Shown here one piece after another: positions 1 to 64,000 of a stretch of DNA of 64,000 bases (positions are counted from its first letter, which is position 1; each line of letters begins with the position of its first letter). The position numbers and the translations under genes are program-made. Origin of the DNA: Methanomassiliicoccales archaeon (GTDB taxonomy: Archaea > Thermoplasmatota > Thermoplasmata > Methanomassiliicoccales > UBA472); assembly GCA_036677555.1 (NCBI GenBank), contig JAVBWG010000008.1, forward strand, positions 77,673 to 141,672, in the 5' to 3' direction. Below the pieces are notes generated by a model. It did not search any database. It had not been told where the DNA came from and was given only the letters and a program-made list of their open reading frames with translations.

Positions 1-435
1 GCGCAGCCCCGACGTATAGCTCAGGAAATCGGTGAAATGCATGCGCAGGGCGCCGTCCTCCAGCGAAGCCTCCACTTCCAGTTCGCCGGCCAGAGCGACG
101 ATGGTCTCCACATCCCTCTTCTTCAATCGCTCGTTGAAGGTCTTCGCCTCGGCCAGGGCGTAGCGGCGGACCAGCGCCTCATCGCCTATGCAGGACACCA
201 GGATGCGTGCGTACGGATAGCTGAGTATCTCCTGCACCGCCTCGTCCTCGGAGGTGACCGGGTTGTTGGGGACCGAAAGGTCGCCGAGGGCGGTGAGCAC
301 TCTGGCCTTCCCCCTTCTTCTGGCCTCGGCGGTCATAGTGTGGCCGATGAGGTCGTCCAGGCCCAGCTGCCGCTCCTTGACGTACTGGGTGGCCTCCCTC
401 AGGAAAGGGTACAGGGCTAGGTCGCGGAACTCCAT
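1..435 (-). CDS. priL: DNA primase large subunit, 5' part (runs off the window)
   Basis: Not in the ORF track. Manual translation from ATG 435 gives MEFRDLALYPFLREATQYVKERQLGLDDL...EILSYPYARILVSCIGDEALVRRYALAEAK...LRMHFTDFLSYT. The YPFL and SYPxARILV...RYALAEA pattern is typical of the PriL N-terminus. Confidence 0.85.
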   Translation of the reverse strand, partial: MEFRDLALYPFLREATQYVKERQLGLDDLIGHTMTAEARRRGKARVLTALGDLSVPNNPVTSEDEAVQEILSYPYARILVSCIGDEALVRRYALAEAKTFNERLKKRDVETIVALAGELEVEASLEDGALRMHFTDFLSYTSGLR

Positions 436-464
436 CAGCAACACCGCATCCGCTTGCCTGATAA

Positions 465-2099
465 TTAGTGTTCGGGAAGGTCGAAGCTGAGGAAAGGGAG
501 GACCGCATCGGCCACCTTGGGGTCGTCCAGCGCCTTTCTGAGGTCTTCAGGACCGTCCATCGGGCGGGATCTGAACACCCTTATCGCCCGTTTCCTGCCC
601 AGCCCAGGCAGCGCCTCTAATGCGGTTATATGGCAGCCATTGGCGTTCAGGGGGTGCTCCACGGCGCTGATGCTGCGGAAGCCGTGGCCGACCACTGCCA
701 CGTCGTAGAACCTCCCCAGATCGACCGGATGAGGGATGCCGACGAGCAGCGGATAGGTCCCGATCTGCCTTCCGAAGGTCACTTTGCCCTCCCTCATCTC
801 GGTGTAGACGGAGCGCAGCACCGTCCCCACCGGCACCAATCTCTCCAGTGAAGGCCGGTCGATCTCCTGCCTGACCCTATCCTTGAAACGAAGGAACTCG
901 GAATGGCTCACCGTCTGCGGGAACTCCCGGCGGACAGGCATGACCTGGCGTATATTTATCCTGCGCAGGAGCAGTCCCTCGTCCACGATCCCCTTGAGGA
1001 AGCGGTAGTTGGTCTCCAGGGTCTCGCGTTTCTCCCCTTCTAGACCTACCAGGACATTGATCCCCGGAAGGAGGTATGGAAGTCCGCTGTCGCCCCGTTC
1101 CCTTCCGGCCATGTTGATCGCCCGGACCGACCAGAGCACCTCCTCCGGCGTGGCGTTCAGGTTGTTGATCCTTCCCACCTCCGGATCGGCCGTCTCCATT
1201 CCCAGGGCCAGGACGTTGCCTGACGTGCAGTGCCTGACCAGCGAGGACAGTATCCTTCCCGTCTCCTCCGGATGACGGGCCATCACCGCCGGGTTGGCGT
1301 TGTCGACATGAAGAACGTTCGGGGACAGTGAGGACATGCCTGAGAGCAGCTCCTCCAAAGCCTCTGGGTTCGGTCTCGGGCAGTCGGTCCCGTCCAGCTT
1401 TGCCTTGTAGGAGATGATGCATGTCTGCGAGCCAAGGCGGAAGTTGACGACTCCCCTTTCCCGGAGGGCGCGGGCCTCCGCCACGATAGCCGATGGCTCC
1501 CGGAAGACCGGACGGCCCTTCAACGGCTCAACGCAGAAGGAGCAGCCTCCGTTGACGTAACGCACGCAGCCGCGATAGGTCTCCATCTCTGCCGTCAACG
1601 GCTGAGGGTGGTCCGGGTGAGAGAGAACGCAATCAGCCCCCAGAAGCATCCAGCGGTCCCATTCATCGCCAGAGCGCCAACGGTCCTCCGCTTCTCCTTT
1701 CCCGATCAGGTCATGCACGGCCGCAGCGGCGTCCAGATAATGCGAGTGGTGGAACCTTTCCTTGAGCGCCGGGTCCAGTGCCGCCGGGCCGCCGAGAACG
1801 GTCTCCCCACGGTGACCTTCAATCAGCTGTAATAGTTCGCGTCGTGAGGCGGGCATCCCCCGGAGATACCTTCCGGGAACGGACATTCCCGAGAGAACGA
1901 CCAGCAGGTCCGAGGGAGGTATCTTCCTTCCCCTCCTCCACTGGTCCACTGTAATGTAGAAAGGCATTCCCCCCGAGTCCACCACCGCGCCGAAGACAGC
2001 CCTTGGCAACGGATGTATGTACGGGGGGACCCCCAGGGACCCTGGCTCGTCTATGTAGCCATCGAATATGACAACTTCAGGCAAGGTGCCTCCGTCCAA
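465..2099 (-). CDS. Radical SAM protein with C-terminal TRAM-like and helix-hairpin-helix domains (COG1031-like)
   Basis: ETYRGCVRYVNGGCSFCVEP (CX7CX2C), N-terminal DGYIDEPGSLGVPPYI, C-terminal GRQIGTYPLLV and LEALPGLGRKRA (HhH). Confidence 0.8.
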   Translation of the reverse strand: MDGGTLPEVVIFDGYIDEPGSLGVPPYIHPLPRAVFGAVVDSGGMPFYITVDQWRRGRKIPPSDLLVVLSGMSVPGRYLRGMPASRRELLQLIEGHRGETVLGGPAALDPALKERFHHSHYLDAAAAVHDLIGKGEAEDRWRSGDEWDRWMLLGADCVLSHPDHPQPLTAEMETYRGCVRYVNGGCSFCVEPLKGRPVFREPSAIVAEARALRERGVVNFRLGSQTCIISYKAKLDGTDCPRPNPEALEELLSGMSSLSPNVLHVDNANPAVMARHPEETGRILSSLVRHCTSGNVLALGMETADPEVGRINNLNATPEEVLWSVRAINMAGRERGDSGLPYLLPGINVLVGLEGEKRETLETNYRFLKGIVDEGLLLRRINIRQVMPVRREFPQTVSHSEFLRFKDRVRQEIDRPSLERLVPVGTVLRSVYTEMREGKVTFGRQIGTYPLLVGIPHPVDLGRFYDVAVVGHGFRSISAVEHPLNANGCHITALEALPGLGRKRAIRVFRSRPMDGPEDLRKALDDPKVADAVLPFLSFDLPEH

Positions 2100-2139
2100 A
2101 ACAGATAAGGGATGGCCTTGTCAGGCCTTTAAGGTGATT

Positions 2140-2406
2140 TCAGAGCAGGCTGACCTGCTCGGTCTCCACGTTCTGGATGCCGGGCACCGCGCGGAGCGCC
2201 TCTTCCAGCTGGTCGACCAGTCCGGGGGCGTCCTCCATGACGAAGGCCGCCTCCAGCTTCTTCAGGCCGAAGGCCAGGGGCTTGATCTCGGCCTTGGCCA
2301 CCTTGACGTTCGCCGGCACCAGCGAGGGCAGCTTGGCGATCAGGGCCTGGAAGTCGAACTCGGTGTCCTCGGGCATCAATGCGTAGGTGGCGGCGACGGT
2401 TCCCAT
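2140..2406 (-). CDS. ef1b: Translation elongation factor 1-beta
   Basis: 88 aa, MGTVAATYALMPED...KPLAFGLKKL...VETEQVSLL, a typical aEF-1beta sequence. Confidence 0.95.
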   Translation of the reverse strand: MGTVAATYALMPEDTEFDFQALIAKLPSLVPANVKVAKAEIKPLAFGLKKLEAAFVMEDAPGLVDQLEEALRAVPGIQNVETEQVSLL

Positions 2407-2417
2407 TCAAACCACCT

Positions 2418-2585
2418 TTACGGGCCGATGAAGCCGCACTTCTTGCATTCGTACTTTACGCTCTGGTCGCGGCACTTGGCGCAGCGGCCGATCTCCTCAG
2501 CGCCACAGATCGGGCACTTGAAGAAGGTGATGCCATTGCCCACCAGCCGGACCCCGCATGAGTTGCAGATCTTTTCATTCTCCAT
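2418..2585 (-). CDS. Small double zinc-ribbon protein (DUF1610/HVO_2753-like), 55 aa
   Basis: Below the ORF-track cutoff. Manual translation MENEKICNSCGVRLVGNGITFFKCPICGAEEIGRCAKCRDQSVKYECKKCGFIGP has four CxxC motifs and lies directly upstream of ef1b, the usual archaeal arrangement. Confidence 0.9.
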   Translation of the reverse strand: MENEKICNSCGVRLVGNGITFFKCPICGAEEIGRCAKCRDQSVKYECKKCGFIGP

Positions 2586-2615
2586 AGGACATCGCTTTGT
2601 GCGTGATTATAGTCC

Positions 2616-2629
2616 TTATATAAAAACGT
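2616..2629 (-). promoter_or_regulatory. Probable TATA promoter of the zinc-finger/ef1b operon
   Basis: Minus strand reads CGTTTTTATATAAG about 30 nt upstream of ATG 2585. The same CGTTTTTATA word occurs upstream of rpoH and aglB. Confidence 0.55.
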
Positions 2630-2915
2630 GATTGGCCGGCTTATTGGTCAAATCCCGCTTCTGGGTCTCCTTATCCGTATTTACGATGAATATATTGGAG
2701 GCATGGGCGGTATTTTGTATATTGTATAATAGAATAATAATTTTCCCGGCACATGTTCTTATACATTGCTTTCAATACCCTGAGAACGGCAGGAACATCC
2801 GGCGGGTCCATGTTGATCGGCGTGCCAACAGGGCTAATGTTCCTTGGTGGATGGGAAATGTTAAATAGAACAAGGATTTACTCTCCCGTTCACACGCCGG
2901 CACTTACTTACCAAT

Positions 2916-3049
2916 GGGCCCGTAGCTCAGCTAGGTAGGACCTTCGGAGACGAAGGGTCCCTAGAGAGAGCATCTGGCTTTTAACCAGGTGGTCCGGGGT
3001 TCGAATGGTACGCGGTACTTCCGTGTATGCGGAAATCCCCGCGGGCCCG
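2916..3049 (+). tRNA. tRNA-Lys(UUU) with two non-canonical introns (2937-2966 and 3006-3035)
   Basis: Removing the two 30-nt inserts gives GGGCCCG TA GCTC AGCTAGGTA GAGC A TCTGG CTTTTAA CCAGG TGGTC CGGGG TTCGAAT CCCCG CGGGCCC G, a complete cloverleaf. Both junctions fold as BHB-type motifs. Confidence 0.92.
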
Positions 3050-3104
3050 CTTGGGTAGGTGAAAGAAATATGCAGACCGAAGTATCCAAACCCGATTCCC
3101 GAAT

Positions 3105-3118
3105 CGTTTTTATAAAGC
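3105..3118 (+). promoter_or_regulatory. Probable TATA promoter of the RNA polymerase operon
   Basis: CGTTTTTATAAAGC about 55 nt upstream of rpoH; SD-like GAGGTGA at 3159-3165. Confidence 0.55.
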
Positions 3119-3170
3119 CAATACTTAGTGGAGGAACACCCCGGTTTCTGCATGGTATGAGGTGATTCGT

Positions 3171-3437
3171 TTGGAGGATTCCGTACCATTTAACGTATTA
3201 AAGCACAAGATGGTGCCAGTACACGAGCTTTTGACCGATGAGGAGACCGACAAGGTCCTCAAGCGGCTCAAGATAACCCGCGACCAGCTGCCCAAGATAA
3301 AGGACAGCGACGCGGCGATCAGGACGCTCAAGGCGGCCATGAACAGGGACATACCTGAGAAGAGCGTCGTCAGGATCATCAGGGACAGCCAGACGTCCGA
3401 GACGGCGGAAGTCTACCGCCTCGTCATAAGAGGGTGA
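3171..3437 (+). CDS. rpoH: DNA-directed RNA polymerase subunit H (Rpo5)
   Basis: [15 protein letters not shown]...QLPKIKDSD...[10 protein letters not shown]...VYRLVI. TTG 3171 chosen because GAGGTGA lies 5 nt upstream; the track start is 3162. Confidence 0.95.
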
Positions 3438-6400
3438 ACTTATTGAGGGACCTCGTCGAACTCTACTTTAAAGAGAGCAGCATAGTCAACCATCACATAG
3501 CCAGCTTCAATGACTTCCTGTCTTCCCAGAGCAATCCCAACAGCCGGATGCAGAAGATAGTCGATAACGTGAGGGTGTCCGCCGAGGACCCCGAGCGGGG
3601 AATGATCACGCTGGACCCGGAGAAGACCAACGGCCGCATCATCCAGATCCGCGTCGGCCGCAGGCGTGACGAAAAGACCGGCCAGGTCGACCATCACCTG
3701 CCGCCGACCCTGAAGATCGGCGAGCCCATGGTGCGCGAGGCCAACGGTTACGTTCACAACATCACCCCCATGGAGGCCAGGCTCAGGAACCTGAACTATG
3801 TGGCCCCCATGCATCTGGATTTCACCATCATCGAGGACGGCATCGAAAGGGAGGAGAAGGACGTTCTGATCGGCGACCTCCCCATCATGGTCAAGTCCCG
3901 CAAGTGCAACATATACAAGGAGAACATGGAGAAGGAGTACGACCTGACCGACGAGCAGTACAACTCCGAGCTCATGAAGAAGAGCGAGGACCCCATGGAC
4001 GCCGGCGGCTACTTCATCATCGGCGGGACCGAGAGGGTGCTCATAACCCTGGAGGACCTTGCGCCTAACCGCGTCATGGTCGAGCTCAGCGAGAGGTACG
4101 GCACCGCCATGGAGGTGGCCAAGGTCTTCTCGCAGAAGGAAGGCCACCGCGCTCTCACGCTCGTGGAGAAGAAGCGCGACGGCATGCTCATGGTCACCGT
4201 TCCCGCGGCCTCCGGACAGATCCCGCTGGTCGCTCTGATGAAGGCGCTGGGGATGGAGGACGATGAGCAGATCTACGAGGCCATCGTCTCCGCCCCGGAG
4301 ATGGCCAACATCGTTTACGCCAACTTGGAGGAGATACAGGACGCCAAGCTCTATGGGCCGAACGGGATCTTCACCACCGATCATGCTTTGACGTACCTGG
4401 AGAAGAAGTTCGCCACCGGCCAGGCCAAGGAGTACCGGGTGAAGAAGGTCGAGTCCATCATCGACCGCTCCCTGCTGCCCCACCTGGGCGACGTCAAGGA
4501 GGACCGCATGAAGAAGGCCATCTTCCTGGGGAGGATAGCCAGGTCCGTTCTCGAGCTTTCACTGGGCAAGCGCAAGGAGGACGACAAGGACCACTACGCC
4601 AACAAGCGCCTGAAGCTCTCCGGCGACCTCATGGAGGACCTGTTCCGGGTGGCCTTCACCAACCTGGTCAAGGACCTGAAGTACCAGCTCGAACGATCCT
4701 ATGCCAGGAAGAAGGATTTGCGCATCGCCAGCGCCATAAGGCCGGACCTCATGTCCCACCGCCTGCTGCATGCGCTGGCCACGGGTAACTGGGTGGGCGG
4801 GCGCGCCGGCGTCAGCCAGCTGCTGGACCGCACGTCCAACATGAGCACCATCTCCCACCTGAGAAGGGTCACTTCTTCCCTTACCAGGAGCCAGCCTCAC
4901 TTCGAGGCGCGTGACCTGCACCCGACCCAGTGGGGCCGGCTGTGCCCCAACGAAACGCCGGAAGGTCAGAACTGCGGCCTGGTCAAGAACGCCGCCCTGA
5001 TCATCAACGTCTCAGAGGGCTTCCGTGAGGAGGACGTCACCTTTTTGCTCAAGGACCTGGGCATTCATGAGGTCAAGGGCCAGCAGATGGCTGGCACCCG
5101 CGTCTACGTCAACGGGGACCTGAAGGGTGTGCACGACCACGCCCTCGACCTGGTCAACCAGATGAGGAACCGCCGCCGCACCGGGCTCCTGTCCGACGAG
5201 ATAAACATCCGCTACGACGAGGAGATGGACGAGGTCATCATCAACTGCGACGAGGGACGGTTGCGCAGGGCGCTGCTGGTCCTGAAGGACGGCCGCCTGA
5301 TGATCACCCGCAAGCACCTGGAGGACATCCGTGCCGGCAAGCTGCGCTGGTCCGACCTGGTGCGCGAGGGCGTCCTGGAATGGATAGATGCCGAGGAGGA
5401 GGAGGACACCTTCATCTCCGTAGAGCCGTACGAAGTGCCCCTCAAATGCGGCAACTGCGACCGCGACATCTCACCGCTGGACATGGACTGGATGAACCCA
5501 GGCACCGCCGAGAAGCAGGCCGAGCTGAAGTGCCGGCACTGCGGCGGGACCACCAAGGTTGATTACCTGTTCGACAAGGCGCACACCCACATGGAGGTGG
5601 ACCCCATGGTCATCCTCGGCGTGTGCGCAGGGATGGTTCCCTACCCGGAGCACAACTCCTCCCCCCGTGTCACCATGGGAGCGGGTATGGCCAAGCAGTC
5701 CCTGGGACTGGCGTCCAGCAACTACCGCAAGCGGCCGGACACCCGCGGGCACATCCTGCACTATCCGCAGAAGCCCATGGTCCAGACCAAGTTCATGGAC
5801 TTCGTGGCCTTCAACCAGCGCCCGGCCGGGCAGAACTTCGTTGTTGCCGTTCTATCATACCACGGCTACAACATGGAAGATGCGCTCATACTCAACCAGA
5901 GCAGTGTGCAGCGCGGTCTTGGCCGATCGACCTTCATGAGAACGTACCGTACGGAGGAGCGCCGCTACCCCGGAGGACAGGAGGACCACTTCGAGATCCC
6001 TTCCCCGGACGTGCGCGGCGCCAGGACCGACTCCGCCTACAACAACCTGTCCGAGGAGGATGGACTCATCTCTCCGGAGACCCCGGTCTCCGGCGGCCAC
6101 GTCCTGGTCGGCAAGACCTCCCCGCCCCGTTTCGTGGAGGAGGAGGAAGCCAATTTCCTTTCAGGCCACAAGAGGCGTGAGACCTCCATAACCGTGCGCG
6201 CTGGAGAGACCGGCTGGGTGGACAGCGTCATGCTCACCGAGTCGGAGAACGGCTCCCGCCTGGTGAAGGTCAAGGTGCGTGACGAGAGGATACCGGAGCT
6301 GGGGGACAAGTTCGCCTCCAGGCACGGGCAGAAGGGAGTGGTCGGACTGCTGGTGCCGTCCTCGGACATGCCCTTTACCGCCGACGGGGTCATCCCTGAC

Positions 6401-7038
6401 CTGGTGATCAACCCCCACGCCATACCCTCCCGTATGACCGTTGCCCACGTTCTGGAGATGATCGGCGGCAAGGTCGGCTCCCTGGAGGGAAGGCATGTGG
6501 ACGGAACCGCCTTCAGCGGGGAGCGCGAGGATGCGCTCCGCCAATCCCTGGTCGACGCCGGCTTCCAGAAGACCGGCCGTGAGGTGATGTACGATGGACT
6601 TACCGGTCGCATGATCCAGGCCGACGTGTTCATCGGCGTGATCTACTATCAGAAGCTGCACCACATGGTGTCCGGCAAGATGCACGTCCGGTCCCGCGGA
6701 CCGGTGCAGATACTCACCCGCCAGCCTACCGAAGGCCGATCCCGCCAGGGCGGTCTGAGGTTCGGTGAGATGGAGAGGGACTGCCTGATCGGCCACGGCG
6801 CCGCGATGGTCATCAAGGACCGCCTGCTGGACGAGTCGGACGGAACGTTCCAATGGGTGTGCGGAAACCCCAACTGCGGGCACATCGCGATCCTGGACAA
6901 AAGGGGTTCCCTGCGCTGCCCGGTGTGCGGCAACAACACCAACGTGCACATGATCCAGACGTCCTACGCCTTCAAGCTGCTCCTTGATGAGCTGCTCTCG
7001 CTTGGGGTCGCCATGCGCTTACAACTGGAGGATTTGAG

Positions 7039-7042
<4 letters not shown>
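3434..7042 (+). CDS. rpoB: DNA-directed RNA polymerase subunit B (Rpo2, unsplit)
   Basis: [63 protein letters not shown] and a C-terminal zinc ribbon. Confidence 0.99.
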
Positions 7043-11659
<4,617 letters not shown>

Positions 11660-11661
11660 AC

Positions 11662-12090
11662 ATGACCGCTGAGATCACCTTTACCGAGGAGACCCTGCGC
11701 TACATCAGCCTTTTCGAGAAGATAACCAAGGCCAGGGTCCGTGATTGCATGGAGACCGAGGAGAAGCTTGTGTACGTCGTCGACCCCGGCCAGGCAAACC
11801 GTGCCGTAGGCAAGGCGGGCGAGAACGTGATCAAGCTCAAGAACACCACCGGCAAGAACATCCAGGTCGTGGAGTTCTCCGACGACGCGGAGACGTTCAT
11901 AAAGAACGTGTTCTACAACTACGGGCCGGAGAAGGTGGAGATCGAGACCCGGGGCAACATCGTTCACGCCACCGTTACCGTCGATCCGGCGGTAAAAGGC
12001 CGGGCGATCGGCAAGAACGGCAAGAACCTGAAGATAGCCCGGGACCTGGTCAACAGGCACCACAACGTGCAGAGCATCTCGGTGGCCTAG
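11662..12090 (+). CDS. nusA: NusA-like KH-domain transcription factor
   Basis: From ATG 11662: MTAEITFTEETLRYISLFEKIT...AVGKAGENV...KGRAIGKNGKNL, two KH GxxG loops. Confidence 0.95.
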   Translation: MTAEITFTEETLRYISLFEKITKARVRDCMETEEKLVYVVDPGQANRAVGKAGENVIKLKNTTGKNIQVVEFSDDAETFIKNVFYNYGPEKVEIETRGNIVHATVTVDPAVKGRAIGKNGKNLKIARDLVNRHHNVQSISVA

Positions 12091-13148
12091 TTCAGCGGCT
12101 GCCGCTCTACCTCCAATCGGTCAGCGGTCGGATATTCCTCGACCAGGTAGCAGCGGTACGGCAGGGTGCCAGCAAGGTCCTCCAGCACCCATGAGGCCAC
12201 CTCCAACCTCTTCCTCTTTTCATCCAACCTGAACAGCTCGGGCGGCACTTCCCGCTCCTCCAACGTACGAACGGCCTCATCGAGATCGTCCGTCTCTATC
12301 ACGCCTAGGAGCACCATCCCCTCCGAGGTGATCAGGTCCATCGGCCTGGCGGTCCGCTTGGCCCTTCTCTTGAGCCGTTCACGCAACTGCACCTGGTCCT
12401 TGAAGCTGGATGAGCAGAAATGGACCGGGACCAGGTCCCCGGCCTCCTCCATCGCCTGCCACGATGTCTCCATGCTCCCCTGCATGGCGCTGGAGACGTC
12501 GGAACGCACATGGAATCCCCGGCCCAGTAAAGCCTGGCAGTTGGTCTCGGACACCTCCAGCTCGTTCAGGTTCACAAAATCGAGCCCGATGTCCGCGGCG
12601 TGACGGCATATGGACAGCAGACCCTCCAGCTCCCCGGGGACCGCAGGCACTTCGAACCCCACCTTCATGCCCAGGCCCTTCACGGCCTCGGCGATGCCAA
12701 GCTCCTCCAGTCCGCCCCATCGTCCAATGGGGGGATGCAGCCTCAGCTCGTCCAGGCCTGCATCCTGCAATCGGAGGAACTTAACCCGGTCCACCGTGGC
12801 TGTGTAGAGATGGATGTGGTGACCAGGCCCGAAGTGCTCCTTCAGCAGGCGGATGTAATGCACTGTGCGGTCCATCACCAGAAGGGGATCGCCGCCAGTG
12901 ATGCCCGTTCCCCTGGCGCCTATGGCCTCAGCCTCCCGTATGACATCGTCATCCCCCTTCACCAGCAGTTCGTTGGCGTACACCACATCCTTGCCCTTCT
13001 TGACCTCGGACAATGGGCAGTAATAGCACGATTCCCCGCATCTGCCGGTGACCAGGAGCACCATCTTGGCGCCCTTCCGGCACATCCGGCAACCGCGCGA
13101 GAGCCTTTTAGTGTAGCAGGACGACGATTCCATGGGGATGGGGCGCAT
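12087..13148 (-). CDS. Radical SAM protein (COG2108-like)
   Basis: LSRGCRMCRKGAKMVLLVTGRCGESCYYCPLS (CX3CX2C), GITGGDP, LDELRLHP and HFCSSSFKD. The start may be ATG 13133. Confidence 0.85.
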   Translation of the reverse strand: MRPIPMESSSCYTKRLSRGCRMCRKGAKMVLLVTGRCGESCYYCPLSEVKKGKDVVYANELLVKGDDDVIREAEAIGARGTGITGGDPLLVMDRTVHYIRLLKEHFGPGHHIHLYTATVDRVKFLRLQDAGLDELRLHPPIGRWGGLEELGIAEAVKGLGMKVGFEVPAVPGELEGLLSICRHAADIGLDFVNLNELEVSETNCQALLGRGFHVRSDVSSAMQGSMETSWQAMEEAGDLVPVHFCSSSFKDQVQLRERLKRRAKRTARPMDLITSEGMVLLGVIETDDLDEAVRTLEEREVPPELFRLDEKRKRLEVASWVLEDLAGTLPYRCYLVEEYPTADRLEVERQPLN

Positions 13149-13231
13149 GGCACCTTAACCGGCAAGGGCGGACTTAACGCTTGCCTATGGCAAATCCTAA
13201 ATCGCCGAGGAACGTTGGCTTTGACGATATC

Positions 13232-13882
13232 ATGAGGAAGGACAGCAGGGTCATACTGGCGCTGGACGAGGTGCGGCCGGAGAGGGCGTTCTGGGTGGCG
13301 GAGCAGGTGCACGACCTGGTGGACGCCATCAAGATCAACTGGCCGCTGGTGCTGGCGACCTCTCCGGAAACCATAACCCGTTTGTCAAAGATGGCGCCGG
13401 TGATCTGCGATTTCAAGGTGGCGGACATACCGAACACCGTCTCGCTGATAGTGTCCCAGGCGGTGCAGCGCGGCGCCGAGGGGGTCATCGTGCACGGGTT
13501 CACCGGAAGCGACTCGGTCAGGGCCGCGGTGGAGGCCGCTGATGGCCGCAAGATATTCGTGGTCACCGAGATGTCCCATCCCGGCGGCGCGGAGTACACC
13601 GCCCCCGCCGCCGAGTCCTTGGCGAAAATGGCTGTCGACAACGGTGCGGCGGGCATAATAGCCCCGGCCACCCGTCCTGAGAGGGTGGCCGCGCTGCGCA
13701 GGATCGTGGGAGACCTGCTGATACTGTCCCCGGGGGTCGGTGCGCAGGGGGGCAGTGCCTCGGCGACCTTGGGGAAAGGGGCGGACTACGTCATCGTGGG
13801 ACGAAGCATCTACGGGGCGGAGAACCCCCGCTCCGCCGCTCAGCAGGTGGTGGAGGAGGCCAGGTCCGTCCGTTCCTATTAA
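13232..13882 (+). CDS. pyrF: Orotidine-5'-phosphate decarboxylase
   Basis: ILALD, DFKVADIPNT, SPGVGAQGG and IVGRSIY. ATG 13232 preferred over the track start 13181. Confidence 0.97.
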   Translation: MRKDSRVILALDEVRPERAFWVAEQVHDLVDAIKINWPLVLATSPETITRLSKMAPVICDFKVADIPNTVSLIVSQAVQRGAEGVIVHGFTGSDSVRAAVEAADGRKIFVVTEMSHPGGAEYTAPAAESLAKMAVDNGAAGIIAPATRPERVAALRRIVGDLLILSPGVGAQGGSASATLGKGADYVIVGRSIYGAENPRSAAQQVVEEARSVRSY

Positions 13883-14001
13883 GGCGAAATATCGGTTCGG
13901 ACGCAACAAGCCAGATGCCTGTTTTCACTGGCCTGGGTGGAACCAACGTTTTTATACGGGGTGCGTTATCAGTTGCTAATCACCCCAGAGGAGACTAACT
14001 A

Positions 14002-17000
14002 ATGGCAACGAAGCAGGAGGGGTCCAGTCAACCCACTGACAAGCAGCGCTCTCTTTCGTTGTCCAATTTCTCTCGGAACCTCAAGGATTCTTGGATCGGA
14101 AGAAATTGGCAGACCGTGCTGTTATTGACAATGATGGTGTTCCTGGCCTTGTTCGTCAGGAGCTATTTCGGATTTTCCACTTCGGTGGACAACGGCTACC
14201 TGGTATCAGGCGGCTCTGACTCTTACTATCACATGAGGGTCATCGACCACGCGGTGGCAACTGGGGACCACCTGGTGTGGGATGACATGCTGAACTATCC
14301 TAACGGGATGAGGAACCCCCGCCCGCCGCTGTACGACTGGTCAGTGGCTGTGGTGGGGATGCTCCTGAGCACGATCACCGGACTGGCGATAACCGACGGG
14401 GTCGGTCTGTCCCTGGTGTTCTCCACCGCGGTGTGGGGGGCGCTCACGGTCATCCCGGTCTACATGCTGGGCAAGGCGGCCTTCGGACGCAAGGGCGGAA
14501 TGCTCGGAGCGTTCATGTTCGCCCTGATGGCCGGCCATATAGAACGCACGGTGCTCTCCAACGCCGACCACGACGCCATGGTGCTTTTCTTCGTGGTGTT
14601 CGCCTTCTACTTCCTGCTCCGTTCGCTGCAATCGGTGAACGGCAGCCGCTGGGTGTCCAAGTGGACGGACCTCAGGACCATCATTCCAGGGCTAAAAAGC
14701 TACCTGGGCACCAATCAGCAATCGCTAATTTATGCGGCACTGGGCGGCTTCTGCGTGGCGGCCGTCGGTCTGATATGGACAGGTTACACCTACCTGCTCA
14801 TCATCGTCTTCGTCTACTTCATAGTGCAATTGCTGGTGGACCGTTTCCGGAACGCCGATTCCATGGGTGTGCTGCTATCCATAGCCGTCTTCTTCGGGAT
14901 CGCCTTCCTGGTCATGGCCCCGGCCTATTTCAGCCTGAGCCTGATAGTCACCTGGTTCGACACGCCGCTGTTCCTCTTCGCCATAGGCATCATCGGGGGG
15001 CTCATGTTCGTGGTCACCCGCGATTACCCGTGGACCCTGGTGCTCCCGGTGTTCACCGGCATCCTGCTGGTGGCCATGGCACTGTTGTCCGTGTTCAACC
15101 CGACCCTTCTGGAGACCATCGTCTCCGGTCAGGGTTACCTGGTGAAGAGCAAGCTATACGACACCATCTCCGAGGCTCAGGCCCCGGTGTTCTCCAGCCT
15201 GGCCATGTCCTTCGGCATGGTCACATTCTGGCTGGCGCTGATGGGCGTAGGCTACGCGGCCATCAAGATACCCAAGAACCTCAGCCCATCCTTCATCTTC
15301 GTGGTGGTCTGGGTGGCCATATCCATATACATGGCATCCTCGGCCGCCAGGTTCGTCTTCAACGCATCCCCGGCCTTCGCGGTCTCTGCCGGCTGGGTTC
15401 TGGGACTGATCATAGACCGTCTGAAGTTCGATGAGATGATCCGTAACCTGCGTACCGATCATGGCGGAGCGTGGAAAACAATCCGGAGCTCGGTCAAGAT
15501 CAAGCATCTGCTGGGAGCGGTGTTCATCATCCTGATGATACTGGTGCCCAACGTGTGGTACGCCATGGACGCCGGTATCCCGTCGACCAGCAAGACCGAT
15601 TACGACGCTCAGATCTACAATGCCATGCCCGACCTGCTCAGGCCGGACGACTACGACCTGGAGAACGGTACCTACTGGTACCTGGGCGCCTTCAGCTACG
15701 GTCTGACCCTGCCGAATGAGTATTGGCCCGCGGCCTGGAACTGGTTCTCCGCTCAGGACGCCGACACGGCGTCCGCCCTGGACCGCCCGGCCTTCGTATC
15801 CTGGTGGGACTATGGTTTCGAGTCAATCCAGCAAGGCGGCCATCCGGCTGTGGCCGACAATTTCCAGAACGGCTACCACTTCGCCGGCACGCTGCTCATG
15901 ACCCAGACCGAGGAAGGGGCCATCGCCCTGTTCATCGTCCGCTGCGTGGAGAACGGCGTGTTCGGAAGCACCGCTGTCGGAGCGGCGGCCCTCGAGAAGA
16001 TGGCCGAATATGGCGTGGACACGGTCCGCTTCAGGGACATAATAAAGAACCCGGCCAATTACGTGGACGAGGTCAGCAACAACCCTCAGGTATATGGACA
16101 GCTGGACAGCGACCTGAACGCCGAGAACGCCAAGTATGTGGCGGCCAGGCAGGTGCTCACCTCCTTGGGCAAGGACCAGCTTGTCTCGCTGTACAACGAC
16201 GTGAGGGAGATCACCGGCAATGATATCGGATATGTGTCCGTGGACAGCCGGTTGTTCCCCTTCACCGCCACCTCCTACAACATATTCTACGCTCCGGCCA
16301 AGCTTTCCGACCAGCGGGTGGACGGGAACAACATTCCATACGACTACTATGTGATCTACGCGGTGGACATCTATGGGGACAGGATCCCTCTGGACGAGGT
16401 CACCGCTACCGATTACATAACCAGCTATGAAATTGAGTATACCGACGCCTTCTACGACACCATGCTCTACCGGGCCTTCATGGGCTTCGGCCCCAATGAC
16501 GTGGGGGCGACCGGACAGGGCCTGCCGGGCATATCGGGAAGTCTGCAGAACATCCCATCCATGCAGGGATGGAACATGAGCAACTTCCGCCTGGTATATC
16601 GCACAGCGTACTACAACCCGTTCCCCAGCGCTGACGTGGCCAACCACACCGACGCCTGGCGGGCGGTCTCGTACGACGAGGCGATCAGCATGTACAACCG
16701 GATACAGACCGGCGAGCTGATCGGTACCGTGGACCTCTCGTCGTCAAGCCTGCGCTCCGGGGTCACCTTCCTGCAGTACTATGACGGAGCCATCGTCGAG
16801 GGGACCGCGGTCACTGACGCCGGCCGGCCCATGGCCGGGATATGGGTCACGGTTCTGGACGAGTACGGCATACCTCACCAGGTGGTCAAGACCGATGCCG
16901 ATGGCCGGTACAGTGTCATCGTACCCTTCGGCGATGTCACCCTGGTATATTCCTACGGCGAACTCGACCCCCGCACGCTGTACGGTTCACAGCTGCATTC

Positions 17001-20000
17001 TGAAAGCATGCACATCACCTATGATCAGGCCATGCGCGTGGAGGCCGACGCGGACAAGGACGACCAGCTCGACTACATGATCGACCTGGACGTGACGGTC
17101 TCCGCTGGCTCGCTGGTCGGCCAGGTCTTCCTGGACAACGACGGCAACGGCAGGTACTCCGCGGCCACGGACGAGGCGCTGATAGGCGCCAAGGTCGTGT
17201 TCGAGAACGCCACCAACGGCTTCCGGGCCGAGGCGACGTCCACCGCAGACGGCTATGAGATCGCGGGCATCACCCCGATGAACGGCACCGTGTGGGTGGA
17301 ATACCAGGGACACGTCTTCGGCACTGCGAGCGTGCAGGTCAAGATAGGGTCCCCGGTCTCCAAGGACCTGTACGTGGAGCCGGCCGCCATGAACGGCACC
17401 GCCGTGCTGGAGGATGGAACGGCCGCCGGTCAGTGCACCATATCCCTGCTGGACAGGACCAACGGGATGGTTTTCGAGGCAGTCACCGATGCCACTGGGC
17501 ACTTCGCTTTCCAGGGGCTCCTGCCGGGCAACTACACCGTCCAGACCCCTGACGGGACCGCACTCCAGAGCGCCGATGTGACGCTGAAGGCGGGCGATGC
17601 CCTCACCAAGGACCTGGTACTCTACGAGTCCATGCGCCTTAGCGGTCTAGTCACCTACGATGGAGAGGCCATCAGCAACGCCCTCGTGGAGATCTCCGGC
17701 GATCTGGTCGATATATGGGTGCAGAGCGATTCCCGCGGTCGGTATTCCGTGGTCATCCCCAAGGGCGATGTATCTGTATACGCCACGGCCACAGTGAACG
17801 GCCAGGAAGTCGTCTTCCTGGAAAGGTTCCTGGCCGCCGACAGCGCCAACGTCGATCTGGTCATGAGGGACGGGCTGGTGCTGTCCGGCACCGTCCAATA
17901 CGCGGGCGGCGTCGTCTCCGGCGCTGAAGTGGTAATGCAGGACCGTAGCGGGCACGCCTCCTTCACCGCGGTGACCAACTCTCTGGGCAAGTTCCGCGCC
18001 GTGCTGCCTTCCGGGATGTACTTCACTTACATCAATGACGGGACCAGGGCCTACTGGGGAGACGTGAGCGTGGAATCCTCCACCTCCATCACCTTCCAGC
18101 TGGTGTCCTCTGTCAAGGTCTCCGGGAAGGTCTGGTACGATGCTGACGGCAATGACGCGGCCTCCGCCGCAGAAGGGCTGAACGGCGTCGTATTGACAGT
18201 GACCGACCAGGATGGGCGCGCGATCACCTTAGGCACGGGTCCCACCGGCCAGTACTCGTTCGTGCTGGTATCCGGCAGAACCTATACCCTCACGGCGGTC
18301 AAGGACGGCTTCTCGGACATCGTAAAGCTGTATCAGACCGTATCGCAGAGCTCCAGCAGCGACCTGGAGATGGTCCCGCTTAAGCGCACGGTCACCGGAA
18401 GCGTCTCCCCGGCCATGGCCGGAATGTCCGTCATATTCGAGGCGGTCAGCGGGCCGGCCGTGAACGCCAGCGCCGTCACCGACGCCGACGGAAGCTTCAC
18501 GGCTTCCCTGTATCCCGGCGATTACGTGGTCAAGGTGGACCAGAACGTCAGCGTCGACGATTCAATGCGCTACCAGTCCCTGAACGAACTGGACCTGGAG
18601 GTCCTGATCGGCAGCGACCCCGAGCCGCTTCAGATCGAGGTGGTCCAGAGGATGCTGGTCAGCGGTCAGGTCAGCCCGAGCGGCTCCGCCACCCTGGTCT
18701 TCGACGGTCCGGACAAGGTTACCTTATCCGCCAGCCTGAGCTATTCTGTATATCTGCAGGAAGGGTCCTACTCCCTGTATGCGACCGTTGCCAACGGCAC
18801 CCAGCACTCTGCCATGCTCGTCCGCTTGGATGTCGCCGGCGCGATGTCCTTCGACGTTGCCACCAGCGCGGCCGCCGCGGCCAACCTCCAGGCGAGCATG
18901 TCCGGGCTGAGGTCGCAGAGCGTCAACATCACCGTCGCGCTGGCCGGGGCCTACTACAACGTCACCACCCCGTCCACCGGATTGGCCAGTATCTATCTGG
19001 CTCCGGGAGAATACACCGCCACGGTGTACCACCTCGCGGTGGCCACCATAGGCGGTCAGCAGAGGTACGTCAGCTACGCCAGCGATCTGGACTTCCAGAT
19101 GTCCGGTTCCCGGCGGAACCTGGTGATCGCCACCACGATGTCATATGAGAACGCCACAGTGAGCGGGGACGTAACCGCTGATGGTGAGGCGACCACTGCC
19201 AGGATAGAGTTCCAGGCCACATCGGCCACTGCTGAGGACCTCACGATCGAGGCAACCGGCAGCTATTCCGTGGAACTGTCTCCCGGCAATTATACGGTAT
19301 ACGCGGTGAACCAGGACGGTTCCCGGGCCTACCTCGGCAAGCTCGCCCTGTCCGATCTGGATGGTGTCGAACATGACATAGTAATGGTCGAGGCGTTCCG
19401 TCTGGCGGGCGTGACGTTCGCCGACGACGACGGCGTAAGGGCCGAGGTCAGCATCGACGGGGCGGGAACGCTCAGCATATCCAGCTCCCTGAACGGTGCC
19501 TACGAGGTATACCTGCCAGCCGGGTCCTACTCCCTCAAGGCGCAGGCGGTCCGGCAGGAGAACGGAATGGATGTGGACTACAAGGCCACGGCCGCCGTGG
19601 CCCTGGCCGACGCCACCACCAAGGGGATCTACCTCCAGAGAATGACCGAGCAGGACGTTTCCCTGACCTGGGATTCCGCTCAGAAGGTAACCCTGAACGC
19701 CGGCGAGACCGCCACCTACACCATCCGCATCGTGAACGAGGGGAACGTGGAGGACACCTTCCGGCTGTCATCCAGTGCCAGCGGGTGGACAGTGGTGTTC
19801 TCCCAGAGCGAGGTCACCCTTGGCTTCGGCACCGCCAACAGCCAGACGGTCACCGTTCAGCTGACCCCCTCCTCGACCGTGCTGGTGAAGCACACCGCCG
19901 TGGTCGTGCGCGCGGTCTCGGCCACCAACTCCTCGGTCTCCTCATCGGTGAGCCTGGACGCGGTGATCGCCCCCGCCAGGACGGTAATGGCGGAGTACCA

Positions 20001-20487
20001 GGGAGGCAAGACCACCGACGGCAGTGATTACCGGCACGTGGTCAAGGTGACCAACTCCGGCAACATCGACGATTCGTACGTCATGTCCATCGGGAACCTG
20101 CAGGCCCTGCGGGACCTGGGCTGGGAGGTCAGACTGGTCAACGGGACCGCTCTGGTCGACAGCATGTCCATATCCGTCTCCGCCAGCAAGAGTTCCAGCA
20201 TCGAGATATCCATGGTCCCCATAAGGACCAATCCGAGCCCCACGGTCTCCGTGCAGGTCGTGGCGGTTTCCGTCGACGACGATGCGGTGCGCACCACCTT
20301 GGAAATGAGCCCTGACCTGGTCGGACTGGGCGTAAGCGGCCTGTCCGTCACCGGAGTCAACGTGGAGGACGGCATGCCCACCCTCGGCCAGGGCACGCTG
20401 GCCCTGCTGGGGCTGGCTTTGACCCTGATGGCGGTGCTTGTCGTCATCAGTATACAGAAGGGGGTGTTCTCACGAAGAAAGCGCTGA
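14002..20487 (+). CDS. aglB: Oligosaccharyltransferase AglB/STT3 with a long repetitive beta-sandwich C-terminal extension and second membrane anchor
   Basis: Multi-TM N-terminus with DSYYH, DHD, TISE, SWWDYG and ADNFQ, then about 1200 aa of TDxxGxY/F (carboxypeptidase-regulatory/Cna-B-like) repeats, and a C-terminal TM followed by RRKR. Confidence 0.92.
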   Translation: MATKQEGSSQPTDKQRSLSLSNFSRNLKDSWIGRNWQTVLLLTMMVFLALFVRSYFGFSTSVDNGYLVSGGSDSYYHMRVIDHAVATGDHLVWDDMLNYPNGMRNPRPPLYDWSVAVVGMLLSTITGLAITDGVGLSLVFSTAVWGALTVIPVYMLGKAAFGRKGGMLGAFMFALMAGHIERTVLSNADHDAMVLFFVVFAFYFLLRSLQSVNGSRWVSKWTDLRTIIPGLKSYLGTNQQSLIYAALGGFCVAAVGLIWTGYTYLLIIVFVYFIVQLLVDRFRNADSMGVLLSIAVFFGIAFLVMAPAYFSLSLIVTWFDTPLFLFAIGIIGGLMFVVTRDYPWTLVLPVFTGILLVAMALLSVFNPTLLETIVSGQGYLVKSKLYDTISEAQAPVFSSLAMSFGMVTFWLALMGVGYAAIKIPKNLSPSFIFVVVWVAISIYMASSAARFVFNASPAFAVSAGWVLGLIIDRLKFDEMIRNLRTDHGGAWKTIRSSVKIKHLLGAVFIILMILVPNVWYAMDAGIPSTSKTDYDAQIYNAMPDLLRPDDYDLENGTYWYLGAFSYGLTLPNEYWPAAWNWFSAQDADTASALDRPAFVSWWDYGFESIQQGGHPAVADNFQNGYHFAGTLLMTQTEEGAIALFIVRCVENGVFGSTAVGAAALEKMAEYGVDTVRFRDIIKNPANYVDEVSNNPQVYGQLDSDLNAENAKYVAARQVLTSLGKDQLVSLYNDVREITGNDIGYVSVDSRLFPFTATSYNIFYAPAKLSDQRVDGNNIPYDYYVIYAVDIYGDRIPLDEVTATDYITSYEIEYTDAFYDTMLYRAFMGFGPNDVGATGQGLPGISGSLQNIPSMQGWNMSNFRLVYRTAYYNPFPSADVANHTDAWRAVSYDEAISMYNRIQTGELIGTVDLSSSSLRSGVTFLQYYDGAIVEGTAVTDAGRPMAGIWVTVLDEYGIPHQVVKTDADGRYSVIVPFGDVTLVYSYGELDPRTLYGSQLHSESMHITYDQAMRVEADADKDDQLDYMIDLDVTVSAGSLVGQVFLDNDGNGRYSAATDEALIGAKVVFENATNGFRAEATSTADGYEIAGITPMNGTVWVEYQGHVFGTASVQVKIGSPVSKDLYVEPAAMNGTAVLEDGTAAGQCTISLLDRTNGMVFEAVTDATGHFAFQGLLPGNYTVQTPDGTALQSADVTLKAGDALTKDLVLYESMRLSGLVTYDGEAISNALVEISGDLVDIWVQSDSRGRYSVVIPKGDVSVYATATVNGQEVVFLERFLAADSANVDLVMRDGLVLSGTVQYAGGVVSGAEVVMQDRSGHASFTAVTNSLGKFRAVLPSGMYFTYINDGTRAYWGDVSVESSTSITFQLVSSVKVSGKVWYDADGNDAASAAEGLNGVVLTVTDQDGRAITLGTGPTGQYSFVLVSGRTYTLTAVKDGFSDIVKLYQTVSQSSSSDLEMVPLKRTVTGSVSPAMAGMSVIFEAVSGPAVNASAVTDADGSFTASLYPGDYVVKVDQNVSVDDSMRYQSLNELDLEVLIGSDPEPLQIEVVQRMLVSGQVSPSGSATLVFDGPDKVTLSASLSYSVYLQEGSYSLYATVANGTQHSAMLVRLDVAGAMSFDVATSAAAAANLQASMSGLRSQSVNITVALAGAYYNVTTPSTGLASIYLAPGEYTATVYHLAVATIGGQQRYVSYASDLDFQMSGSRRNLVIATTMSYENATVSGDVTADGEATTARIEFQATSATAEDLTIEATGSYSVELSPGNYTVYAVNQDGSRAYLGKLALSDLDGVEHDIVMVEAFRLAGVTFADDDGVRAEVSIDGAGTLSISSSLNGAYEVYLPAGSYSLKAQAVRQENGMDVDYKATAAVALADATTKGIYLQRMTEQDVSLTWDSAQKVTLNAGETATYTIRIVNEGNVEDTFRLSSSASGWTVVFSQSEVTLGFGTANSQTVTVQLTPSSTVLVKHTAVVVRAVSATNSSVSSSVSLDAVIAPARTVMAEYQGGKTTDGSDYRHVVKVTNSGNIDDSYVMSIGNLQALRDLGWEVRLVNGTALVDSMSISVSASKSSSIEISMVPIRTNPSPTVSVQVVAVSVDDDAVRTTLEMSPDLVGLGVSGLSVTGVNVEDGMPTLGQGTLALLGLALTLMAVLVVISIQKGVFSRRKR

Positions 20488-21257
20488 TGATACTGTTTGC
20501 GGCCATACTGCTGATAGGCGTGATGCCGTCGGCCCATGCGGACGCCTACGATCCGCTGTATGCGGAGGTCGACGGGCCAAGCGTCGTGGCCACAAACACG
20601 GTGACCACGTACACCCTGACCATGTTCGGAGGGCCGGCCGAAGCGGGCGTGGGGAACTACACCTACAAGGCCACCATGACCGGGTCCGGGAACACCTACG
20701 GCTCTTTCTTCGTACCCAGCACGGTTGAGCCAAGCCCCACTGGCACGTTCCGCATCAACCTGACCGCCCCCGCCGAGGCCCAGACGATGACCATCAACAT
20801 CGAGTGCCGGTCCTCTAACACCGCCCAGACGGTGAAGACCGTCGTGACCTTCCAGGTCAAGGTGGTCGATCCGATAGTACTGCAGACCACCGTGAGGAAC
20901 ACCGGAGAGGTGGCGGCCATGGGCGTCCCGATCAGTCTGCAGATCTATCAGGATGGGGAGTGGGTGGAGTTCCACCGCACCACCATCGACCTGGCGGCCG
21001 GTGAGTCGTACCAGTTCCGCTATAACTGGACCGCTCTGGGCCTGGAGCCGGGCGAGCACAAGGTGCGCATGGTGCTGGACCCCAACAACGGTATCGTCAC
21101 CTTCGAGGGCGGTTCCTCGGTGTACGAGACGACCATCTACTACAAGATGCCCGGCTACGACTGGGTCAACACCTTGATGTGGGTGCTCATCGTGGTGCTG
21201 GGCGTGACCATATTCTTCATATGGAGACGGCCGGCGAAGGGCAGGAAGAAACGCTGA
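20487..21257 (+). CDS. Secreted, membrane-anchored Ig/CARDB-domain protein
   Basis: Signal peptide, TTVRNTGEVAA...YNWTA...PGEHKVRMVLDPNN (CARDB-like), C-terminal TM plus RRPAKGRKKR. Overlaps the aglB stop codon. Confidence 0.75.
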   Translation: MILFAAILLIGVMPSAHADAYDPLYAEVDGPSVVATNTVTTYTLTMFGGPAEAGVGNYTYKATMTGSGNTYGSFFVPSTVEPSPTGTFRINLTAPAEAQTMTINIECRSSNTAQTVKTVVTFQVKVVDPIVLQTTVRNTGEVAAMGVPISLQIYQDGEWVEFHRTTIDLAAGESYQFRYNWTALGLEPGEHKVRMVLDPNNGIVTFEGGSSVYETTIYYKMPGYDWVNTLMWVLIVVLGVTIFFIWRRPAKGRKKR

Positions 21258-21269
21258 AAAAACCCTTTC

Positions 21270-21887
21270 CTACAACCTTTTCTCCAGATCGCCCATGCGG
21301 CCATGTAGCCTCTCGCTCATGACCGCCAGGGACACGTCCCCCCTGGTCTTCTCCAGTACGGAACGGGCTATGTCCTGCTTTCGCCTGATCGAGATTATGG
21401 CGTCAGGATAGTCGAAGCGCATGATGACCAGGAACAGCTCCTCCATGAGGTCCAGGTACCGCTCGGCCTCCGATATCTGCCCCCTGCGCAGGGATTCCAG
21501 GGAGAAGCGCCTCAGCTCCCCGATGGTGTCCGCGATCCCCAGAAGGTAGGCCGTGCCGGGCATGCCCAGATGGGCGGGGTCGGGAAGTTCATGGCCCTTG
21601 ACCAGGGCGTTCAGTATCGCCGCCTCGGCAACCTCGACCAGGGCGTCCTGCACGATCCCGGAGTGCCAGATCTCCACATGCTCCGCCAGCACGCTCTTGA
21701 GCTTCTGCGCCTCGTCGACGGCCTCGGCCAGGGCGGCCTCCCCGTCGATACCCTTGTGCATCCCGTGGACCACCCCGCTCGACATACGTATGAGCGCCCG
21801 GGAGGACTTGATGGCGATCTCCCTGACAGTATCCTTCTCCTCCAGGGAGTCCTGTATCCTCTGGGCTATGTGCTCCAGGTCCTGCAT
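21270..21887 (-). CDS. Translin/Trax family protein (COG2178-like)
   Basis: From ATG 21887: MQDLEHIAQRIQDSLEEKDTVREIAIKSSR...AYLLGIADTIGELRR...RRKQDIARSVLEKTRGD. Confidence 0.85.
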   Translation of the reverse strand: MQDLEHIAQRIQDSLEEKDTVREIAIKSSRALIRMSSGVVHGMHKGIDGEAALAEAVDEAQKLKSVLAEHVEIWHSGIVQDALVEVAEAAILNALVKGHELPDPAHLGMPGTAYLLGIADTIGELRRFSLESLRRGQISEAERYLDLMEELFLVIMRFDYPDAIISIRRKQDIARSVLEKTRGDVSLAVMSERLHGRMGDLEKRL

Positions 21888-21921
21888 GAGGGTAGATCGG
21901 CGGGGAATATGAAAAGCTTGC

Positions 21922-23244
21922 TCAGCCCCTGACCTGGCGCATATGCTCGACCCGCCTGCGGACCAGCTCCCCCTTTCCGATGTCGTGGCGGACGAACACA
22001 TCCCCGTGCACGTGCGCCAATCCCGCCTCGCACACCGCCTCCGCCTCCTCTATGCTGTCGGCCAGCCCCACCACGCCCAGGGTGCGTGAGGAGGTCGTCA
22101 GCACGACGCCGTCCCTCTCGTCGACCGCAGCGTAATACAGGCGGGCCCCGGTCCCTTCCAGCCTCCTCTCGTCCACGGTGACCGGCAGGCCGGCCTTCGG
22201 TTCCGTGCCGTAGCCGGCGGGGACCACGTACTTGCATACGGTGGCCTTCCTCAGGAACGGGACGTCCCCGGACAGTCTGCCGTCAGCCACTCCCTGGCAC
22301 ACTTCAAGGAAGCCGTTCTGCAACAGGGTGAGGACGTTCATGGCCTCCGGGTCCCCGAAGCGGGCGTTGAACTCTATGACCTTCGGTCCCTCCCTGGTGA
22401 GCATGAACTGCCCGTACAGGATGCCGCGGTAGGGATGGCCGTCCTCGCGCATGGCCTGCACCGTGCGCTGCATTATCTCCAGAGCCCGCTCGCGGTCCTC
22501 CCTCCCCACGAAGGGCAGGAGGTGGTCCGCGTCAGTGTACGAGCCCATGCCGCCCGTGTTGGGCCCGACGTCCCCGTCGTAGGCGCGCTTGTGGTCCTGG
22601 ACCAGCGGCATTCCCCTGACGCTCCGCCCGTCGCAGAACCCCTGCAGAGTGAACTCCTCTCCCACCAGTCTCTCCTCCAGGACCACACCGGCTCCGCCGA
22701 TCTTGTGGTCCAACACCTCCTTTACGTAGGCTAGGACGCCCTCCTTCCCTTCGAGGTGCTCCCCCTCAACCTTGACGCCCTTGCCGCCGGTGAGCCCTTC
22801 CGGCTTGACGACCAGCTCCCCTTCGAAATCATCCACGAAGAGCTTTGCGGACCCATAGTCCTGGAAGGTGCCGAAGACCACGTTGCCGGGAACGGAGTGC
22901 TTCTTCAACAGGCGTCGGGAGAACCGCTTGGATGTTTCCAGTCGGGCCGCGGCCTGAGAAGGTCCGACGCAGCCTATCCCTCTCCTCAACAGTTCATCGG
23001 TCAGTCCCGCCTCGAGCGGAGCCTCCGGACCGATGACCGCCAGCTCGGCGCCGAAGGAGACGGCGAGCTCGACGACCTTGGGCACGTCGGTCTCCTTGAT
23101 CAGCTTGAACTCCTTGGCCGAACGGGCGATGCCGGGATTACGGTTCTTCATCGCCGCGTAGACGTCCGCCCCGTCCCTTCTCAAAGCCTCGACGATGGCG
23201 TGCTCCCGCCCCCCTCCGCCGACTACCAGCACCTTGACGGTCAT
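21922..23244 (-). CDS. purD: Phosphoribosylamine-glycine ligase
   Basis: VLVVGGGGREHA, IGPEAPL, QDHKRAYDGDVGPNTGGMG and EFNARFGDPE. Confidence 0.98.
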   Translation of the reverse strand: MTVKVLVVGGGGREHAIVEALRRDGADVYAAMKNRNPGIARSAKEFKLIKETDVPKVVELAVSFGAELAVIGPEAPLEAGLTDELLRRGIGCVGPSQAAARLETSKRFSRRLLKKHSVPGNVVFGTFQDYGSAKLFVDDFEGELVVKPEGLTGGKGVKVEGEHLEGKEGVLAYVKEVLDHKIGGAGVVLEERLVGEEFTLQGFCDGRSVRGMPLVQDHKRAYDGDVGPNTGGMGSYTDADHLLPFVGREDRERALEIMQRTVQAMREDGHPYRGILYGQFMLTREGPKVIEFNARFGDPEAMNVLTLLQNGFLEVCQGVADGRLSGDVPFLRKATVCKYVVPAGYGTEPKAGLPVTVDERRLEGTGARLYYAAVDERDGVVLTTSSRTLGVVGLADSIEEAEAVCEAGLAHVHGDVFVRHDIGKGELVRRRVEHMRQVRG

Positions 23245-23287
23245 GCGCTTCGGGGATGGCGCTGAGCTTTATTAAAGGAACTGATGC

Positions 23288-23938
23288 TCAGCCCAGCAAT
23301 GCGTCCACCAGCACGTCCAGACCCTCGCCGGTGCGCTCGCTCACCGGTATCAGCTCCCGACCACCGGAGAGCTTGCGGTAATCGGCCTTAACCCTTTCCA
23401 GGTCCACACCCATGTAATCGACCAGGTCCATCTTGTTGATGACCGCGATGTCCGCCCCCTGAAATATCATTGGGTGCTTGCGCACCATGTCATCCCCCTC
23501 GGTGACGGAGATGACCACCATGCGCTTGTCCGTTCCGAGAGGAAAGTCCGCCGGGCAGACCAGGTTGCCCACGTTCTCCACGAACAGAAGGTCGATATCC
23601 ATCAGGTCGATGTCGTCCAGCGCCCTGTCCAGGAGATTTGCGTCCAGGTGGCATTCCTTCCCGGTGTTGAGGTTGTAGGCCCTGATACCGGCGGCCTCGA
23701 ACCGGTCGTAGTCGTCCTGACCGGTGACATCACCAGCGATGGCGGCGACGCGCAGACCGCGGGCCATCATCATCTTGGAGAGCTTGATGATCAGGGCGGT
23801 CTTTCCCGCGCCGGTGGTTCCCATGACGTCCACCGAACGGACGCCGGAGCCATGGAGCTTCTGCTGGTTGTGCTCCGCCAGATGCCGGTTCTCCGCCAGA
23901 ACGTCGGTCTCCATGCTGATATGGGTGATCTTGTGCAC
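23288..23938 (-). CDS. hypB: Hydrogenase nickel-insertion GTPase
   Basis: GTTGAGKT, TGKECHLDA, ENVGNLVCPADFPLG and INKMD. GTG 23938 start (MHKITHI) preferred. Confidence 0.95.
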   Translation of the reverse strand: MHKITHISMETDVLAENRHLAEHNQQKLHGSGVRSVDVMGTTGAGKTALIIKLSKMMMARGLRVAAIAGDVTGQDDYDRFEAAGIRAYNLNTGKECHLDANLLDRALDDIDLMDIDLLFVENVGNLVCPADFPLGTDKRMVVISVTEGDDMVRKHPMIFQGADIAVINKMDLVDYMGVDLERVKADYRKLSGGRELIPVSERTGEGLDVLVDALLG

Positions 23939-24161
23939 GGAGCCGAATTTTCCGTTCCCGGTTAATAACTTTGCCTTTAATCCTTCCAGTGTTCTCGGCA
24001 ACGAACCTTCGGGCGGCAGACCGGATAGGAGCGGTCCGGCTGTATGGCCATCCCTTTCAGGTCGATTTTATCGAATAACTTTTAAGTAATGTCACGCAAA
24101 TATGATTCTTCAACTAAACCGGGGTCCCGAAAGGTGGAGGGGGCCTACAAGGGGGATTCTA

Positions 24162-27100
24162 ATGGACAGTCCAAGTAATCTGCAAAGTAATAACAAGACT
24201 ATCAGTATGGCCAAGAGGGCGGCTTTATACATCGGTATATTGGCCTTCGCTCTCGTCCTGCTCCTCTTCTTGGGGTCTGGACAGGCCAGCGCTGAGGATG
24301 TCTCAGGCGACATCACGGATGATAATGCGGTCTGGGCATCTGACGGCGTGTATAATTTGACTGGAGATGTGTACATTTATGGAAACCTCACCATCGAGGA
24401 TAACGTGACCGTGGTGGCCCAAGGGTACTACTGGATTAACGTTATGGATGGGGGGTCGCTCACAGTCCTGGGTACCGAAGCCCTCGGTGTTACGTTCAAC
24501 AATGAATCGGGGGCATATTGGGGAGGTCTCGACTTCTCGGACGGATCATCCGGCTCTATCGAATACGCCTCAATCTACAATTCCTATTACGGTGCATACA
24601 TCGAAAATGTACCTGATCTGACTCTAAGCAACCTGGTGATAAATTACACCCAATACGGTCTCTATTACTACTTATCCGATCAGGGAACCCAATCCCTGGC
24701 ACTGACCAACACGACCATATTGAACATTGAGTATTATGCAGTCTATGCGCAATCTGTCTATGGCAACCTCACAATGGTCCTTTCCGGTCTGAACGTAACG
24801 AACAGCGGGCAGATAGTAGCGATCGCAGATGCTGGATGGGTCGATGTTCATATAACCGATTCAGTGTTCTACAATGTCAATAGCGTGCTGGATCTGGACG
24901 CTAATGTTGGTGCCACTTGCATCCAGATGACCGACGTTTCTGTTGAAAACGCCGGTATGGTCATCGATGCTGATAACTACAATGGTAGCATGGAGGTCTC
25001 CCTTTCCAACGTCTCGACACATTACGTAGAGGTGCTGGGGGAGCTGTCAACCCACGGGTACAACTACTCCGGGGAGCTCAGTGTCTCGATCGACCAGTGC
25101 TCATTCAACTACTCATGGGCCGGATTCATGATGGATGCTGACCTCGTCGGTAGCTTCACCATGACCGCGACGGTTGTCGAGAACATTGGTATGATCGTTG
25201 GATCCCTGAGCCCACCACCGGCAGTAATGGACCTTGAGATCTCACAGGGCGATGTCGACATTGTGTTCGAGGACTTGCAGTACGACTGGGTCTATGCGCC
25301 GATCGTGGTAAACGTCGGTAACGGCAGCTTGGACGTATCCATGGTCAACGTGCGAACCAACAACACTAATCAGGTGGCCTACTTCAGCGCCACTGATTAC
25401 ACGGGCAGCGGGAGGATCGACCTGGAGATACTGGGATGCGAGTTCCTCAACACCTTCGCCGGTATCTCTGCCGATGCTGATATCATAGGTTCCGTGACCA
25501 TCGAGGACACCACGGTTACATGGCCATCCATGGTTACCGGTGTATCACTCCCATTGGAATCTGGCATAGCCTTCCTGATCGTCGGTGAAACGTACACCAA
25601 CGACACCACTGTCGCCACCTTCGAGAACATGACCGTCGAAGGCTATGATATCGCCTTCGTGGTCGATGTCATGGGCAGCCTTGACGTCACTATGCTCAAC
25701 GTCGTGACCAACGACACCGAGCAGGTGGCCATCTTCTATGCCAACGGGTGGCAGGACCTCGGCGTGCTGAACCTGGTGGTAAGCGGATGTCAGTTCACCA
25801 ACACCACCGGCGGAGTCATGGCCGAGGGAGACCAGATCGGTGGCGCCAGCGTCACCGACACCCAGGTCAGCGGCTACCCGCTTCCGCCCGCACCCCCGAT
25901 ACAGCCTGGCCCGGTGGCATTCATGATAGTGGGCTTTGAGGCGAACGAAGGGGTCGTCGAGGTGACCTTCCAGGATATCGTCATCGAGAGCATGATCGCC
26001 GGCTTCGTGGTCGGGATACAGGGAAACCTCACCCTGACCTTGGACACGATCACCAGCAACTACACCCTCATCACAGGAATGTTCTACGCTGAGAACGAGG
26101 TGCAGAACGCGGTCATGAGCATCAACATGATTGATGTTGTGATCACCAACTCCTCGATGGGTCTGATGTTCGGGGCGGACATAATCGAGATCGATCCGCT
26201 CGCCTGGAACAACGTGTTCCAGTACATCGACGGACAGGCTTTGATGATGTCGGCCCACCTGGGTGACATAGTCATCAACATGGAGAACTTCATGATGGAG
26301 AACGGCGGCGGGATCAGCGTCTATGTTGACTTCGGCAATATCGAGGTCAATGTGATCGATTCCGTGCTGGGAGGCTCCGGAAGCGGCGCCCTCCTGGACC
26401 TGCAGGTCGGCTCCAACACCCTGGACAACGGGTTCATAACCCTGAACATACAGAACTCGACCTTCAAGGAGGCCGAGTTCGGTATAATGACAGTGTCCGA
26501 AGAGCTGAGCCCGATCGACATGGTTGGCAGCCAGTTCATCAACATCACCGCTGAGGCCATGAACTTCGACGTCAGGACCAACGATGTTCTGATCGACCTG
26601 ACCGAGGTCGTCATGTCCAACTGCGGCGCCGGCCTGGTGGTCTACGCCAACGACGGCGACCTGGTGCTGAACATAGTGGATTCGCAATTCGGGATCGCCC
26701 AGAACGAAGGCTACGGATACGGTGCCTGGCTGGAGGTTAACTCCGCCACCAACTCGTCCACGATGGACATACTGGTAAACAGCTCCGTGTTCGAGGGTGG
26801 ATACTATGGTATATATGCGATCACCCCGAACGGCGGTGACGTGCTCATCCAGAACTCCGAGTTCCTGGGTCAGTCCACCAGGTCCTTCACCTTCGATTCC
26901 CTGTTCGGGGATGTGAACATGAGCGTCCTGGACAGCGTGTTCGATGGAAGCACCGCGGAGGACTCTGTCACTCTGTACACCGTCGAGCAGACCGAATACG
27001 AGTTCCTGCTCTACGGGCGCACCGGGGCCTGGAACGCCACCTACGCCAGCAATGGCGGGGTGGATGTCGAGCTGCCCTTCGCCTTTGAGTACAACGGGGT

Positions 27101-30100
27101 TGAGTATACCGAGGTCACCTTCCATGAGGACGGTTACCTGAGGTTCGATTCCGGGAACAGGATCAGGCCGGTAGGGGATGTTGAGCTGGGTTATTCCGGC
27201 GACCACTTCTACGGCTACAAGGTGGCCGATGACCTGTCCTACGTGCTCTTCAACTGGTATGCTTACAACGCTGATACCGGTACCGGGGAGAGCAACTCCT
27301 TCCAGGTGATCCTGTACGCCAACGGCGAGATACGCTTCAACTATGCGTACATGGACAACTGGGGAGCATACAACAACTTCTGGGGCCTGCGCACCAGCGG
27401 CGGGTACGGGATCGATTACAACATGTACGATCTGATCGGCCAGAGCTCCTGGTACATGGACCTGACCAGCTGGGTGTTCACCCCGCACGATATGTCCGAA
27501 GGTTCGGCCATATCGGTGACGTCTGAGTTCGGCGATGTGAGCATGGTCGTGGACAACAGCGTCCTGACCAGCTACTTCGGCGGCGGCATAGCGGTCACCG
27601 CTTACGATGGCGACATGGACTTCGCGTTCACCGAGAACGATGTGAGCTACATGTACGCCCCAGACGTGGATGACGGGCCGATGTCCATCATAGATGTGCT
27701 CGACCGGTTCGGTGAGATGACCTACGTGATGGAGGGCAACTCCTTCTATCGCATATGGTCGGTGGCCTCATTCGCCGTTGTTCTATCCAGCGATGGAGGC
27801 GCGCACTCCTTCCTGGTGAACGACAACGTCTTCGACAAGGTCTACTATGGCGTGTACACCGCTGTGTACATTGAGAGCTATATTGGCGAGGGGGACAACA
27901 ACACCCTTGATGTGGTGGCCGACTTCACCGACAACACGATGACGGACGCCTTCGGTCTCGGGAACACTGTCTTCCTCTACGTCGATGAAGGCAACTGGAC
28001 CGTGTCTGTGGAGCAGACCTTCTCCAACAACGTAATGGAGCAGGAGCTGTACGAGGGAGCGTTCCCCGCCCAGAACTACTATGAGGACGACATGCCGGGC
28101 GCCATCGTCGCCGAGTTGGGCATCGTCAACTATGACTGGACGGTCGTGAACATCACCATCGAACACACGGTGGTCGTCACTGATAACGTGGTTGATGTCC
28201 CACTGGACGTCGATGGAGTATACATAAGGAACATGGCCCAGGTCATACAGGGTGACGTGGACAGCAAACTGGCCATCACTGTAACCGGCAACGAGATCAC
28301 CGTCATCGACACCGATGGCGTGGACATCGAGGCCGAGATGAATGTGGACATGGGTACGATCAACACCGATGCCAGCATGATCATCCAAAACAACCAGATA
28401 TTCGATGGATGGCTGGAGAGCACCGGTGTGGAGATCACCTACAACATATACGCCGGTGAATACTACGACATGTCTGGATTTGAGATGGCCACCGACCTGA
28501 CGGCCGTGCTGTACATTTCCGTGACCGGAAACCTGTTGGAAGGCCTCGATGAGGGCATCGACGTCTACGCAGAGTTCTGGCAGGACAACAGTGTGGGCAC
28601 CTGGAACGTGGACGCCACGGTGAACCTGGACAACAACCGGGTCCTCAACACCACTTACGCGGTGGACGCCTACCTGGGCGGAGGATCCTGGTTCGGTGAG
28701 AACTACTGGCCCTACTACGATGAGGTAGCCGTGGCCACCTTCAACATGGACTATCTGCTGACCGTCGATAACAACGTGATATACAGCATCGGCGGAGATG
28801 AGGACAGCATATACGACGCCATCATCTACGTCGACGTGGAGGCATGGGCCGAGGTCGACCCGAGCACCCACTTCACAGAGGCCTACGCCAACGTCAACGG
28901 AGCGGTCTCCGTAAGCAACAACCAGATCGTCCAGGAGAACGCTGACCTGGTCATGCTGTACCTGCTGAACTGGTACGCCGCAGAGAAGACCGGCGTGCTG
29001 GATCTGGTGATGGACATCGCGGTCGAGGACAACACGTACGAGATCCTCTACGCCGAGGACTATCCGTGGTGGTACTCCGACTACATGATGGTGCTGGAGG
29101 ACTATGCCGAACTATACGGTAACTTCGACATACCCACCGACGAACCGACCGTAACGGCGGACATCGTCTGGACCGTCACCGGCAACCAGATGGTCGGGCT
29201 CACTGACTTCGGTCTGCTCATGATACAGACCGTTGAGATCGATTCCCCCAGCTGTAACATCACCCAGGACCTCGCAGTGGAGATATCTGGAAACACCATT
29301 GACGGCGCCATCGAAGGCGGTCTCGGTTTCTCGATGAACTTCATGCCGGACAACTACGACGGGTATGTAGTACTGAACCTCGACCTGGCAATCGAGAACA
29401 ACATCATAACCATGGCCGTCGAGGACGAGTCTGGTCTGGGTGGAAGGCCGAGCTCCGGTATGGCAATCGGACCGGGGGAGAGTGATGATGGCATCGACAT
29501 TAACGCAAATGCGACCATCACCGTTCGCGCGTCCGTATCCGGCAACACCATAACCGGTGCTGCGATCGGAGCCTCCATCGGTGAGGGCTTCTACGTAGGG
29601 GAACTGAGCCTGCCGCCGATGTCTGAGCCGAAGTTCGACGTCGTGATGCTGGTGGAGAACAACTTCATCAGCGGTTCGATGACCGGCCTGATCGTCAACG
29701 GCGGCAACATCAGCATCGCCAACAACAATATCGAGGCTTCGAGCGTCGGTATTGAATGGAGCGATGCCAACGGTGATGTGACCGGCAACACGGTCTATGC
29801 CCCGATGGGCATCTCGCTGGAATACCCCAATGAGGTGTCCGTGGTGGGCAACACGGTGACCTTCATGTACGATGGTATATACGTCGCCGATGTCGGGTCC
29901 GGACATGACTGGACGTTCGATCCCGCCGTGCTGATATCCGGCAACGTCCTGACCTACGCGAACATGGCCGAACTGATGGGCGGCCTTAACTACGTGGGCG
30001 GTGGCGTGGTCCTGATGGGCGTCGGCAACATCGCTGTGATGGACAACACTGTGGAGAGCGGCAATTATGGCATATACGTCGATGGCGCGTACAACCTGAC

Positions 30101-31955
30101 CGTCAGCGGCAACGAGCTGCTGAACAGCTACAACACTGGCATCTACCTCAGGTATGTATACCTCGGCTGGACCGAGTCGAACGTCATAATGTATGCCGGT
30201 AACTTCGGACTGAATGTCTATGATGGCTGCTGGTACCTGACGATCGGCAACAACACCATCGCCGACAACGCCGGAACCGGTATCGAGGTCTCGGAAAGCA
30301 ACTCGAACACCGTGATGTACAACAACGAGGTCACCGGCAACGGCTGGGGCATTGATGTTGAGAGCACGATGTGGATAATCGACGCCGCGACCAAGGTGGC
30401 CCGCAACGGAGTATGGTTCGATGGCGACATCGAGATCAGGTCCGGAGGGTCGCTGATGGTGCAGGACGTGTCCACCTTCGATTACGACGGCGATGAGCTG
30501 CTGGTCATGGAGGGCGGTCTGCTCTCCGCGAGCAACAGCGCCTTCACCGGCGAGAGCAGGCTCCAGGTGTTCGGTACCCTGTGGGCCAACCTCTGCATGT
30601 TCGAGGGCTACGACATATACCTGGGTCCGACCTCCGAGGCTGAGATCAGGGGCGGTACGATAATGGAGTACGAATGGGCGGGTATCCACGTCGACGGCAG
30701 CGCGCCAGTCATCGCGGACAACCTGATATTCAGCTACGAGGCTCTGTACGGCATACTCGTCGAAGGCGAGAACGCCGCCCCAAGCATCGTGAGCAACATA
30801 ATCGCCCTGAACCAGTTCGGCATATACGCTCGCGGAACTGACATGGGAGGGGTCTATGACAACCTCATAGCCCTGAACTGGAACGCAGGCATACTGGCCG
30901 AGGACGCCACCGGCAGGATTCACGACAACATACTACTGGCGAACAAGGTCGAGATACTGCTCCGTAACAGCGACGTGAGCGTGGAGGACAACGAGATCGG
31001 CTACACCAACCTGTTCCAGGTTCTGGCCAACTACGCGCCTCTGCTCGGGCACTTCATGAGCACCGGGGATTCGGAGGAGGGAACCTCCCTATCGGAGGAC
31101 CCCGTCGCCGCACTCGAATCGGTGCTTGACGTGCCCGGACTGGGTTATGAGGACATACTGACCTGGATCAAGGCGCACAACGGTATCTGGGCCGAGGACT
31201 CCAAGGTGCAGACCAGCGGCAACGTGTATGGGCTGCTCAACTATGCTCTGTACGCCGTCCGCAGCGAAGTCCACTTCGAGGACGACATCCGGACCATAGT
31301 TCTGGAGATACCGCACGCCAACGACGGTGAGATCTATACCTACTCCCTGAACGTCTACATGCTCAACGGCATATACGCCAGCGGCTCACAGGTCTGGATC
31401 ACTGGATCCACCATTGAGGTGCTGGACGACGCCGTGGTGCTGGACGGTTCCGAGGCCTGGGTAGAAGGCGCCACTTTGATGGCCGGGGACTTCGACTACT
31501 TCCTGTTCGGTGGATCCGAGGCATACAACGTCGCCACCAACTACAGCAAGGCCAAGATCGAGGACTCCCACAGCCTGAACGAGGGCACCTGGCTTACTCT
31601 GACCTTCATGGACAAGGGCGAGGCGGCCGCGAACATCTCGGTGGTCATAAAGAACGCCAAGGGTGAGATAGTCTTCAACGGAACCACCGACGCCGATGGC
31701 AAGGTCAGGGTTCTGCTGGCGCAGTACTCCTACACCTCCGAGGGCAAGGACGACGGCTTCAACCCGTACACCATAATCGCTGACTTTGAGTCCGGTGAGA
31801 AGAGCACCGACGTGGTGCTCGACCAGTCCTATCAGGAACTCACCATCGAGGGCGAGGAGGAAAGCGACATGGGCGCCATTCTGGCGGTGGTCGGGGTACT
31901 GGTCATCATCCTGCTCATCGTGGCCGCGGTCGTGGTCATGAGGCGCCGGAAGTAA
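24162..31955 (+). CDS. Giant acidic surface protein/adhesin with right-handed parallel beta-helix repeats (about 2600 aa)
   Basis: Signal peptide (KRAALYIGILAFALVLLLFLG..ASA), many xxNxI/GIxxx beta-helix turns, numerous N-x-S/T sequons, terminal NGTTDADG domain, C-terminal TM plus RRRK. An SD-like AGGGGGA precedes ATG 24162. Confidence 0.85.
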   Translation: MDSPSNLQSNNKTISMAKRAALYIGILAFALVLLLFLGSGQASAEDVSGDITDDNAVWASDGVYNLTGDVYIYGNLTIEDNVTVVAQGYYWINVMDGGSLTVLGTEALGVTFNNESGAYWGGLDFSDGSSGSIEYASIYNSYYGAYIENVPDLTLSNLVINYTQYGLYYYLSDQGTQSLALTNTTILNIEYYAVYAQSVYGNLTMVLSGLNVTNSGQIVAIADAGWVDVHITDSVFYNVNSVLDLDANVGATCIQMTDVSVENAGMVIDADNYNGSMEVSLSNVSTHYVEVLGELSTHGYNYSGELSVSIDQCSFNYSWAGFMMDADLVGSFTMTATVVENIGMIVGSLSPPPAVMDLEISQGDVDIVFEDLQYDWVYAPIVVNVGNGSLDVSMVNVRTNNTNQVAYFSATDYTGSGRIDLEILGCEFLNTFAGISADADIIGSVTIEDTTVTWPSMVTGVSLPLESGIAFLIVGETYTNDTTVATFENMTVEGYDIAFVVDVMGSLDVTMLNVVTNDTEQVAIFYANGWQDLGVLNLVVSGCQFTNTTGGVMAEGDQIGGASVTDTQVSGYPLPPAPPIQPGPVAFMIVGFEANEGVVEVTFQDIVIESMIAGFVVGIQGNLTLTLDTITSNYTLITGMFYAENEVQNAVMSINMIDVVITNSSMGLMFGADIIEIDPLAWNNVFQYIDGQALMMSAHLGDIVINMENFMMENGGGISVYVDFGNIEVNVIDSVLGGSGSGALLDLQVGSNTLDNGFITLNIQNSTFKEAEFGIMTVSEELSPIDMVGSQFINITAEAMNFDVRTNDVLIDLTEVVMSNCGAGLVVYANDGDLVLNIVDSQFGIAQNEGYGYGAWLEVNSATNSSTMDILVNSSVFEGGYYGIYAITPNGGDVLIQNSEFLGQSTRSFTFDSLFGDVNMSVLDSVFDGSTAEDSVTLYTVEQTEYEFLLYGRTGAWNATYASNGGVDVELPFAFEYNGVEYTEVTFHEDGYLRFDSGNRIRPVGDVELGYSGDHFYGYKVADDLSYVLFNWYAYNADTGTGESNSFQVILYANGEIRFNYAYMDNWGAYNNFWGLRTSGGYGIDYNMYDLIGQSSWYMDLTSWVFTPHDMSEGSAISVTSEFGDVSMVVDNSVLTSYFGGGIAVTAYDGDMDFAFTENDVSYMYAPDVDDGPMSIIDVLDRFGEMTYVMEGNSFYRIWSVASFAVVLSSDGGAHSFLVNDNVFDKVYYGVYTAVYIESYIGEGDNNTLDVVADFTDNTMTDAFGLGNTVFLYVDEGNWTVSVEQTFSNNVMEQELYEGAFPAQNYYEDDMPGAIVAELGIVNYDWTVVNITIEHTVVVTDNVVDVPLDVDGVYIRNMAQVIQGDVDSKLAITVTGNEITVIDTDGVDIEAEMNVDMGTINTDASMIIQNNQIFDGWLESTGVEITYNIYAGEYYDMSGFEMATDLTAVLYISVTGNLLEGLDEGIDVYAEFWQDNSVGTWNVDATVNLDNNRVLNTTYAVDAYLGGGSWFGENYWPYYDEVAVATFNMDYLLTVDNNVIYSIGGDEDSIYDAIIYVDVEAWAEVDPSTHFTEAYANVNGAVSVSNNQIVQENADLVMLYLLNWYAAEKTGVLDLVMDIAVEDNTYEILYAEDYPWWYSDYMMVLEDYAELYGNFDIPTDEPTVTADIVWTVTGNQMVGLTDFGLLMIQTVEIDSPSCNITQDLAVEISGNTIDGAIEGGLGFSMNFMPDNYDGYVVLNLDLAIENNIITMAVEDESGLGGRPSSGMAIGPGESDDGIDINANATITVRASVSGNTITGAAIGASIGEGFYVGELSLPPMSEPKFDVVMLVENNFISGSMTGLIVNGGNISIANNNIEASSVGIEWSDANGDVTGNTVYAPMGISLEYPNEVSVVGNTVTFMYDGIYVADVGSGHDWTFDPAVLISGNVLTYANMAELMGGLNYVGGGVVLMGVGNIAVMDNTVESGNYGIYVDGAYNLTVSGNELLNSYNTGIYLRYVYLGWTESNVIMYAGNFGLNVYDGCWYLTIGNNTIADNAGTGIEVSESNSNTVMYNNEVTGNGWGIDVESTMWIIDAATKVARNGVWFDGDIEIRSGGSLMVQDVSTFDYDGDELLVMEGGLLSASNSAFTGESRLQVFGTLWANLCMFEGYDIYLGPTSEAEIRGGTIMEYEWAGIHVDGSAPVIADNLIFSYEALYGILVEGENAAPSIVSNIIALNQFGIYARGTDMGGVYDNLIALNWNAGILAEDATGRIHDNILLANKVEILLRNSDVSVEDNEIGYTNLFQVLANYAPLLGHFMSTGDSEEGTSLSEDPVAALESVLDVPGLGYEDILTWIKAHNGIWAEDSKVQTSGNVYGLLNYALYAVRSEVHFEDDIRTIVLEIPHANDGEIYTYSLNVYMLNGIYASGSQVWITGSTIEVLDDAVVLDGSEAWVEGATLMAGDFDYFLFGGSEAYNVATNYSKAKIEDSHSLNEGTWLTLTFMDKGEAAANISVVIKNAKGEIVFNGTTDADGKVRVLLAQYSYTSEGKDDGFNPYTIIADFESGEKSTDVVLDQSYQELTIEGEEESDMGAILAVVGVLVIILLIVAAVVVMRRRK

Positions 31956-32010
31956 CGGGACCCAAACCCCTTCCGTTCCAAACCTTTTACTCATTTCTCA
32001 TTTTTCCGTT
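31956..32010 (+). terminator. Pyrimidine/oligo-T tract after the giant surface protein gene
   Basis: AAACCCCTTCC..AAACCTTTTACTCATTTCTCATTTTT directly after the stop, typical of archaeal T-rich terminators. Confidence 0.5.
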
Positions 32011-32056
32011 CTAGGATACCTTGTTAAAGAGGGAGTTCCATTCCCGAGCGAGCGAA

Positions 32057-33349
32057 ATGACCTATTCCGAGAGGGTGAAAAAATTACTGGCCAGCGTCCA
32101 CGCCTCCGAGGGCGACACCGTTCGCCTGAAGGTGGAGGGCAGGGAACACGCCGGCATTCTCATGCCTCATCATGATTTCAGCCATCCCGATGTAGTCATA
32201 ATCAAGCTGAGCAGCGGCTACAACATCGGAGTGGCGATAGACGACACCTCAACGCTGATGGTGGAGGCCAAGGCGAACGAGCGCACTGCGAGGCACAGGC
32301 AAGTTGCCAGGGACAGCGGGCTTCCAGCCATATCGTTCCTGGGAACGGGGGGGACCATCGCCAGTTACGTGGACTATCGCACAGGGGCGGTGCATCCTGC
32401 CTTGAAGGCCGAGGAGCTGGTGGCCACCGTTCCCGAGCTCTCCGAGATATGCAGCATGCGCTCCAAGGTGGTCTTCTCGATCTTCAGCGAGAACATGGAT
32501 GTGTCGCACTGGCAGGAGCTGGCGACAGCAGTCGCTGAGGAACTGAACTCGGGGGTGGAAGGCGTGATAATCCCGCATGGCACGGACACATTGGGGTTCA
32601 CCTCCGCCGCACTGTCCTTCATGCTGGGCGATGTTCCGCGGCCAGTGGTACTGGTCGGGGCGCAGCGTTCATCGGACCGCCCCTCCTCAGATTCCTATGG
32701 CAATCTTCTCTCGGCAGCGAAATTCTGCGTGAACGCCGATGCGGCCGAGGTGTTCGTGCTGATGCACGGGGAGACTTCCGATTCATGCGCCCATGTGCAC
32801 CGCGGGACCAAGGTCCGGAAGATGCACGCCAGTCGCCGGGACGCCTTCCGCAGCATGAACTCCGGGCCGGTGGCGGTCCTGGACCTGAACGGGGGGCTGG
32901 AAATGATCTCCCACTGCCGGGCCAAGAGCGGCATCAAGGTCAAGGCGGACATCCGCATGGAACCGAACGTGGGGCTGTTGCACTTCTATCCCGGGCTAAC
33001 TCCCCAGTCCGTCGGCAGGTTCGCCGAAGGGCTTCGCGGTCTGGTCATCGCCGGCACCGGCCTGGGGCACGTGTCCAAGGACATGGTGAAGGTGCTCAAG
33101 GGGCTGACATCCAAGGGCCTTCCGATAGTGATGACCACCCAGTGCCTGGAGGGAAGGGTGAACCTCAATGTGTACGACACCGGCAGGGACCTCCTGGCGG
33201 CCGGGCTGGTCCCCGGCGAGGACATGCTGCCGGAGACCGCCCTTGTCAAATTGATGCACGTCCTGGGCCAGGCGGACGAGCCGGACAAGGTCCGGGAGCT
33301 AATGACCGCCAACCTCCGCGGAGAGATATCTGAAAGGAGGATGCTGTGA
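32057..33349 (+). CDS. gatD: Glu-tRNA(Gln) amidotransferase subunit D
   Basis: IKLSSGYNIG, GTGGTIASYVDYRTGAV, HGTDT, GAQRSSDRPSSD and GTGLGHV. Confidence 0.97.
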   Translation: MTYSERVKKLLASVHASEGDTVRLKVEGREHAGILMPHHDFSHPDVVIIKLSSGYNIGVAIDDTSTLMVEAKANERTARHRQVARDSGLPAISFLGTGGTIASYVDYRTGAVHPALKAEELVATVPELSEICSMRSKVVFSIFSENMDVSHWQELATAVAEELNSGVEGVIIPHGTDTLGFTSAALSFMLGDVPRPVVLVGAQRSSDRPSSDSYGNLLSAAKFCVNADAAEVFVLMHGETSDSCAHVHRGTKVRKMHASRRDAFRSMNSGPVAVLDLNGGLEMISHCRAKSGIKVKADIRMEPNVGLLHFYPGLTPQSVGRFAEGLRGLVIAGTGLGHVSKDMVKVLKGLTSKGLPIVMTTQCLEGRVNLNVYDTGRDLLAAGLVPGEDMLPETALVKLMHVLGQADEPDKVRELMTANLRGEISERRML

Positions 33350-35208
33350 TGCATCAGCTTACCTGCGGCATCGAGATCCACCAGCAGCTGGACACCCATA
33401 AGCTCTTCTGTTCCTGCCTTTCCCGCCTGGTCGAGGAGGAGGGCAGATGCTTCCGCCGTCGGCTGCGTCCGACCCAAAGCGAGATGGGAGAGATCGACCG
33501 GGCCGCGCTGGCCCAGGCTGAACGGAGGATGCACTTCGCCTATCAGGCCCCCGAGGGCGTCTCATGCCTGGTGGAGGCGGATGAGGAGCCGCCGCATGAT
33601 GCGGACGAAGAGGCCATGCAGACCTCTCTCATCGTATCTCAGATGCTGAACTGCCAGGTGATGGACGAGGTGCACTTCATGCGCAAGATCGTCATCGACG
33701 GGTCCAACACCAGCGGCTTCCAGCGAACTGCCCTGGTGGCGGTGGACGGCCATCTGGAGGTGAACGGCCGTCGCATCGGGATACTGTCCCTCTGTCTGGA
33801 AGAGGACGCCGCCCGGAAGGTGGAGACCAAAGACCGGGAGGTCACATACCGGCTGGACCGGCTGGGCATACCTCTGATCGAAATAGCCACCGCCCCGGAC
33901 ATGCACGATCCGGAGGAGGTCAGGGAGGTGGCCCAGCGGCTAGGGTCGATCCTGCGGTCCACCCGCAAGGTGAAGCGCGGCCTCGGGACCATCAGGGAGG
34001 ACCTGAACATTTCCATCCCCGACGGCGCCAGGGTGGAGATCAAGGGAGCCCAGGACCTATCCCTCCTTCCGACGTACGTCCGCAACGAGATGGAGCGGCA
34101 GCGCTCCCTCATCGAGATAAGAAGGATACTGAAGGAAAGGGGAGCCGCTCCCGTTCCAGTGGAGGCGAGGGACATATCCGCCCTGCTGAAGGACAGCCGC
34201 TCCAAGGTCATTCATACCGCCCTGTCCAAGGGCGGGAAGGTCTTCTGCTCCGCGCTACCGCTGTTCGTCGGCGTTCTGCGCAGTCCCGACAGCAAACTGA
34301 GATTGGGGGCGGAGATGGCCCAGCACGCCCGCTCCCGCGGGGTGGCCGGCATATTCCATTCCGATGAGCTTCCCGCTTACGGTATAACTGCCGAGGAGGT
34401 AGCTGCCATACGCAGGGAGATGTCACTGCGGAACGAAGACGCCTTCGCACTCTGCGCGGATGCGGCCGATCGGGCGGAACCGGCGCTTCTGGCCGCCGTG
34501 GCCAGGGCCAATCAGGCCTTGATAGGCGTTCCGGAGGAGACGCGTGATCCCCTGCCGGACGGAACCTCCGTGTACAGCCGTCCGTTGCCTGGCGCCGGCC
34601 GAATGTACCCGGAGACCGACGTGAGGCCTATATCCATTGCCAAGGACCGCCTGGAGGCGATACGCCGGAACCTGCCGGAGCTTCCCGAGGAGCGCACCCT
34701 GCGCATCTCCCGGGAGTACGGGGTAAACGAGCAGCAGTCCCGGCAGCTGGTCAAGGAAGGCTATGACGAACTGTTCGAGGACCTCGCCAAGGATCGGGCG
34801 ATGGCGGCGATAGCCGCGCGCACCTTCCTGAGCACCTATCCGGAACTGCAGAAGGAGGGAATGGACCTGGATCTGCTCACGGACGAAATGGTCCGGAAGG
34901 CTTTTTCCGCGCTGTCGTCCGGGCGCTTCGCCAAGGAGGCCCTACCCGCGGTGCTGAAGGAGATGGCCAAAGGATCGGATGTCGAGGGGGCCGTCAGCTC
35001 CCTGGGCCTGGGATCCCTGGACCAGGACGACGCCGCCGGCATAATCGACGCGATAATCAAGGAGCGGGAGGATTTCGTTCGGGAGAGGGGCGAGGCCGCC
35101 GTGGGGCCGCTCATGGGCGTGGCGATGAAGGAGCTGCGCGGAAAGCTGGACGGCAAGAAGGCCGCCGACCTGCTCAAGGAAAGGGTGCAGGCGTTCCTAA
35201 GAGAGTGA
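33346..35208 (+). CDS. gatE: Glu-tRNA(Gln) amidotransferase subunit E
   Basis: GIEIHQQL, MRKIVIDGSNTSGFQRT, LDRLGIPLIEIAT and PGAGRMYPETD. Confidence 0.98.
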   Translation: MMHQLTCGIEIHQQLDTHKLFCSCLSRLVEEEGRCFRRRLRPTQSEMGEIDRAALAQAERRMHFAYQAPEGVSCLVEADEEPPHDADEEAMQTSLIVSQMLNCQVMDEVHFMRKIVIDGSNTSGFQRTALVAVDGHLEVNGRRIGILSLCLEEDAARKVETKDREVTYRLDRLGIPLIEIATAPDMHDPEEVREVAQRLGSILRSTRKVKRGLGTIREDLNISIPDGARVEIKGAQDLSLLPTYVRNEMERQRSLIEIRRILKERGAAPVPVEARDISALLKDSRSKVIHTALSKGGKVFCSALPLFVGVLRSPDSKLRLGAEMAQHARSRGVAGIFHSDELPAYGITAEEVAAIRREMSLRNEDAFALCADAADRAEPALLAAVARANQALIGVPEETRDPLPDGTSVYSRPLPGAGRMYPETDVRPISIAKDRLEAIRRNLPELPEERTLRISREYGVNEQQSRQLVKEGYDELFEDLAKDRAMAAIAARTFLSTYPELQKEGMDLDLLTDEMVRKAFSALSSGRFAKEALPAVLKEMAKGSDVEGAVSSLGLGSLDQDDAAGIIDAIIKEREDFVRERGEAAVGPLMGVAMKELRGKLDGKKAADLLKERVQAFLRE

Positions 35209-35764
35209 GCCTGAGCACCCGCAGCTCCTCAAAGAAGAGGGTACGGCGGGCCAGCGTTTCCGTCTTCCATCCGGCCAACGCTTCCTCCATCGCTCCCGTC
35301 TCCATGTCGTCCGATATGAGCAGCACGATCCTCCCTCCGGGTTGCAGGTGTTCCATGGCCTGGGCCAGGAAGCGCTTGGTGAGCGCCACTCCATCCTCCC
35401 CGCCGGCCCAGCACAGGTCCTCCCGACCCAGGACCTCGCCGCGGAGGTAGGGGGGATTGAAGACGATCAGGTCGAACCTGCCGGCCACGCTATCAAAAAG
35501 GTCGCTCTGGACCGTACGCACCGCAAGACCATTCATCATGGCGCTGTTCCTGGTGGCGGCCACAGCGTTCTCGTCCAGATCCGCCGCGGTGACCGACGCG
35601 CCCGCCTTCGCCATGTGCATGGACAGAATGCCCGAACCGCAGCCCATCTCCAGCGCCCTCTCCCCCTCGCCCACCTCGATGGCCGACAGCAGAAGGAAGG
35701 TGTCCTCGGCGGGAGCGTACACCTCCGGACGCACGTCCAGCTGAACGGTTCGGTCGCGCAGCAC
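35174..35764 (-). CDS. HemK2/PrmC-type protein glutamine methyltransferase
   Basis: VYAPAEDTFLL, LEMGCGSG, FNPPY and WAGGEDG. Confidence 0.9.
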   Translation of the reverse strand: MLRDRTVQLDVRPEVYAPAEDTFLLLSAIEVGEGERALEMGCGSGILSMHMAKAGASVTAADLDENAVAATRNSAMMNGLAVRTVQSDLFDSVAGRFDLIVFNPPYLRGEVLGREDLCWAGGEDGVALTKRFLAQAMEHLQPGGRIVLLISDDMETGAMEEALAGWKTETLARRTLFFEELRVLRLTLLGTPAPFP

Positions 35765-35835
35765 GGACGTTCAGCGGCTCCGGTGGTAATAACCTTTCCC
35801 GAAGGGTTTAAAACGGGAGGGAATATCGGGCAAAG

Positions 35836-36729
35836 GTGGACACCTACAGCCTGATCGGCATCGGCATGATGGCCGCAGCCCTGCTGCTGTCCTATCGCAG
35901 GCGATATCCGCTGGCCCAAATGCTGGTGCTGATAAACCTTGGCATGTTCCTGCTGAGCACCATCGCCGCCTGGGGCTCGCCAAACCTTTCGGAGGTCCAG
36001 ATCGAGCTGGGGTTCCGCCCTTCATACATCGATGAGCCAAGGCAATGGTTCACCGTCCTCACCCACATGTTCGTGCACGCCGACCTCATGCACGTGCTGT
36101 TCAACATGGTCTTCCTGATGCTGATCGGCGTGCCTCTGGAGGAGCGCATCGGGAGGCGCAATTTCGCACTGTGCTTCTTCATCCCGGGATTGCTGGCCCT
36201 GGCGCTGGAGGCCACGGTGCGCATCTCCGACCCCGGGATACTGATACTAGGGGCCTCCGGAGCGGTGGCCGGGACCATGGGCGCTCTGCTCTTCCTCTAC
36301 CCCAAGGACGAGATACCCATGTTCCTCGGCTTCATCTTCCTGCCCCGGGTGCCCGTATGGATATCGGTGGGCGCCTGGTTCGCCGTTCAAGCGGTGTCCG
36401 CCTTCACCCTTCCCTCCGGCATCGCCTCCGGAGGGGTGGCCTACGCGGCGCATATCGGCGGATTCGTGGCCGGGATGGCCGTCGCGTTCCTCCTTCCCGG
36501 AATGAAGGAGACAGATGCCGAGGCCGAGATGGACCTCAAGGACCTGGCGACCAGCGACGAACTCCGGGAGATCATGGCGCGGATCGAGGGGGAGACGGTG
36601 CCGGACGTCAGGCGGGTCTGGCTGGAGCGATTCGTAGAAAGGTCCGCCTGCCCCGTCTGCGGGTCCCGCCCCAGACTGGAGGGAAACCGTATTAAGTGCG
36701 CATGCGGATGGGAGAGGTCGGTAAGATGA
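35836..36729 (+). CDS. Rhomboid family intramembrane serine protease with C-terminal zinc ribbon
   Basis: THMFVHADLMHVLFNM, GASGA, AHIGG; tail CPVC...CACG. Confidence 0.92.
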   Translation: MDTYSLIGIGMMAAALLLSYRRRYPLAQMLVLINLGMFLLSTIAAWGSPNLSEVQIELGFRPSYIDEPRQWFTVLTHMFVHADLMHVLFNMVFLMLIGVPLEERIGRRNFALCFFIPGLLALALEATVRISDPGILILGASGAVAGTMGALLFLYPKDEIPMFLGFIFLPRVPVWISVGAWFAVQAVSAFTLPSGIASGGVAYAAHIGGFVAGMAVAFLLPGMKETDAEAEMDLKDLATSDELREIMARIEGETVPDVRRVWLERFVERSACPVCGSRPRLEGNRIKCACGWERSVR

Positions 36730-37319
36730 GCGAGAACAGGGTGGAGGTGCTCTGCCCGGGGATGATCGTCCGCGACGGGCCGATCGTCCTGGAGGCCCGC
36801 TCCACCGCGACCTTGGTGAGCCGGGGGGAGCGACATCTTCTGGTGGACACCAGCGGACCTCAGAACCGCCAGGTTCTGGCAGATGCTCTGCGGTCCCGCG
36901 AGCTAGGTCCGAAGGACATCGAGGCGGTGGTCCTCACCCACGCGCATGGCGACCATGAAGGGAACCTCGGCATGTTCCCTGATGCGAGGGTCATCGCGCA
37001 TCGGTCGGAAGGCGGCGAGGAGACGCTGGAGAGCGATGTCCTGATATGGGAGGGAGTACGGCTGGTGCACACCCCCGGACACACCCCTGGAAGCATCAGC
37101 GTGCTGGTGGAGGCCGACGAGACGTTCGCGATCGCCGGCGACGCAATGCCGACCGAGGACAACGCAAGGAAATGGGTGCCCCCCGGGCACCATTACGATC
37201 GGCTGAAGGCCATGGAATCCATGGCGATGCTGATAGAGGCGGCCGACGTGGTCGTGCCGGGGCATGGGCCGGCCTTCCGCACGGCCCCATACAAGGAAAA
37301 GGGAAGGCGAGGCGAATGA
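36726..37319 (+). CDS. Metallo-beta-lactamase fold hydrolase
   Basis: LVDT, THAHGDH, TPGHT, AGD and PGHG. Confidence 0.9.
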   Translation: MSENRVEVLCPGMIVRDGPIVLEARSTATLVSRGERHLLVDTSGPQNRQVLADALRSRELGPKDIEAVVLTHAHGDHEGNLGMFPDARVIAHRSEGGEETLESDVLIWEGVRLVHTPGHTPGSISVLVEADETFAIAGDAMPTEDNARKWVPPGHHYDRLKAMESMAMLIEAADVVVPGHGPAFRTAPYKEKGRRGE

Positions 37320-37915
37320 ACGTACCTAACGCTATACACGTGGAATGCCCGGACTGCGGCGAGGAGACCCTGCACGAGGTGCTGAAAGGAAAGCTGGGCA
37401 AGGACGGGGACACCTTGGAGGCCACCGTCCGCTGCCAGGAGTGCGGCCGGGTGCACCCCGCCGTGGTCAGGGAGCCCAAGACCGTGCTGGTTCCGGTCAT
37501 CATCAGCGACCAGGGACAATCCCGCAAGGCGGAGATAGAGGTCCCCGAGGACGAGGAGCTGCGGGTTGAGGACGAGCTTCTTCTGGACGACCTTCCGATA
37601 ATCGTAAGCTCCCTGGAGAAGGGGAACGGCCGGGTGACCAAGGCTCTGGCCAAGGACGTCACGGCCATCTGGGCCAAGCGCTTCGACCAGGTGCATGTGA
37701 AGATATCCATCAACGACGTGCATAAGACCATTCCAGCTGAGATAGTCGTCCTTCCGGAGGAGGAGTTCTTCATCGGGGACCTGATGACCGTCGGGCGTTA
37801 CAACGTGGTCATCACCCAGATCAAGGCCACGGACGGCATGGCCCGCCGCGGTTCAGTACTGGCAAGGGACATTGTGAGGATATACGCCAAGAAGGCGCGC
37901 ACCACCTATTCATGA
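37316..37915 (+). CDS. Archaeal zinc-finger protein (HVO_0476/COG1326-like)
   Basis: From ATG 37316: ECPDCGEETLHEVLKG...VRCQECGRVH...DIVRIYA, directly upstream of pcm. Confidence 0.85.
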   Translation: MNVPNAIHVECPDCGEETLHEVLKGKLGKDGDTLEATVRCQECGRVHPAVVREPKTVLVPVIISDQGQSRKAEIEVPEDEELRVEDELLLDDLPIIVSSLEKGNGRVTKALAKDVTAIWAKRFDQVHVKISINDVHKTIPAEIVVLPEEEFFIGDLMTVGRYNVVITQIKATDGMARRGSVLARDIVRIYAKKARTTYS

Positions 37916-38565
37916 GGACGATGGACGAGAGGAAGCGCATGGTCGCCGGGCTGCGGGGCCGCAGCCTGGTCTTCTCCGAAAAAGTCGAGCGGGCCCTGCT
38001 CAAGGTCCCCCGCCATCTATTCGTTCCCGAGGGGGTGCGCTCCCTGGCGTATCGGGACACCCCGCTGCCCATCGGCGACGGGCAGACCATATCCGCGCCG
38101 CACATGGTGGCGGTGATGGCCGAGGCTCTGGACCTGAGGGAGGGGCACAAGGTGCTGGAGATCGGTGCCGGCTCAGGATACAACGCCGCGGTCATGGCCG
38201 AGCTGGCCGGTCCGACCGGCAGGATCGTCACCTTGGAGAGGCACCCCTCACTGGCGGAAGGGGCGTCCCGGGTGCTTGCGGAGGCTGGGTACGCGAATGT
38301 GCAGGTGGTGGTCGCCGACGGCTCCCGCGGATATCCGGAGGAGTCGCCCTACGACCGCATCAGCGTAACCTGCGGCGCGCCCCGGGTACCCGACGATCTG
38401 GTCGATCAGCTTGCAGACGGTGGCGTCATGCTGATCCCGGTGGGAGGTCTGGAATATCAGTCCCTGCTCAGGGTCAGCAAGCGGGGCGGAAGCGCGCTGA
38501 CCGAAGATCTGGGTTCCGTGGTCTTCGTGCCGCTGATCGGAGAGAAGGGGCATCGGTCACAATAG
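37912..38565 (+). CDS. pcm: Protein-L-isoaspartate O-methyltransferase
   Basis: VPRHLFVP, PLPIGDGQTISAPHMV, LEIGAGSGY and VFVPLIG. Confidence 0.97.
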   Translation: MRTMDERKRMVAGLRGRSLVFSEKVERALLKVPRHLFVPEGVRSLAYRDTPLPIGDGQTISAPHMVAVMAEALDLREGHKVLEIGAGSGYNAAVMAELAGPTGRIVTLERHPSLAEGASRVLAEAGYANVQVVVADGSRGYPEESPYDRISVTCGAPRVPDDLVDQLADGGVMLIPVGGLEYQSLLRVSKRGGSALTEDLGSVVFVPLIGEKGHRSQ

Positions 38566-39213
38566 ATAGGGAAGCACGGCGCTCAGGCTGGCATCCCGGA
38601 CCACGTGATGCGCACCTTTGACCACATCCTCATCTATGGGATTGAAGGCTATGCCCAGCGAGCAGGCCTGGAACATGGACACGTCGATGGAGCTGTTGCC
38701 GATGGCCGCCGTCCTCTCCGGAGGCACCTGAAAAAGCCGCTGCGCCTCATTCAGCGCCTTGCGCTTGTTGCACAGCTCCACCCGCAGCACGCCCTCTCCA
38801 GTGAGCTTTCCGCTCGCGTCCGCCTCCAGTCCGTTGGACCATTGGCCATCGAAGCCGTAGCGCTCAGCGATCTTCCCGGCGATGAGGTCCAGCCCCCCGC
38901 TGATGATGACCGTCCTGACGCCCCTGTCCTTGAGCGCCTGGACCGTGGCTCCGATGCCGGGATTGATGGGGAGCATGGCAAGCTCCCTTTCCACGTCCTC
39001 CAGGCCCAGCCCGGGACGATGCCTCAGCCAAAGGGCGATATCGCGACGCATGAACTCCATGTCGTCGATGACCCCGTCCATGAAGGAGATGACCGACTCC
39101 TCGTTGCTCACCCCGAACCGGTCATGCACCCAAGTCCAGGAGGAGAGGTAGTCGACCAGCACCCCGTCCATGTCGAAGGCCACCAGGTCGAATTTGCGCC
39201 CGTTGCCATTCAT
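38557..39213 (-). CDS. HAD-IB family phosphatase (phosphoserine phosphatase-like)
   Basis: FDMDGVL, IISGG, NK and AIGNSSIDVSM. ATG 39213 preferred. Confidence 0.85.
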   Translation of the reverse strand: MNGNGRKFDLVAFDMDGVLVDYLSSWTWVHDRFGVSNEESVISFMDGVIDDMEFMRRDIALWLRHRPGLGLEDVERELAMLPINPGIGATVQALKDRGVRTVIISGGLDLIAGKIAERYGFDGQWSNGLEADASGKLTGEGVLRVELCNKRKALNEAQRLFQVPPERTAAIGNSSIDVSMFQACSLGIAFNPIDEDVVKGAHHVVRDASLSAVLPYLL

Positions 39214-39266
39214 CGGCCAAAGCCAGGAGGGAATGATTATAAGAAAGTTGCTGCAATGACCAGTGC

Positions 39267-39968
39267 ATGATAGTGCTGGTCGGCGTGGCCCACGTGATCG
39301 ACGTAGCGAAGCCGATAGGCGCCCTGGTGGAGCACTACGCCCCCGGAGCGGTGGGCATCGAGCTGGACCCCGGGCGATACCGGGCACTGCAGGAAGGGGG
39401 GCAGCGCGGCAAGGTCCCATTGCCCTATCGTCTGCTGGCGGTCATGCAGCGGAGGCTGGCCGACCAGTTCGGCGGCGAGGTGGGAGCGGAGATGCTGGCC
39501 GCCGCGAACGCCGCCAAGGCGCGCGGTTCGCAGGTTCTGTTCATAGACATGGAGGCCGGACGCATGTTCGACTCCCTGATCAGGCAGATGCCGCTCAAGG
39601 AGAAGGTGGCCATGGTGCTGTCGTCCTTCGGCGGCCTGTTCATGACCCGCAGGCGGGTGGAGAGGGAGCTGCAGGAGTTCCAGGAGAACGAGGAACGGTA
39701 CATGGAGGCCATGGGGAGCGGCTTTCCCACCGTGAAGCGGGTGCTGATCGACGAACGCAACGAGCACATGGCCCGCAACATACTGAAGGCCGAGGGGCTG
39801 TACGGAAGCGTGCTGGCGGTGATCGGGGACGGTCACGTGGAAGGCATACGGAAGCTGATATCCAGGGAGGACCTGGTGGCCTATCGCCTAAAGGACCTGA
39901 GGGACCTGCGCCTGGAACCCCGGTTCAACAGTTCCGAGGCGTCCTTCACCTTCACCGTCGGCGAATGA
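39267..39968 (+). CDS. TraB/PrgY (pheromone shutdown) family protein
   Basis: LVGVAHV, VGIELDPGR, GAEMLAA, LIDERNEHMA and VIGDGHVEGI. Confidence 0.85.
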   Translation: MIVLVGVAHVIDVAKPIGALVEHYAPGAVGIELDPGRYRALQEGGQRGKVPLPYRLLAVMQRRLADQFGGEVGAEMLAAANAAKARGSQVLFIDMEAGRMFDSLIRQMPLKEKVAMVLSSFGGLFMTRRRVERELQEFQENEERYMEAMGSGFPTVKRVLIDERNEHMARNILKAEGLYGSVLAVIGDGHVEGIRKLISREDLVAYRLKDLRDLRLEPRFNSSEASFTFTVGE

Positions 39969-40005
39969 GGGAAATCCTTTTTCCCCGGATGGCATATCCC
40001 GTCCG

Positions 40006-40680
40006 ATGAAGGTAGTACTTCTCTCGTACACCAGCGACGCCGAGAGGCTCTGCGCCGCGGCCGCCCGCTCCTGCTACTCACCGGACCCAGCGAGCGATAT
40101 CCTGGAAGGCGTCGAGGAGAGCAAGGCCGGTGCCTTCATCGACAAGGTGGTGGGCATGGGGCATCATTCGGTCATAGAGCACGCCTCCTACACGTTCTCC
40201 CTGGAGGGCGTCTCCCGCTCCCTGACCCATCAGCTGGTACGCCACCGCATCGCCAGCTACTCCCAGCAGAGCCAGAGGTACGTCTCCCTGCTGGAGCCTG
40301 ATTACGTGACGCCCGAGACGGTCCGATCGGACCCGGAGGCCAACAGGGTGTTCCAGGAGGCGATGGAGAAGGCGTGGGAGGCCTACCAGACGCTGTCAAC
40401 CGTAGTGCCTGTGGAGGACGCCCGTTATGTGCTGCCCAACGCCTGCGCCACCAACATCGTGGTCACCATGAACGCCAGGGAGCTGTGGCATTTCTTCACG
40501 CTGCGAACGTGCCGCCGGGCCCAGCAGGAGATACGCACCGCCGCCGAGCTGATGCTGAAGGAGGCGAGGAAAGCCTCCCCGACCATCTTCAGGGACGCTG
40601 GACCGTCCTGCCTCAGGGGCAAGTGCCCGGAAGGGAAGCTGAGCTGCGGCAAGCCCCGCACGGAGCTAAGATTTATATAA
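40006..40680 (+). CDS. thyX: FAD-dependent thymidylate synthase
   Basis: GHHSVIEH, THQLVRHRIASYSQQSQRY (ThyX motif), EDARYVLPNA and NARE. Confidence 0.97.
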   Translation: MKVVLLSYTSDAERLCAAAARSCYSPDPASDILEGVEESKAGAFIDKVVGMGHHSVIEHASYTFSLEGVSRSLTHQLVRHRIASYSQQSQRYVSLLEPDYVTPETVRSDPEANRVFQEAMEKAWEAYQTLSTVVPVEDARYVLPNACATNIVVTMNARELWHFFTLRTCRRAQQEIRTAAELMLKEARKASPTIFRDAGPSCLRGKCPEGKLSCGKPRTELRFI

Positions 40681-40718
40681 GTCCAATACTTTGGCCGCAT
40701 TTACCTGGGAAGATTGCT

Positions 40719-40910
40719 ATGGGCAACATCAGACCAACTTACATTAAGAGGGTGGCCGTGGAACTGGTCGAGAAGTACCCCCGCGCTTTCAGCGCCGACT
40801 TCGAGAACAACAAGGTCCTGGTACAGCGGCTCACCAACTGCGAGTCCATCATGATGAGGAACCGCATCGCCGGTTACATCAGCCGCTACTGGCAGAACAA
40901 GGATTTCTGA
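40719..40910 (+). CDS. rps17e: 30S ribosomal protein S17e
   Basis: From ATG 40719: MGNIRPTYIKRVAVELVEKYP...DFENNK...RNRIAGYISR. Confidence 0.95.
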   Translation: MGNIRPTYIKRVAVELVEKYPRAFSADFENNKVLVQRLTNCESIMMRNRIAGYISRYWQNKDF

Positions 40911-40918
40911 AACCCCAG

Positions 40919-40941
40919 GATCGCGCTCATCGGGCGCGATC
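40919..40941 (+). terminator. Hairpin downstream of rps17e
   Basis: GATCGCGC-N7-GCGCGATC perfect 8-bp inverted repeat followed by pyrimidine-rich sequence. Confidence 0.4.
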
Positions 40942-41093
40942 GTCGTCGATTCTTCTCGTTCTCATCGCTCATTCACGGTCCGACAGGGCCTTTTTTCAAC
41001 CTTTGAACGTCTGGCTGCAGCTATCTTCACCCTCATGGACCGCCCGGGCAGTAACAACGCTTTAGTAATTGGAGCATATTGTCCACAAAATAA

Positions 41094-41167
41094 GCCCGGG
41101 TGGGGTAGTTTGGATATCCTAAGAGGCTGCGGACCTCTAGACCCGGATTCGAATTCCGGCCCGGGCG
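41094..41167 (+). tRNA. tRNA-Arg(GCG)
   Basis: GCCCGGG/CCCGGGC acceptor stem, anticodon arm AGAGG CTGCGGA CCTCT, T-arm CCGGA TTCGAAT TCCGG. Confidence 0.95.
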
Positions 41168-41173
41168 CTCTTC

Positions 41174-43090
41174 TCATTCCAATTGCATGCCGACTGTCTC
41201 CTTGATCTCCAGGTCCCCCGGCGGCAGTATCCTGGATATCTCCTCCTCCGGCACCCCGAACGCCCTGGCCAGGGCCGAAGAGGCCTTGCCGCGCGGCATC
41301 TTGCCGGGGGATATGACCGCCTTCTTTTCCGATCGAACGCTCTCCCTCGGGGCGCAGGTTATCTTCCTGGTGCCCTCGACCAGCACCTCGGCCACCACCA
41401 TCTCCAACGGCAGGTGGTGCTCGTAATTGCGCTTTCCGCGGATGATGAACGCCCCCCGGGGGGCGAACTCCCCGGCCTCCGGACGCTTGGACACCTGGTC
41501 CGGGAGCACCCAGTAGGCCGTTCCTTCGGCAGCTCCGGCGTTCCAGGCCTTGGAATGGCAGAGGGCGAACTGGCAAACCTCCCGCATCTCCGCCTCCGTG
41601 GCCTCCGCCCCGTCCTTCACGACTATCGAGGGCGCCCCGTGGAAGTCTGCGTGAGCGTAGCGCTCGCGATCGCCCAGATGCTTCTTCACCACCTGGTCGT
41701 TGGTCTTGGCGTCCCTTCCTCCGAGGACGAGACGCCCGCCGGAGGTGACGAACCATTTGTACGATTCAAACCAGAAGCGCTTGGTCGGCGCCATGCGGTC
41801 CTTGGCCAGCTGCGCCTCCTTGATGCCCTTGGCCTCCCGCTTGGCCATGGCCTTCCTGGTCTCTTCCAGCGCTTCCCGGGCGCCGGCAGCCTTCTCCCTG
41901 AGCTCCTTGGCCGCCGAATACAGCCGGTTGGCGTTCTCGTCTATTCCCACGGTGTAATCCAAGGCGACCTGTTCCTCGCCCAGCTTCATGACGAAGCTCT
42001 TCCTCTGCGGCTCGACCGAGATCACCAGGGGGACCTTCGCCCCCTGCTCCCTGAGCTTCTCCCAGTTTGTGATCTTGGAAAGGCCGTTCATCCTCTCCAG
42101 GGTCAGCGACACCTCGCCGTAGCTGGTGTAGAGAAGGTCTCCCTGGGATTGCTTAATCGCCGCCTCCCGCTCGGTGGCCTCGATGCCCTTCAGCTGCTGC
42201 TCCAGCTGCCGGCGCAGCCTCTCCAGCTCCGCATCCACCTTGACCTCGTCCTCTTTCCTCTTGGCCAGGAAGGCCGAGATGGCCGCAGAGAGGGTGGGCA
42301 GGTCCTCCCGATCGTACACTTCATTGACCTTCAGCGGATACGGGGTGGCGTCCACGGCCTCACCTCCCTCGGATGCCAGGCAGGCGAACTCCCTGTCCCG
42401 AAGGGCCTCGAACAGGCCGAGTGTCGCCGAGCGCAGGGAGGATATCTCCTCGGCGGTCATCCCGGAGGCCTTCCGCCCTTTGTCCAATCCGGTTCGCAGG
42501 CAAACCTCCTCCCCGTACTGGCCGCCTAAGTTCACCGAGGTGGCCAGCGTACGTACGAGATCGGACTTGGAGGTCAGCACGGCCGTCTGGAACTCCCCGG
42601 CCGAGGCGGTCCTGGGGTCGAAACGGGAGGGCGGGTAGGCGTAATCCGCCCCGATGAGAACGTCACGGTGCCTCCAGCGCTTCTGCTCCAGGGCGTTGAT
42701 TATCTTCCCCTCGTTCACCACGATCAGGTTCCCGTCCCCGATGAGCTCGAAGATCACCTGATACGTGCCGTCCCGATCGGCCAGGTCCATGGTGACGATG
42801 CGGTCGAACTCCCTCTGCGAAATGGAGACGATGCGCGCGTTGTAAAGGACCTTGCGCAGATGAACCGCGAAGCCCGAGGGAGTGTCAGGGGTCTCCGGCC
42901 GGTCTGCGACGAGATGCAGCCAGCGGCCGTCCTTCAGCATCAGCTCCTTCTTGCCCTCCCCCTGCACATTGATGCGCAGCAGGACGTTGCGGCCGTCCCA
43001 ATGGAATATCTTGTCCAGGAAGCCGCCGACCAGCCCCTGCAGCTCCGACGTGATCGCCGCCACGTCGAAGGCGGTCATCTCCTTCTTCAT
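41174..43090 (-). CDS. rqcH: Ribosome quality-control factor RqcH/Rqc2 (NFACT/NEMF family)
   Basis: MKKEMTAFDVAA, FAVHLRK, FDRIV, ELIGDGN, WFESYKWF, GGRDAKTND, HADFHGAP and GAFIIRGKRNY. Start is 43090 or 43099. Confidence 0.93.
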   Translation of the reverse strand: MKKEMTAFDVAAITSELQGLVGGFLDKIFHWDGRNVLLRINVQGEGKKELMLKDGRWLHLVADRPETPDTPSGFAVHLRKVLYNARIVSISQREFDRIVTMDLADRDGTYQVIFELIGDGNLIVVNEGKIINALEQKRWRHRDVLIGADYAYPPSRFDPRTASAGEFQTAVLTSKSDLVRTLATSVNLGGQYGEEVCLRTGLDKGRKASGMTAEEISSLRSATLGLFEALRDREFACLASEGGEAVDATPYPLKVNEVYDREDLPTLSAAISAFLAKRKEDEVKVDAELERLRRQLEQQLKGIEATEREAAIKQSQGDLLYTSYGEVSLTLERMNGLSKITNWEKLREQGAKVPLVISVEPQRKSFVMKLGEEQVALDYTVGIDENANRLYSAAKELREKAAGAREALEETRKAMAKREAKGIKEAQLAKDRMAPTKRFWFESYKWFVTSGGRLVLGGRDAKTNDQVVKKHLGDRERYAHADFHGAPSIVVKDGAEATEAEMREVCQFALCHSKAWNAGAAEGTAYWVLPDQVSKRPEAGEFAPRGAFIIRGKRNYEHHLPLEMVVAEVLVEGTRKITCAPRESVRSEKKAVISPGKMPRGKASSALARAFGVPEEEISRILPPGDLEIKETVGMQLE

Positions 43091-43182
43091 CGCCACCATT
43101 AGCGCCCAGGCAATGAAAAGCGTTTTGCCTCGGACCAGTAGCAAAAGGTTTATGAACGACCACCGGTTTGTCGGTGGGGCAG

Positions 43183-43257
43183 GCCACTGTGGCTTAGAGG
43201 TATAGCGACGCCTTGGTAAGGCGTAGGTCGAGGGTTCAATTCCCTCCAGTGGCTCCA
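43183..43257 (+). tRNA. tRNA-Thr(GGU), CCA encoded
   Basis: GCCACTG/CAGTGGC acceptor, ACGCC TTGGTAA GGCGT anticodon arm, GAGGG TTCAATT CCCTC T-arm, ending TCCA. AAAAGGTTTATGAA promoter at about 43143-43156. Confidence 0.95.
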
Positions 43258-43287
43258 CATCCTTCTCAACAAAATAAATAACCCAGC

Positions 43288-45615
43288 ATGCCCATAGGCG
43301 ACCGCATGGCGGAGCGGGGGGCCCGGTTCTTCAGAGCGATGGCGGTCATCCTGTTGGCGGCGCTGCTATCAATCCCCTGCGTCGCCACAAGCACCGAAGG
43401 CGCTTCGTACAGGTTCGACCCCATAATCGTGGAGGGAGACGGCGGCTTCGCCGCGGCAGGTTTTTCCGGCAGCGGAACGCTCGACCATCCCTATGTGCTG
43501 AGCGATGTGAACCTGGACGCCACCGGAGAGCCGCACGGGATAAGGATATCCAACACCACCGCCCACTTCCGCATAGAGTCTTGCACGGTCCATGACGCGG
43601 TCTCTGCAGACCGCGACCCCCTCGACCTGTCGGCCAGCGGTTCCGGGGTACTCCTCATCAACGTTACCAATGCCGTGATAGAGGATTACATGGGTGAGTT
43701 CAACATCAGGGGGATCACCGTGGTGAGCTCCAGCGATGTGCTCATCAACGGTTCCCGGTTCCACAACAACCATGAGGCGGGCGTCCATCTCGTGAACTGC
43801 CTGGATGGGAGCGTCACGGTGGCCAACAGCACCTTCACCGTGGGCACCGGGGACGACGGGCTTCTGCTTGAAGGATGCCAGGGAGTCAGGGTGGAAGGCA
43901 ATTCCGTCTCCGCAGGGGTGAACGGGGTGGCCGTGAGGGCGACCGGCATCGGGCAGGGAGGGAACGTCATCATCGGGAACGCCCTCCTCCAGCAGTCAGG
44001 CTGCGGTGTCCTGCTGGGCGGGTCATCGCCCACCGAGGGCGACCGGGTGCTGAACAACACGGTCAGCGGTGCGGGCGGGGCCGGGGTCAGGATATCCTTC
44101 GGGACATCCGAGATATCAGGCAACACAATATCCGGCTGCCTGGTCCAGGGAATAGTACTGGAGTGGACGGGCAGCGATGTCAACTGCAACACCCTGGCCA
44201 ACAACACCGTCGGGATATTCGCCGGGGAGGGCGCTGACGGCAACGTCATCCGGGAGAACCTGGTCCAGGACGGCACGGTGGGTGTCCTCATCGGCCCCAG
44301 CCAGGGGAACCGGGTGCTGAACAACACCATCCTGCGCATGGATGAGAATTCCGGGGCGGGGATACAGATCGGCATGGGCGAGGTCGGGGGCGTCCGCATC
44401 GAGGGGAACAACGTATCGTATTGCAACGAAGGGCTCCGGGCGGCCCCCTACCCTGACGAGGTCATCGGCATGGAGGTGGTCAACAACACCTTCCTGGAGT
44501 CCCTGAGGAATGGCACCTTCCTTCTCAGCACTGTCGATTCCCTTCTGATCGGCAACCGCTTCCTGCAGAGCGGAGGGAACGGCATCTATGTCGGGCCGGG
44601 GTGCCGCAGCCTCATTTTGGAAGGCAACGAGGCATCGCATAATGCCCTTGCCGGCCTCTACGTCCGCGATTCGGATGACAACGAGGTGATGGGGAACGTG
44701 TTCCTCAGCAACGTCCTGAAGGGCGTGCACATCGAGAGGGGGACAGGGAACGACGTCCGCGGCAATGCCTTCCTCTTCAACAACGATTCCGGACGCAGGT
44801 ACTCCCCGCTCAGGCCGCAGGCGTTCTGCGGGGAGGCGGGCAACAGCTGGTCCCAAGGGACCGGCAACCTCTGGGCGGACTGGCTCTCCCCGGACGATGA
44901 CCAGGACGGCATAGTGGACCTGCCCTACAACATCTCCGGCGGATACCAGGACCTCCGACCCCTGAGCAGGATAGACGGCCTAGAGGTACCGGCGGACATC
45001 ATCGCCCCGACAGTGACGGATTGGGCGCCGCAGGGCCGGGATGCCGAGCATGGAGCGGCGATCAGCGTGACGTTCTCCGAGGATATGAACGCCAGCACTG
45101 TGATTATGCTCATAAACAACGTCACGACGAACGGCATCTGGAACGACCGCACCTTCACATCCGGTCTCGCTCTGGAGTTCGAGACGGACTACCAGGTCCT
45201 CGTCCATGGGGAGGACCTTTCCGGCAACCAGATGGCGCAGTTCGCCTGGGCGTTCCGCACCGAGGACATCGAGGCCGAGGTCGTCGGCAGGGTGGTCGAT
45301 GACGAGGGCGGACCCATATCCGGCGTTCTGGTCATAGCAGGCGAGCAGAACGCCCTGACCAACGTCGACGGCAGATTCAGCCTGCTCCTGTCCCCCGGGG
45401 ATCATATCCTGAACATAAGCAAGGGCGGATACCTGGACAGGATGGTGATGGTGCATGTCGAGCCCGGCGGGGACATGAGCCTGGAGGACATCCCCCTGGA
45501 GAGCGCGCCCGGCGACGACGGAACAATGAACAATCTGGTATTCTACGTCGGACTGGCAGTGATCGGGGCGCTCCTGGCCGCAGCCGCTTTCTTGATATGG
45601 CGGAACAGGAAGTAG
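43288..45615 (+). CDS. Surface protein: NosD-like beta-helix, Ig-like (Big_5-type) and carboxypeptidase-regulatory-like domains, C-terminal TM
   Basis: Signal peptide, GSGTLDHPYV, repeated GIxx..xxNxx, GNLWADW..DGIVDLPY, ISVTFSEDMN, TNVDGRF; TM plus RNRK. Confidence 0.85.
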   Translation: MPIGDRMAERGARFFRAMAVILLAALLSIPCVATSTEGASYRFDPIIVEGDGGFAAAGFSGSGTLDHPYVLSDVNLDATGEPHGIRISNTTAHFRIESCTVHDAVSADRDPLDLSASGSGVLLINVTNAVIEDYMGEFNIRGITVVSSSDVLINGSRFHNNHEAGVHLVNCLDGSVTVANSTFTVGTGDDGLLLEGCQGVRVEGNSVSAGVNGVAVRATGIGQGGNVIIGNALLQQSGCGVLLGGSSPTEGDRVLNNTVSGAGGAGVRISFGTSEISGNTISGCLVQGIVLEWTGSDVNCNTLANNTVGIFAGEGADGNVIRENLVQDGTVGVLIGPSQGNRVLNNTILRMDENSGAGIQIGMGEVGGVRIEGNNVSYCNEGLRAAPYPDEVIGMEVVNNTFLESLRNGTFLLSTVDSLLIGNRFLQSGGNGIYVGPGCRSLILEGNEASHNALAGLYVRDSDDNEVMGNVFLSNVLKGVHIERGTGNDVRGNAFLFNNDSGRRYSPLRPQAFCGEAGNSWSQGTGNLWADWLSPDDDQDGIVDLPYNISGGYQDLRPLSRIDGLEVPADIIAPTVTDWAPQGRDAEHGAAISVTFSEDMNASTVIMLINNVTTNGIWNDRTFTSGLALEFETDYQVLVHGEDLSGNQMAQFAWAFRTEDIEAEVVGRVVDDEGGPISGVLVIAGEQNALTNVDGRFSLLLSPGDHILNISKGGYLDRMVMVHVEPGGDMSLEDIPLESAPGDDGTMNNLVFYVGLAVIGALLAAAAFLIWRNRK

Positions 45616-45616
45616 C

Positions 45617-46804
45617 TCACGCCATGCGGTAGTACACGAACCCGGACCACATCTTCGGCCAGAAGTAGGTGGACTTCTTGGGCATGCGGCGGTCCATGCG
45701 GGCCAGTTCCCAGATCCTGTCCACCGATGGCGATCTGAGCATCACCATCAGCCGGTATCCCTCGGCCGCCCTGGCCAATGCCTTGGCGGTGTCATGCTCA
45801 TAGACCACGGACGGCTCGTCCTTCCAGGCATCCCCCTTCAGCACCAATTCCTGACACACGTAGGAGTCCAGCTCCCACATGGGGTCGGCCGGCAGGTCCC
45901 GGGGAGAGGCTATGTATGCCCTCCCTTCCAGCACCAAGCCCAGGTCGGACGATGGCTGGCCCTCCAGGGCCGACGCCAGTTCGGAAGGGCTAGCGACCGC
46001 CAGCAGATCGAAGCGCCCTTTCATGGACTCCAGGAAGCGGTCGGCGGGCATCGGGAGGTCCTTGACCAGGCGATGGGTGGGGAAGACCAGCAGGCCCGGG
46101 TCGTTTGACGGCACGAGCGTGGCGAGCACGAACTGCTTGGCCTCGGATGAAGGGTTCTCCTGCGCATAGCGCGAGGACGTCTCGAAGCGGTGATGCCCAT
46201 CGGCGATCAGCACCGTCTTGCCCCTCAGCTCCTCGGATATCGCCTTGACCGCATCAGGGTCGCAGACCCGGAAGAGGCAATGTCGAACGCCCTGGGGGTC
46301 GGTGAACTCCAGGACCTTGGTCTCCAGGTCCTCGATCATGTCCCTCAGCTTGGCCGAGATCTCATCGAATATCCCGAATATGGATTCGCAATGGGTCTCC
46401 GTCCCCCGCAGCAGGTTCAGGCGGTCCTCCTTGACCTTGGGGAAGGTCTCCTCGTGAGGCACCACGCCCTCGGCGTATCCTTTGGCGGCCAGTATCCCGA
46501 TGATCCCGGTCCTCTGCCAGCAGTGGTCGCCCTCGCAGAAGGTCTGCTTGTAGGTGTAGAACGCCTCGCGGCGGTCCTGGGCCAGCGCCCCCTTCTCCAA
46601 CCAGGAGCGCAGCGCCTCCCCGGCCGCCGAATAGTCCCCGCCTATCGCGCACATGGTGATGTTCGTTACGTTATAGCGGTTGCCCTTGAGCCTGGCCAGC
46701 TCCTCGGCGGAGATGACATCGTAGGGCGGGGATACGCGCTCGATCATTCCCTCGCCGTTTCCAAGGCGGGGGATGTAAGGGCGGAAGGGACGGAAATCGA
46801 CCAT
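45617..46804 (-). CDS. DUF1015 family protein
   Basis: SPPYDVIS, PHEET, IADGHHR, PTHR and RMPKKSTYFWPK. Confidence 0.9.
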   Translation of the reverse strand: MVDFRPFRPYIPRLGNGEGMIERVSPPYDVISAEELARLKGNRYNVTNITMCAIGGDYSAAGEALRSWLEKGALAQDRREAFYTYKQTFCEGDHCWQRTGIIGILAAKGYAEGVVPHEETFPKVKEDRLNLLRGTETHCESIFGIFDEISAKLRDMIEDLETKVLEFTDPQGVRHCLFRVCDPDAVKAISEELRGKTVLIADGHHRFETSSRYAQENPSSEAKQFVLATLVPSNDPGLLVFPTHRLVKDLPMPADRFLESMKGRFDLLAVASPSELASALEGQPSSDLGLVLEGRAYIASPRDLPADPMWELDSYVCQELVLKGDAWKDEPSVVYEHDTAKALARAAEGYRLMVMLRSPSVDRIWELARMDRRMPKKSTYFWPKMWSGFVYYRMA

Positions 46805-46841
46805 GACCGGTCAACGCGCTATCTGATAATATCTTTTACAA

Positions 46842-47945
46842 TCACTTCAGCCGGACCAGCTCATATTCCTTCTTCCCCAGGCCGATGCGCTCCCCGTGGT
46901 CCATGCCGGTCATCCAGTCCGTGTTCGGATGAACGGCCTTGAACTTGTCCCCCTTCTTACCCTTCACATCCAGCACGCTTCCCCTGCCCACCGCGGCCTC
47001 ATTGACCAGGGCGGCACAGGCCATGTCCAACGCCACCGGGTCCTTGGAGGCGGCGATGCCGAGGTCTGGCACGATGGGAACGTCGTTGAAGGGCCAGCAG
47101 TCGCAGTTGGGGGAGACGTCCATGATCACCGAGACGTGAAGCGAGGGCTTGCCGTGCACCACCGCGTAGGCGTACTCGGCGATCTTCTTGTTGACCACCT
47201 CGGATGAGTCGTCCCATTCCACCTCCGGCGCCCCGTAACGGCAAACGGCAACGCATTGGCCGCAGCCTACGCATTTGGCGTGGTCGATGAACGCTTTCCT
47301 GTCATTGAGCGAGATGGCGCGCTCCGGACAGTTCTTGACGCATTGGCCGCATCCGATGCACTTATTGGTGTCGATGTCGGGGTGGGAGGTGGAATGCATC
47401 TCCAGCTTGCCGCAGCGGCTGCCGCTTCCCATGCCCAGGTTCTTCAGCGCCCCCCCGAAACCGGTGAGCTCATGCCCCTTGAAGTGGCTCAGGGAGATGA
47501 TAACGTCCGCATCGGCTATGGCGCTTCCGATCTTCGCCGTCCGGCACAGCTCCTTGTCAATGGCGATCTCGCGCTGCTCGTTCCCCCACAGCCCGTCGGC
47601 GATGATGACATCGCAGCCCACGGCGATGCGGTTGAAGCCGTTCTCCATCGCCGAGTTCAAATGGTCAACCGCGTTGGCCCTCTTCCCCATGTACAGGGTG
47701 TTGCAGTCGGTGAGGAACGGTCTCCCCCCCTTCTCCCTGATCATCCTGACCAGCACCGCGGCGAAATTGGGGCGGACATAGGCCATGTTTCCAGGTTCTC
47801 CCATGTGCAGCTTGATGGCGACGATCCTACCGTCCAGGTCCATGCGGTCAAGGCCGGCCTTTCTCAGCAGCCTTTCCATCTTCTGCAGCAGGTTGCTGCC
47901 CTGGCAGGTGTGCATGTCAGTGAAATAGACCTTAGGGGGAGCCAT
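46842..47945 (-). CDS. DUF362 domain protein with 2[4Fe-4S] ferredoxin insert
   Basis: VAIKLHMGEPGN, SHFKGHELTGFGGALKNLGMG, CIGCGQCVKNCP and CVGCGQCVAVC, DPVALD. Confidence 0.88.
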   Translation of the reverse strand: MAPPKVYFTDMHTCQGSNLLQKMERLLRKAGLDRMDLDGRIVAIKLHMGEPGNMAYVRPNFAAVLVRMIREKGGRPFLTDCNTLYMGKRANAVDHLNSAMENGFNRIAVGCDVIIADGLWGNEQREIAIDKELCRTAKIGSAIADADVIISLSHFKGHELTGFGGALKNLGMGSGSRCGKLEMHSTSHPDIDTNKCIGCGQCVKNCPERAISLNDRKAFIDHAKCVGCGQCVAVCRYGAPEVEWDDSSEVVNKKIAEYAYAVVHGKPSLHVSVIMDVSPNCDCWPFNDVPIVPDLGIAASKDPVALDMACAALVNEAAVGRGSVLDVKGKKGDKFKAVHPNTDWMTGMDHGERIGLGKKEYELVRLK

Positions 47946-47981
47946 GCTAAGAGATCGGCTCCTTCCGATTTAATGATGACC

Positions 47982-49913
47982 TCACCTCGGCTCGCCAGTG
48001 GCCCTGGCGGTGACCTCTATCCAGTTCAGGTGCTCAGTGCCCTTCTGGTCCTTGAACCGGGCCTCCCGGACATCGGTGCGCAAGGCGATGTTCTCGGCCC
48101 CGGCCCGGTCGGCCCTCCCCCAGACGTGCTCCGCCGCCAGCTCCCTGGCCCTCTTGACCGCGTCCTCGGCCCGGCGGAAGTCCTGGGCGTCCCCCCAGGG
48201 CGTGATCAGCTGGAACTGCCCGTCGGTCAGCGGCTGGATGCGCAGCGTAAGGGTCTCCGATATCCTGGAGCATACCGCTCCCACGGCGTTTCCTACCGGC
48301 GCTCCGTCCGGGATTATCACCTCCGCGCCGAGCAGGCCGCGCAGGGACGGGATGAGCAGCCGGGCCGGCCCCCCGATGCCCACGATGGGCCGGTCCAGAT
48401 GCAGGTCTATGCGGAACGTTCCCGGCGACCGCTCGCCGGCCATCAGCTGCACCAGCCGGTCCACGGTCGCCTCCTTGGGCAGGTCCCCTATCTCCTCGGC
48501 GACCACCTTGCGCACCACCTCCTCGGCCAGCCTCCCGACCAGGCGGTGCATGACCCTGGCGCAGAAGGACTCCACGCTCATCCGGGTGCCTTCCAGGTAA
48601 TGCTCCACTCCCGCCCTGGAGGAGGGCAGGTCGCCTATGCTGTACAGCCCCTCCAGGTTGAAGATGTCCGTCGGCGTCAGCCCGGTGCGCAGCAGATGCC
48701 CGGAACGGACCAGCTCTCTCGCCGTCTCCCGCACCAGGTAGATGTCCGGCAGAGCGGAGCGAAGCTCCTCCTCGTCGCATAGCCCCAACTCCTCCACTTT
48801 TCGGTACACCTGAATCCTGTTGCCTGATAGCCTCTCCGGGCCTCTGGCCGTCACCAGGAAATCCGTCCTCCGCCGATCCATCACCGTCCTCGGCAGGTCC
48901 TTGGTGCGTTCGCCGGCCAGGGCCAGGGGGAGGACCCTGGCCGGGCCTATCCTCAGGCCGCCATGCAGGTCAGAGCCGATCTCCGAATCTCCCCCCAGGG
49001 CCACGGTGGAGGCGTCTATCGAACGCACCCGGGTGCGCCAACCGGCCAGCTGTGCCCCCTCCCGGCCGATGCGTGGGAAGCCGCCATCGATGTAGGCGAT
49101 GTCCGTGGACGTGCCGCCCATGTCCACCACCAGGCAGTTGTCGAGCCCGGAGAGGCGGGAGCCGCCCAGAAGCGAGGCCGCCGGCCCGGACAGGACCGTC
49201 TCCACCGGCCTTTCCCTGGCTTGCCGGACTGGCATCACGTTGCCATCCCCCTTGAGGACCACGATGTTCGCGGTGATGCGCATGGACCGCAGGGCGCTCT
49301 CGATGCGGTCCAGGAAATCGGAGATGACCGGAAGCAGCCTGGCGTTGAGCACGGCGGTCACGCTCCTCTCCAGCACTCCGAGCTCCCCGCTCAGCTCGTA
49401 GGCGGCCACCACCGGCCTCTCAACCATCTCCCGGATGGCCTGCCTGGCCCGATCCTCATGGTTAGGCTGGTAGACGCTGAACATGGAGGAGACCACGTAT
49501 GCGTCGACATCTTCCGACATGGAGCGCACCGCCTCGCGCAAGGCCTTCATGTCCAGCGCGTCCAGCTCCCGGCCCCTGGTGTCATGGCCTCCCTTGATGA
49601 AGGCGCAGCGCTCAGCTCCCAGGGCGCTCACGTCCCCGGTGTCCCAGCCGATGCCGATGAGGCCGACCCTTCCCCCCCTCGATTCGAGCACGGAGTTGGT
49701 GGCCAGGGTGGTCGACAGTCCGACGAGCCTGACCTCAGCAGGGTCGAAGCGCCGCTTTATCAGCAGCGACCTGACCGAATCGGCGATGCCTTCGGAAAGG
49801 TCATGCGGAGTGGTGGGGCTCTTGCTCCAGGCGATGAGGTCCTTCGTCGTCAGATCGACCATCGCCGCGTCGGTGTATGTGCCTCCGGTATCGATGCCCA
49901 AGCCCAGGTCCAT
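47982..49913 (-). CDS. Hydantoinase/oxoprolinase A-subunit family ATPase
   Basis: LGIDTGGTYTDA, STTLATN, TAVLNARL, ETVLSGPAAS, VDMGGTSTD and GNAVGA. Confidence 0.88.
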   Translation of the reverse strand: MDLGLGIDTGGTYTDAAMVDLTTKDLIAWSKSPTTPHDLSEGIADSVRSLLIKRRFDPAEVRLVGLSTTLATNSVLESRGGRVGLIGIGWDTGDVSALGAERCAFIKGGHDTRGRELDALDMKALREAVRSMSEDVDAYVVSSMFSVYQPNHEDRARQAIREMVERPVVAAYELSGELGVLERSVTAVLNARLLPVISDFLDRIESALRSMRITANIVVLKGDGNVMPVRQARERPVETVLSGPAASLLGGSRLSGLDNCLVVDMGGTSTDIAYIDGGFPRIGREGAQLAGWRTRVRSIDASTVALGGDSEIGSDLHGGLRIGPARVLPLALAGERTKDLPRTVMDRRRTDFLVTARGPERLSGNRIQVYRKVEELGLCDEEELRSALPDIYLVRETARELVRSGHLLRTGLTPTDIFNLEGLYSIGDLPSSRAGVEHYLEGTRMSVESFCARVMHRLVGRLAEEVVRKVVAEEIGDLPKEATVDRLVQLMAGERSPGTFRIDLHLDRPIVGIGGPARLLIPSLRGLLGAEVIIPDGAPVGNAVGAVCSRISETLTLRIQPLTDGQFQLITPWGDAQDFRRAEDAVKRARELAAEHVWGRADRAGAENIALRTDVREARFKDQKGTEHLNWIEVTARATGEPR

Positions 49914-50012
49914 GGTCCTCCATAAGTTATCGGAGCTTCCCTTTCTTATCAATATCGTCCGCTACGATTTTATAAATCCTGCTACCACTCTTGAAGTCCA
50001 GTTGGTGTTCGA

Positions 50013-51464
50013 ATGAGCGGAGGACACGTTCAAGGCGACGAGGTCGTAAGGTTCCCGGAGAGGCTGAGCGCGCTCATGATCGAGCTGCGCGAACGGTTCG
50101 TGGAGAGGGAGGAGGAGATCGCCGGCGCCCTCCTGGCCATGCTCTCGGGCGAGCACGTCCTCTTCATCGGCCCCCCAGGAACGGCTAAAAGCCAGATGGC
50201 CAAGGTAATGTGCGAGAGGCTGCGTGGCGGTTCCTTCTATTACTATCTGCTCACCCGCTTCACATCTCCTGAGGAGGTGTTCGGCCCCCTGTCGCTGAGC
50301 TCCCTGCAGAGGGACGAGTTCCGCCGCCGCACCGAAGGCTATCTACCGCAGGCCAACATAGCCTTCCTTGATGAGATATTCAAGGCCAATTCGTCCATCC
50401 TCAACAGCCTGTTGACCATTCTGAACGAGAGAAGGTTCCACAACGGCAACGAGGTGGTGGACGTCCCGATACTGTCTGTCTATGGCGCCTCGAACGAGCT
50501 TCCCGGCGAGGAGGAGGGGCTGGCGGCGCTGTACGACCGGTTCCTTTACCGGTTCTTCATAACCAACGTCCAGGAGGAGGCCAATTTCCTGAAGGTGCTC
50601 ACCTCATCGAACGGATCGCCGGCCAAGGCCGCCATCGGTCTGGAGGACATCGAGCGGGTGAAGGTGGCGGCATCATCGGTGACGGTCGACGAGGAGGTCC
50701 TGCAGGCCTATCTCAGTCTGCGCAAGCACTTCCGCTCCCAGAGCGTGTACATATCCGACCGCCGTTGGAACAAGACCCTGGCGGTGTTGCGCACCGCCGC
50801 CGCGGCCATGGGCCGGGAGAACGTGGACCTGACCTTCCTGCCGCTCCTGCAGCATATGCTGTGGGACCGCCCGGAGCAGAAGGAGGGTCTGAGGTCGCTG
50901 CTCATCGACCTCACCGGCAGCGGCGGGATCGACCTGCGCCGCCTGCAGTCCAGCAGCGACGAGCTCATCTCCCTCATGGCCAAGGCCAAGCAAAGCTCCG
51001 CCTCGGACGCCCATTTCCCGAGGCCGGTGAGCTGCTATGACTGCGGCTCCACGTTCATGAGCGCCAAGGAGCTCTGCCGGCACGGCGAGGCGTTCCCCAA
51101 GCACCTCTATATGGACCCCTATGCCAGGGAGGCGCAGGGAGTGAACCCCTCCTACCGCAAGTTCGACCTGCCGGAGCTGATGCACGTGCTGGAGAACGTC
51201 CGGGGCTGGAAGATGACCTGTCTTCGGGGCGGGGCCGAGCAGCGTCTCTACGCCAGGGAGCTGCAGGACCTGCGCTCGGTCTACGACAAGGTCCGGGGGG
51301 CGCATGAGGTGGAGCGTGGCGAGCTGCAAAGCCGTCTGGAGCGCAACATCTGGTTGAGTCGGAGGGACCGCCAGGACATCCTTGCCAGGCAGGACCGCCG
51401 CCTGGAGTCGATGGCCGAGATAGAGCGCTCCCTCAGGGAAGTGGAAGCCGAGCTGAAGGGGTGA
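50013..51464 (+). CDS. RavA-like MoxR AAA+ ATPase
   Basis: GEHVLFIGPPGTAKS, YLLTRFTSPEEVFGP, FLDEIFKANSSILNSLL, ASNELP, ALYDRF and SDRRW. Confidence 0.9.
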   Translation: MSGGHVQGDEVVRFPERLSALMIELRERFVEREEEIAGALLAMLSGEHVLFIGPPGTAKSQMAKVMCERLRGGSFYYYLLTRFTSPEEVFGPLSLSSLQRDEFRRRTEGYLPQANIAFLDEIFKANSSILNSLLTILNERRFHNGNEVVDVPILSVYGASNELPGEEEGLAALYDRFLYRFFITNVQEEANFLKVLTSSNGSPAKAAIGLEDIERVKVAASSVTVDEEVLQAYLSLRKHFRSQSVYISDRRWNKTLAVLRTAAAAMGRENVDLTFLPLLQHMLWDRPEQKEGLRSLLIDLTGSGGIDLRRLQSSSDELISLMAKAKQSSASDAHFPRPVSCYDCGSTFMSAKELCRHGEAFPKHLYMDPYAREAQGVNPSYRKFDLPELMHVLENVRGWKMTCLRGGAEQRLYARELQDLRSVYDKVRGAHEVERGELQSRLERNIWLSRRDRQDILARQDRRLESMAEIERSLREVEAELKG

Positions 51465-51510
51465 TCCCGTTCTGACAGGTCTGGCCCGCGAACTGACCGA
51501 GAGGCCGGAG

Positions 51511-52896
51511 GTGCAGGCCTCCCTTTCGGCTCCGAGCGCGGTGCCCTATGGGCAGAGGGAGCTGGCAGCGGCTCTCATGGCCGCCGACCTGGTGGGAGAG
51601 GGGCGGGACGTGGAGCCCGTCGATGCGACCGCCATGGTCGTCCATTCCCTTTTCCGGAGCAAGGCATGGGCGGACGCCAGGAAGCTGGCCAGGGAGCGTC
51701 CGGACCTGGCGCCAGAGCTGCTGGTGCTTGCGCTGCCGCAGGTCCTCAGGGCCATGGAGCAGGGTCTGGGCGGACTGGACTGGAGCGAGCTTTCGGAGGA
51801 GGAGCGGCGCAGGACTGAGGACCTGCTGGAATCCCTGCTCGGTCCCCACGGGCCGGAAGAGAGGGTCGAGCTGGATGAAGGGCAGATGGAGGCGCTGATG
51901 CTGGTCGTCAGGATGCTGATCAGGGCCCTCGACCGCAGCATAGCGCCCCTGGTCGACAGGTTGCGGGAGGATGCCGAGGTACTTCTGCGCCTGGAGGAGC
52001 TAATGCCCGGGCAGGGGTGGGACCTGCACCGGGTCGGACTGCATCGGGCGAAACTTGGCGATCTGGAGAGGTGCGCTTCCTGGCTAAGGAGGCATAAGGA
52101 CATCGACCGTCTGAAGGAACTGCTGGGCAGGATGGAGGGGGAGAGGAACAGAAGCGCTACTTCCGATTCGAACGCCCTGACGGAAACGCATTCCCTCGTC
52201 TTCTCCGGTGATGTGCAACGCATGCTTCCCCAGGAGATGGTCAACCTGGCCGACGAGCGGTTGAAGCTTCTCTTCTACGCCAGGATGTGCGAGCGGAGGC
52301 TGCTCACCTATCAGCTCCGGGGGAAGGAGAACCGGGACGGGGAGATGAAGAGGGGCGGACCGGTGGTGGCTCTCCTGGACACGTCGGGATCGATGAGCGG
52401 CGAACCGGAGTTGGCAGCTAAGGCCCTTCTCCTCGCCCTCTCCAGACGGCTGTCCGAGGAAGGGCGGCCGCTGCGCGCCCTGCTGTTCTCGGTGGACGTT
52501 GAATCATTCGACCTTTATGGTCCAGGTGGCCGGTCCCAGTTCCTGGAGCTCCTCTGCCAGACCTTCGGCGGCGGCACGGACTTCGATGCCGCGCTCCGGG
52601 AAGGCATCAAGAGCCTGAGCGAGCCGGAGTGGCAGGGGGCGGACATACTCTTCATCACCGACGGGCTGGCCCGGATCAGGGACCGGGGCTGCCTGCACGA
52701 CTGGAACTGCCTGAGGGAAAGGCAGGGATGCCGCATCTTCACCGTGCTGGTCGGCGGAACGGAGCCTGGGGGTCTGCAGAGGATATCCGATCAGGTGTTT
52801 CTGATGAGCCGGCAGGGCGAATGGTCAGGCGGCTCCCTGCTGAAGGAGATGACCCCTCAACCGCGTTCGCTCGGTTCCTGCTGGGTCACGCAGTGA
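51511..52896 (+). CDS. ViaA-like VWA-domain protein
   Basis: SGDVQRMLPQE, LLTYQLRG, GPVVALLDTSGSM (MIDAS), FGGGTDF and ADILFITDG. Start uncertain; the frame is open from 51457. Confidence 0.85.
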   Translation: MQASLSAPSAVPYGQRELAAALMAADLVGEGRDVEPVDATAMVVHSLFRSKAWADARKLARERPDLAPELLVLALPQVLRAMEQGLGGLDWSELSEEERRRTEDLLESLLGPHGPEERVELDEGQMEALMLVVRMLIRALDRSIAPLVDRLREDAEVLLRLEELMPGQGWDLHRVGLHRAKLGDLERCASWLRRHKDIDRLKELLGRMEGERNRSATSDSNALTETHSLVFSGDVQRMLPQEMVNLADERLKLLFYARMCERRLLTYQLRGKENRDGEMKRGGPVVALLDTSGSMSGEPELAAKALLLALSRRLSEEGRPLRALLFSVDVESFDLYGPGGRSQFLELLCQTFGGGTDFDAALREGIKSLSEPEWQGADILFITDGLARIRDRGCLHDWNCLRERQGCRIFTVLVGGTEPGGLQRISDQVFLMSRQGEWSGGSLLKEMTPQPRSLGSCWVTQ

Positions 52897-53909
52897 ATTC
52901 CGCCGTAACCGTAGACCAGCTCCCTGGCGACTATGGGAACGATCTCCCGTCCGGGGAAGTACGAGGACAGGATGTCCACTGCCGCCTGGTCCATGGGGTC
53001 CTCGAAGACCGGCAGCAGGACGACCTTGTTGCCTATGTAGAAATTGGCATAGCTGGCCGGAAGGTTCCGATCCTCCTCCTCCAAATACAGCGGCTCGGGC
53101 ATGGGAAGGCGCTGCAGTTCCAGCCCATAGCGGTCTCGGGCCCCTTCCAGCAACGACCAGTTCCTTTCCAGCACCGGGGCGTTCTCTCCCTTATCGGAAA
53201 AGGCGCAGAGTACGGAGCTGGTGGAGGAGAAACGGGCGAAGTCGTCAATATGACCATCGGTGTCGTCCCCCTCTATCCCGGAAGCGAGCCATATCACGTC
53301 CGGCGCCGCGATGTACTGTCTAAGGAACTCCCCGATCCCCTTTCGGTCCAGATGCGGATTGCGGTTCTTATTTAGAAGGCACTGCTCGGTTGTGAGCACT
53401 AGACCGTTTCCATTGACGTCGATGGAACCGCCCTCCATGACGATGCCCGGTTTGAAGTAGGGGACGCCGGAGCTCTCCACCACCTGCTGTCCGGCAATGT
53501 CATCGTACAGAAGGTCGTCATATTTCGCCCCCCAGGCATTGAAGTCCCATTTCACCGCCGCCTTCCTTCCGGTATCCTTGTGCAAAAGGAACGAAGGGCC
53601 GTAATCCCTTATCCAGACGTCCGCGCTCCTGATGCGCTGGAAACGGACACGGGACATGTCCGCACCGGCCCTGGCCACCTTGGCGAACGCACGGTCCTCC
53701 AGGGTCTGGTCGTCCACCAGTATATTCACCATCTCGCCGCCGCTCAGGGCGGCGGCCATTTGGGCGAAGACCCCCTCCACCTCTTCGATCACGTCCTCCG
53801 GGAAGGTAAGCGGGTTCTTTGGCCATGACAACCAGGTTGCGTCGTGCTTCACCCATTCCGCAGGCATATGGTATCCCTTGGACAAGGGCGTTCCGTTCTG
53901 CATGTTCAC
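52857..53909 (-). CDS. aguA: Agmatine deiminase
   Basis: MPAEW, WIRDYGP, FNAWG, EGGSIDVNG, DTDGHIDD, ASYANF and GGIHCVTQQ. Confidence 0.95.
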   Translation of the reverse strand: MNMQNGTPLSKGYHMPAEWVKHDATWLSWPKNPLTFPEDVIEEVEGVFAQMAAALSGGEMVNILVDDQTLEDRAFAKVARAGADMSRVRFQRIRSADVWIRDYGPSFLLHKDTGRKAAVKWDFNAWGAKYDDLLYDDIAGQQVVESSGVPYFKPGIVMEGGSIDVNGNGLVLTTEQCLLNKNRNPHLDRKGIGEFLRQYIAAPDVIWLASGIEGDDTDGHIDDFARFSSTSSVLCAFSDKGENAPVLERNWSLLEGARDRYGLELQRLPMPEPLYLEEEDRNLPASYANFYIGNKVVLLPVFEDPMDQAAVDILSSYFPGREIVPIVARELVYGYGGIHCVTQQEPSERG

Positions 53910-53910
53910 T

Positions 53911-54789
53911 TCACCTCCCCCCTTTCTGAACGAGGGCTCCGTAGCACTCCGGGCGGCGGTTGTGGAAGAACCTCCAGCCCTCCCTTATCCTCTCCGAGTG
54001 GTCCATATCCACTTCAGCCAGGAGCACCTCCTCCCCTCTGCCCGCTCGGGCAAGTGTCTTACCAAAGGCGTCGCAGACGAAGGAACCGCCGTAGAACTCG
54101 CTCTCCCCCTCAGTACCAACACGGTTCACCGCGCACACGGGGATGGCGTTGGCTATCGCATGACCGCGCATTACATTCTCCCAGGCCTGCTGCCAGTCCC
54201 CTTCCGCCTGGCCTATGCCGCGGACGGTGCCTATGGCGGTTGGATAGAAAATGATCTCCGCCCCCAGCAGGGCAGAGCATCGGGCGGCCTCCGGGAACCA
54301 CTGGTCATAACATATCAGAACGGACACCCTTCCCCGGGAGGTCGGGAACACCTGGAACCCGGTGTCGCCAGGAGCGAAGTAATGCTGCTCGAAGAAGCAC
54401 TCATCATGCGGGATGTGCGTCTTACGGTATTTGCCAAGCATCCTGCCGTCGTCATCGAACACCACGGCGGTGTTGAAAAGCCCCTCCTCCGCCGCCTCGT
54501 AGAGCGAACCACCGATGATGACCGCCCCGGTCCTCTTTGCCAGATCGGAGAGCGATTCAGTAACAAGTCCAGGGACGGTGCTCAGAAACCTTCCGCGCTC
54601 CCTTCTCCCTTCCGGATCCTCCTCCCTGGGGAAGTAGGGGGTGGTGAACAGCTCGGGAAGGCAGATCACGTCCGCTCCCTGCGCCGCTGCCTCCTCGGAC
54701 ATGCGGACGGCCTTCTCCAGGTTGTCCGAGACCTCGGACGACATGGCCATCTGCACCATTCCGACCTTGAGCATGCGTTCTCCGGGCAT
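53911..54789 (-). CDS. aguB: Carbon-nitrogen hydrolase, probable N-carbamoylputrescine amidase
   Basis: E-K-C triad in CLPELF, YRKTHIP and ICYDQWFPEAAR; YPTAIG; adjacent to aguA. Confidence 0.88.
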   Translation of the reverse strand: MPGERMLKVGMVQMAMSSEVSDNLEKAVRMSEEAAAQGADVICLPELFTTPYFPREEDPEGRRERGRFLSTVPGLVTESLSDLAKRTGAVIIGGSLYEAAEEGLFNTAVVFDDDGRMLGKYRKTHIPHDECFFEQHYFAPGDTGFQVFPTSRGRVSVLICYDQWFPEAARCSALLGAEIIFYPTAIGTVRGIGQAEGDWQQAWENVMRGHAIANAIPVCAVNRVGTEGESEFYGGSFVCDAFGKTLARAGRGEEVLLAEVDMDHSERIREGWRFFHNRRPECYGALVQKGGR

Positions 54790-54828
54790 GTTCTGCCGAT
54801 TAGGACCGCGATGATATAACCGTTGTCA

Positions 54829-55377
54829 TCAGCACGGGCGAAGGCGGCGTATGCGTTCCAGGGACCATTCCGCTCCCTTCCGCAGATACTCGCTCCTGTC
54901 CTGAAGCATCGCTTCCAGTAGCGGAACGGACGAGGGCGAGGTTACCCTCATCTTCTCGGCCATCCGGCCCAGTGCCCAGGCGGCCATGCCCTTGGTCTCC
55001 TTGTCCTCATCGGTCAGAAGTATGTTCAGCGCCTCGATGGACAGGGTGTCCCCGATGTTCTGTCCGGCCAGCTCTCCCAAGGCCCAGGCCGCGTTCGCCC
55101 TGACCTCCCCATCTCGGTCGGTGGTCAACACGATAAGGTTCTCAACGGAGCGCGGGTCGCCGATCTTCATCAAGGCCAGCTTTCCGATGCACCAGGAAGT
55201 GTCCCTCCTCACCTGGTCGTCCTCCGCCTCGGTCAGCGGTATCAGCGCCTGCAGAAGGCGCCGGTCCGCCCAGCCAGCCATGAGAAGCTCGCGGCTGTCC
55301 TCCAGGGCAGCCCGGCACTCCTCGACGTCCAGGGACCTAAGTCCCTTGAGCATTCCCGCCAGATCGATGTCCACCAA
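54829..55377 (-). CDS. HEAT/PBS-lyase-like repeat protein
   Basis: Repeats VRRDTSWCIGKL, VRANAAWALGEL, KGMAAWALGRM and RKGAEWSLERI. Confidence 0.8.
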   Translation of the reverse strand: MVDIDLAGMLKGLRSLDVEECRAALEDSRELLMAGWADRRLLQALIPLTEAEDDQVRRDTSWCIGKLALMKIGDPRSVENLIVLTTDRDGEVRANAAWALGELAGQNIGDTLSIEALNILLTDEDKETKGMAAWALGRMAEKMRVTSPSSVPLLEAMLQDRSEYLRKGAEWSLERIRRLRPC

Positions 55378-55401
55378 TTTCCCCCATCTCCCGACGCCCG
55401 G

Positions 55402-55587
55402 TCAGCTCTTGGTGACCGGCCTAAGCTTATAGAACTCGCAGATACAGTAATCTTCCTGACCTCGGCATTCGCCGTAGATATCCTTCATGCCCAGGGCGTC
55501 AAGGCGGTAGCGCCTCGCCTTGCAATTGGCGCATCTGTTGTCCGATGAGTGCCACAGACATGGTCCCTTAACAGCTTCTTCGGCCAT
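55402..55587 (-). CDS. Small Cys-rich hypothetical protein (61 aa)
   Basis: Six Cys (C, CxxC, C, CxC); co-oriented upstream of the HEAT gene with an AT-rich promoter region upstream. Confidence 0.55.
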   Translation of the reverse strand: MAEEAVKGPCLWHSSDNRCANCKARRYRLDALGMKDIYGECRGQEDYCICEFYKLRPVTKS

Positions 55588-55677
55588 GTTACCTAGACAT
55601 AATATTCATTCGTATATTTACGAATAATCTATTTTCATTTTTTTTAAACTATGACGTCGATTCGCTCCCTCCGGTCA

Positions 55678-56334
55678 TCACCAGAATCCGTATATCGGTC
55701 CGGTGAAGAAAAAGGTGACGATCCCCACGGTGTTGCTGAACCCATGGGCCAGTACCGCCGCCCACAGATTGTCATCATACTTGAGCTTGATGGCACTGAA
55801 CACCACCGCGTCCATGATGGTGATGATCACTCCGATTATCCCCTGCTCCAAATGGGCGATTCCGAACAGCAGGGAGGTCAGTATCACCGCCACAACTATC
55901 CCGTTCCGGCCGTCTCCCAGGATGTCCCGGACCCTTCTCTGCAGGTAACCGCGATAGACGATCTCCTCTCCGAAGGCGGCCAGAGTCCAGGTGGCGATGA
56001 GCAGGAAGGCCAGGTTCGCCAGGTCTCCCTGGAGGTTCTCGAAGGAGCTGAGGTCCTGCGTCGTTCCCGTCAGGTGGTTCAGGATAGGCATGGAGACGGA
56101 AAGATGGAAAAGGCTCCAGACGATCATCAGGATCAGCACTACCGCGGCCATCAGCAGCGGGCGCTCCGCCCTCTTGAAACCGAGCACGGAAAGCTTCTCC
56201 TTACGGACGATAAGCGACAATGCGCACAAGCCAAGAACGATCAGGGTCGGTATGAGGAGGTCAAGATAGATGACCACCGCGGCTACGATCAGTTCCAACA
56301 GTGAGATCGCTTTCCACAAACCATCCCGGTCCAT
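55678..56334 (-). CDS. CPBP (CAAX/Abi-type) intramembrane metalloprotease
   Basis: GEEIVYRGYL, LFGIAH and AHGFSN; multiple TM segments. Confidence 0.9.
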   Translation of the reverse strand: MDRDGLWKAISLLELIVAAVVIYLDLLIPTLIVLGLCALSLIVRKEKLSVLGFKRAERPLLMAAVVLILMIVWSLFHLSVSMPILNHLTGTTQDLSSFENLQGDLANLAFLLIATWTLAAFGEEIVYRGYLQRRVRDILGDGRNGIVVAVILTSLLFGIAHLEQGIIGVIITIMDAVVFSAIKLKYDDNLWAAVLAHGFSNTVGIVTFFFTGPIYGFW

Positions 56335-56433
56335 GGGAGAACAGTAGTTAAAAATATTGATAATTATAATTAACTATCCTACATATAAATAATTACCAAC
56401 CAAACGGTCATTAGGTCGGTTCGAGGAAAATCT

Positions 56434-56495
56434 TGGTGGGCCCAGCTGTGACCAAGCATTGATCAGGCCAAGCGCTGAATATTGGGATTCAATTC
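56434..56495. repeat. Copy 1 of a tRNA-3'-end-like direct repeat with homologous arm (att-like)
   Basis: TGGTGGGCCCAGC is identical to 60194-60206; its reverse complement is GCTGGGCCCACCA. Ungapped similarity continues for 62 bp. Confidence 0.7.
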
Positions 56496-56800
56496 TGCTA
56501 ATAAAATTATTGGGACAGTTCTATAAAATCCTTTATCCCATTTTTTTATTATCTCTAAAAAATGCCTTTATAAAATCAATACATGCTTTTCAGAAATGAG
56601 CAATAAAGAATCGGTTGTATGGCGAGGAATTCTGATCTAGGGGGATATGATCTAAAGGTCTTGATTCCCAGGGATTGGACGGGCCATGCCATATGACGGA
56701 CATCATGAATTAACAGGGGTCTGTAATGGTTCGCCAATTCGGATAAATGCCTCAATCAATGGTCAATGTTGAACCGTTGCGATTTCCGATATGATGGTGA

Positions 56801-57466
56801 TCACTCTAAACCTTGGGAGTACCCCGTCATTATCTCCTTGAGTAACCGCCCCTCAGCCTTCCTCAGGTGCTGCAGGAGCGTAGGTTTGCTGATTCTGACC
56901 TTCTGGCACAGCTGCTTGCTGCCGATCTTTTTGGGAAAATCATAGTAACCGTTCTGAAAAGCTGCCACCATCACCTCCCTCTGTTTGTCGGTCAGGACAG
57001 CGAGGATGTCAGCCTTCTGATAGGCCGCTCTCCGGAAGGACATCTTCCGAATGATGCCGACGTTCCTCATCATTTCAACAAAATCCGACAAACTCTTTTG
57101 CTCCCCCATCATGCTGATGGTGAATTGCTCCAGTGAAATGATCGTGGGTATTGTGTGTATCAGACCTAGGTCGGATTCCTGGAACTGCTCTTTGGCCTCT
57201 TCCAGTTCCGTATATCTGATGAGGCAGGTATGTTTGTTATCAATGGACTTAAGAACGCTTAAAATTTCCAAGTTTCCTAAGGTTTTTAGGTCGTGGATCG
57301 ACACCTTCTCCTTAAGGTTGAACTCCATGATCTCAATGCATATTCCTTCACGGTAGTCCATCTTCAGGGTCTCGAGTATCGAATAGGAACGGACACGGTC
57401 GAAGATCTCGGCCATCTCCTTTTTCACGGTCTCGAAGGGCTCGATCTCCAGGGTGAGCGTTCTCAT
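56801..57466 (-). CDS. HTH-10 (Bat-type C-terminal HTH) transcriptional regulator
   Basis: C-terminal LTDKQREVMVAAFQNGYYDFPKKI...ISKPTLLQHLRKAEGRL. ATG 57466 preferred. Confidence 0.88.
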   Translation of the reverse strand: MRTLTLEIEPFETVKKEMAEIFDRVRSYSILETLKMDYREGICIEIMEFNLKEKVSIHDLKTLGNLEILSVLKSIDNKHTCLIRYTELEEAKEQFQESDLGLIHTIPTIISLEQFTISMMGEQKSLSDFVEMMRNVGIIRKMSFRRAAYQKADILAVLTDKQREVMVAAFQNGYYDFPKKIGSKQLCQKVRISKPTLLQHLRKAEGRLLKEIMTGYSQGLE

Positions 57467-57580
57467 GGTATCATATCTCAAAATATCCACTTCGATATAT
57501 AAACTATAATACATGTATGTCCTAATTATCTCGTACTCTCCCGGCGATATCATATTTGGCGAAGATCGCCAGATGATACA

Positions 57581-58078
57581 ATGGTCGAACAAGCTCAAAT
57601 GAATGGATCGGGAATGGGCAAGAATGAGAAGATAAGGGAACGTTACGGGAAGGCTGGGCTGGTCCTGGAGGAGTTGAGGATGCCGACGCAGCTCAAGTTG
57701 GCCGGACTGTGGGCGACCGTGATGTTCATGTACATCTACGTGGACATCATCGGATTCTTCTCACCAGGGGTGATAGAGGATATTCTGGTGGGAAAGGTGT
57801 ATGTCTTTGATATCACCCAGACATGGATGTTATTGAGCGTAATGTTGATGACCATCCCCAGTCTCATGGTTTTCCTGTCCCTGGTATTGCCGGCCAAAGC
57901 GAATCGGTATGCAAACATCGGTCTGGGTGCAATCTACATATTTATCGCGATGGGGACCGCTGCGGGAGAGATTAATGCCTATTACATTTTCGGTTCCGCC
58001 GTGGAAGTCGTCCTCCTCATCATGATCGTATGGATAGCATGGAAGTGGCCAAGGGTCCCCAGGCACAACGATGATTAG
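57581..58078 (+). CDS. Small four-TM membrane protein (DUF6326-like)
   Basis: KLAGLWATVMFMYIYVDI, IPSLMVFLSLVL..KANR and IVWIAWKWP. Confidence 0.7.
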   Translation: MVEQAQMNGSGMGKNEKIRERYGKAGLVLEELRMPTQLKLAGLWATVMFMYIYVDIIGFFSPGVIEDILVGKVYVFDITQTWMLLSVMLMTIPSLMVFLSLVLPAKANRYANIGLGAIYIFIAMGTAAGEINAYYIFGSAVEVVLLIMIVWIAWKWPRVPRHNDD

Positions 58079-58121
58079 AGCTGATATGGGGCGAAGCTGA
58101 ATGTGAGTTGTTGGTGATGTA

Positions 58122-59042
58122 ATGAAAGCGATAGTGATCACCGGAAGCGGGCCGCCCGAGGTCTTGGAGCTTCGAGACTTGGAAAAGCCCGTGCCCCGCG
58201 ACAACGAGATGCTGGTCAAGGTCCTTGCTTCGACGGTGACTAGAGGGGACACCATCCTTCGGAAGATGCCCCGATTCATCATGGGTCCGATGGTGAGCCT
58301 GATGGGCTTCAGAATGAAGAAGATCGCAGGTCATGAACTCGCTGGCGTTGTCGAGGGGGTCGGAAAAGAAATCAGATCGTTCAGGGAAGGCGATCATGTC
58401 TTTGGAACGACAACCGGACTCAGATGCGGCGCCAATGCAGAATATGTCTGCATCCCGGAGAAAGGAGGCAGGGGGATGGTGGCCATCAAACCATCCAACT
58501 TGTCATTCGTAGAGGCCGCCGCCATCCCCATAGGCGGGATGACCGCCCTCCAGTTGCTCAAGATGGCAAATATCAGGGAGGGTGACAAGGTCCTCATCTA
58601 CGGAGCATCCGGTTCCGTTGGCACCTATGCCGTTCAGCTGGCCAAGTTCTATGGGGCCCACGTGACTGGGGTCTGCAGCGGTGGGAATCTCGAGCTGGTG
58701 AGGTCGATCGGCGCAGATGAGGTGATAGATTACACCAAAGATGATTTTAGAGAGAATGGTAAAACCTATGATGTCATCTTCGACACCGTACGGAAGCTTA
58801 GGAGATCTGGGTGTAAAAGGTCCCTGGGCGAAAAGGGAATCTTCATATCGACATGGTCTCCCACGAACGAGTCGAATGAGGACCTCTTCCACCTGAAAGA
58901 TCTCGTGGAGACAGGAAAGCTACGCCCGATCATCGATAGGACGTATCCTTTGGAGGAGATCGTGGAGGCCCACAGGTATGTCGACAAGGGGCACAAGAGG
59001 GGCAATGTGGTTATTATCGTGGTAGGTGATGATAGTGCCTGA
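58122..59042 (+). CDS. NAD(P)-dependent MDR-family oxidoreductase (zinc-independent type)
   Basis: MKAIV..GPPEVL, GHELAGVV, VLIYGASGSVG, IDYT and PIIDRTYPL. Confidence 0.9.
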   Translation: MKAIVITGSGPPEVLELRDLEKPVPRDNEMLVKVLASTVTRGDTILRKMPRFIMGPMVSLMGFRMKKIAGHELAGVVEGVGKEIRSFREGDHVFGTTTGLRCGANAEYVCIPEKGGRGMVAIKPSNLSFVEAAAIPIGGMTALQLLKMANIREGDKVLIYGASGSVGTYAVQLAKFYGAHVTGVCSGGNLELVRSIGADEVIDYTKDDFRENGKTYDVIFDTVRKLRRSGCKRSLGEKGIFISTWSPTNESNEDLFHLKDLVETGKLRPIIDRTYPLEEIVEAHRYVDKGHKRGNVVIIVVGDDSA

Positions 59043-59056
59043 GACGCCAACGCACC

Positions 59057-60040
59057 ATGAAAGCCATAGTATGCGACAGATACGGTCCTCCAGGCATCCT
59101 TCGGCTCGAGGAAGTGGAGAGACCGGTCCCCCGGGATCGCCAGGTACTCGTGAAGGTCCAAGCATCTTCACTTAACGCGGCCGATCTCGAGCTTCTTGGC
59201 GGTTCGCTCTTTGCTCGATTCAGCGGCCCCTTCAGGCCGCGGAACAGGATTCCTGGGTCGGACGTCGCGGGTCGCGTCGTAGCGGTCGGGAAGGACATCG
59301 AACGGTTGAAAATCGGTGATGCGGTCTTCGGGGACCTGTTCATGTGCGACCTTGGCGCTTTTTCTGAATATGTGGCAGCGCCTGAAAATGCATTGATGCT
59401 GAAACCCGACAGTGTATCCTTTGAGGATGCCGCGACCCTTCCCCAGGCAGCCAAGATCGCCCTTCAGGGCGTTCGCGGGAGGCGTCCCCTGAAGAAAGGG
59501 CAGAAGGTTATGATAAATGGCGCTGGCGGCGGCATGGGCACGTTCGCTGTGCAGATCTCTAAATATTACGGGGCAGAGGTAACCGCTGTTGATTGCGGGG
59601 AGAAGCTCGAGATGCTTCGCGCCATCGGAGCCGACCACGTCATCGATTACGCCCGGGAGGATTGCACAAGAGGCGGGGAGGGCTACGACCTCATCCTGGA
59701 TACGGTCGCCCATCGGTCGATCTTCGATTACAGGCGCGTCATGGCCCCCGATGGCCTTTACGTGCTGTTGGGAGGCTCGAGGTACGCCATATTCCAGGCG
59801 ATCGTCCTGGGGCCTTTGATCTCCATCGTCAGCAAGAAGAAGATGGGCGTAAACCCGGGAAAAGTGAACTCTGAGGAGGACCTGCGGTTCCTGCTTGAAC
59901 TTATTGAAAAAGGGAAGCTCTTACCGGTCATAGATAGGCGAATCCCACTCGGCGATGTTCCGGAGGCTCTCTGGGACCTTTCAAAAGGGCTCGTTAATGG
60001 GAAAGTAGTAGTAACGGTCGAAAATGATGACAATATCTGA
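59057..60040 (+). CDS. NAD(P)-dependent MDR-family oxidoreductase, second paralog
   Basis: MKAIVCDRYGPP, PGSDVAGRV, INGAGGGMG, IDYA and PVIDR. Confidence 0.9.
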   Translation: MKAIVCDRYGPPGILRLEEVERPVPRDRQVLVKVQASSLNAADLELLGGSLFARFSGPFRPRNRIPGSDVAGRVVAVGKDIERLKIGDAVFGDLFMCDLGAFSEYVAAPENALMLKPDSVSFEDAATLPQAAKIALQGVRGRRPLKKGQKVMINGAGGGMGTFAVQISKYYGAEVTAVDCGEKLEMLRAIGADHVIDYAREDCTRGGEGYDLILDTVAHRSIFDYRRVMAPDGLYVLLGGSRYAIFQAIVLGPLISIVSKKKMGVNPGKVNSEEDLRFLLELIEKGKLLPVIDRRIPLGDVPEALWDLSKGLVNGKVVVTVENDDNI

Positions 60041-60193
60041 CAAGGACAAAATGCTGGACGTAATCCTATTTACATTTGAAAAAGGGAAAGAAGCACAGCC
60101 TTGTTCCGCCTCGTCCGGACCGCAGAAGAGTGAGCGATGCGAACTTTTCCTCGATAGGGGCGACCCCTCCAATTAACCGATTGAGATAATTAA

Positions 60194-60255
60194 TGGTGGG
60201 CCCAGCCGGGACCACTCACTGCTTGAGCCAGATGATTAAAATGGTGTTTCAATTC
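60194..60255. repeat. Copy 2 of the tRNA-3'-end-like direct repeat (att-like)
   Basis: Reverse complement reads CCGGC TGGGCCC A CCA, i.e. T-stem 3' strand, acceptor 3' strand, discriminator and CCA. Confidence 0.72.
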
Positions 60256-60303
60256 ACTTGTCAAGACGTAGAGCCAGTTCGATAAACCTTTTTCACCTTT
60301 TTA

Positions 60304-60675
60304 TTAGATCTTTATTGGACACCAGGGCTCTTCCCTCGCTCCCCTTTGAGAGACCCATCTAAGCAACGGGATCAAATGACCTCTAAGTTCAATACCGTCT
60401 TTTGTCAAGGAATAACGTACTGATGGTGGAGACGTCCCAAGCACCTGTTTATTCACCAGATCCAGCTCCTCCAGTTTTTTCAAAGTTTCCGACAATGTTT
60501 TTGGACTTATTCCGTCGAGTTCTTTTTTCAGTTCATTGAAACCTTTCTCGCCCTCGTTTCCCAATATGGCAATGATTAGGAGAGACCATTTCTTTCCAAT
60601 CGCATCTAATAGGCCATAGAGAGGACAAAAGCAAACACGGTTTTGGTCGCAGGCCGATTCCTTCAGGGATACCAC
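60304..60675 (-). CDS. HxlR/DUF24 family winged-helix regulator
   Basis: From GTG 60675: CFCPLYGLLDAIGKKWSLLII...FNELKKELDGISPKTLSETLKKLE...PPSVRYSLTKDG. Confidence 0.9.
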   Translation of the reverse strand: MVSLKESACDQNRVCFCPLYGLLDAIGKKWSLLIIAILGNEGEKGFNELKKELDGISPKTLSETLKKLEELDLVNKQVLGTSPPSVRYSLTKDGIELRGHLIPLLRWVSQRGAREEPWCPIKI

Positions 60676-60686
60676 ATATATTCGGA

Positions 60687-60722
60687 GTAACTTGAGGATA
60701 CATATAGGTTCCTTTTCTATAC
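60687..60722. promoter_or_regulatory. Candidate tandem operator in the HxlR/ATPase divergent promoter
   Basis: GTAAC-N5-GATAC (60687-60701) and GTTCC-N5-TATAC (60708-60722), imperfect inverted repeats 21 bp apart. Confidence 0.4.
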
Positions 60723-60769
60723 CTGGTTCAAAAAATGAAGTGTCAATATCATCTGGGTCAGGTAGGAAT

Positions 60770-62767
60770 ATGTCAAACGAAAATAAAGATAGAACTCTAG
60801 AAAAGGATGAACGGGGCTGCAGTTGCGAGGCTGAGGAAGAGGAGGGGTGCGGGTGCCATGGGTGCGACGAAGAGGTCGAGATGGAACAGGCGCTCAATCT
60901 GAAATGGTACCAATTCCCACCAATACGCAATGCCCTTGTCGCTGCCATCCTCACCAGCATTATCTTCTCCTGCTCATACCTTGCCATCATACCTGATTAT
61001 GTCAGTATTCCAGCTTACTTTGTGGCCATTGCATTGGGGGGATTCTTCTGGATCAAGGAAGGTTTGACAGAGTTATTTTACGAGAAGAGGGTCGGGATAA
61101 GCATTCTAATGCTTGTGGCGATGGCCGGAACCGGGGTGCTAGGGCTTTGGGAAGAAGCAGCCTTCCTAGCCTTCCTATATGGAGCAGCGGAAGGAGTGGA
61201 AGAGTACACCTATGCTCGGACCCGGGGGTCCATACGTGCGTTGATGGATTTGGTTCCCAAGGAGGCCACGGTCCTCAGGGATGGTAATGAGGTCAAGGTC
61301 CAGGCCGCGGAGATTCAGATCGACGATATATTTCTCGTGAAGCCTGGTGAAACGATTTCCACGGACGGGACCATAGTCAAGGGTGCGTCCAGTATCAATG
61401 AAGCTTCCGTGACAGGCGAATCGATTCCGGTGTCCAAGAAGGAAAGTATGAAGGTCTATGCCGGTACCATGAACCTGGACGGCTCATTGGAAGTTCGGGC
61501 CACTTCCACTTTCGAGGACAACACAATCTCCAAGATAATCCACATGGTGGAAGAGGCACAGGAACAAAAAGGCAGAACACAACAGTTCATCGAACGATTT
61601 GGTGATCGATACTCACCTATTATCCTCACTGGTGGTCTCATACTTATGATCGTTCCTTATCTGCTTAGTTGGGATACATCATTCTGGTTCGAGAGGGCCA
61701 TTGTATTCTTAATCGCCGCAGCTCCTTGTGCATTAGTCATGTCAACCCCTGTGGCTATTGCTGCCGGGATAGGGCGTTCAGGTAGGAAGGGCGTTCTGAT
61801 CAAAGGTGGAATCCACTTGGAGAACTTGGGAAAGGTTGCTGCGGTAGCCTTCGATAAAACCGGAACTCTGACAAGGGGCAAGCCTTTCGTGACCGATATT
61901 GTCACACTTAACGGAACACAGGATGAGGTTCTTAGCATGGCTTGTGCTGTAGAGAAGTGCTCAGAGCACCCCCTTGCCAACGCGATAGTGGAAAGGGCAA
62001 CAGAAGCGGAAATCGAGACGCTCCCGAACTCTGGATTTCAGGCTCTGGTAGGGCTAGGAGCGAAAGCGACAGTGGACGGCCGGGAAATATTTGTCGGAAG
62101 TCCGGAGATGTTCGACGGCCGAACAAACCTCGTTGACGGGCTGAAGGAAGCAAATAGATTGTGGCTGGAGGGGAAGACGGTCGTATTCGTCGGAACTAAA
62201 GACAATATTATGGGCGTAATTGCTCTTAGGGATCAGATAAGGCCAGAATCCAAGAAGATGGTTGCCGAGCTTCATTCCATGGGAATGGAGGTCGTGATGT
62301 TGACCGGAGACAATGAGGTGACAGCACTTTCCGTGGCCAAGAACCTGGGCATCGACAACGTTCGAGCGAATCTCAAGCCGGAGGACAAGATCGTCGCTAT
62401 CCAGGAGCTTAAGTCCAAATATGGTACGGTTGCCATGGTGGGCGATGGGATAAATGATGCTCCGGCGCTAGCCGAATCGAGCGTGGGCATAGCTATGGGA
62501 GTGGCCGGAACAGATGCTGCCATCGAGGCGGCGGACGTAGCACTGATGGCGGATGACCTACACAAGTTGCATTATGCGCTACGCATCGGTAAAAAGGCCA
62601 ATGTCATCAGCAAACAAAATATCGTGTTCTCTCTGATAGTCCTGGCGGTCTTGATACCGTCGGCCTTGTTCGGGGTACTGACAATTGCACTCGCCGTGGT
62701 ATTCCACGAAGCCTCAGAATTGATTGCTGTCGGAAATGGACTTCGGGTGAGGAGTGAGAATGGATAA
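60770..62767 (+). CDS. Heavy-metal P1B-type ATPase (P1B-4-like)
   Basis: TGES, AAPCALVMSTP, DKTGT, SEHP, TGDN, GDGINDAP and final TM HEAS; short Cys/Glu-rich N-terminus. ATG 60770 preferred. Confidence 0.93.
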   Translation: MSNENKDRTLEKDERGCSCEAEEEEGCGCHGCDEEVEMEQALNLKWYQFPPIRNALVAAILTSIIFSCSYLAIIPDYVSIPAYFVAIALGGFFWIKEGLTELFYEKRVGISILMLVAMAGTGVLGLWEEAAFLAFLYGAAEGVEEYTYARTRGSIRALMDLVPKEATVLRDGNEVKVQAAEIQIDDIFLVKPGETISTDGTIVKGASSINEASVTGESIPVSKKESMKVYAGTMNLDGSLEVRATSTFEDNTISKIIHMVEEAQEQKGRTQQFIERFGDRYSPIILTGGLILMIVPYLLSWDTSFWFERAIVFLIAAAPCALVMSTPVAIAAGIGRSGRKGVLIKGGIHLENLGKVAAVAFDKTGTLTRGKPFVTDIVTLNGTQDEVLSMACAVEKCSEHPLANAIVERATEAEIETLPNSGFQALVGLGAKATVDGREIFVGSPEMFDGRTNLVDGLKEANRLWLEGKTVVFVGTKDNIMGVIALRDQIRPESKKMVAELHSMGMEVVMLTGDNEVTALSVAKNLGIDNVRANLKPEDKIVAIQELKSKYGTVAMVGDGINDAPALAESSVGIAMGVAGTDAAIEAADVALMADDLHKLHYALRIGKKANVISKQNIVFSLIVLAVLIPSALFGVLTIALAVVFHEASELIAVGNGLRVRSENG

Positions 62768-63440
62768 TTCCCATGATTCGGAACGAGGCAAACTCACAAA
62801 GCGGAACGGGCTTGGGATAGCAGCCGTTACAGTTACCGCCTCGGGCTTGGTCCTAGTCGCCATCGGATTCCTGACCCCTCAAACCATCGACTCCTCGAAC
62901 GGTCAGGTGATGGCATACACGACGCTGAATATGCTCCTCGCCTTAGGAGGAGGGCTCTTATTTGCTACCGGAGCCTACGCGTTAATCGGGAAGGGGGAAG
63001 AGCGCCGATCGGCAGAGACCTCGTTGCATGACGCCCAAGCTGAAACTATGCCTGAAGTTACGACTGTCCTCGCCACTGATGTGCAGGCCGGATCTAGTCT
63101 CTCCCTTGAGGAAGAGCCGGAGGGTGGCGCGGACTCCACCTTGGCCGTAGCGCCCGAACCGGGAATGGATGAGATGCCGGAGGGGAGACCCTTAGGTAAA
63201 GAGATCGAGGTGAAGCAGAACGCCCATCTAGTTCTCCGGCTACTGTCGGGAGACGATAGGACTGTGTTTCGGACGATAATGGAGGCTGGAGGGGAAATCT
63301 ACCAAAAGGATATTGTCAACATGACCAAGATGTCCGACGCGAAGGTCTCACGCACTCTCGACCGCCTCGAGGAGAAAGGTGTCATCGTGAAAGAGAGGCA
63401 CGGGATGTCAAACAAGGTGCGCATCGAGGTGGAGAGGTGA
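62754..63440 (+). CDS. Membrane-anchored winged-helix regulator (COG2512-like)
   Basis: Two N-terminal TM helices, acidic linker, C-terminal GGEIYQKDIVNMTKMSDAKVSRTLDRLEEKGVIVKERHGMSNKV. Confidence 0.85.
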   Translation: MRMDNSHDSERGKLTKRNGLGIAAVTVTASGLVLVAIGFLTPQTIDSSNGQVMAYTTLNMLLALGGGLLFATGAYALIGKGEERRSAETSLHDAQAETMPEVTTVLATDVQAGSSLSLEEEPEGGADSTLAVAPEPGMDEMPEGRPLGKEIEVKQNAHLVLRLLSGDDRTVFRTIMEAGGEIYQKDIVNMTKMSDAKVSRTLDRLEEKGVIVKERHGMSNKVRIEVER

Positions 63441-63449
63441 GTCAGAGTG

Positions 63450-63477
63450 ACCTTTTGCACCTTTTGCAGTACTTGCA
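63450..63477 (+). repeat. Three 9-bp-period direct repeats (TTGCA core)
   Basis: ACCTTTTGC ACCTTTTGC AGTACTTGC A, with TTGCA at 63455, 63464 and 63473. Confidence 0.6.
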
Positions 63478-63608
63478 TTTGGGAAAATTCAAAACCTTTT
63501 TCAACAATGACATATACAACTCTATGGTTCCCCGATGCCGTGATGAGCGGCATCTAAATCGTTTCCATTTCGATTATTACTTACCATTGATCTTAGGAGA
63601 TTGAAAAC

Positions 63609-63905
63609 ATGAAGAAGATAGCTCGGCTCGCCCTGCTGTTCAGCGGGTTACTGATATTTACTACTGCCATCGCCGTGTTCGCCTCGGGAATGCCCATCGA
63701 CACGGTCAAGACGATATCTCTTGAACCACAAATCATAGGGATGCCGGCCGATAACGACGCAAGCAACGACGGGACGAACACCGTGAGCCAGAACCCCGTG
63801 CAGTCTACGGATACCACCAACACGCCTAGCACCAACAACGACAACGTTGACTCTTGGATGGACGGATGGTCCTGGTCGGTCTGCCCCGATGAGTTCAACG
63901 CGTGA
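63609..63905 (+). CDS. Small secreted low-complexity protein
   Basis: SD AGGAGA, MKKIARLALL signal peptide, Asn/Thr/Asp-rich body, Trp/Cys-containing tail. Confidence 0.65.
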   Translation: MKKIARLALLFSGLLIFTTAIAVFASGMPIDTVKTISLEPQIIGMPADNDASNDGTNTVSQNPVQSTDTTNTPSTNNDNVDSWMDGWSWSVCPDEFNA

Positions 63906-64000
63906 GGGTTCGAGGGGCGCAAAATAGTGTAAACTTGTTGGCAACTGCTCGAAGGCCATCACCATCGCCCTAGGGCTCCATTTCCTGAACTAGTAGCTTC

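What the first reader, a model, noticed from the sequence alone, without database searches (positions are those of the whole stretch)
2916..3049. tRNA-Lys(UUU) split by two 30-nt introns in the D-loop and T-loop, with no anticodon-loop intron
Seen, intron 1: CTAG(2931-34)/CTAG(2961-64) forms the 4-bp central helix, with 3-nt bulges GTA and AGA and an intron hairpin GGACCTTCG-GAGA-CGAAGGGTCC. Cutting after the second bulge base on each strand removes 2937-2966 and restores GCTC-AGCTAGGTA-GAGC (junction 20/21). Seen, intron 2: TTCG(3000-03)/CGGA(3030-33) central helix, two AAT bulges, hairpin GTACGCGG-TACTT-CCGTGTAT. The same rule removes 3006-3035 and restores CGGGG-TTCGAAT-CCCCG (junction 59/60). 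Both introns are exactly 30 nt. Established: archaeal EndA cleaves BHB motifs, and multiple non-canonical introns are characteristic of Thermoproteales and uncommon in euryarchaeal/Thermoplasmatota tRNAs, which mostly have the 37/38 intron. Inference: standard tRNA finders could miss this gene or call it pseudo. I cannot check whether it has been reported for this lineage.
Basis: partly seen in the sequence, partly recalled or inferred. Interest (0 to 1): 0.85.

Follow-up and report, generated by a model that had tools for sequence, protein, structure and literature searches.

The report
tRNA-Lys gene with two odd introns
This is the only lysine tRNA able to read AAA codons in a methanogen-related archaeon, its gene is interrupted by two short introns in unusual places, and the same layout is conserved across many relatives whose splicing enzyme is of a type thought to prefer standard introns.

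Summary
Window 2916-3049 (+) encodes tRNA-Lys(UUU) as three exons (2916-2936, 2967-3005, 3036-3049). They are separated by two 30-nt bulge-helix-bulge introns, in the D-loop (20/21) and the T-loop (59/60). Joined in silico, the exons give a 74-nt tRNA-Lys(ttt). ARAGORN and Rfam miss the unspliced gene.

It is the only Lys(UUU) gene in a 99.9%-complete Methanomassiliicoccales genome. The genome encodes one EndA and one RtcB.

The feature is not peculiar to this genome. Of 68 orthologous genes upstream of rpoH-rpoB across Thermoplasmata, 32 have D+T introns. Eleven have D+anticodon+T, 4 D+anticodon, 2 D only, 3 T only and 16 none. Intron interiors diverge while the central helix covaries.

The added point concerns the enzyme. 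EndA here is alpha'2-type and lacks the A. pernix-type loop insertion. Yet the D-loop intron deviates from the strict motif in 47 of 49 homologs, with 2 unpaired nt opposite the 3' bulge.

Splicing was not observed: RNA-library contigs show only the unspliced locus. I found no paper reporting this, but could not check tRNAscan-SE or GtRNAdb. Verdict: real, a new member of a known kind, moderately interesting.

The parts
2916..3049 (+). tRNA-Lys(UUU) gene as encoded: 134 nt, three exons and two introns. The discriminator G is at 3049 and no CCA is encoded.
   Evidence: Sequence. The exons joined in silico are called tRNA-Lys(ttt) by ARAGORN. Orthologs were found.
2916..2936 (+). Exon 1: acceptor 5' strand, D-stem 5' strand (2925-2928) and the D-loop up to position 20.
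   Evidence: These positions are invariant or nearly so among the 8 closest genes.
2937..2966 (+). Intron 1, 30 nt, in the D-loop (20/21). Central helix 2931-2934 / 2961-2964, bulges 2935-2937 and 2965-2967, intron hairpin 2938-2960.
   Evidence: The central helix covaries in homologs. The interior diverges while the hairpin is kept.
2967..3005 (+). Exon 2: position 21, D-stem 3' strand (2968-2971), anticodon arm (2973-2989, anticodon TTT at 2980-2982), variable loop, T-stem 5' strand (2995-2999) and the T-loop up to position 59.
   Evidence: Contigs from other organisms in two RNA-library runs align to 2967-3006 only, at or within 1 nt of the predicted exon borders.
3006..3035 (+). Intron 2, 30 nt, in the T-loop (59/60). 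Central helix 3000-3003 / 3030-3033, bulges 3004-3006 and 3034-3036, intron hairpin 3008-3015 / 3021-3028, G-G mismatch at 3007/3029.
3036..3049 (+). Exon 3: T-loop position 60, T-stem 3' strand (3037-3041), acceptor 3' strand (3042-3048) and the discriminator (3049).
3162..3437 (+). rpoH (RNA polymerase subunit H/Rpb5), the conserved downstream neighbour. Context only.
   Evidence: ORF. Pfam PF01191 at 3.4e-25.
3434..7042 (+). rpoB, used to fetch syntenic loci. Context only.
   Evidence: ORF. Eighty relatives with 57-92% identity.

Best explanation
The locus is the functional, single-copy gene for tRNA-Lys(UUU) of a Methanomassiliicoccales archaeon. It is transcribed as a precursor of about 134 nt (plus leader and trailer) carrying two 30-nt introns.

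Each intron folds with its flanking exon bases into a bulge-helix-bulge structure. A 4-bp helix forms between loop bases of the mature tRNA and the 3' end of the intron, flanked by two 3-nt bulges. The genome's only splicing endonuclease is an alpha'2-type EndA. It cuts after the second base of each bulge, at 2936/2937, 2966/2967, 3005/3006 and 3035/3036. RtcB then joins the three exons into a 74-nt tRNA, and CCA is added afterwards.

What is shown and what is inferred:
- Shown: the sequence geometry, the in-silico product, the uniqueness of the gene, the conservation and covariation, and the presence of the enzymes.
- Inferred: the cleavage and ligation themselves, their order, and the fate of the introns (possibly circles).

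The D+T intron pair is old. It occurs in three major Thermoplasmata clades and has been lost or supplemented with a canonical anticodon intron in others.
For: 1. The in-silico spliced product is a clean cloverleaf, called tRNA-Lys(ttt) by ARAGORN.

2. It is the only Lys(UUU) gene in a genome rated 99.93% complete. All other expected anticodons were found once miscalled genes were resolved. AAA codons are used: 3 in rpoB, against 61 AAG.

3. I recovered 68 orthologous genes at the same place upstream of rpoH-rpoB.
- 16 are uninterrupted (15 of 74 nt, one of 73 nt), showing what the uninterrupted gene looks like; the window's in-silico spliced product is likewise 74 nt.
- 49 carry the D-loop insertion and 46 the T-loop insertion, always at the same positions.

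4. The D-loop central helix is fully paired in 43 of 49 genes. With shuffled partners the mean was 25.8 and the maximum 33 over 1000 shuffles. The pair types change on both sides: CTAG/CTAG, CCAG/CTGG, GTAG/CTAC, CCCG/CGGG, TCCG/CGGG, GTCG/CGAT.

5. Among the 8 closest genes the exons are nearly invariant, with compensatory stem changes. The intron interiors differ but keep their hairpins.

6. The genome encodes one EndA ORF with two PF01974 and two PF02778 matches and one RtcB.

7. Intron states follow the RpoB tree: 12 changes against 31.5 for shuffled labels, and none of 200 shuffles was as low.
Against: No direct evidence of splicing.
- The four RNA-library runs laid on the locus gave only contigs colinear with the unspliced DNA, and no joint. 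DNA carry-over cannot be excluded, and contigs are a poor probe for a 74-nt RNA.

Both motifs deviate from the strict hBHBh' form.
- Intron 1 has 2 unpaired nt opposite the 3' bulge, and intron 2 has a 1x1 mismatch next to the 5' bulge.
- Published work states that alpha4 and alpha2 enzymes need the strict motif (Fujishima 2011, PMC3239211, introduction, passages).
- The A. fulgidus alpha'2 enzyme removed a relaxed D-loop intron of M. kandleri inefficiently (Kaneta 2018, PMC5829648, passages).

Limits of the BHB scoring.
- It was my own heuristic. It picked an implausible register in a few genes: 6 of 49 D-loop cases scored only 3 of 4 pairs, and 2 of 46 T-loop cases were given a GGGG helix.
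Confidence: 0.9

Rival explanations
1. The gene is a decaying pseudogene. Two insertions have inactivated it, and AAA codons are read by another tRNA or by a gene missing from the assembly.
For: ARAGORN and Rfam do not call it. AAA codons are rare in the genes I counted (3 AAA against 61 AAG in rpoB). No spliced RNA was seen.
Against: The genome is rated 99.93% complete and has no other Lys(UUU) gene. The exons stay nearly invariant, with compensatory changes, across genomes whose RpoB differs by up to about 40%. The insertions keep a covarying splice helix. A pseudogene would not retain all this in 49 lineages.
Confidence: 0.03
2. The insertions are not removed. They persist as expanded D- and T-loops in a functional, unusually long tRNA.
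For: Only unspliced contigs were recovered from RNA libraries.
Against: The insertions pair with D-loop and T-loop bases (2931-2934 and 3000-3003). By my reading these include G18 and T54-G57, which form the tRNA elbow according to established tRNA structure (recalled). The geometry is the 3-4-3 BHB form with cut sites that restore a standard tRNA. Relatives with the uninterrupted gene show that the mature sequence is what is conserved.
Confidence: 0.03
3. The introns are removed, but the alpha'2 EndA is not sufficient. An unidentified cofactor, a modification, or an alternative precursor fold supplies a strict substrate.
For: The D-loop motif deviates from strict hBHBh' in 47 of 49 homologs. 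In vitro, the A. fulgidus alpha'2 enzyme handled an M. kandleri D-loop HBh' intron poorly (PMC5829648, passages). The EndA here has a gap where the A. pernix alpha subunit has its insertion.
Against: Only one EndA homolog was found in the genome. The deviation is mild, since both bulges are present. Another D-loop intron of the same genome, in Thr(CGU), can form a fully strict motif, so the enzyme clearly works at that position.
Confidence: 0.15

Closest known systems
Methanopyrus kandleri pre-tRNA-Glu(UUC), with a D-loop intron at 20b/21 plus a canonical intron (Kaneta et al. 2018, PMC5829648; abstract, several passages and section 16 read)
   Same: It is a euryarchaeal tRNA with more than one intron. 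One intron lies in the D-loop at essentially the same junction, is described as relaxed (HBh'), and is processed by an EndA without a specific loop.
   Different: The M. kandleri enzyme is an (alpha-beta)2 heterotetramer, whereas here EndA is a single-chain alpha'2 type. The M. kandleri case is the single relaxed intron described for that genome. Here the D-loop intron is conserved in 49 of 68 orthologs and is paired with a T-loop intron. I did not see the M. kandleri structure figure, so the geometries cannot be compared base for base.
ARMAN-2 pre-tRNA-Cys(GCA) with a 59/60 intron, and pre-tRNA-Pro(GGG) with 53/54 and 59/60 introns (Fujishima et al. 2011, PMC3239211; passages read)
   Same: An intron at the same T-loop junction, 59/60. 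It is of the hBH or strict type, short, and removed through a BHB motif.
   Different: ARMAN-2 uses the three-unit epsilon2 EndA, which has an extra loop and was shown to have broad specificity. This lineage has an alpha'2 EndA without the A. pernix-type insertion.
Multiple-intron tRNA genes of Thermoproteales and other Crenarchaeota (Sugahara et al. 2008; known to me only from reference lists and mentions, and from recall)
   Same: Two or three BHB introns per tRNA gene at non-canonical positions, including the D- and T-loops.
   Different: Those lineages have (alpha-beta)2 EndA with the L1 (CSL) loop, which Kaneta 2018 describes as conserved throughout TACK and Asgard (section 16). As far as I recall, their introns are numerous and often recent. 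Here one gene keeps the same two sites across deep Thermoplasmata clades.
[quoted passage not shown]
   Same: The same three-arm distribution of introns as in the three-intron relatives of this gene, for example L009, L012, L018 and L021.
   Different: It is a eukaryotic nuclear gene processed by a eukaryotic endonuclease, and is unrelated by descent.
tRNA-Pyl genes of Candidatus Methanohalarchaeum thermophilum HMET1, with one or two BHB introns (PMC9071458; one passage read)
   Same: Another euryarchaeal tRNA reported with up to two BHB introns.
   Different: A different tRNA and lineage. The passage I read gives neither intron positions nor the enzyme type.

Membership tests
tRNA-Lys(UUU) | The spliced sequence folds as a cloverleaf with a 7-bp acceptor stem, D, anticodon and T arms, and the anticodon UUU in a 7-nt loop. 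| tested here: met
   ARAGORN calls the in-silico product tRNA-Lys(ttt) at [1,74]. The stems were also read directly.
tRNA-Lys(UUU) | Orthology to uninterrupted tRNA-Lys(UUU) genes. | tested here: met
   Sixteen uninterrupted orthologs (15 of 74 nt, one of 73 nt) at the same locus upstream of rpoH-rpoB. Each interrupted gene was aligned to an uninterrupted reference and the insertions fall at two or three fixed sites.
Archaeal BHB tRNA intron | A 4-bp central helix flanked by two 3-nt bulges on opposite strands, with cuts that restore the tRNA. | tested here: met
   Both introns meet this. The helix is fully paired in 43 of 49 D-loop and 45 of 46 T-loop homologs.
Archaeal BHB tRNA intron | Strict hBHBh' form: both flanking helices contiguous with the bulges. 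| tested here: not met
   In intron 1 the exon-side helix is offset by 2 unpaired nt, as in 47 of 49 homologs. In intron 2 there is a 1x1 mismatch on the intron side in the window, whereas the helix is contiguous in 26 of 46 homologs. These are therefore mildly relaxed BHB introns.
Archaeal BHB tRNA intron | Removal by EndA and ligation by RtcB in vivo. | not testable with these tools
   The enzymes are encoded. RNA-library contigs show no joined form.
alpha'2-type splicing endonuclease (EndA) | One polypeptide with two tandem endonuclease repeats. | tested here: met
   A 347-aa ORF with two stretches each of PF01974 and PF02778. It aligns nearly end to end with A. fulgidus EndA.
alpha'2-type splicing endonuclease (EndA) | Catalytic Tyr, His and Lys in the C-terminal repeat. 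| tested here: met
   The residues align with those of M. jannaschii and A. fulgidus EndA and are conserved in 21 Thermoplasmata EndAs. The identity of the triad residues is recalled, not returned by a tool.
alpha'2-type splicing endonuclease (EndA) | Assembly as a homodimer. | not tested
   No complex prediction was run.
Broad-specificity EndA with a specific loop (L1/CSL, L2/ASL, L3) | An inserted loop in the catalytic unit. | tested here: not met
   There is an 11-residue gap opposite the A. pernix alpha insertion, and that region aligns without gaps to loop-less M. jannaschii EndA. ARMAN-2 and N. equitans chains span about 10 and 6 more residues over the aligned range. I recall that the A. 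pernix insertion is the CSL. I did not inspect the L2 and L3 sites residue by residue.

The most novel reading that the evidence does not exclude
A large part of Thermoplasmata, a lineage with the alpha'2 EndA and no known specificity loop, has kept non-canonical and mildly relaxed BHB introns in an essential single-copy tRNA across three major Thermoplasmata clades, with up to three introns per gene.

That would be a natural exception to the published rule that only loop-bearing (alpha-beta)2 or epsilon2 enzymes support such genes.

The tolerance may depend on an undeleted segment of the N-terminal (structural) repeat.
- The segment is present in 8 of 8 sampled genomes with the D-loop intron.
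- It is diverged or shortened in 11 sampled genomes, none of which has that intron.
Probability: 0.3. Interest if true: 0.7.

Novelty: new member of a known kind. Interest (0 to 1): 0.55.

Why it matters
There are three reasons.

1. Annotation. An essential tRNA is invisible to ARAGORN and to the Rfam tRNA model in this genome. The orthologous gene carries at least one intron in 52 of 68 genomes examined, so those two tools may miss it there too (not tested), and tRNA inventories built with them could report Lys(UUU) as missing in such genomes.

2. Enzyme specificity. The accepted picture links non-canonical and multiple tRNA introns to splicing endonucleases with inserted specificity loops (PMC5829648, section 16, read). 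Here an alpha'2 enzyme without the A. pernix-type loop sits in genomes that keep D-loop and T-loop introns, and the D-loop motif is consistently non-strict. This lineage offers natural enzyme-substrate pairs for testing what really sets EndA specificity.

3. Intron evolution. One orthologous gene shows 0, 1, 2 or 3 introns at three fixed sites across a dated-able tree. That makes it a compact system for studying intron gain and loss in archaeal tRNAs.

Tried and rejected
RNA evidence for splicing.
- The look-up of sequencing runs listed 22 runs, of which 14 were RNA runs holding part of the stretch.
- I laid X1, X2, X3 and X5 (three studies) on 2750-3300.
- All runs were Logan contigs, which cannot show a short mature tRNA, so this says nothing about whether splicing occurs.
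- Coverage starts (2799-2876) and the lack of cover upstream were not interpreted.

ARAGORN with intron mode on the whole genome gave many false calls with introns of 400-2900 nt, and several wrong identities.
- Arg(UCU) was called Ala.
- A CAT-anticodon tRNA was called Ser.
- Thr(CGU) was called Met.
- Cys(GCA) was called tRNA-???.
I resolved these by hand with pattern scripts.

My first two pattern screens printed far too many chance acceptor pairings. Only the hits with tRNA-like spacing were used.

The strict anticodon-arm pattern missed 32 of 81 sequences (80 loci plus the window).
- Most of them turned out to carry an anticodon intron or a G-U or mismatched stem.
- Thirteen of the 80 loci never yielded a full gene.
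- L015, L020, L033, L043, L050, L068, L073, L075 and L079 lack enough upstream sequence.
- L007 and L065 have 3000 nt upstream but no match.
- L058 and L067 were found as uninterrupted 74-nt genes only, and are not in the count of 68.

RpoB tree.
- L002 and L078 were dropped because their longest frame was under 1000 aa.
- L009, L016, L030 and L038 sit on very long branches, probably because my script took the wrong long frame. I ignored their placement.
- The tree is FastTree with a midpoint root, so no direction of change is proven.

I considered that the N-terminal EndA repeat might be a second catalytic unit, because the window's copy has Tyr, His and Lys at matching places. I rejected this because the His is not conserved in relatives.

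Literature. Seven searches found no paper on tRNA introns in Methanomassiliicoccales or Thermoplasmata. This covers only the held library. GtRNAdb and tRNAscan-SE could not be consulted.

Full report
**What is in the sequence.**
Window 2916-3049 (+) reads as a tRNA gene in three pieces.
- Exon 1 (2916-2936) holds the acceptor 5' strand, the D-stem 5' strand and most of the D-loop.
- Exon 2 (2967-3005) holds the D-stem 3' strand, the whole anticodon arm (anticodon TTT at 2980-2982), the variable loop, the T-stem 5' strand and six T-loop bases.
- Exon 3 (3036-3049) holds the last T-loop base, the T-stem and acceptor 3' strands and a discriminator G.

Joined by a script, the exons give 74 nt that ARAGORN calls tRNA-Lys(ttt) at [1,74]. 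The 134-nt gene as encoded is not called by ARAGORN or by the Rfam tRNA model, on the window or on the genome.

**Splice motifs.**

| Element | Intron 1 (2937-2966) | Intron 2 (3006-3035) |
|---|---|---|
| Central helix | CTAG 2931-2934 with CTAG 2961-2964 | TTCG 3000-3003 with CGGA 3030-3033 |
| Bulges | 2935-2937 and 2965-2967 | 3004-3006 and 3034-3036 |
| Intron-side helix | Hairpin starts directly after the 5' bulge | Separated from the 5' bulge by a G-G mismatch (3007/3029) |
| Exon-side helix | D stem, separated from the central helix by two unpaired bases (2929-2930) | T stem, contiguous with the central helix |

In intron 1 the 3' cut site therefore lies in a 3x2 internal loop. Both introns are BHB introns with the 3-4-3 core, but neither is the strict hBHBh' form.

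**Organism and genome context.**
- The downstream genes are rpoH (PF01191) and rpoB. The nearest RpoB relatives are Methanomassiliicoccales and other Thermoplasmata assemblies, with 92% identity to L044 and 82% to L001, L054 and L057.
- The genome has 1.98 Mb in 13 contigs and is rated 99.93% complete.
- ARAGORN and Rfam together found no Lys(UUU), Cys(GCA), Thr(CGU) or Arg(UCU). Pattern scripts then located the last three:
  - Thr(CGU) at C5:86463-86556, with a D-loop insertion.
  - Arg(UCU) at C12:452314-452411, with a canonical intron.
  - Cys(GCA) at C12:50896-50981, with a 15-nt canonical intron.
- Leu(CAA) at C12:227933-228039 also has a D-loop insertion.
- In a splice-and-refold test, the Thr intron can form a fully strict motif (22 nt). 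The Leu intron has a 1-nt offset on the exon side.
- The window holds the only Lys(UUU) gene. AAA codons are rare but used: 3 AAA against 61 AAG in rpoB, and 0 against 9 in rpoH.

**Comparative evidence.**
With RpoB as a handle I fetched 80 syntenic loci. Full-length tRNA-Lys(UUU) genes were recovered from the window and 67 loci. I aligned each to an uninterrupted ortholog and scored each insertion against the BHB rule.

| Intron state | Genes (of 68) |
|---|---|
| D-loop + T-loop (the window's form) | 32 |
| D-loop + anticodon + T-loop | 11 |
| D-loop + anticodon | 4 |
| D-loop only | 2 |
| T-loop only | 3 |
| None | 16 |

Two more uninterrupted genes (L058, L067) were seen only.

| Intron | n | Length (nt) | Central helix | Flanking helices |
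|---|---|---|---|---|
| D-loop | 49 | 24-51 | 4/4 paired in 43. Shuffled partners: mean 25.8, maximum 33 in 1000 shuffles | Exon-side helix offset by 2 nt in 47; intron-side helix contiguous in 47 |
| T-loop | 46 | 20-41 | 4/4 paired in 45 | T stem contiguous in 36; intron-side helix contiguous in 26 |
| Anticodon | 15 | 19-67 | 4/4 paired in 11 | Sits at 37/38; exon-side helix contiguous in all 15 |

- The D-loop helix changes on both strands (CTAG/CTAG, CCAG/CTGG, GTAG/CTAC, CCCG/CGGG, TCCG/CGGG, GTCG/CGAT).
- My heuristic chose an implausible register in a few genes, so these counts are slightly conservative.
- Among the eight closest genes the exons are nearly invariant, with compensatory stem changes. 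The intron interiors differ but keep their hairpins.

**History.**
- On a FastTree RpoB tree of 66 rows the intron states are strongly clustered: 12 changes against 31.5 for shuffled labels, and none of 200 shuffles was as low.
- The D+T form occurs in three major clades.
- The three intron-less rows L022, L063 and L074 nest inside the window's D+T clade, which reads as loss of both introns. Two of them are labelled Methanomethylophilaceae and one Methanomassiliicoccaceae.
- The anticodon intron is confined to sub-clades.
- Four rows on long branches were disregarded and the root is arbitrary, so the direction of change is inference.

**Enzymes.**
- The genome has one EndA ORF (347 aa from its ATG) with two endonuclease repeats. 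Its best solved relatives are the fused M. kandleri enzyme and A. fulgidus alpha'2 EndA. It has one RtcB.
- Aligned alone, the catalytic repeat has an 11-residue gap where the A. pernix alpha subunit has an insertion, which I recall to be the Crenarchaea-specific loop. That region aligns without gaps to M. jannaschii EndA.
- Published statements:
  - Alpha4 and alpha2 enzymes need the strict motif (PMC3239211, introduction).
  - Only (alpha-beta)2 and epsilon2 types cleave non-canonical introns, and the A. fulgidus enzyme removed the M. kandleri 20b/21 D-loop intron inefficiently (PMC5829648, abstract and passages).
  - Loop-bearing enzymes go with disrupted tRNA genes (PMC5829648, section 16).
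- This lineage looks like an exception to those statements, though a mild one, since both bulges exist.

**A lead on specificity.**
I fetched EndA from 20 further genomes and aligned 21 sequences.
- The catalytic repeat shows no loop peculiar to intron-bearing lineages.
- The N-terminal repeat differs. An undeleted segment is present in all 8 genomes with the D-loop intron. Most read P-R-G-G-x-P-x-x-T-x-x-K-x-W; WIN and L044 have variants. L049 (T only) and L063 (none) have the segment too.
- The segment is diverged or shortened in the other 11 genomes, none of which has a D-loop intron. L027 and L028, which have shortened segments, keep only a strict T-loop intron.
- The sample is small and the pattern follows phylogeny, so this is a hypothesis and not a result.

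**RNA data.**
- Four RNA-library runs from three studies contain contigs colinear with the unspliced locus from about 2800-2876 through 3300. No joint was reported. That shows the DNA form is present in those libraries, as precursor or as carry-over, and nothing more.
- Two runs also hold contigs from other organisms that match only 2967-3006 and continue as the flanks of an intron-less tRNA-Lys. Sequence similarity thus stops at or within 1 nt of the predicted exon-2 borders.

**What is known, and the verdict.**
- BHB introns at 20/21 and 59/60, and tRNA genes with two or three introns, are established in Crenarchaeota, M. kandleri, ARMAN-2 and a red alga.
- The mechanism proposed here is the standard one.
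- New as far as I could search are three things: the occurrence and deep conservation of this layout in Thermoplasmata, its concentration in one essential gene with 0-3 introns at fixed sites, and the pairing with an alpha'2 EndA that lacks the A. pernix-type loop.
Prior annotation therefore cannot be excluded.
- I rate it a real feature, a new member of a known kind, with moderate interest.

Noticed in passing
L009:2538-2701, L012:2540-2714, L018:2492-2681, L021:2126-2312, L025:2418-2586 (and L011, L013, L014, L016, L023, L040): The orthologous tRNA-Lys(UUU) genes in these relatives carry three introns: D-loop, canonical anticodon 37/38 and T-loop. The genes are 164-226 nt long. L017, L019, L026 and L053 have D-loop plus anticodon introns only.
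   Followed up: yes
G000:C5:86463-86556 (-) and G000:C12:227933-228039 (-), outside the window: tRNA-Thr(CGU) and tRNA-Leu(CAA) of the same genome also have D-loop introns of about 22 nt. The Thr intron can form a fully strict hBHBh' motif. The Leu intron has a 1-nt offset on the exon side.
   Followed up: partly
G000:C12:452314-452411 (-), C12:470206-470309 (-), C12:50896-50981 (-), C5:86463-86556 (-): ARAGORN in intron mode mislabels four intron-bearing tRNAs of this genome. Arg(UCU) is called Ala, a CAT-anticodon tRNA is called Ser, Cys(GCA) is called tRNA-???, and Thr(CGU) is called Met with an 1842-nt intron. It also reports about a dozen spurious genes with introns of 400-2900 nt.
   Followed up: partly
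L081:733-1776 (G000:C8, outside the window) and L083-L103: The N-terminal (structural) repeat of EndA keeps a segment of about 20 residues in lineages with D-loop introns. The segment is shortened or diverged in Thermoplasmata lineages without them. The window's own copy even has Tyr, His and Lys at the catalytic-like positions, but the His is not conserved in relatives.
   Followed up: partly
G000:C12:450852-451023 (-), outside the window: tRNA-Trp(CCA) has an intron of about 99 nt that contains words resembling C and D boxes. From recall, this is like the box C/D guide RNA in the tRNA-Trp intron of other Euryarchaeota.
   Followed up: no
window 3107-3117: A run of five T (3107-3111) is followed directly by a TATA-like word about 45 nt before the rpoH start. 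It may be the tRNA terminator and the rpoH promoter. However, RNA-library contigs run through it.
   Followed up: no
window 41094-41168: ARAGORN calls tRNA-Arg(GCG) here, and the whole-genome Rfam search found it at 54.2 bits. The Rfam gathering-threshold scan of the window did not list it. The two Rfam runs therefore disagree, and I have no explanation.
   Followed up: no
window 2967-3006 (runs X1 and X2): RNA-library contigs of 3455 and 1169 nt from other organisms match only this stretch, with 4 differences. They continue as the flanks of an uninterrupted tRNA-Lys, so intron-less and intron-bearing versions of the gene coexist in the same digester communities.
   Followed up: no
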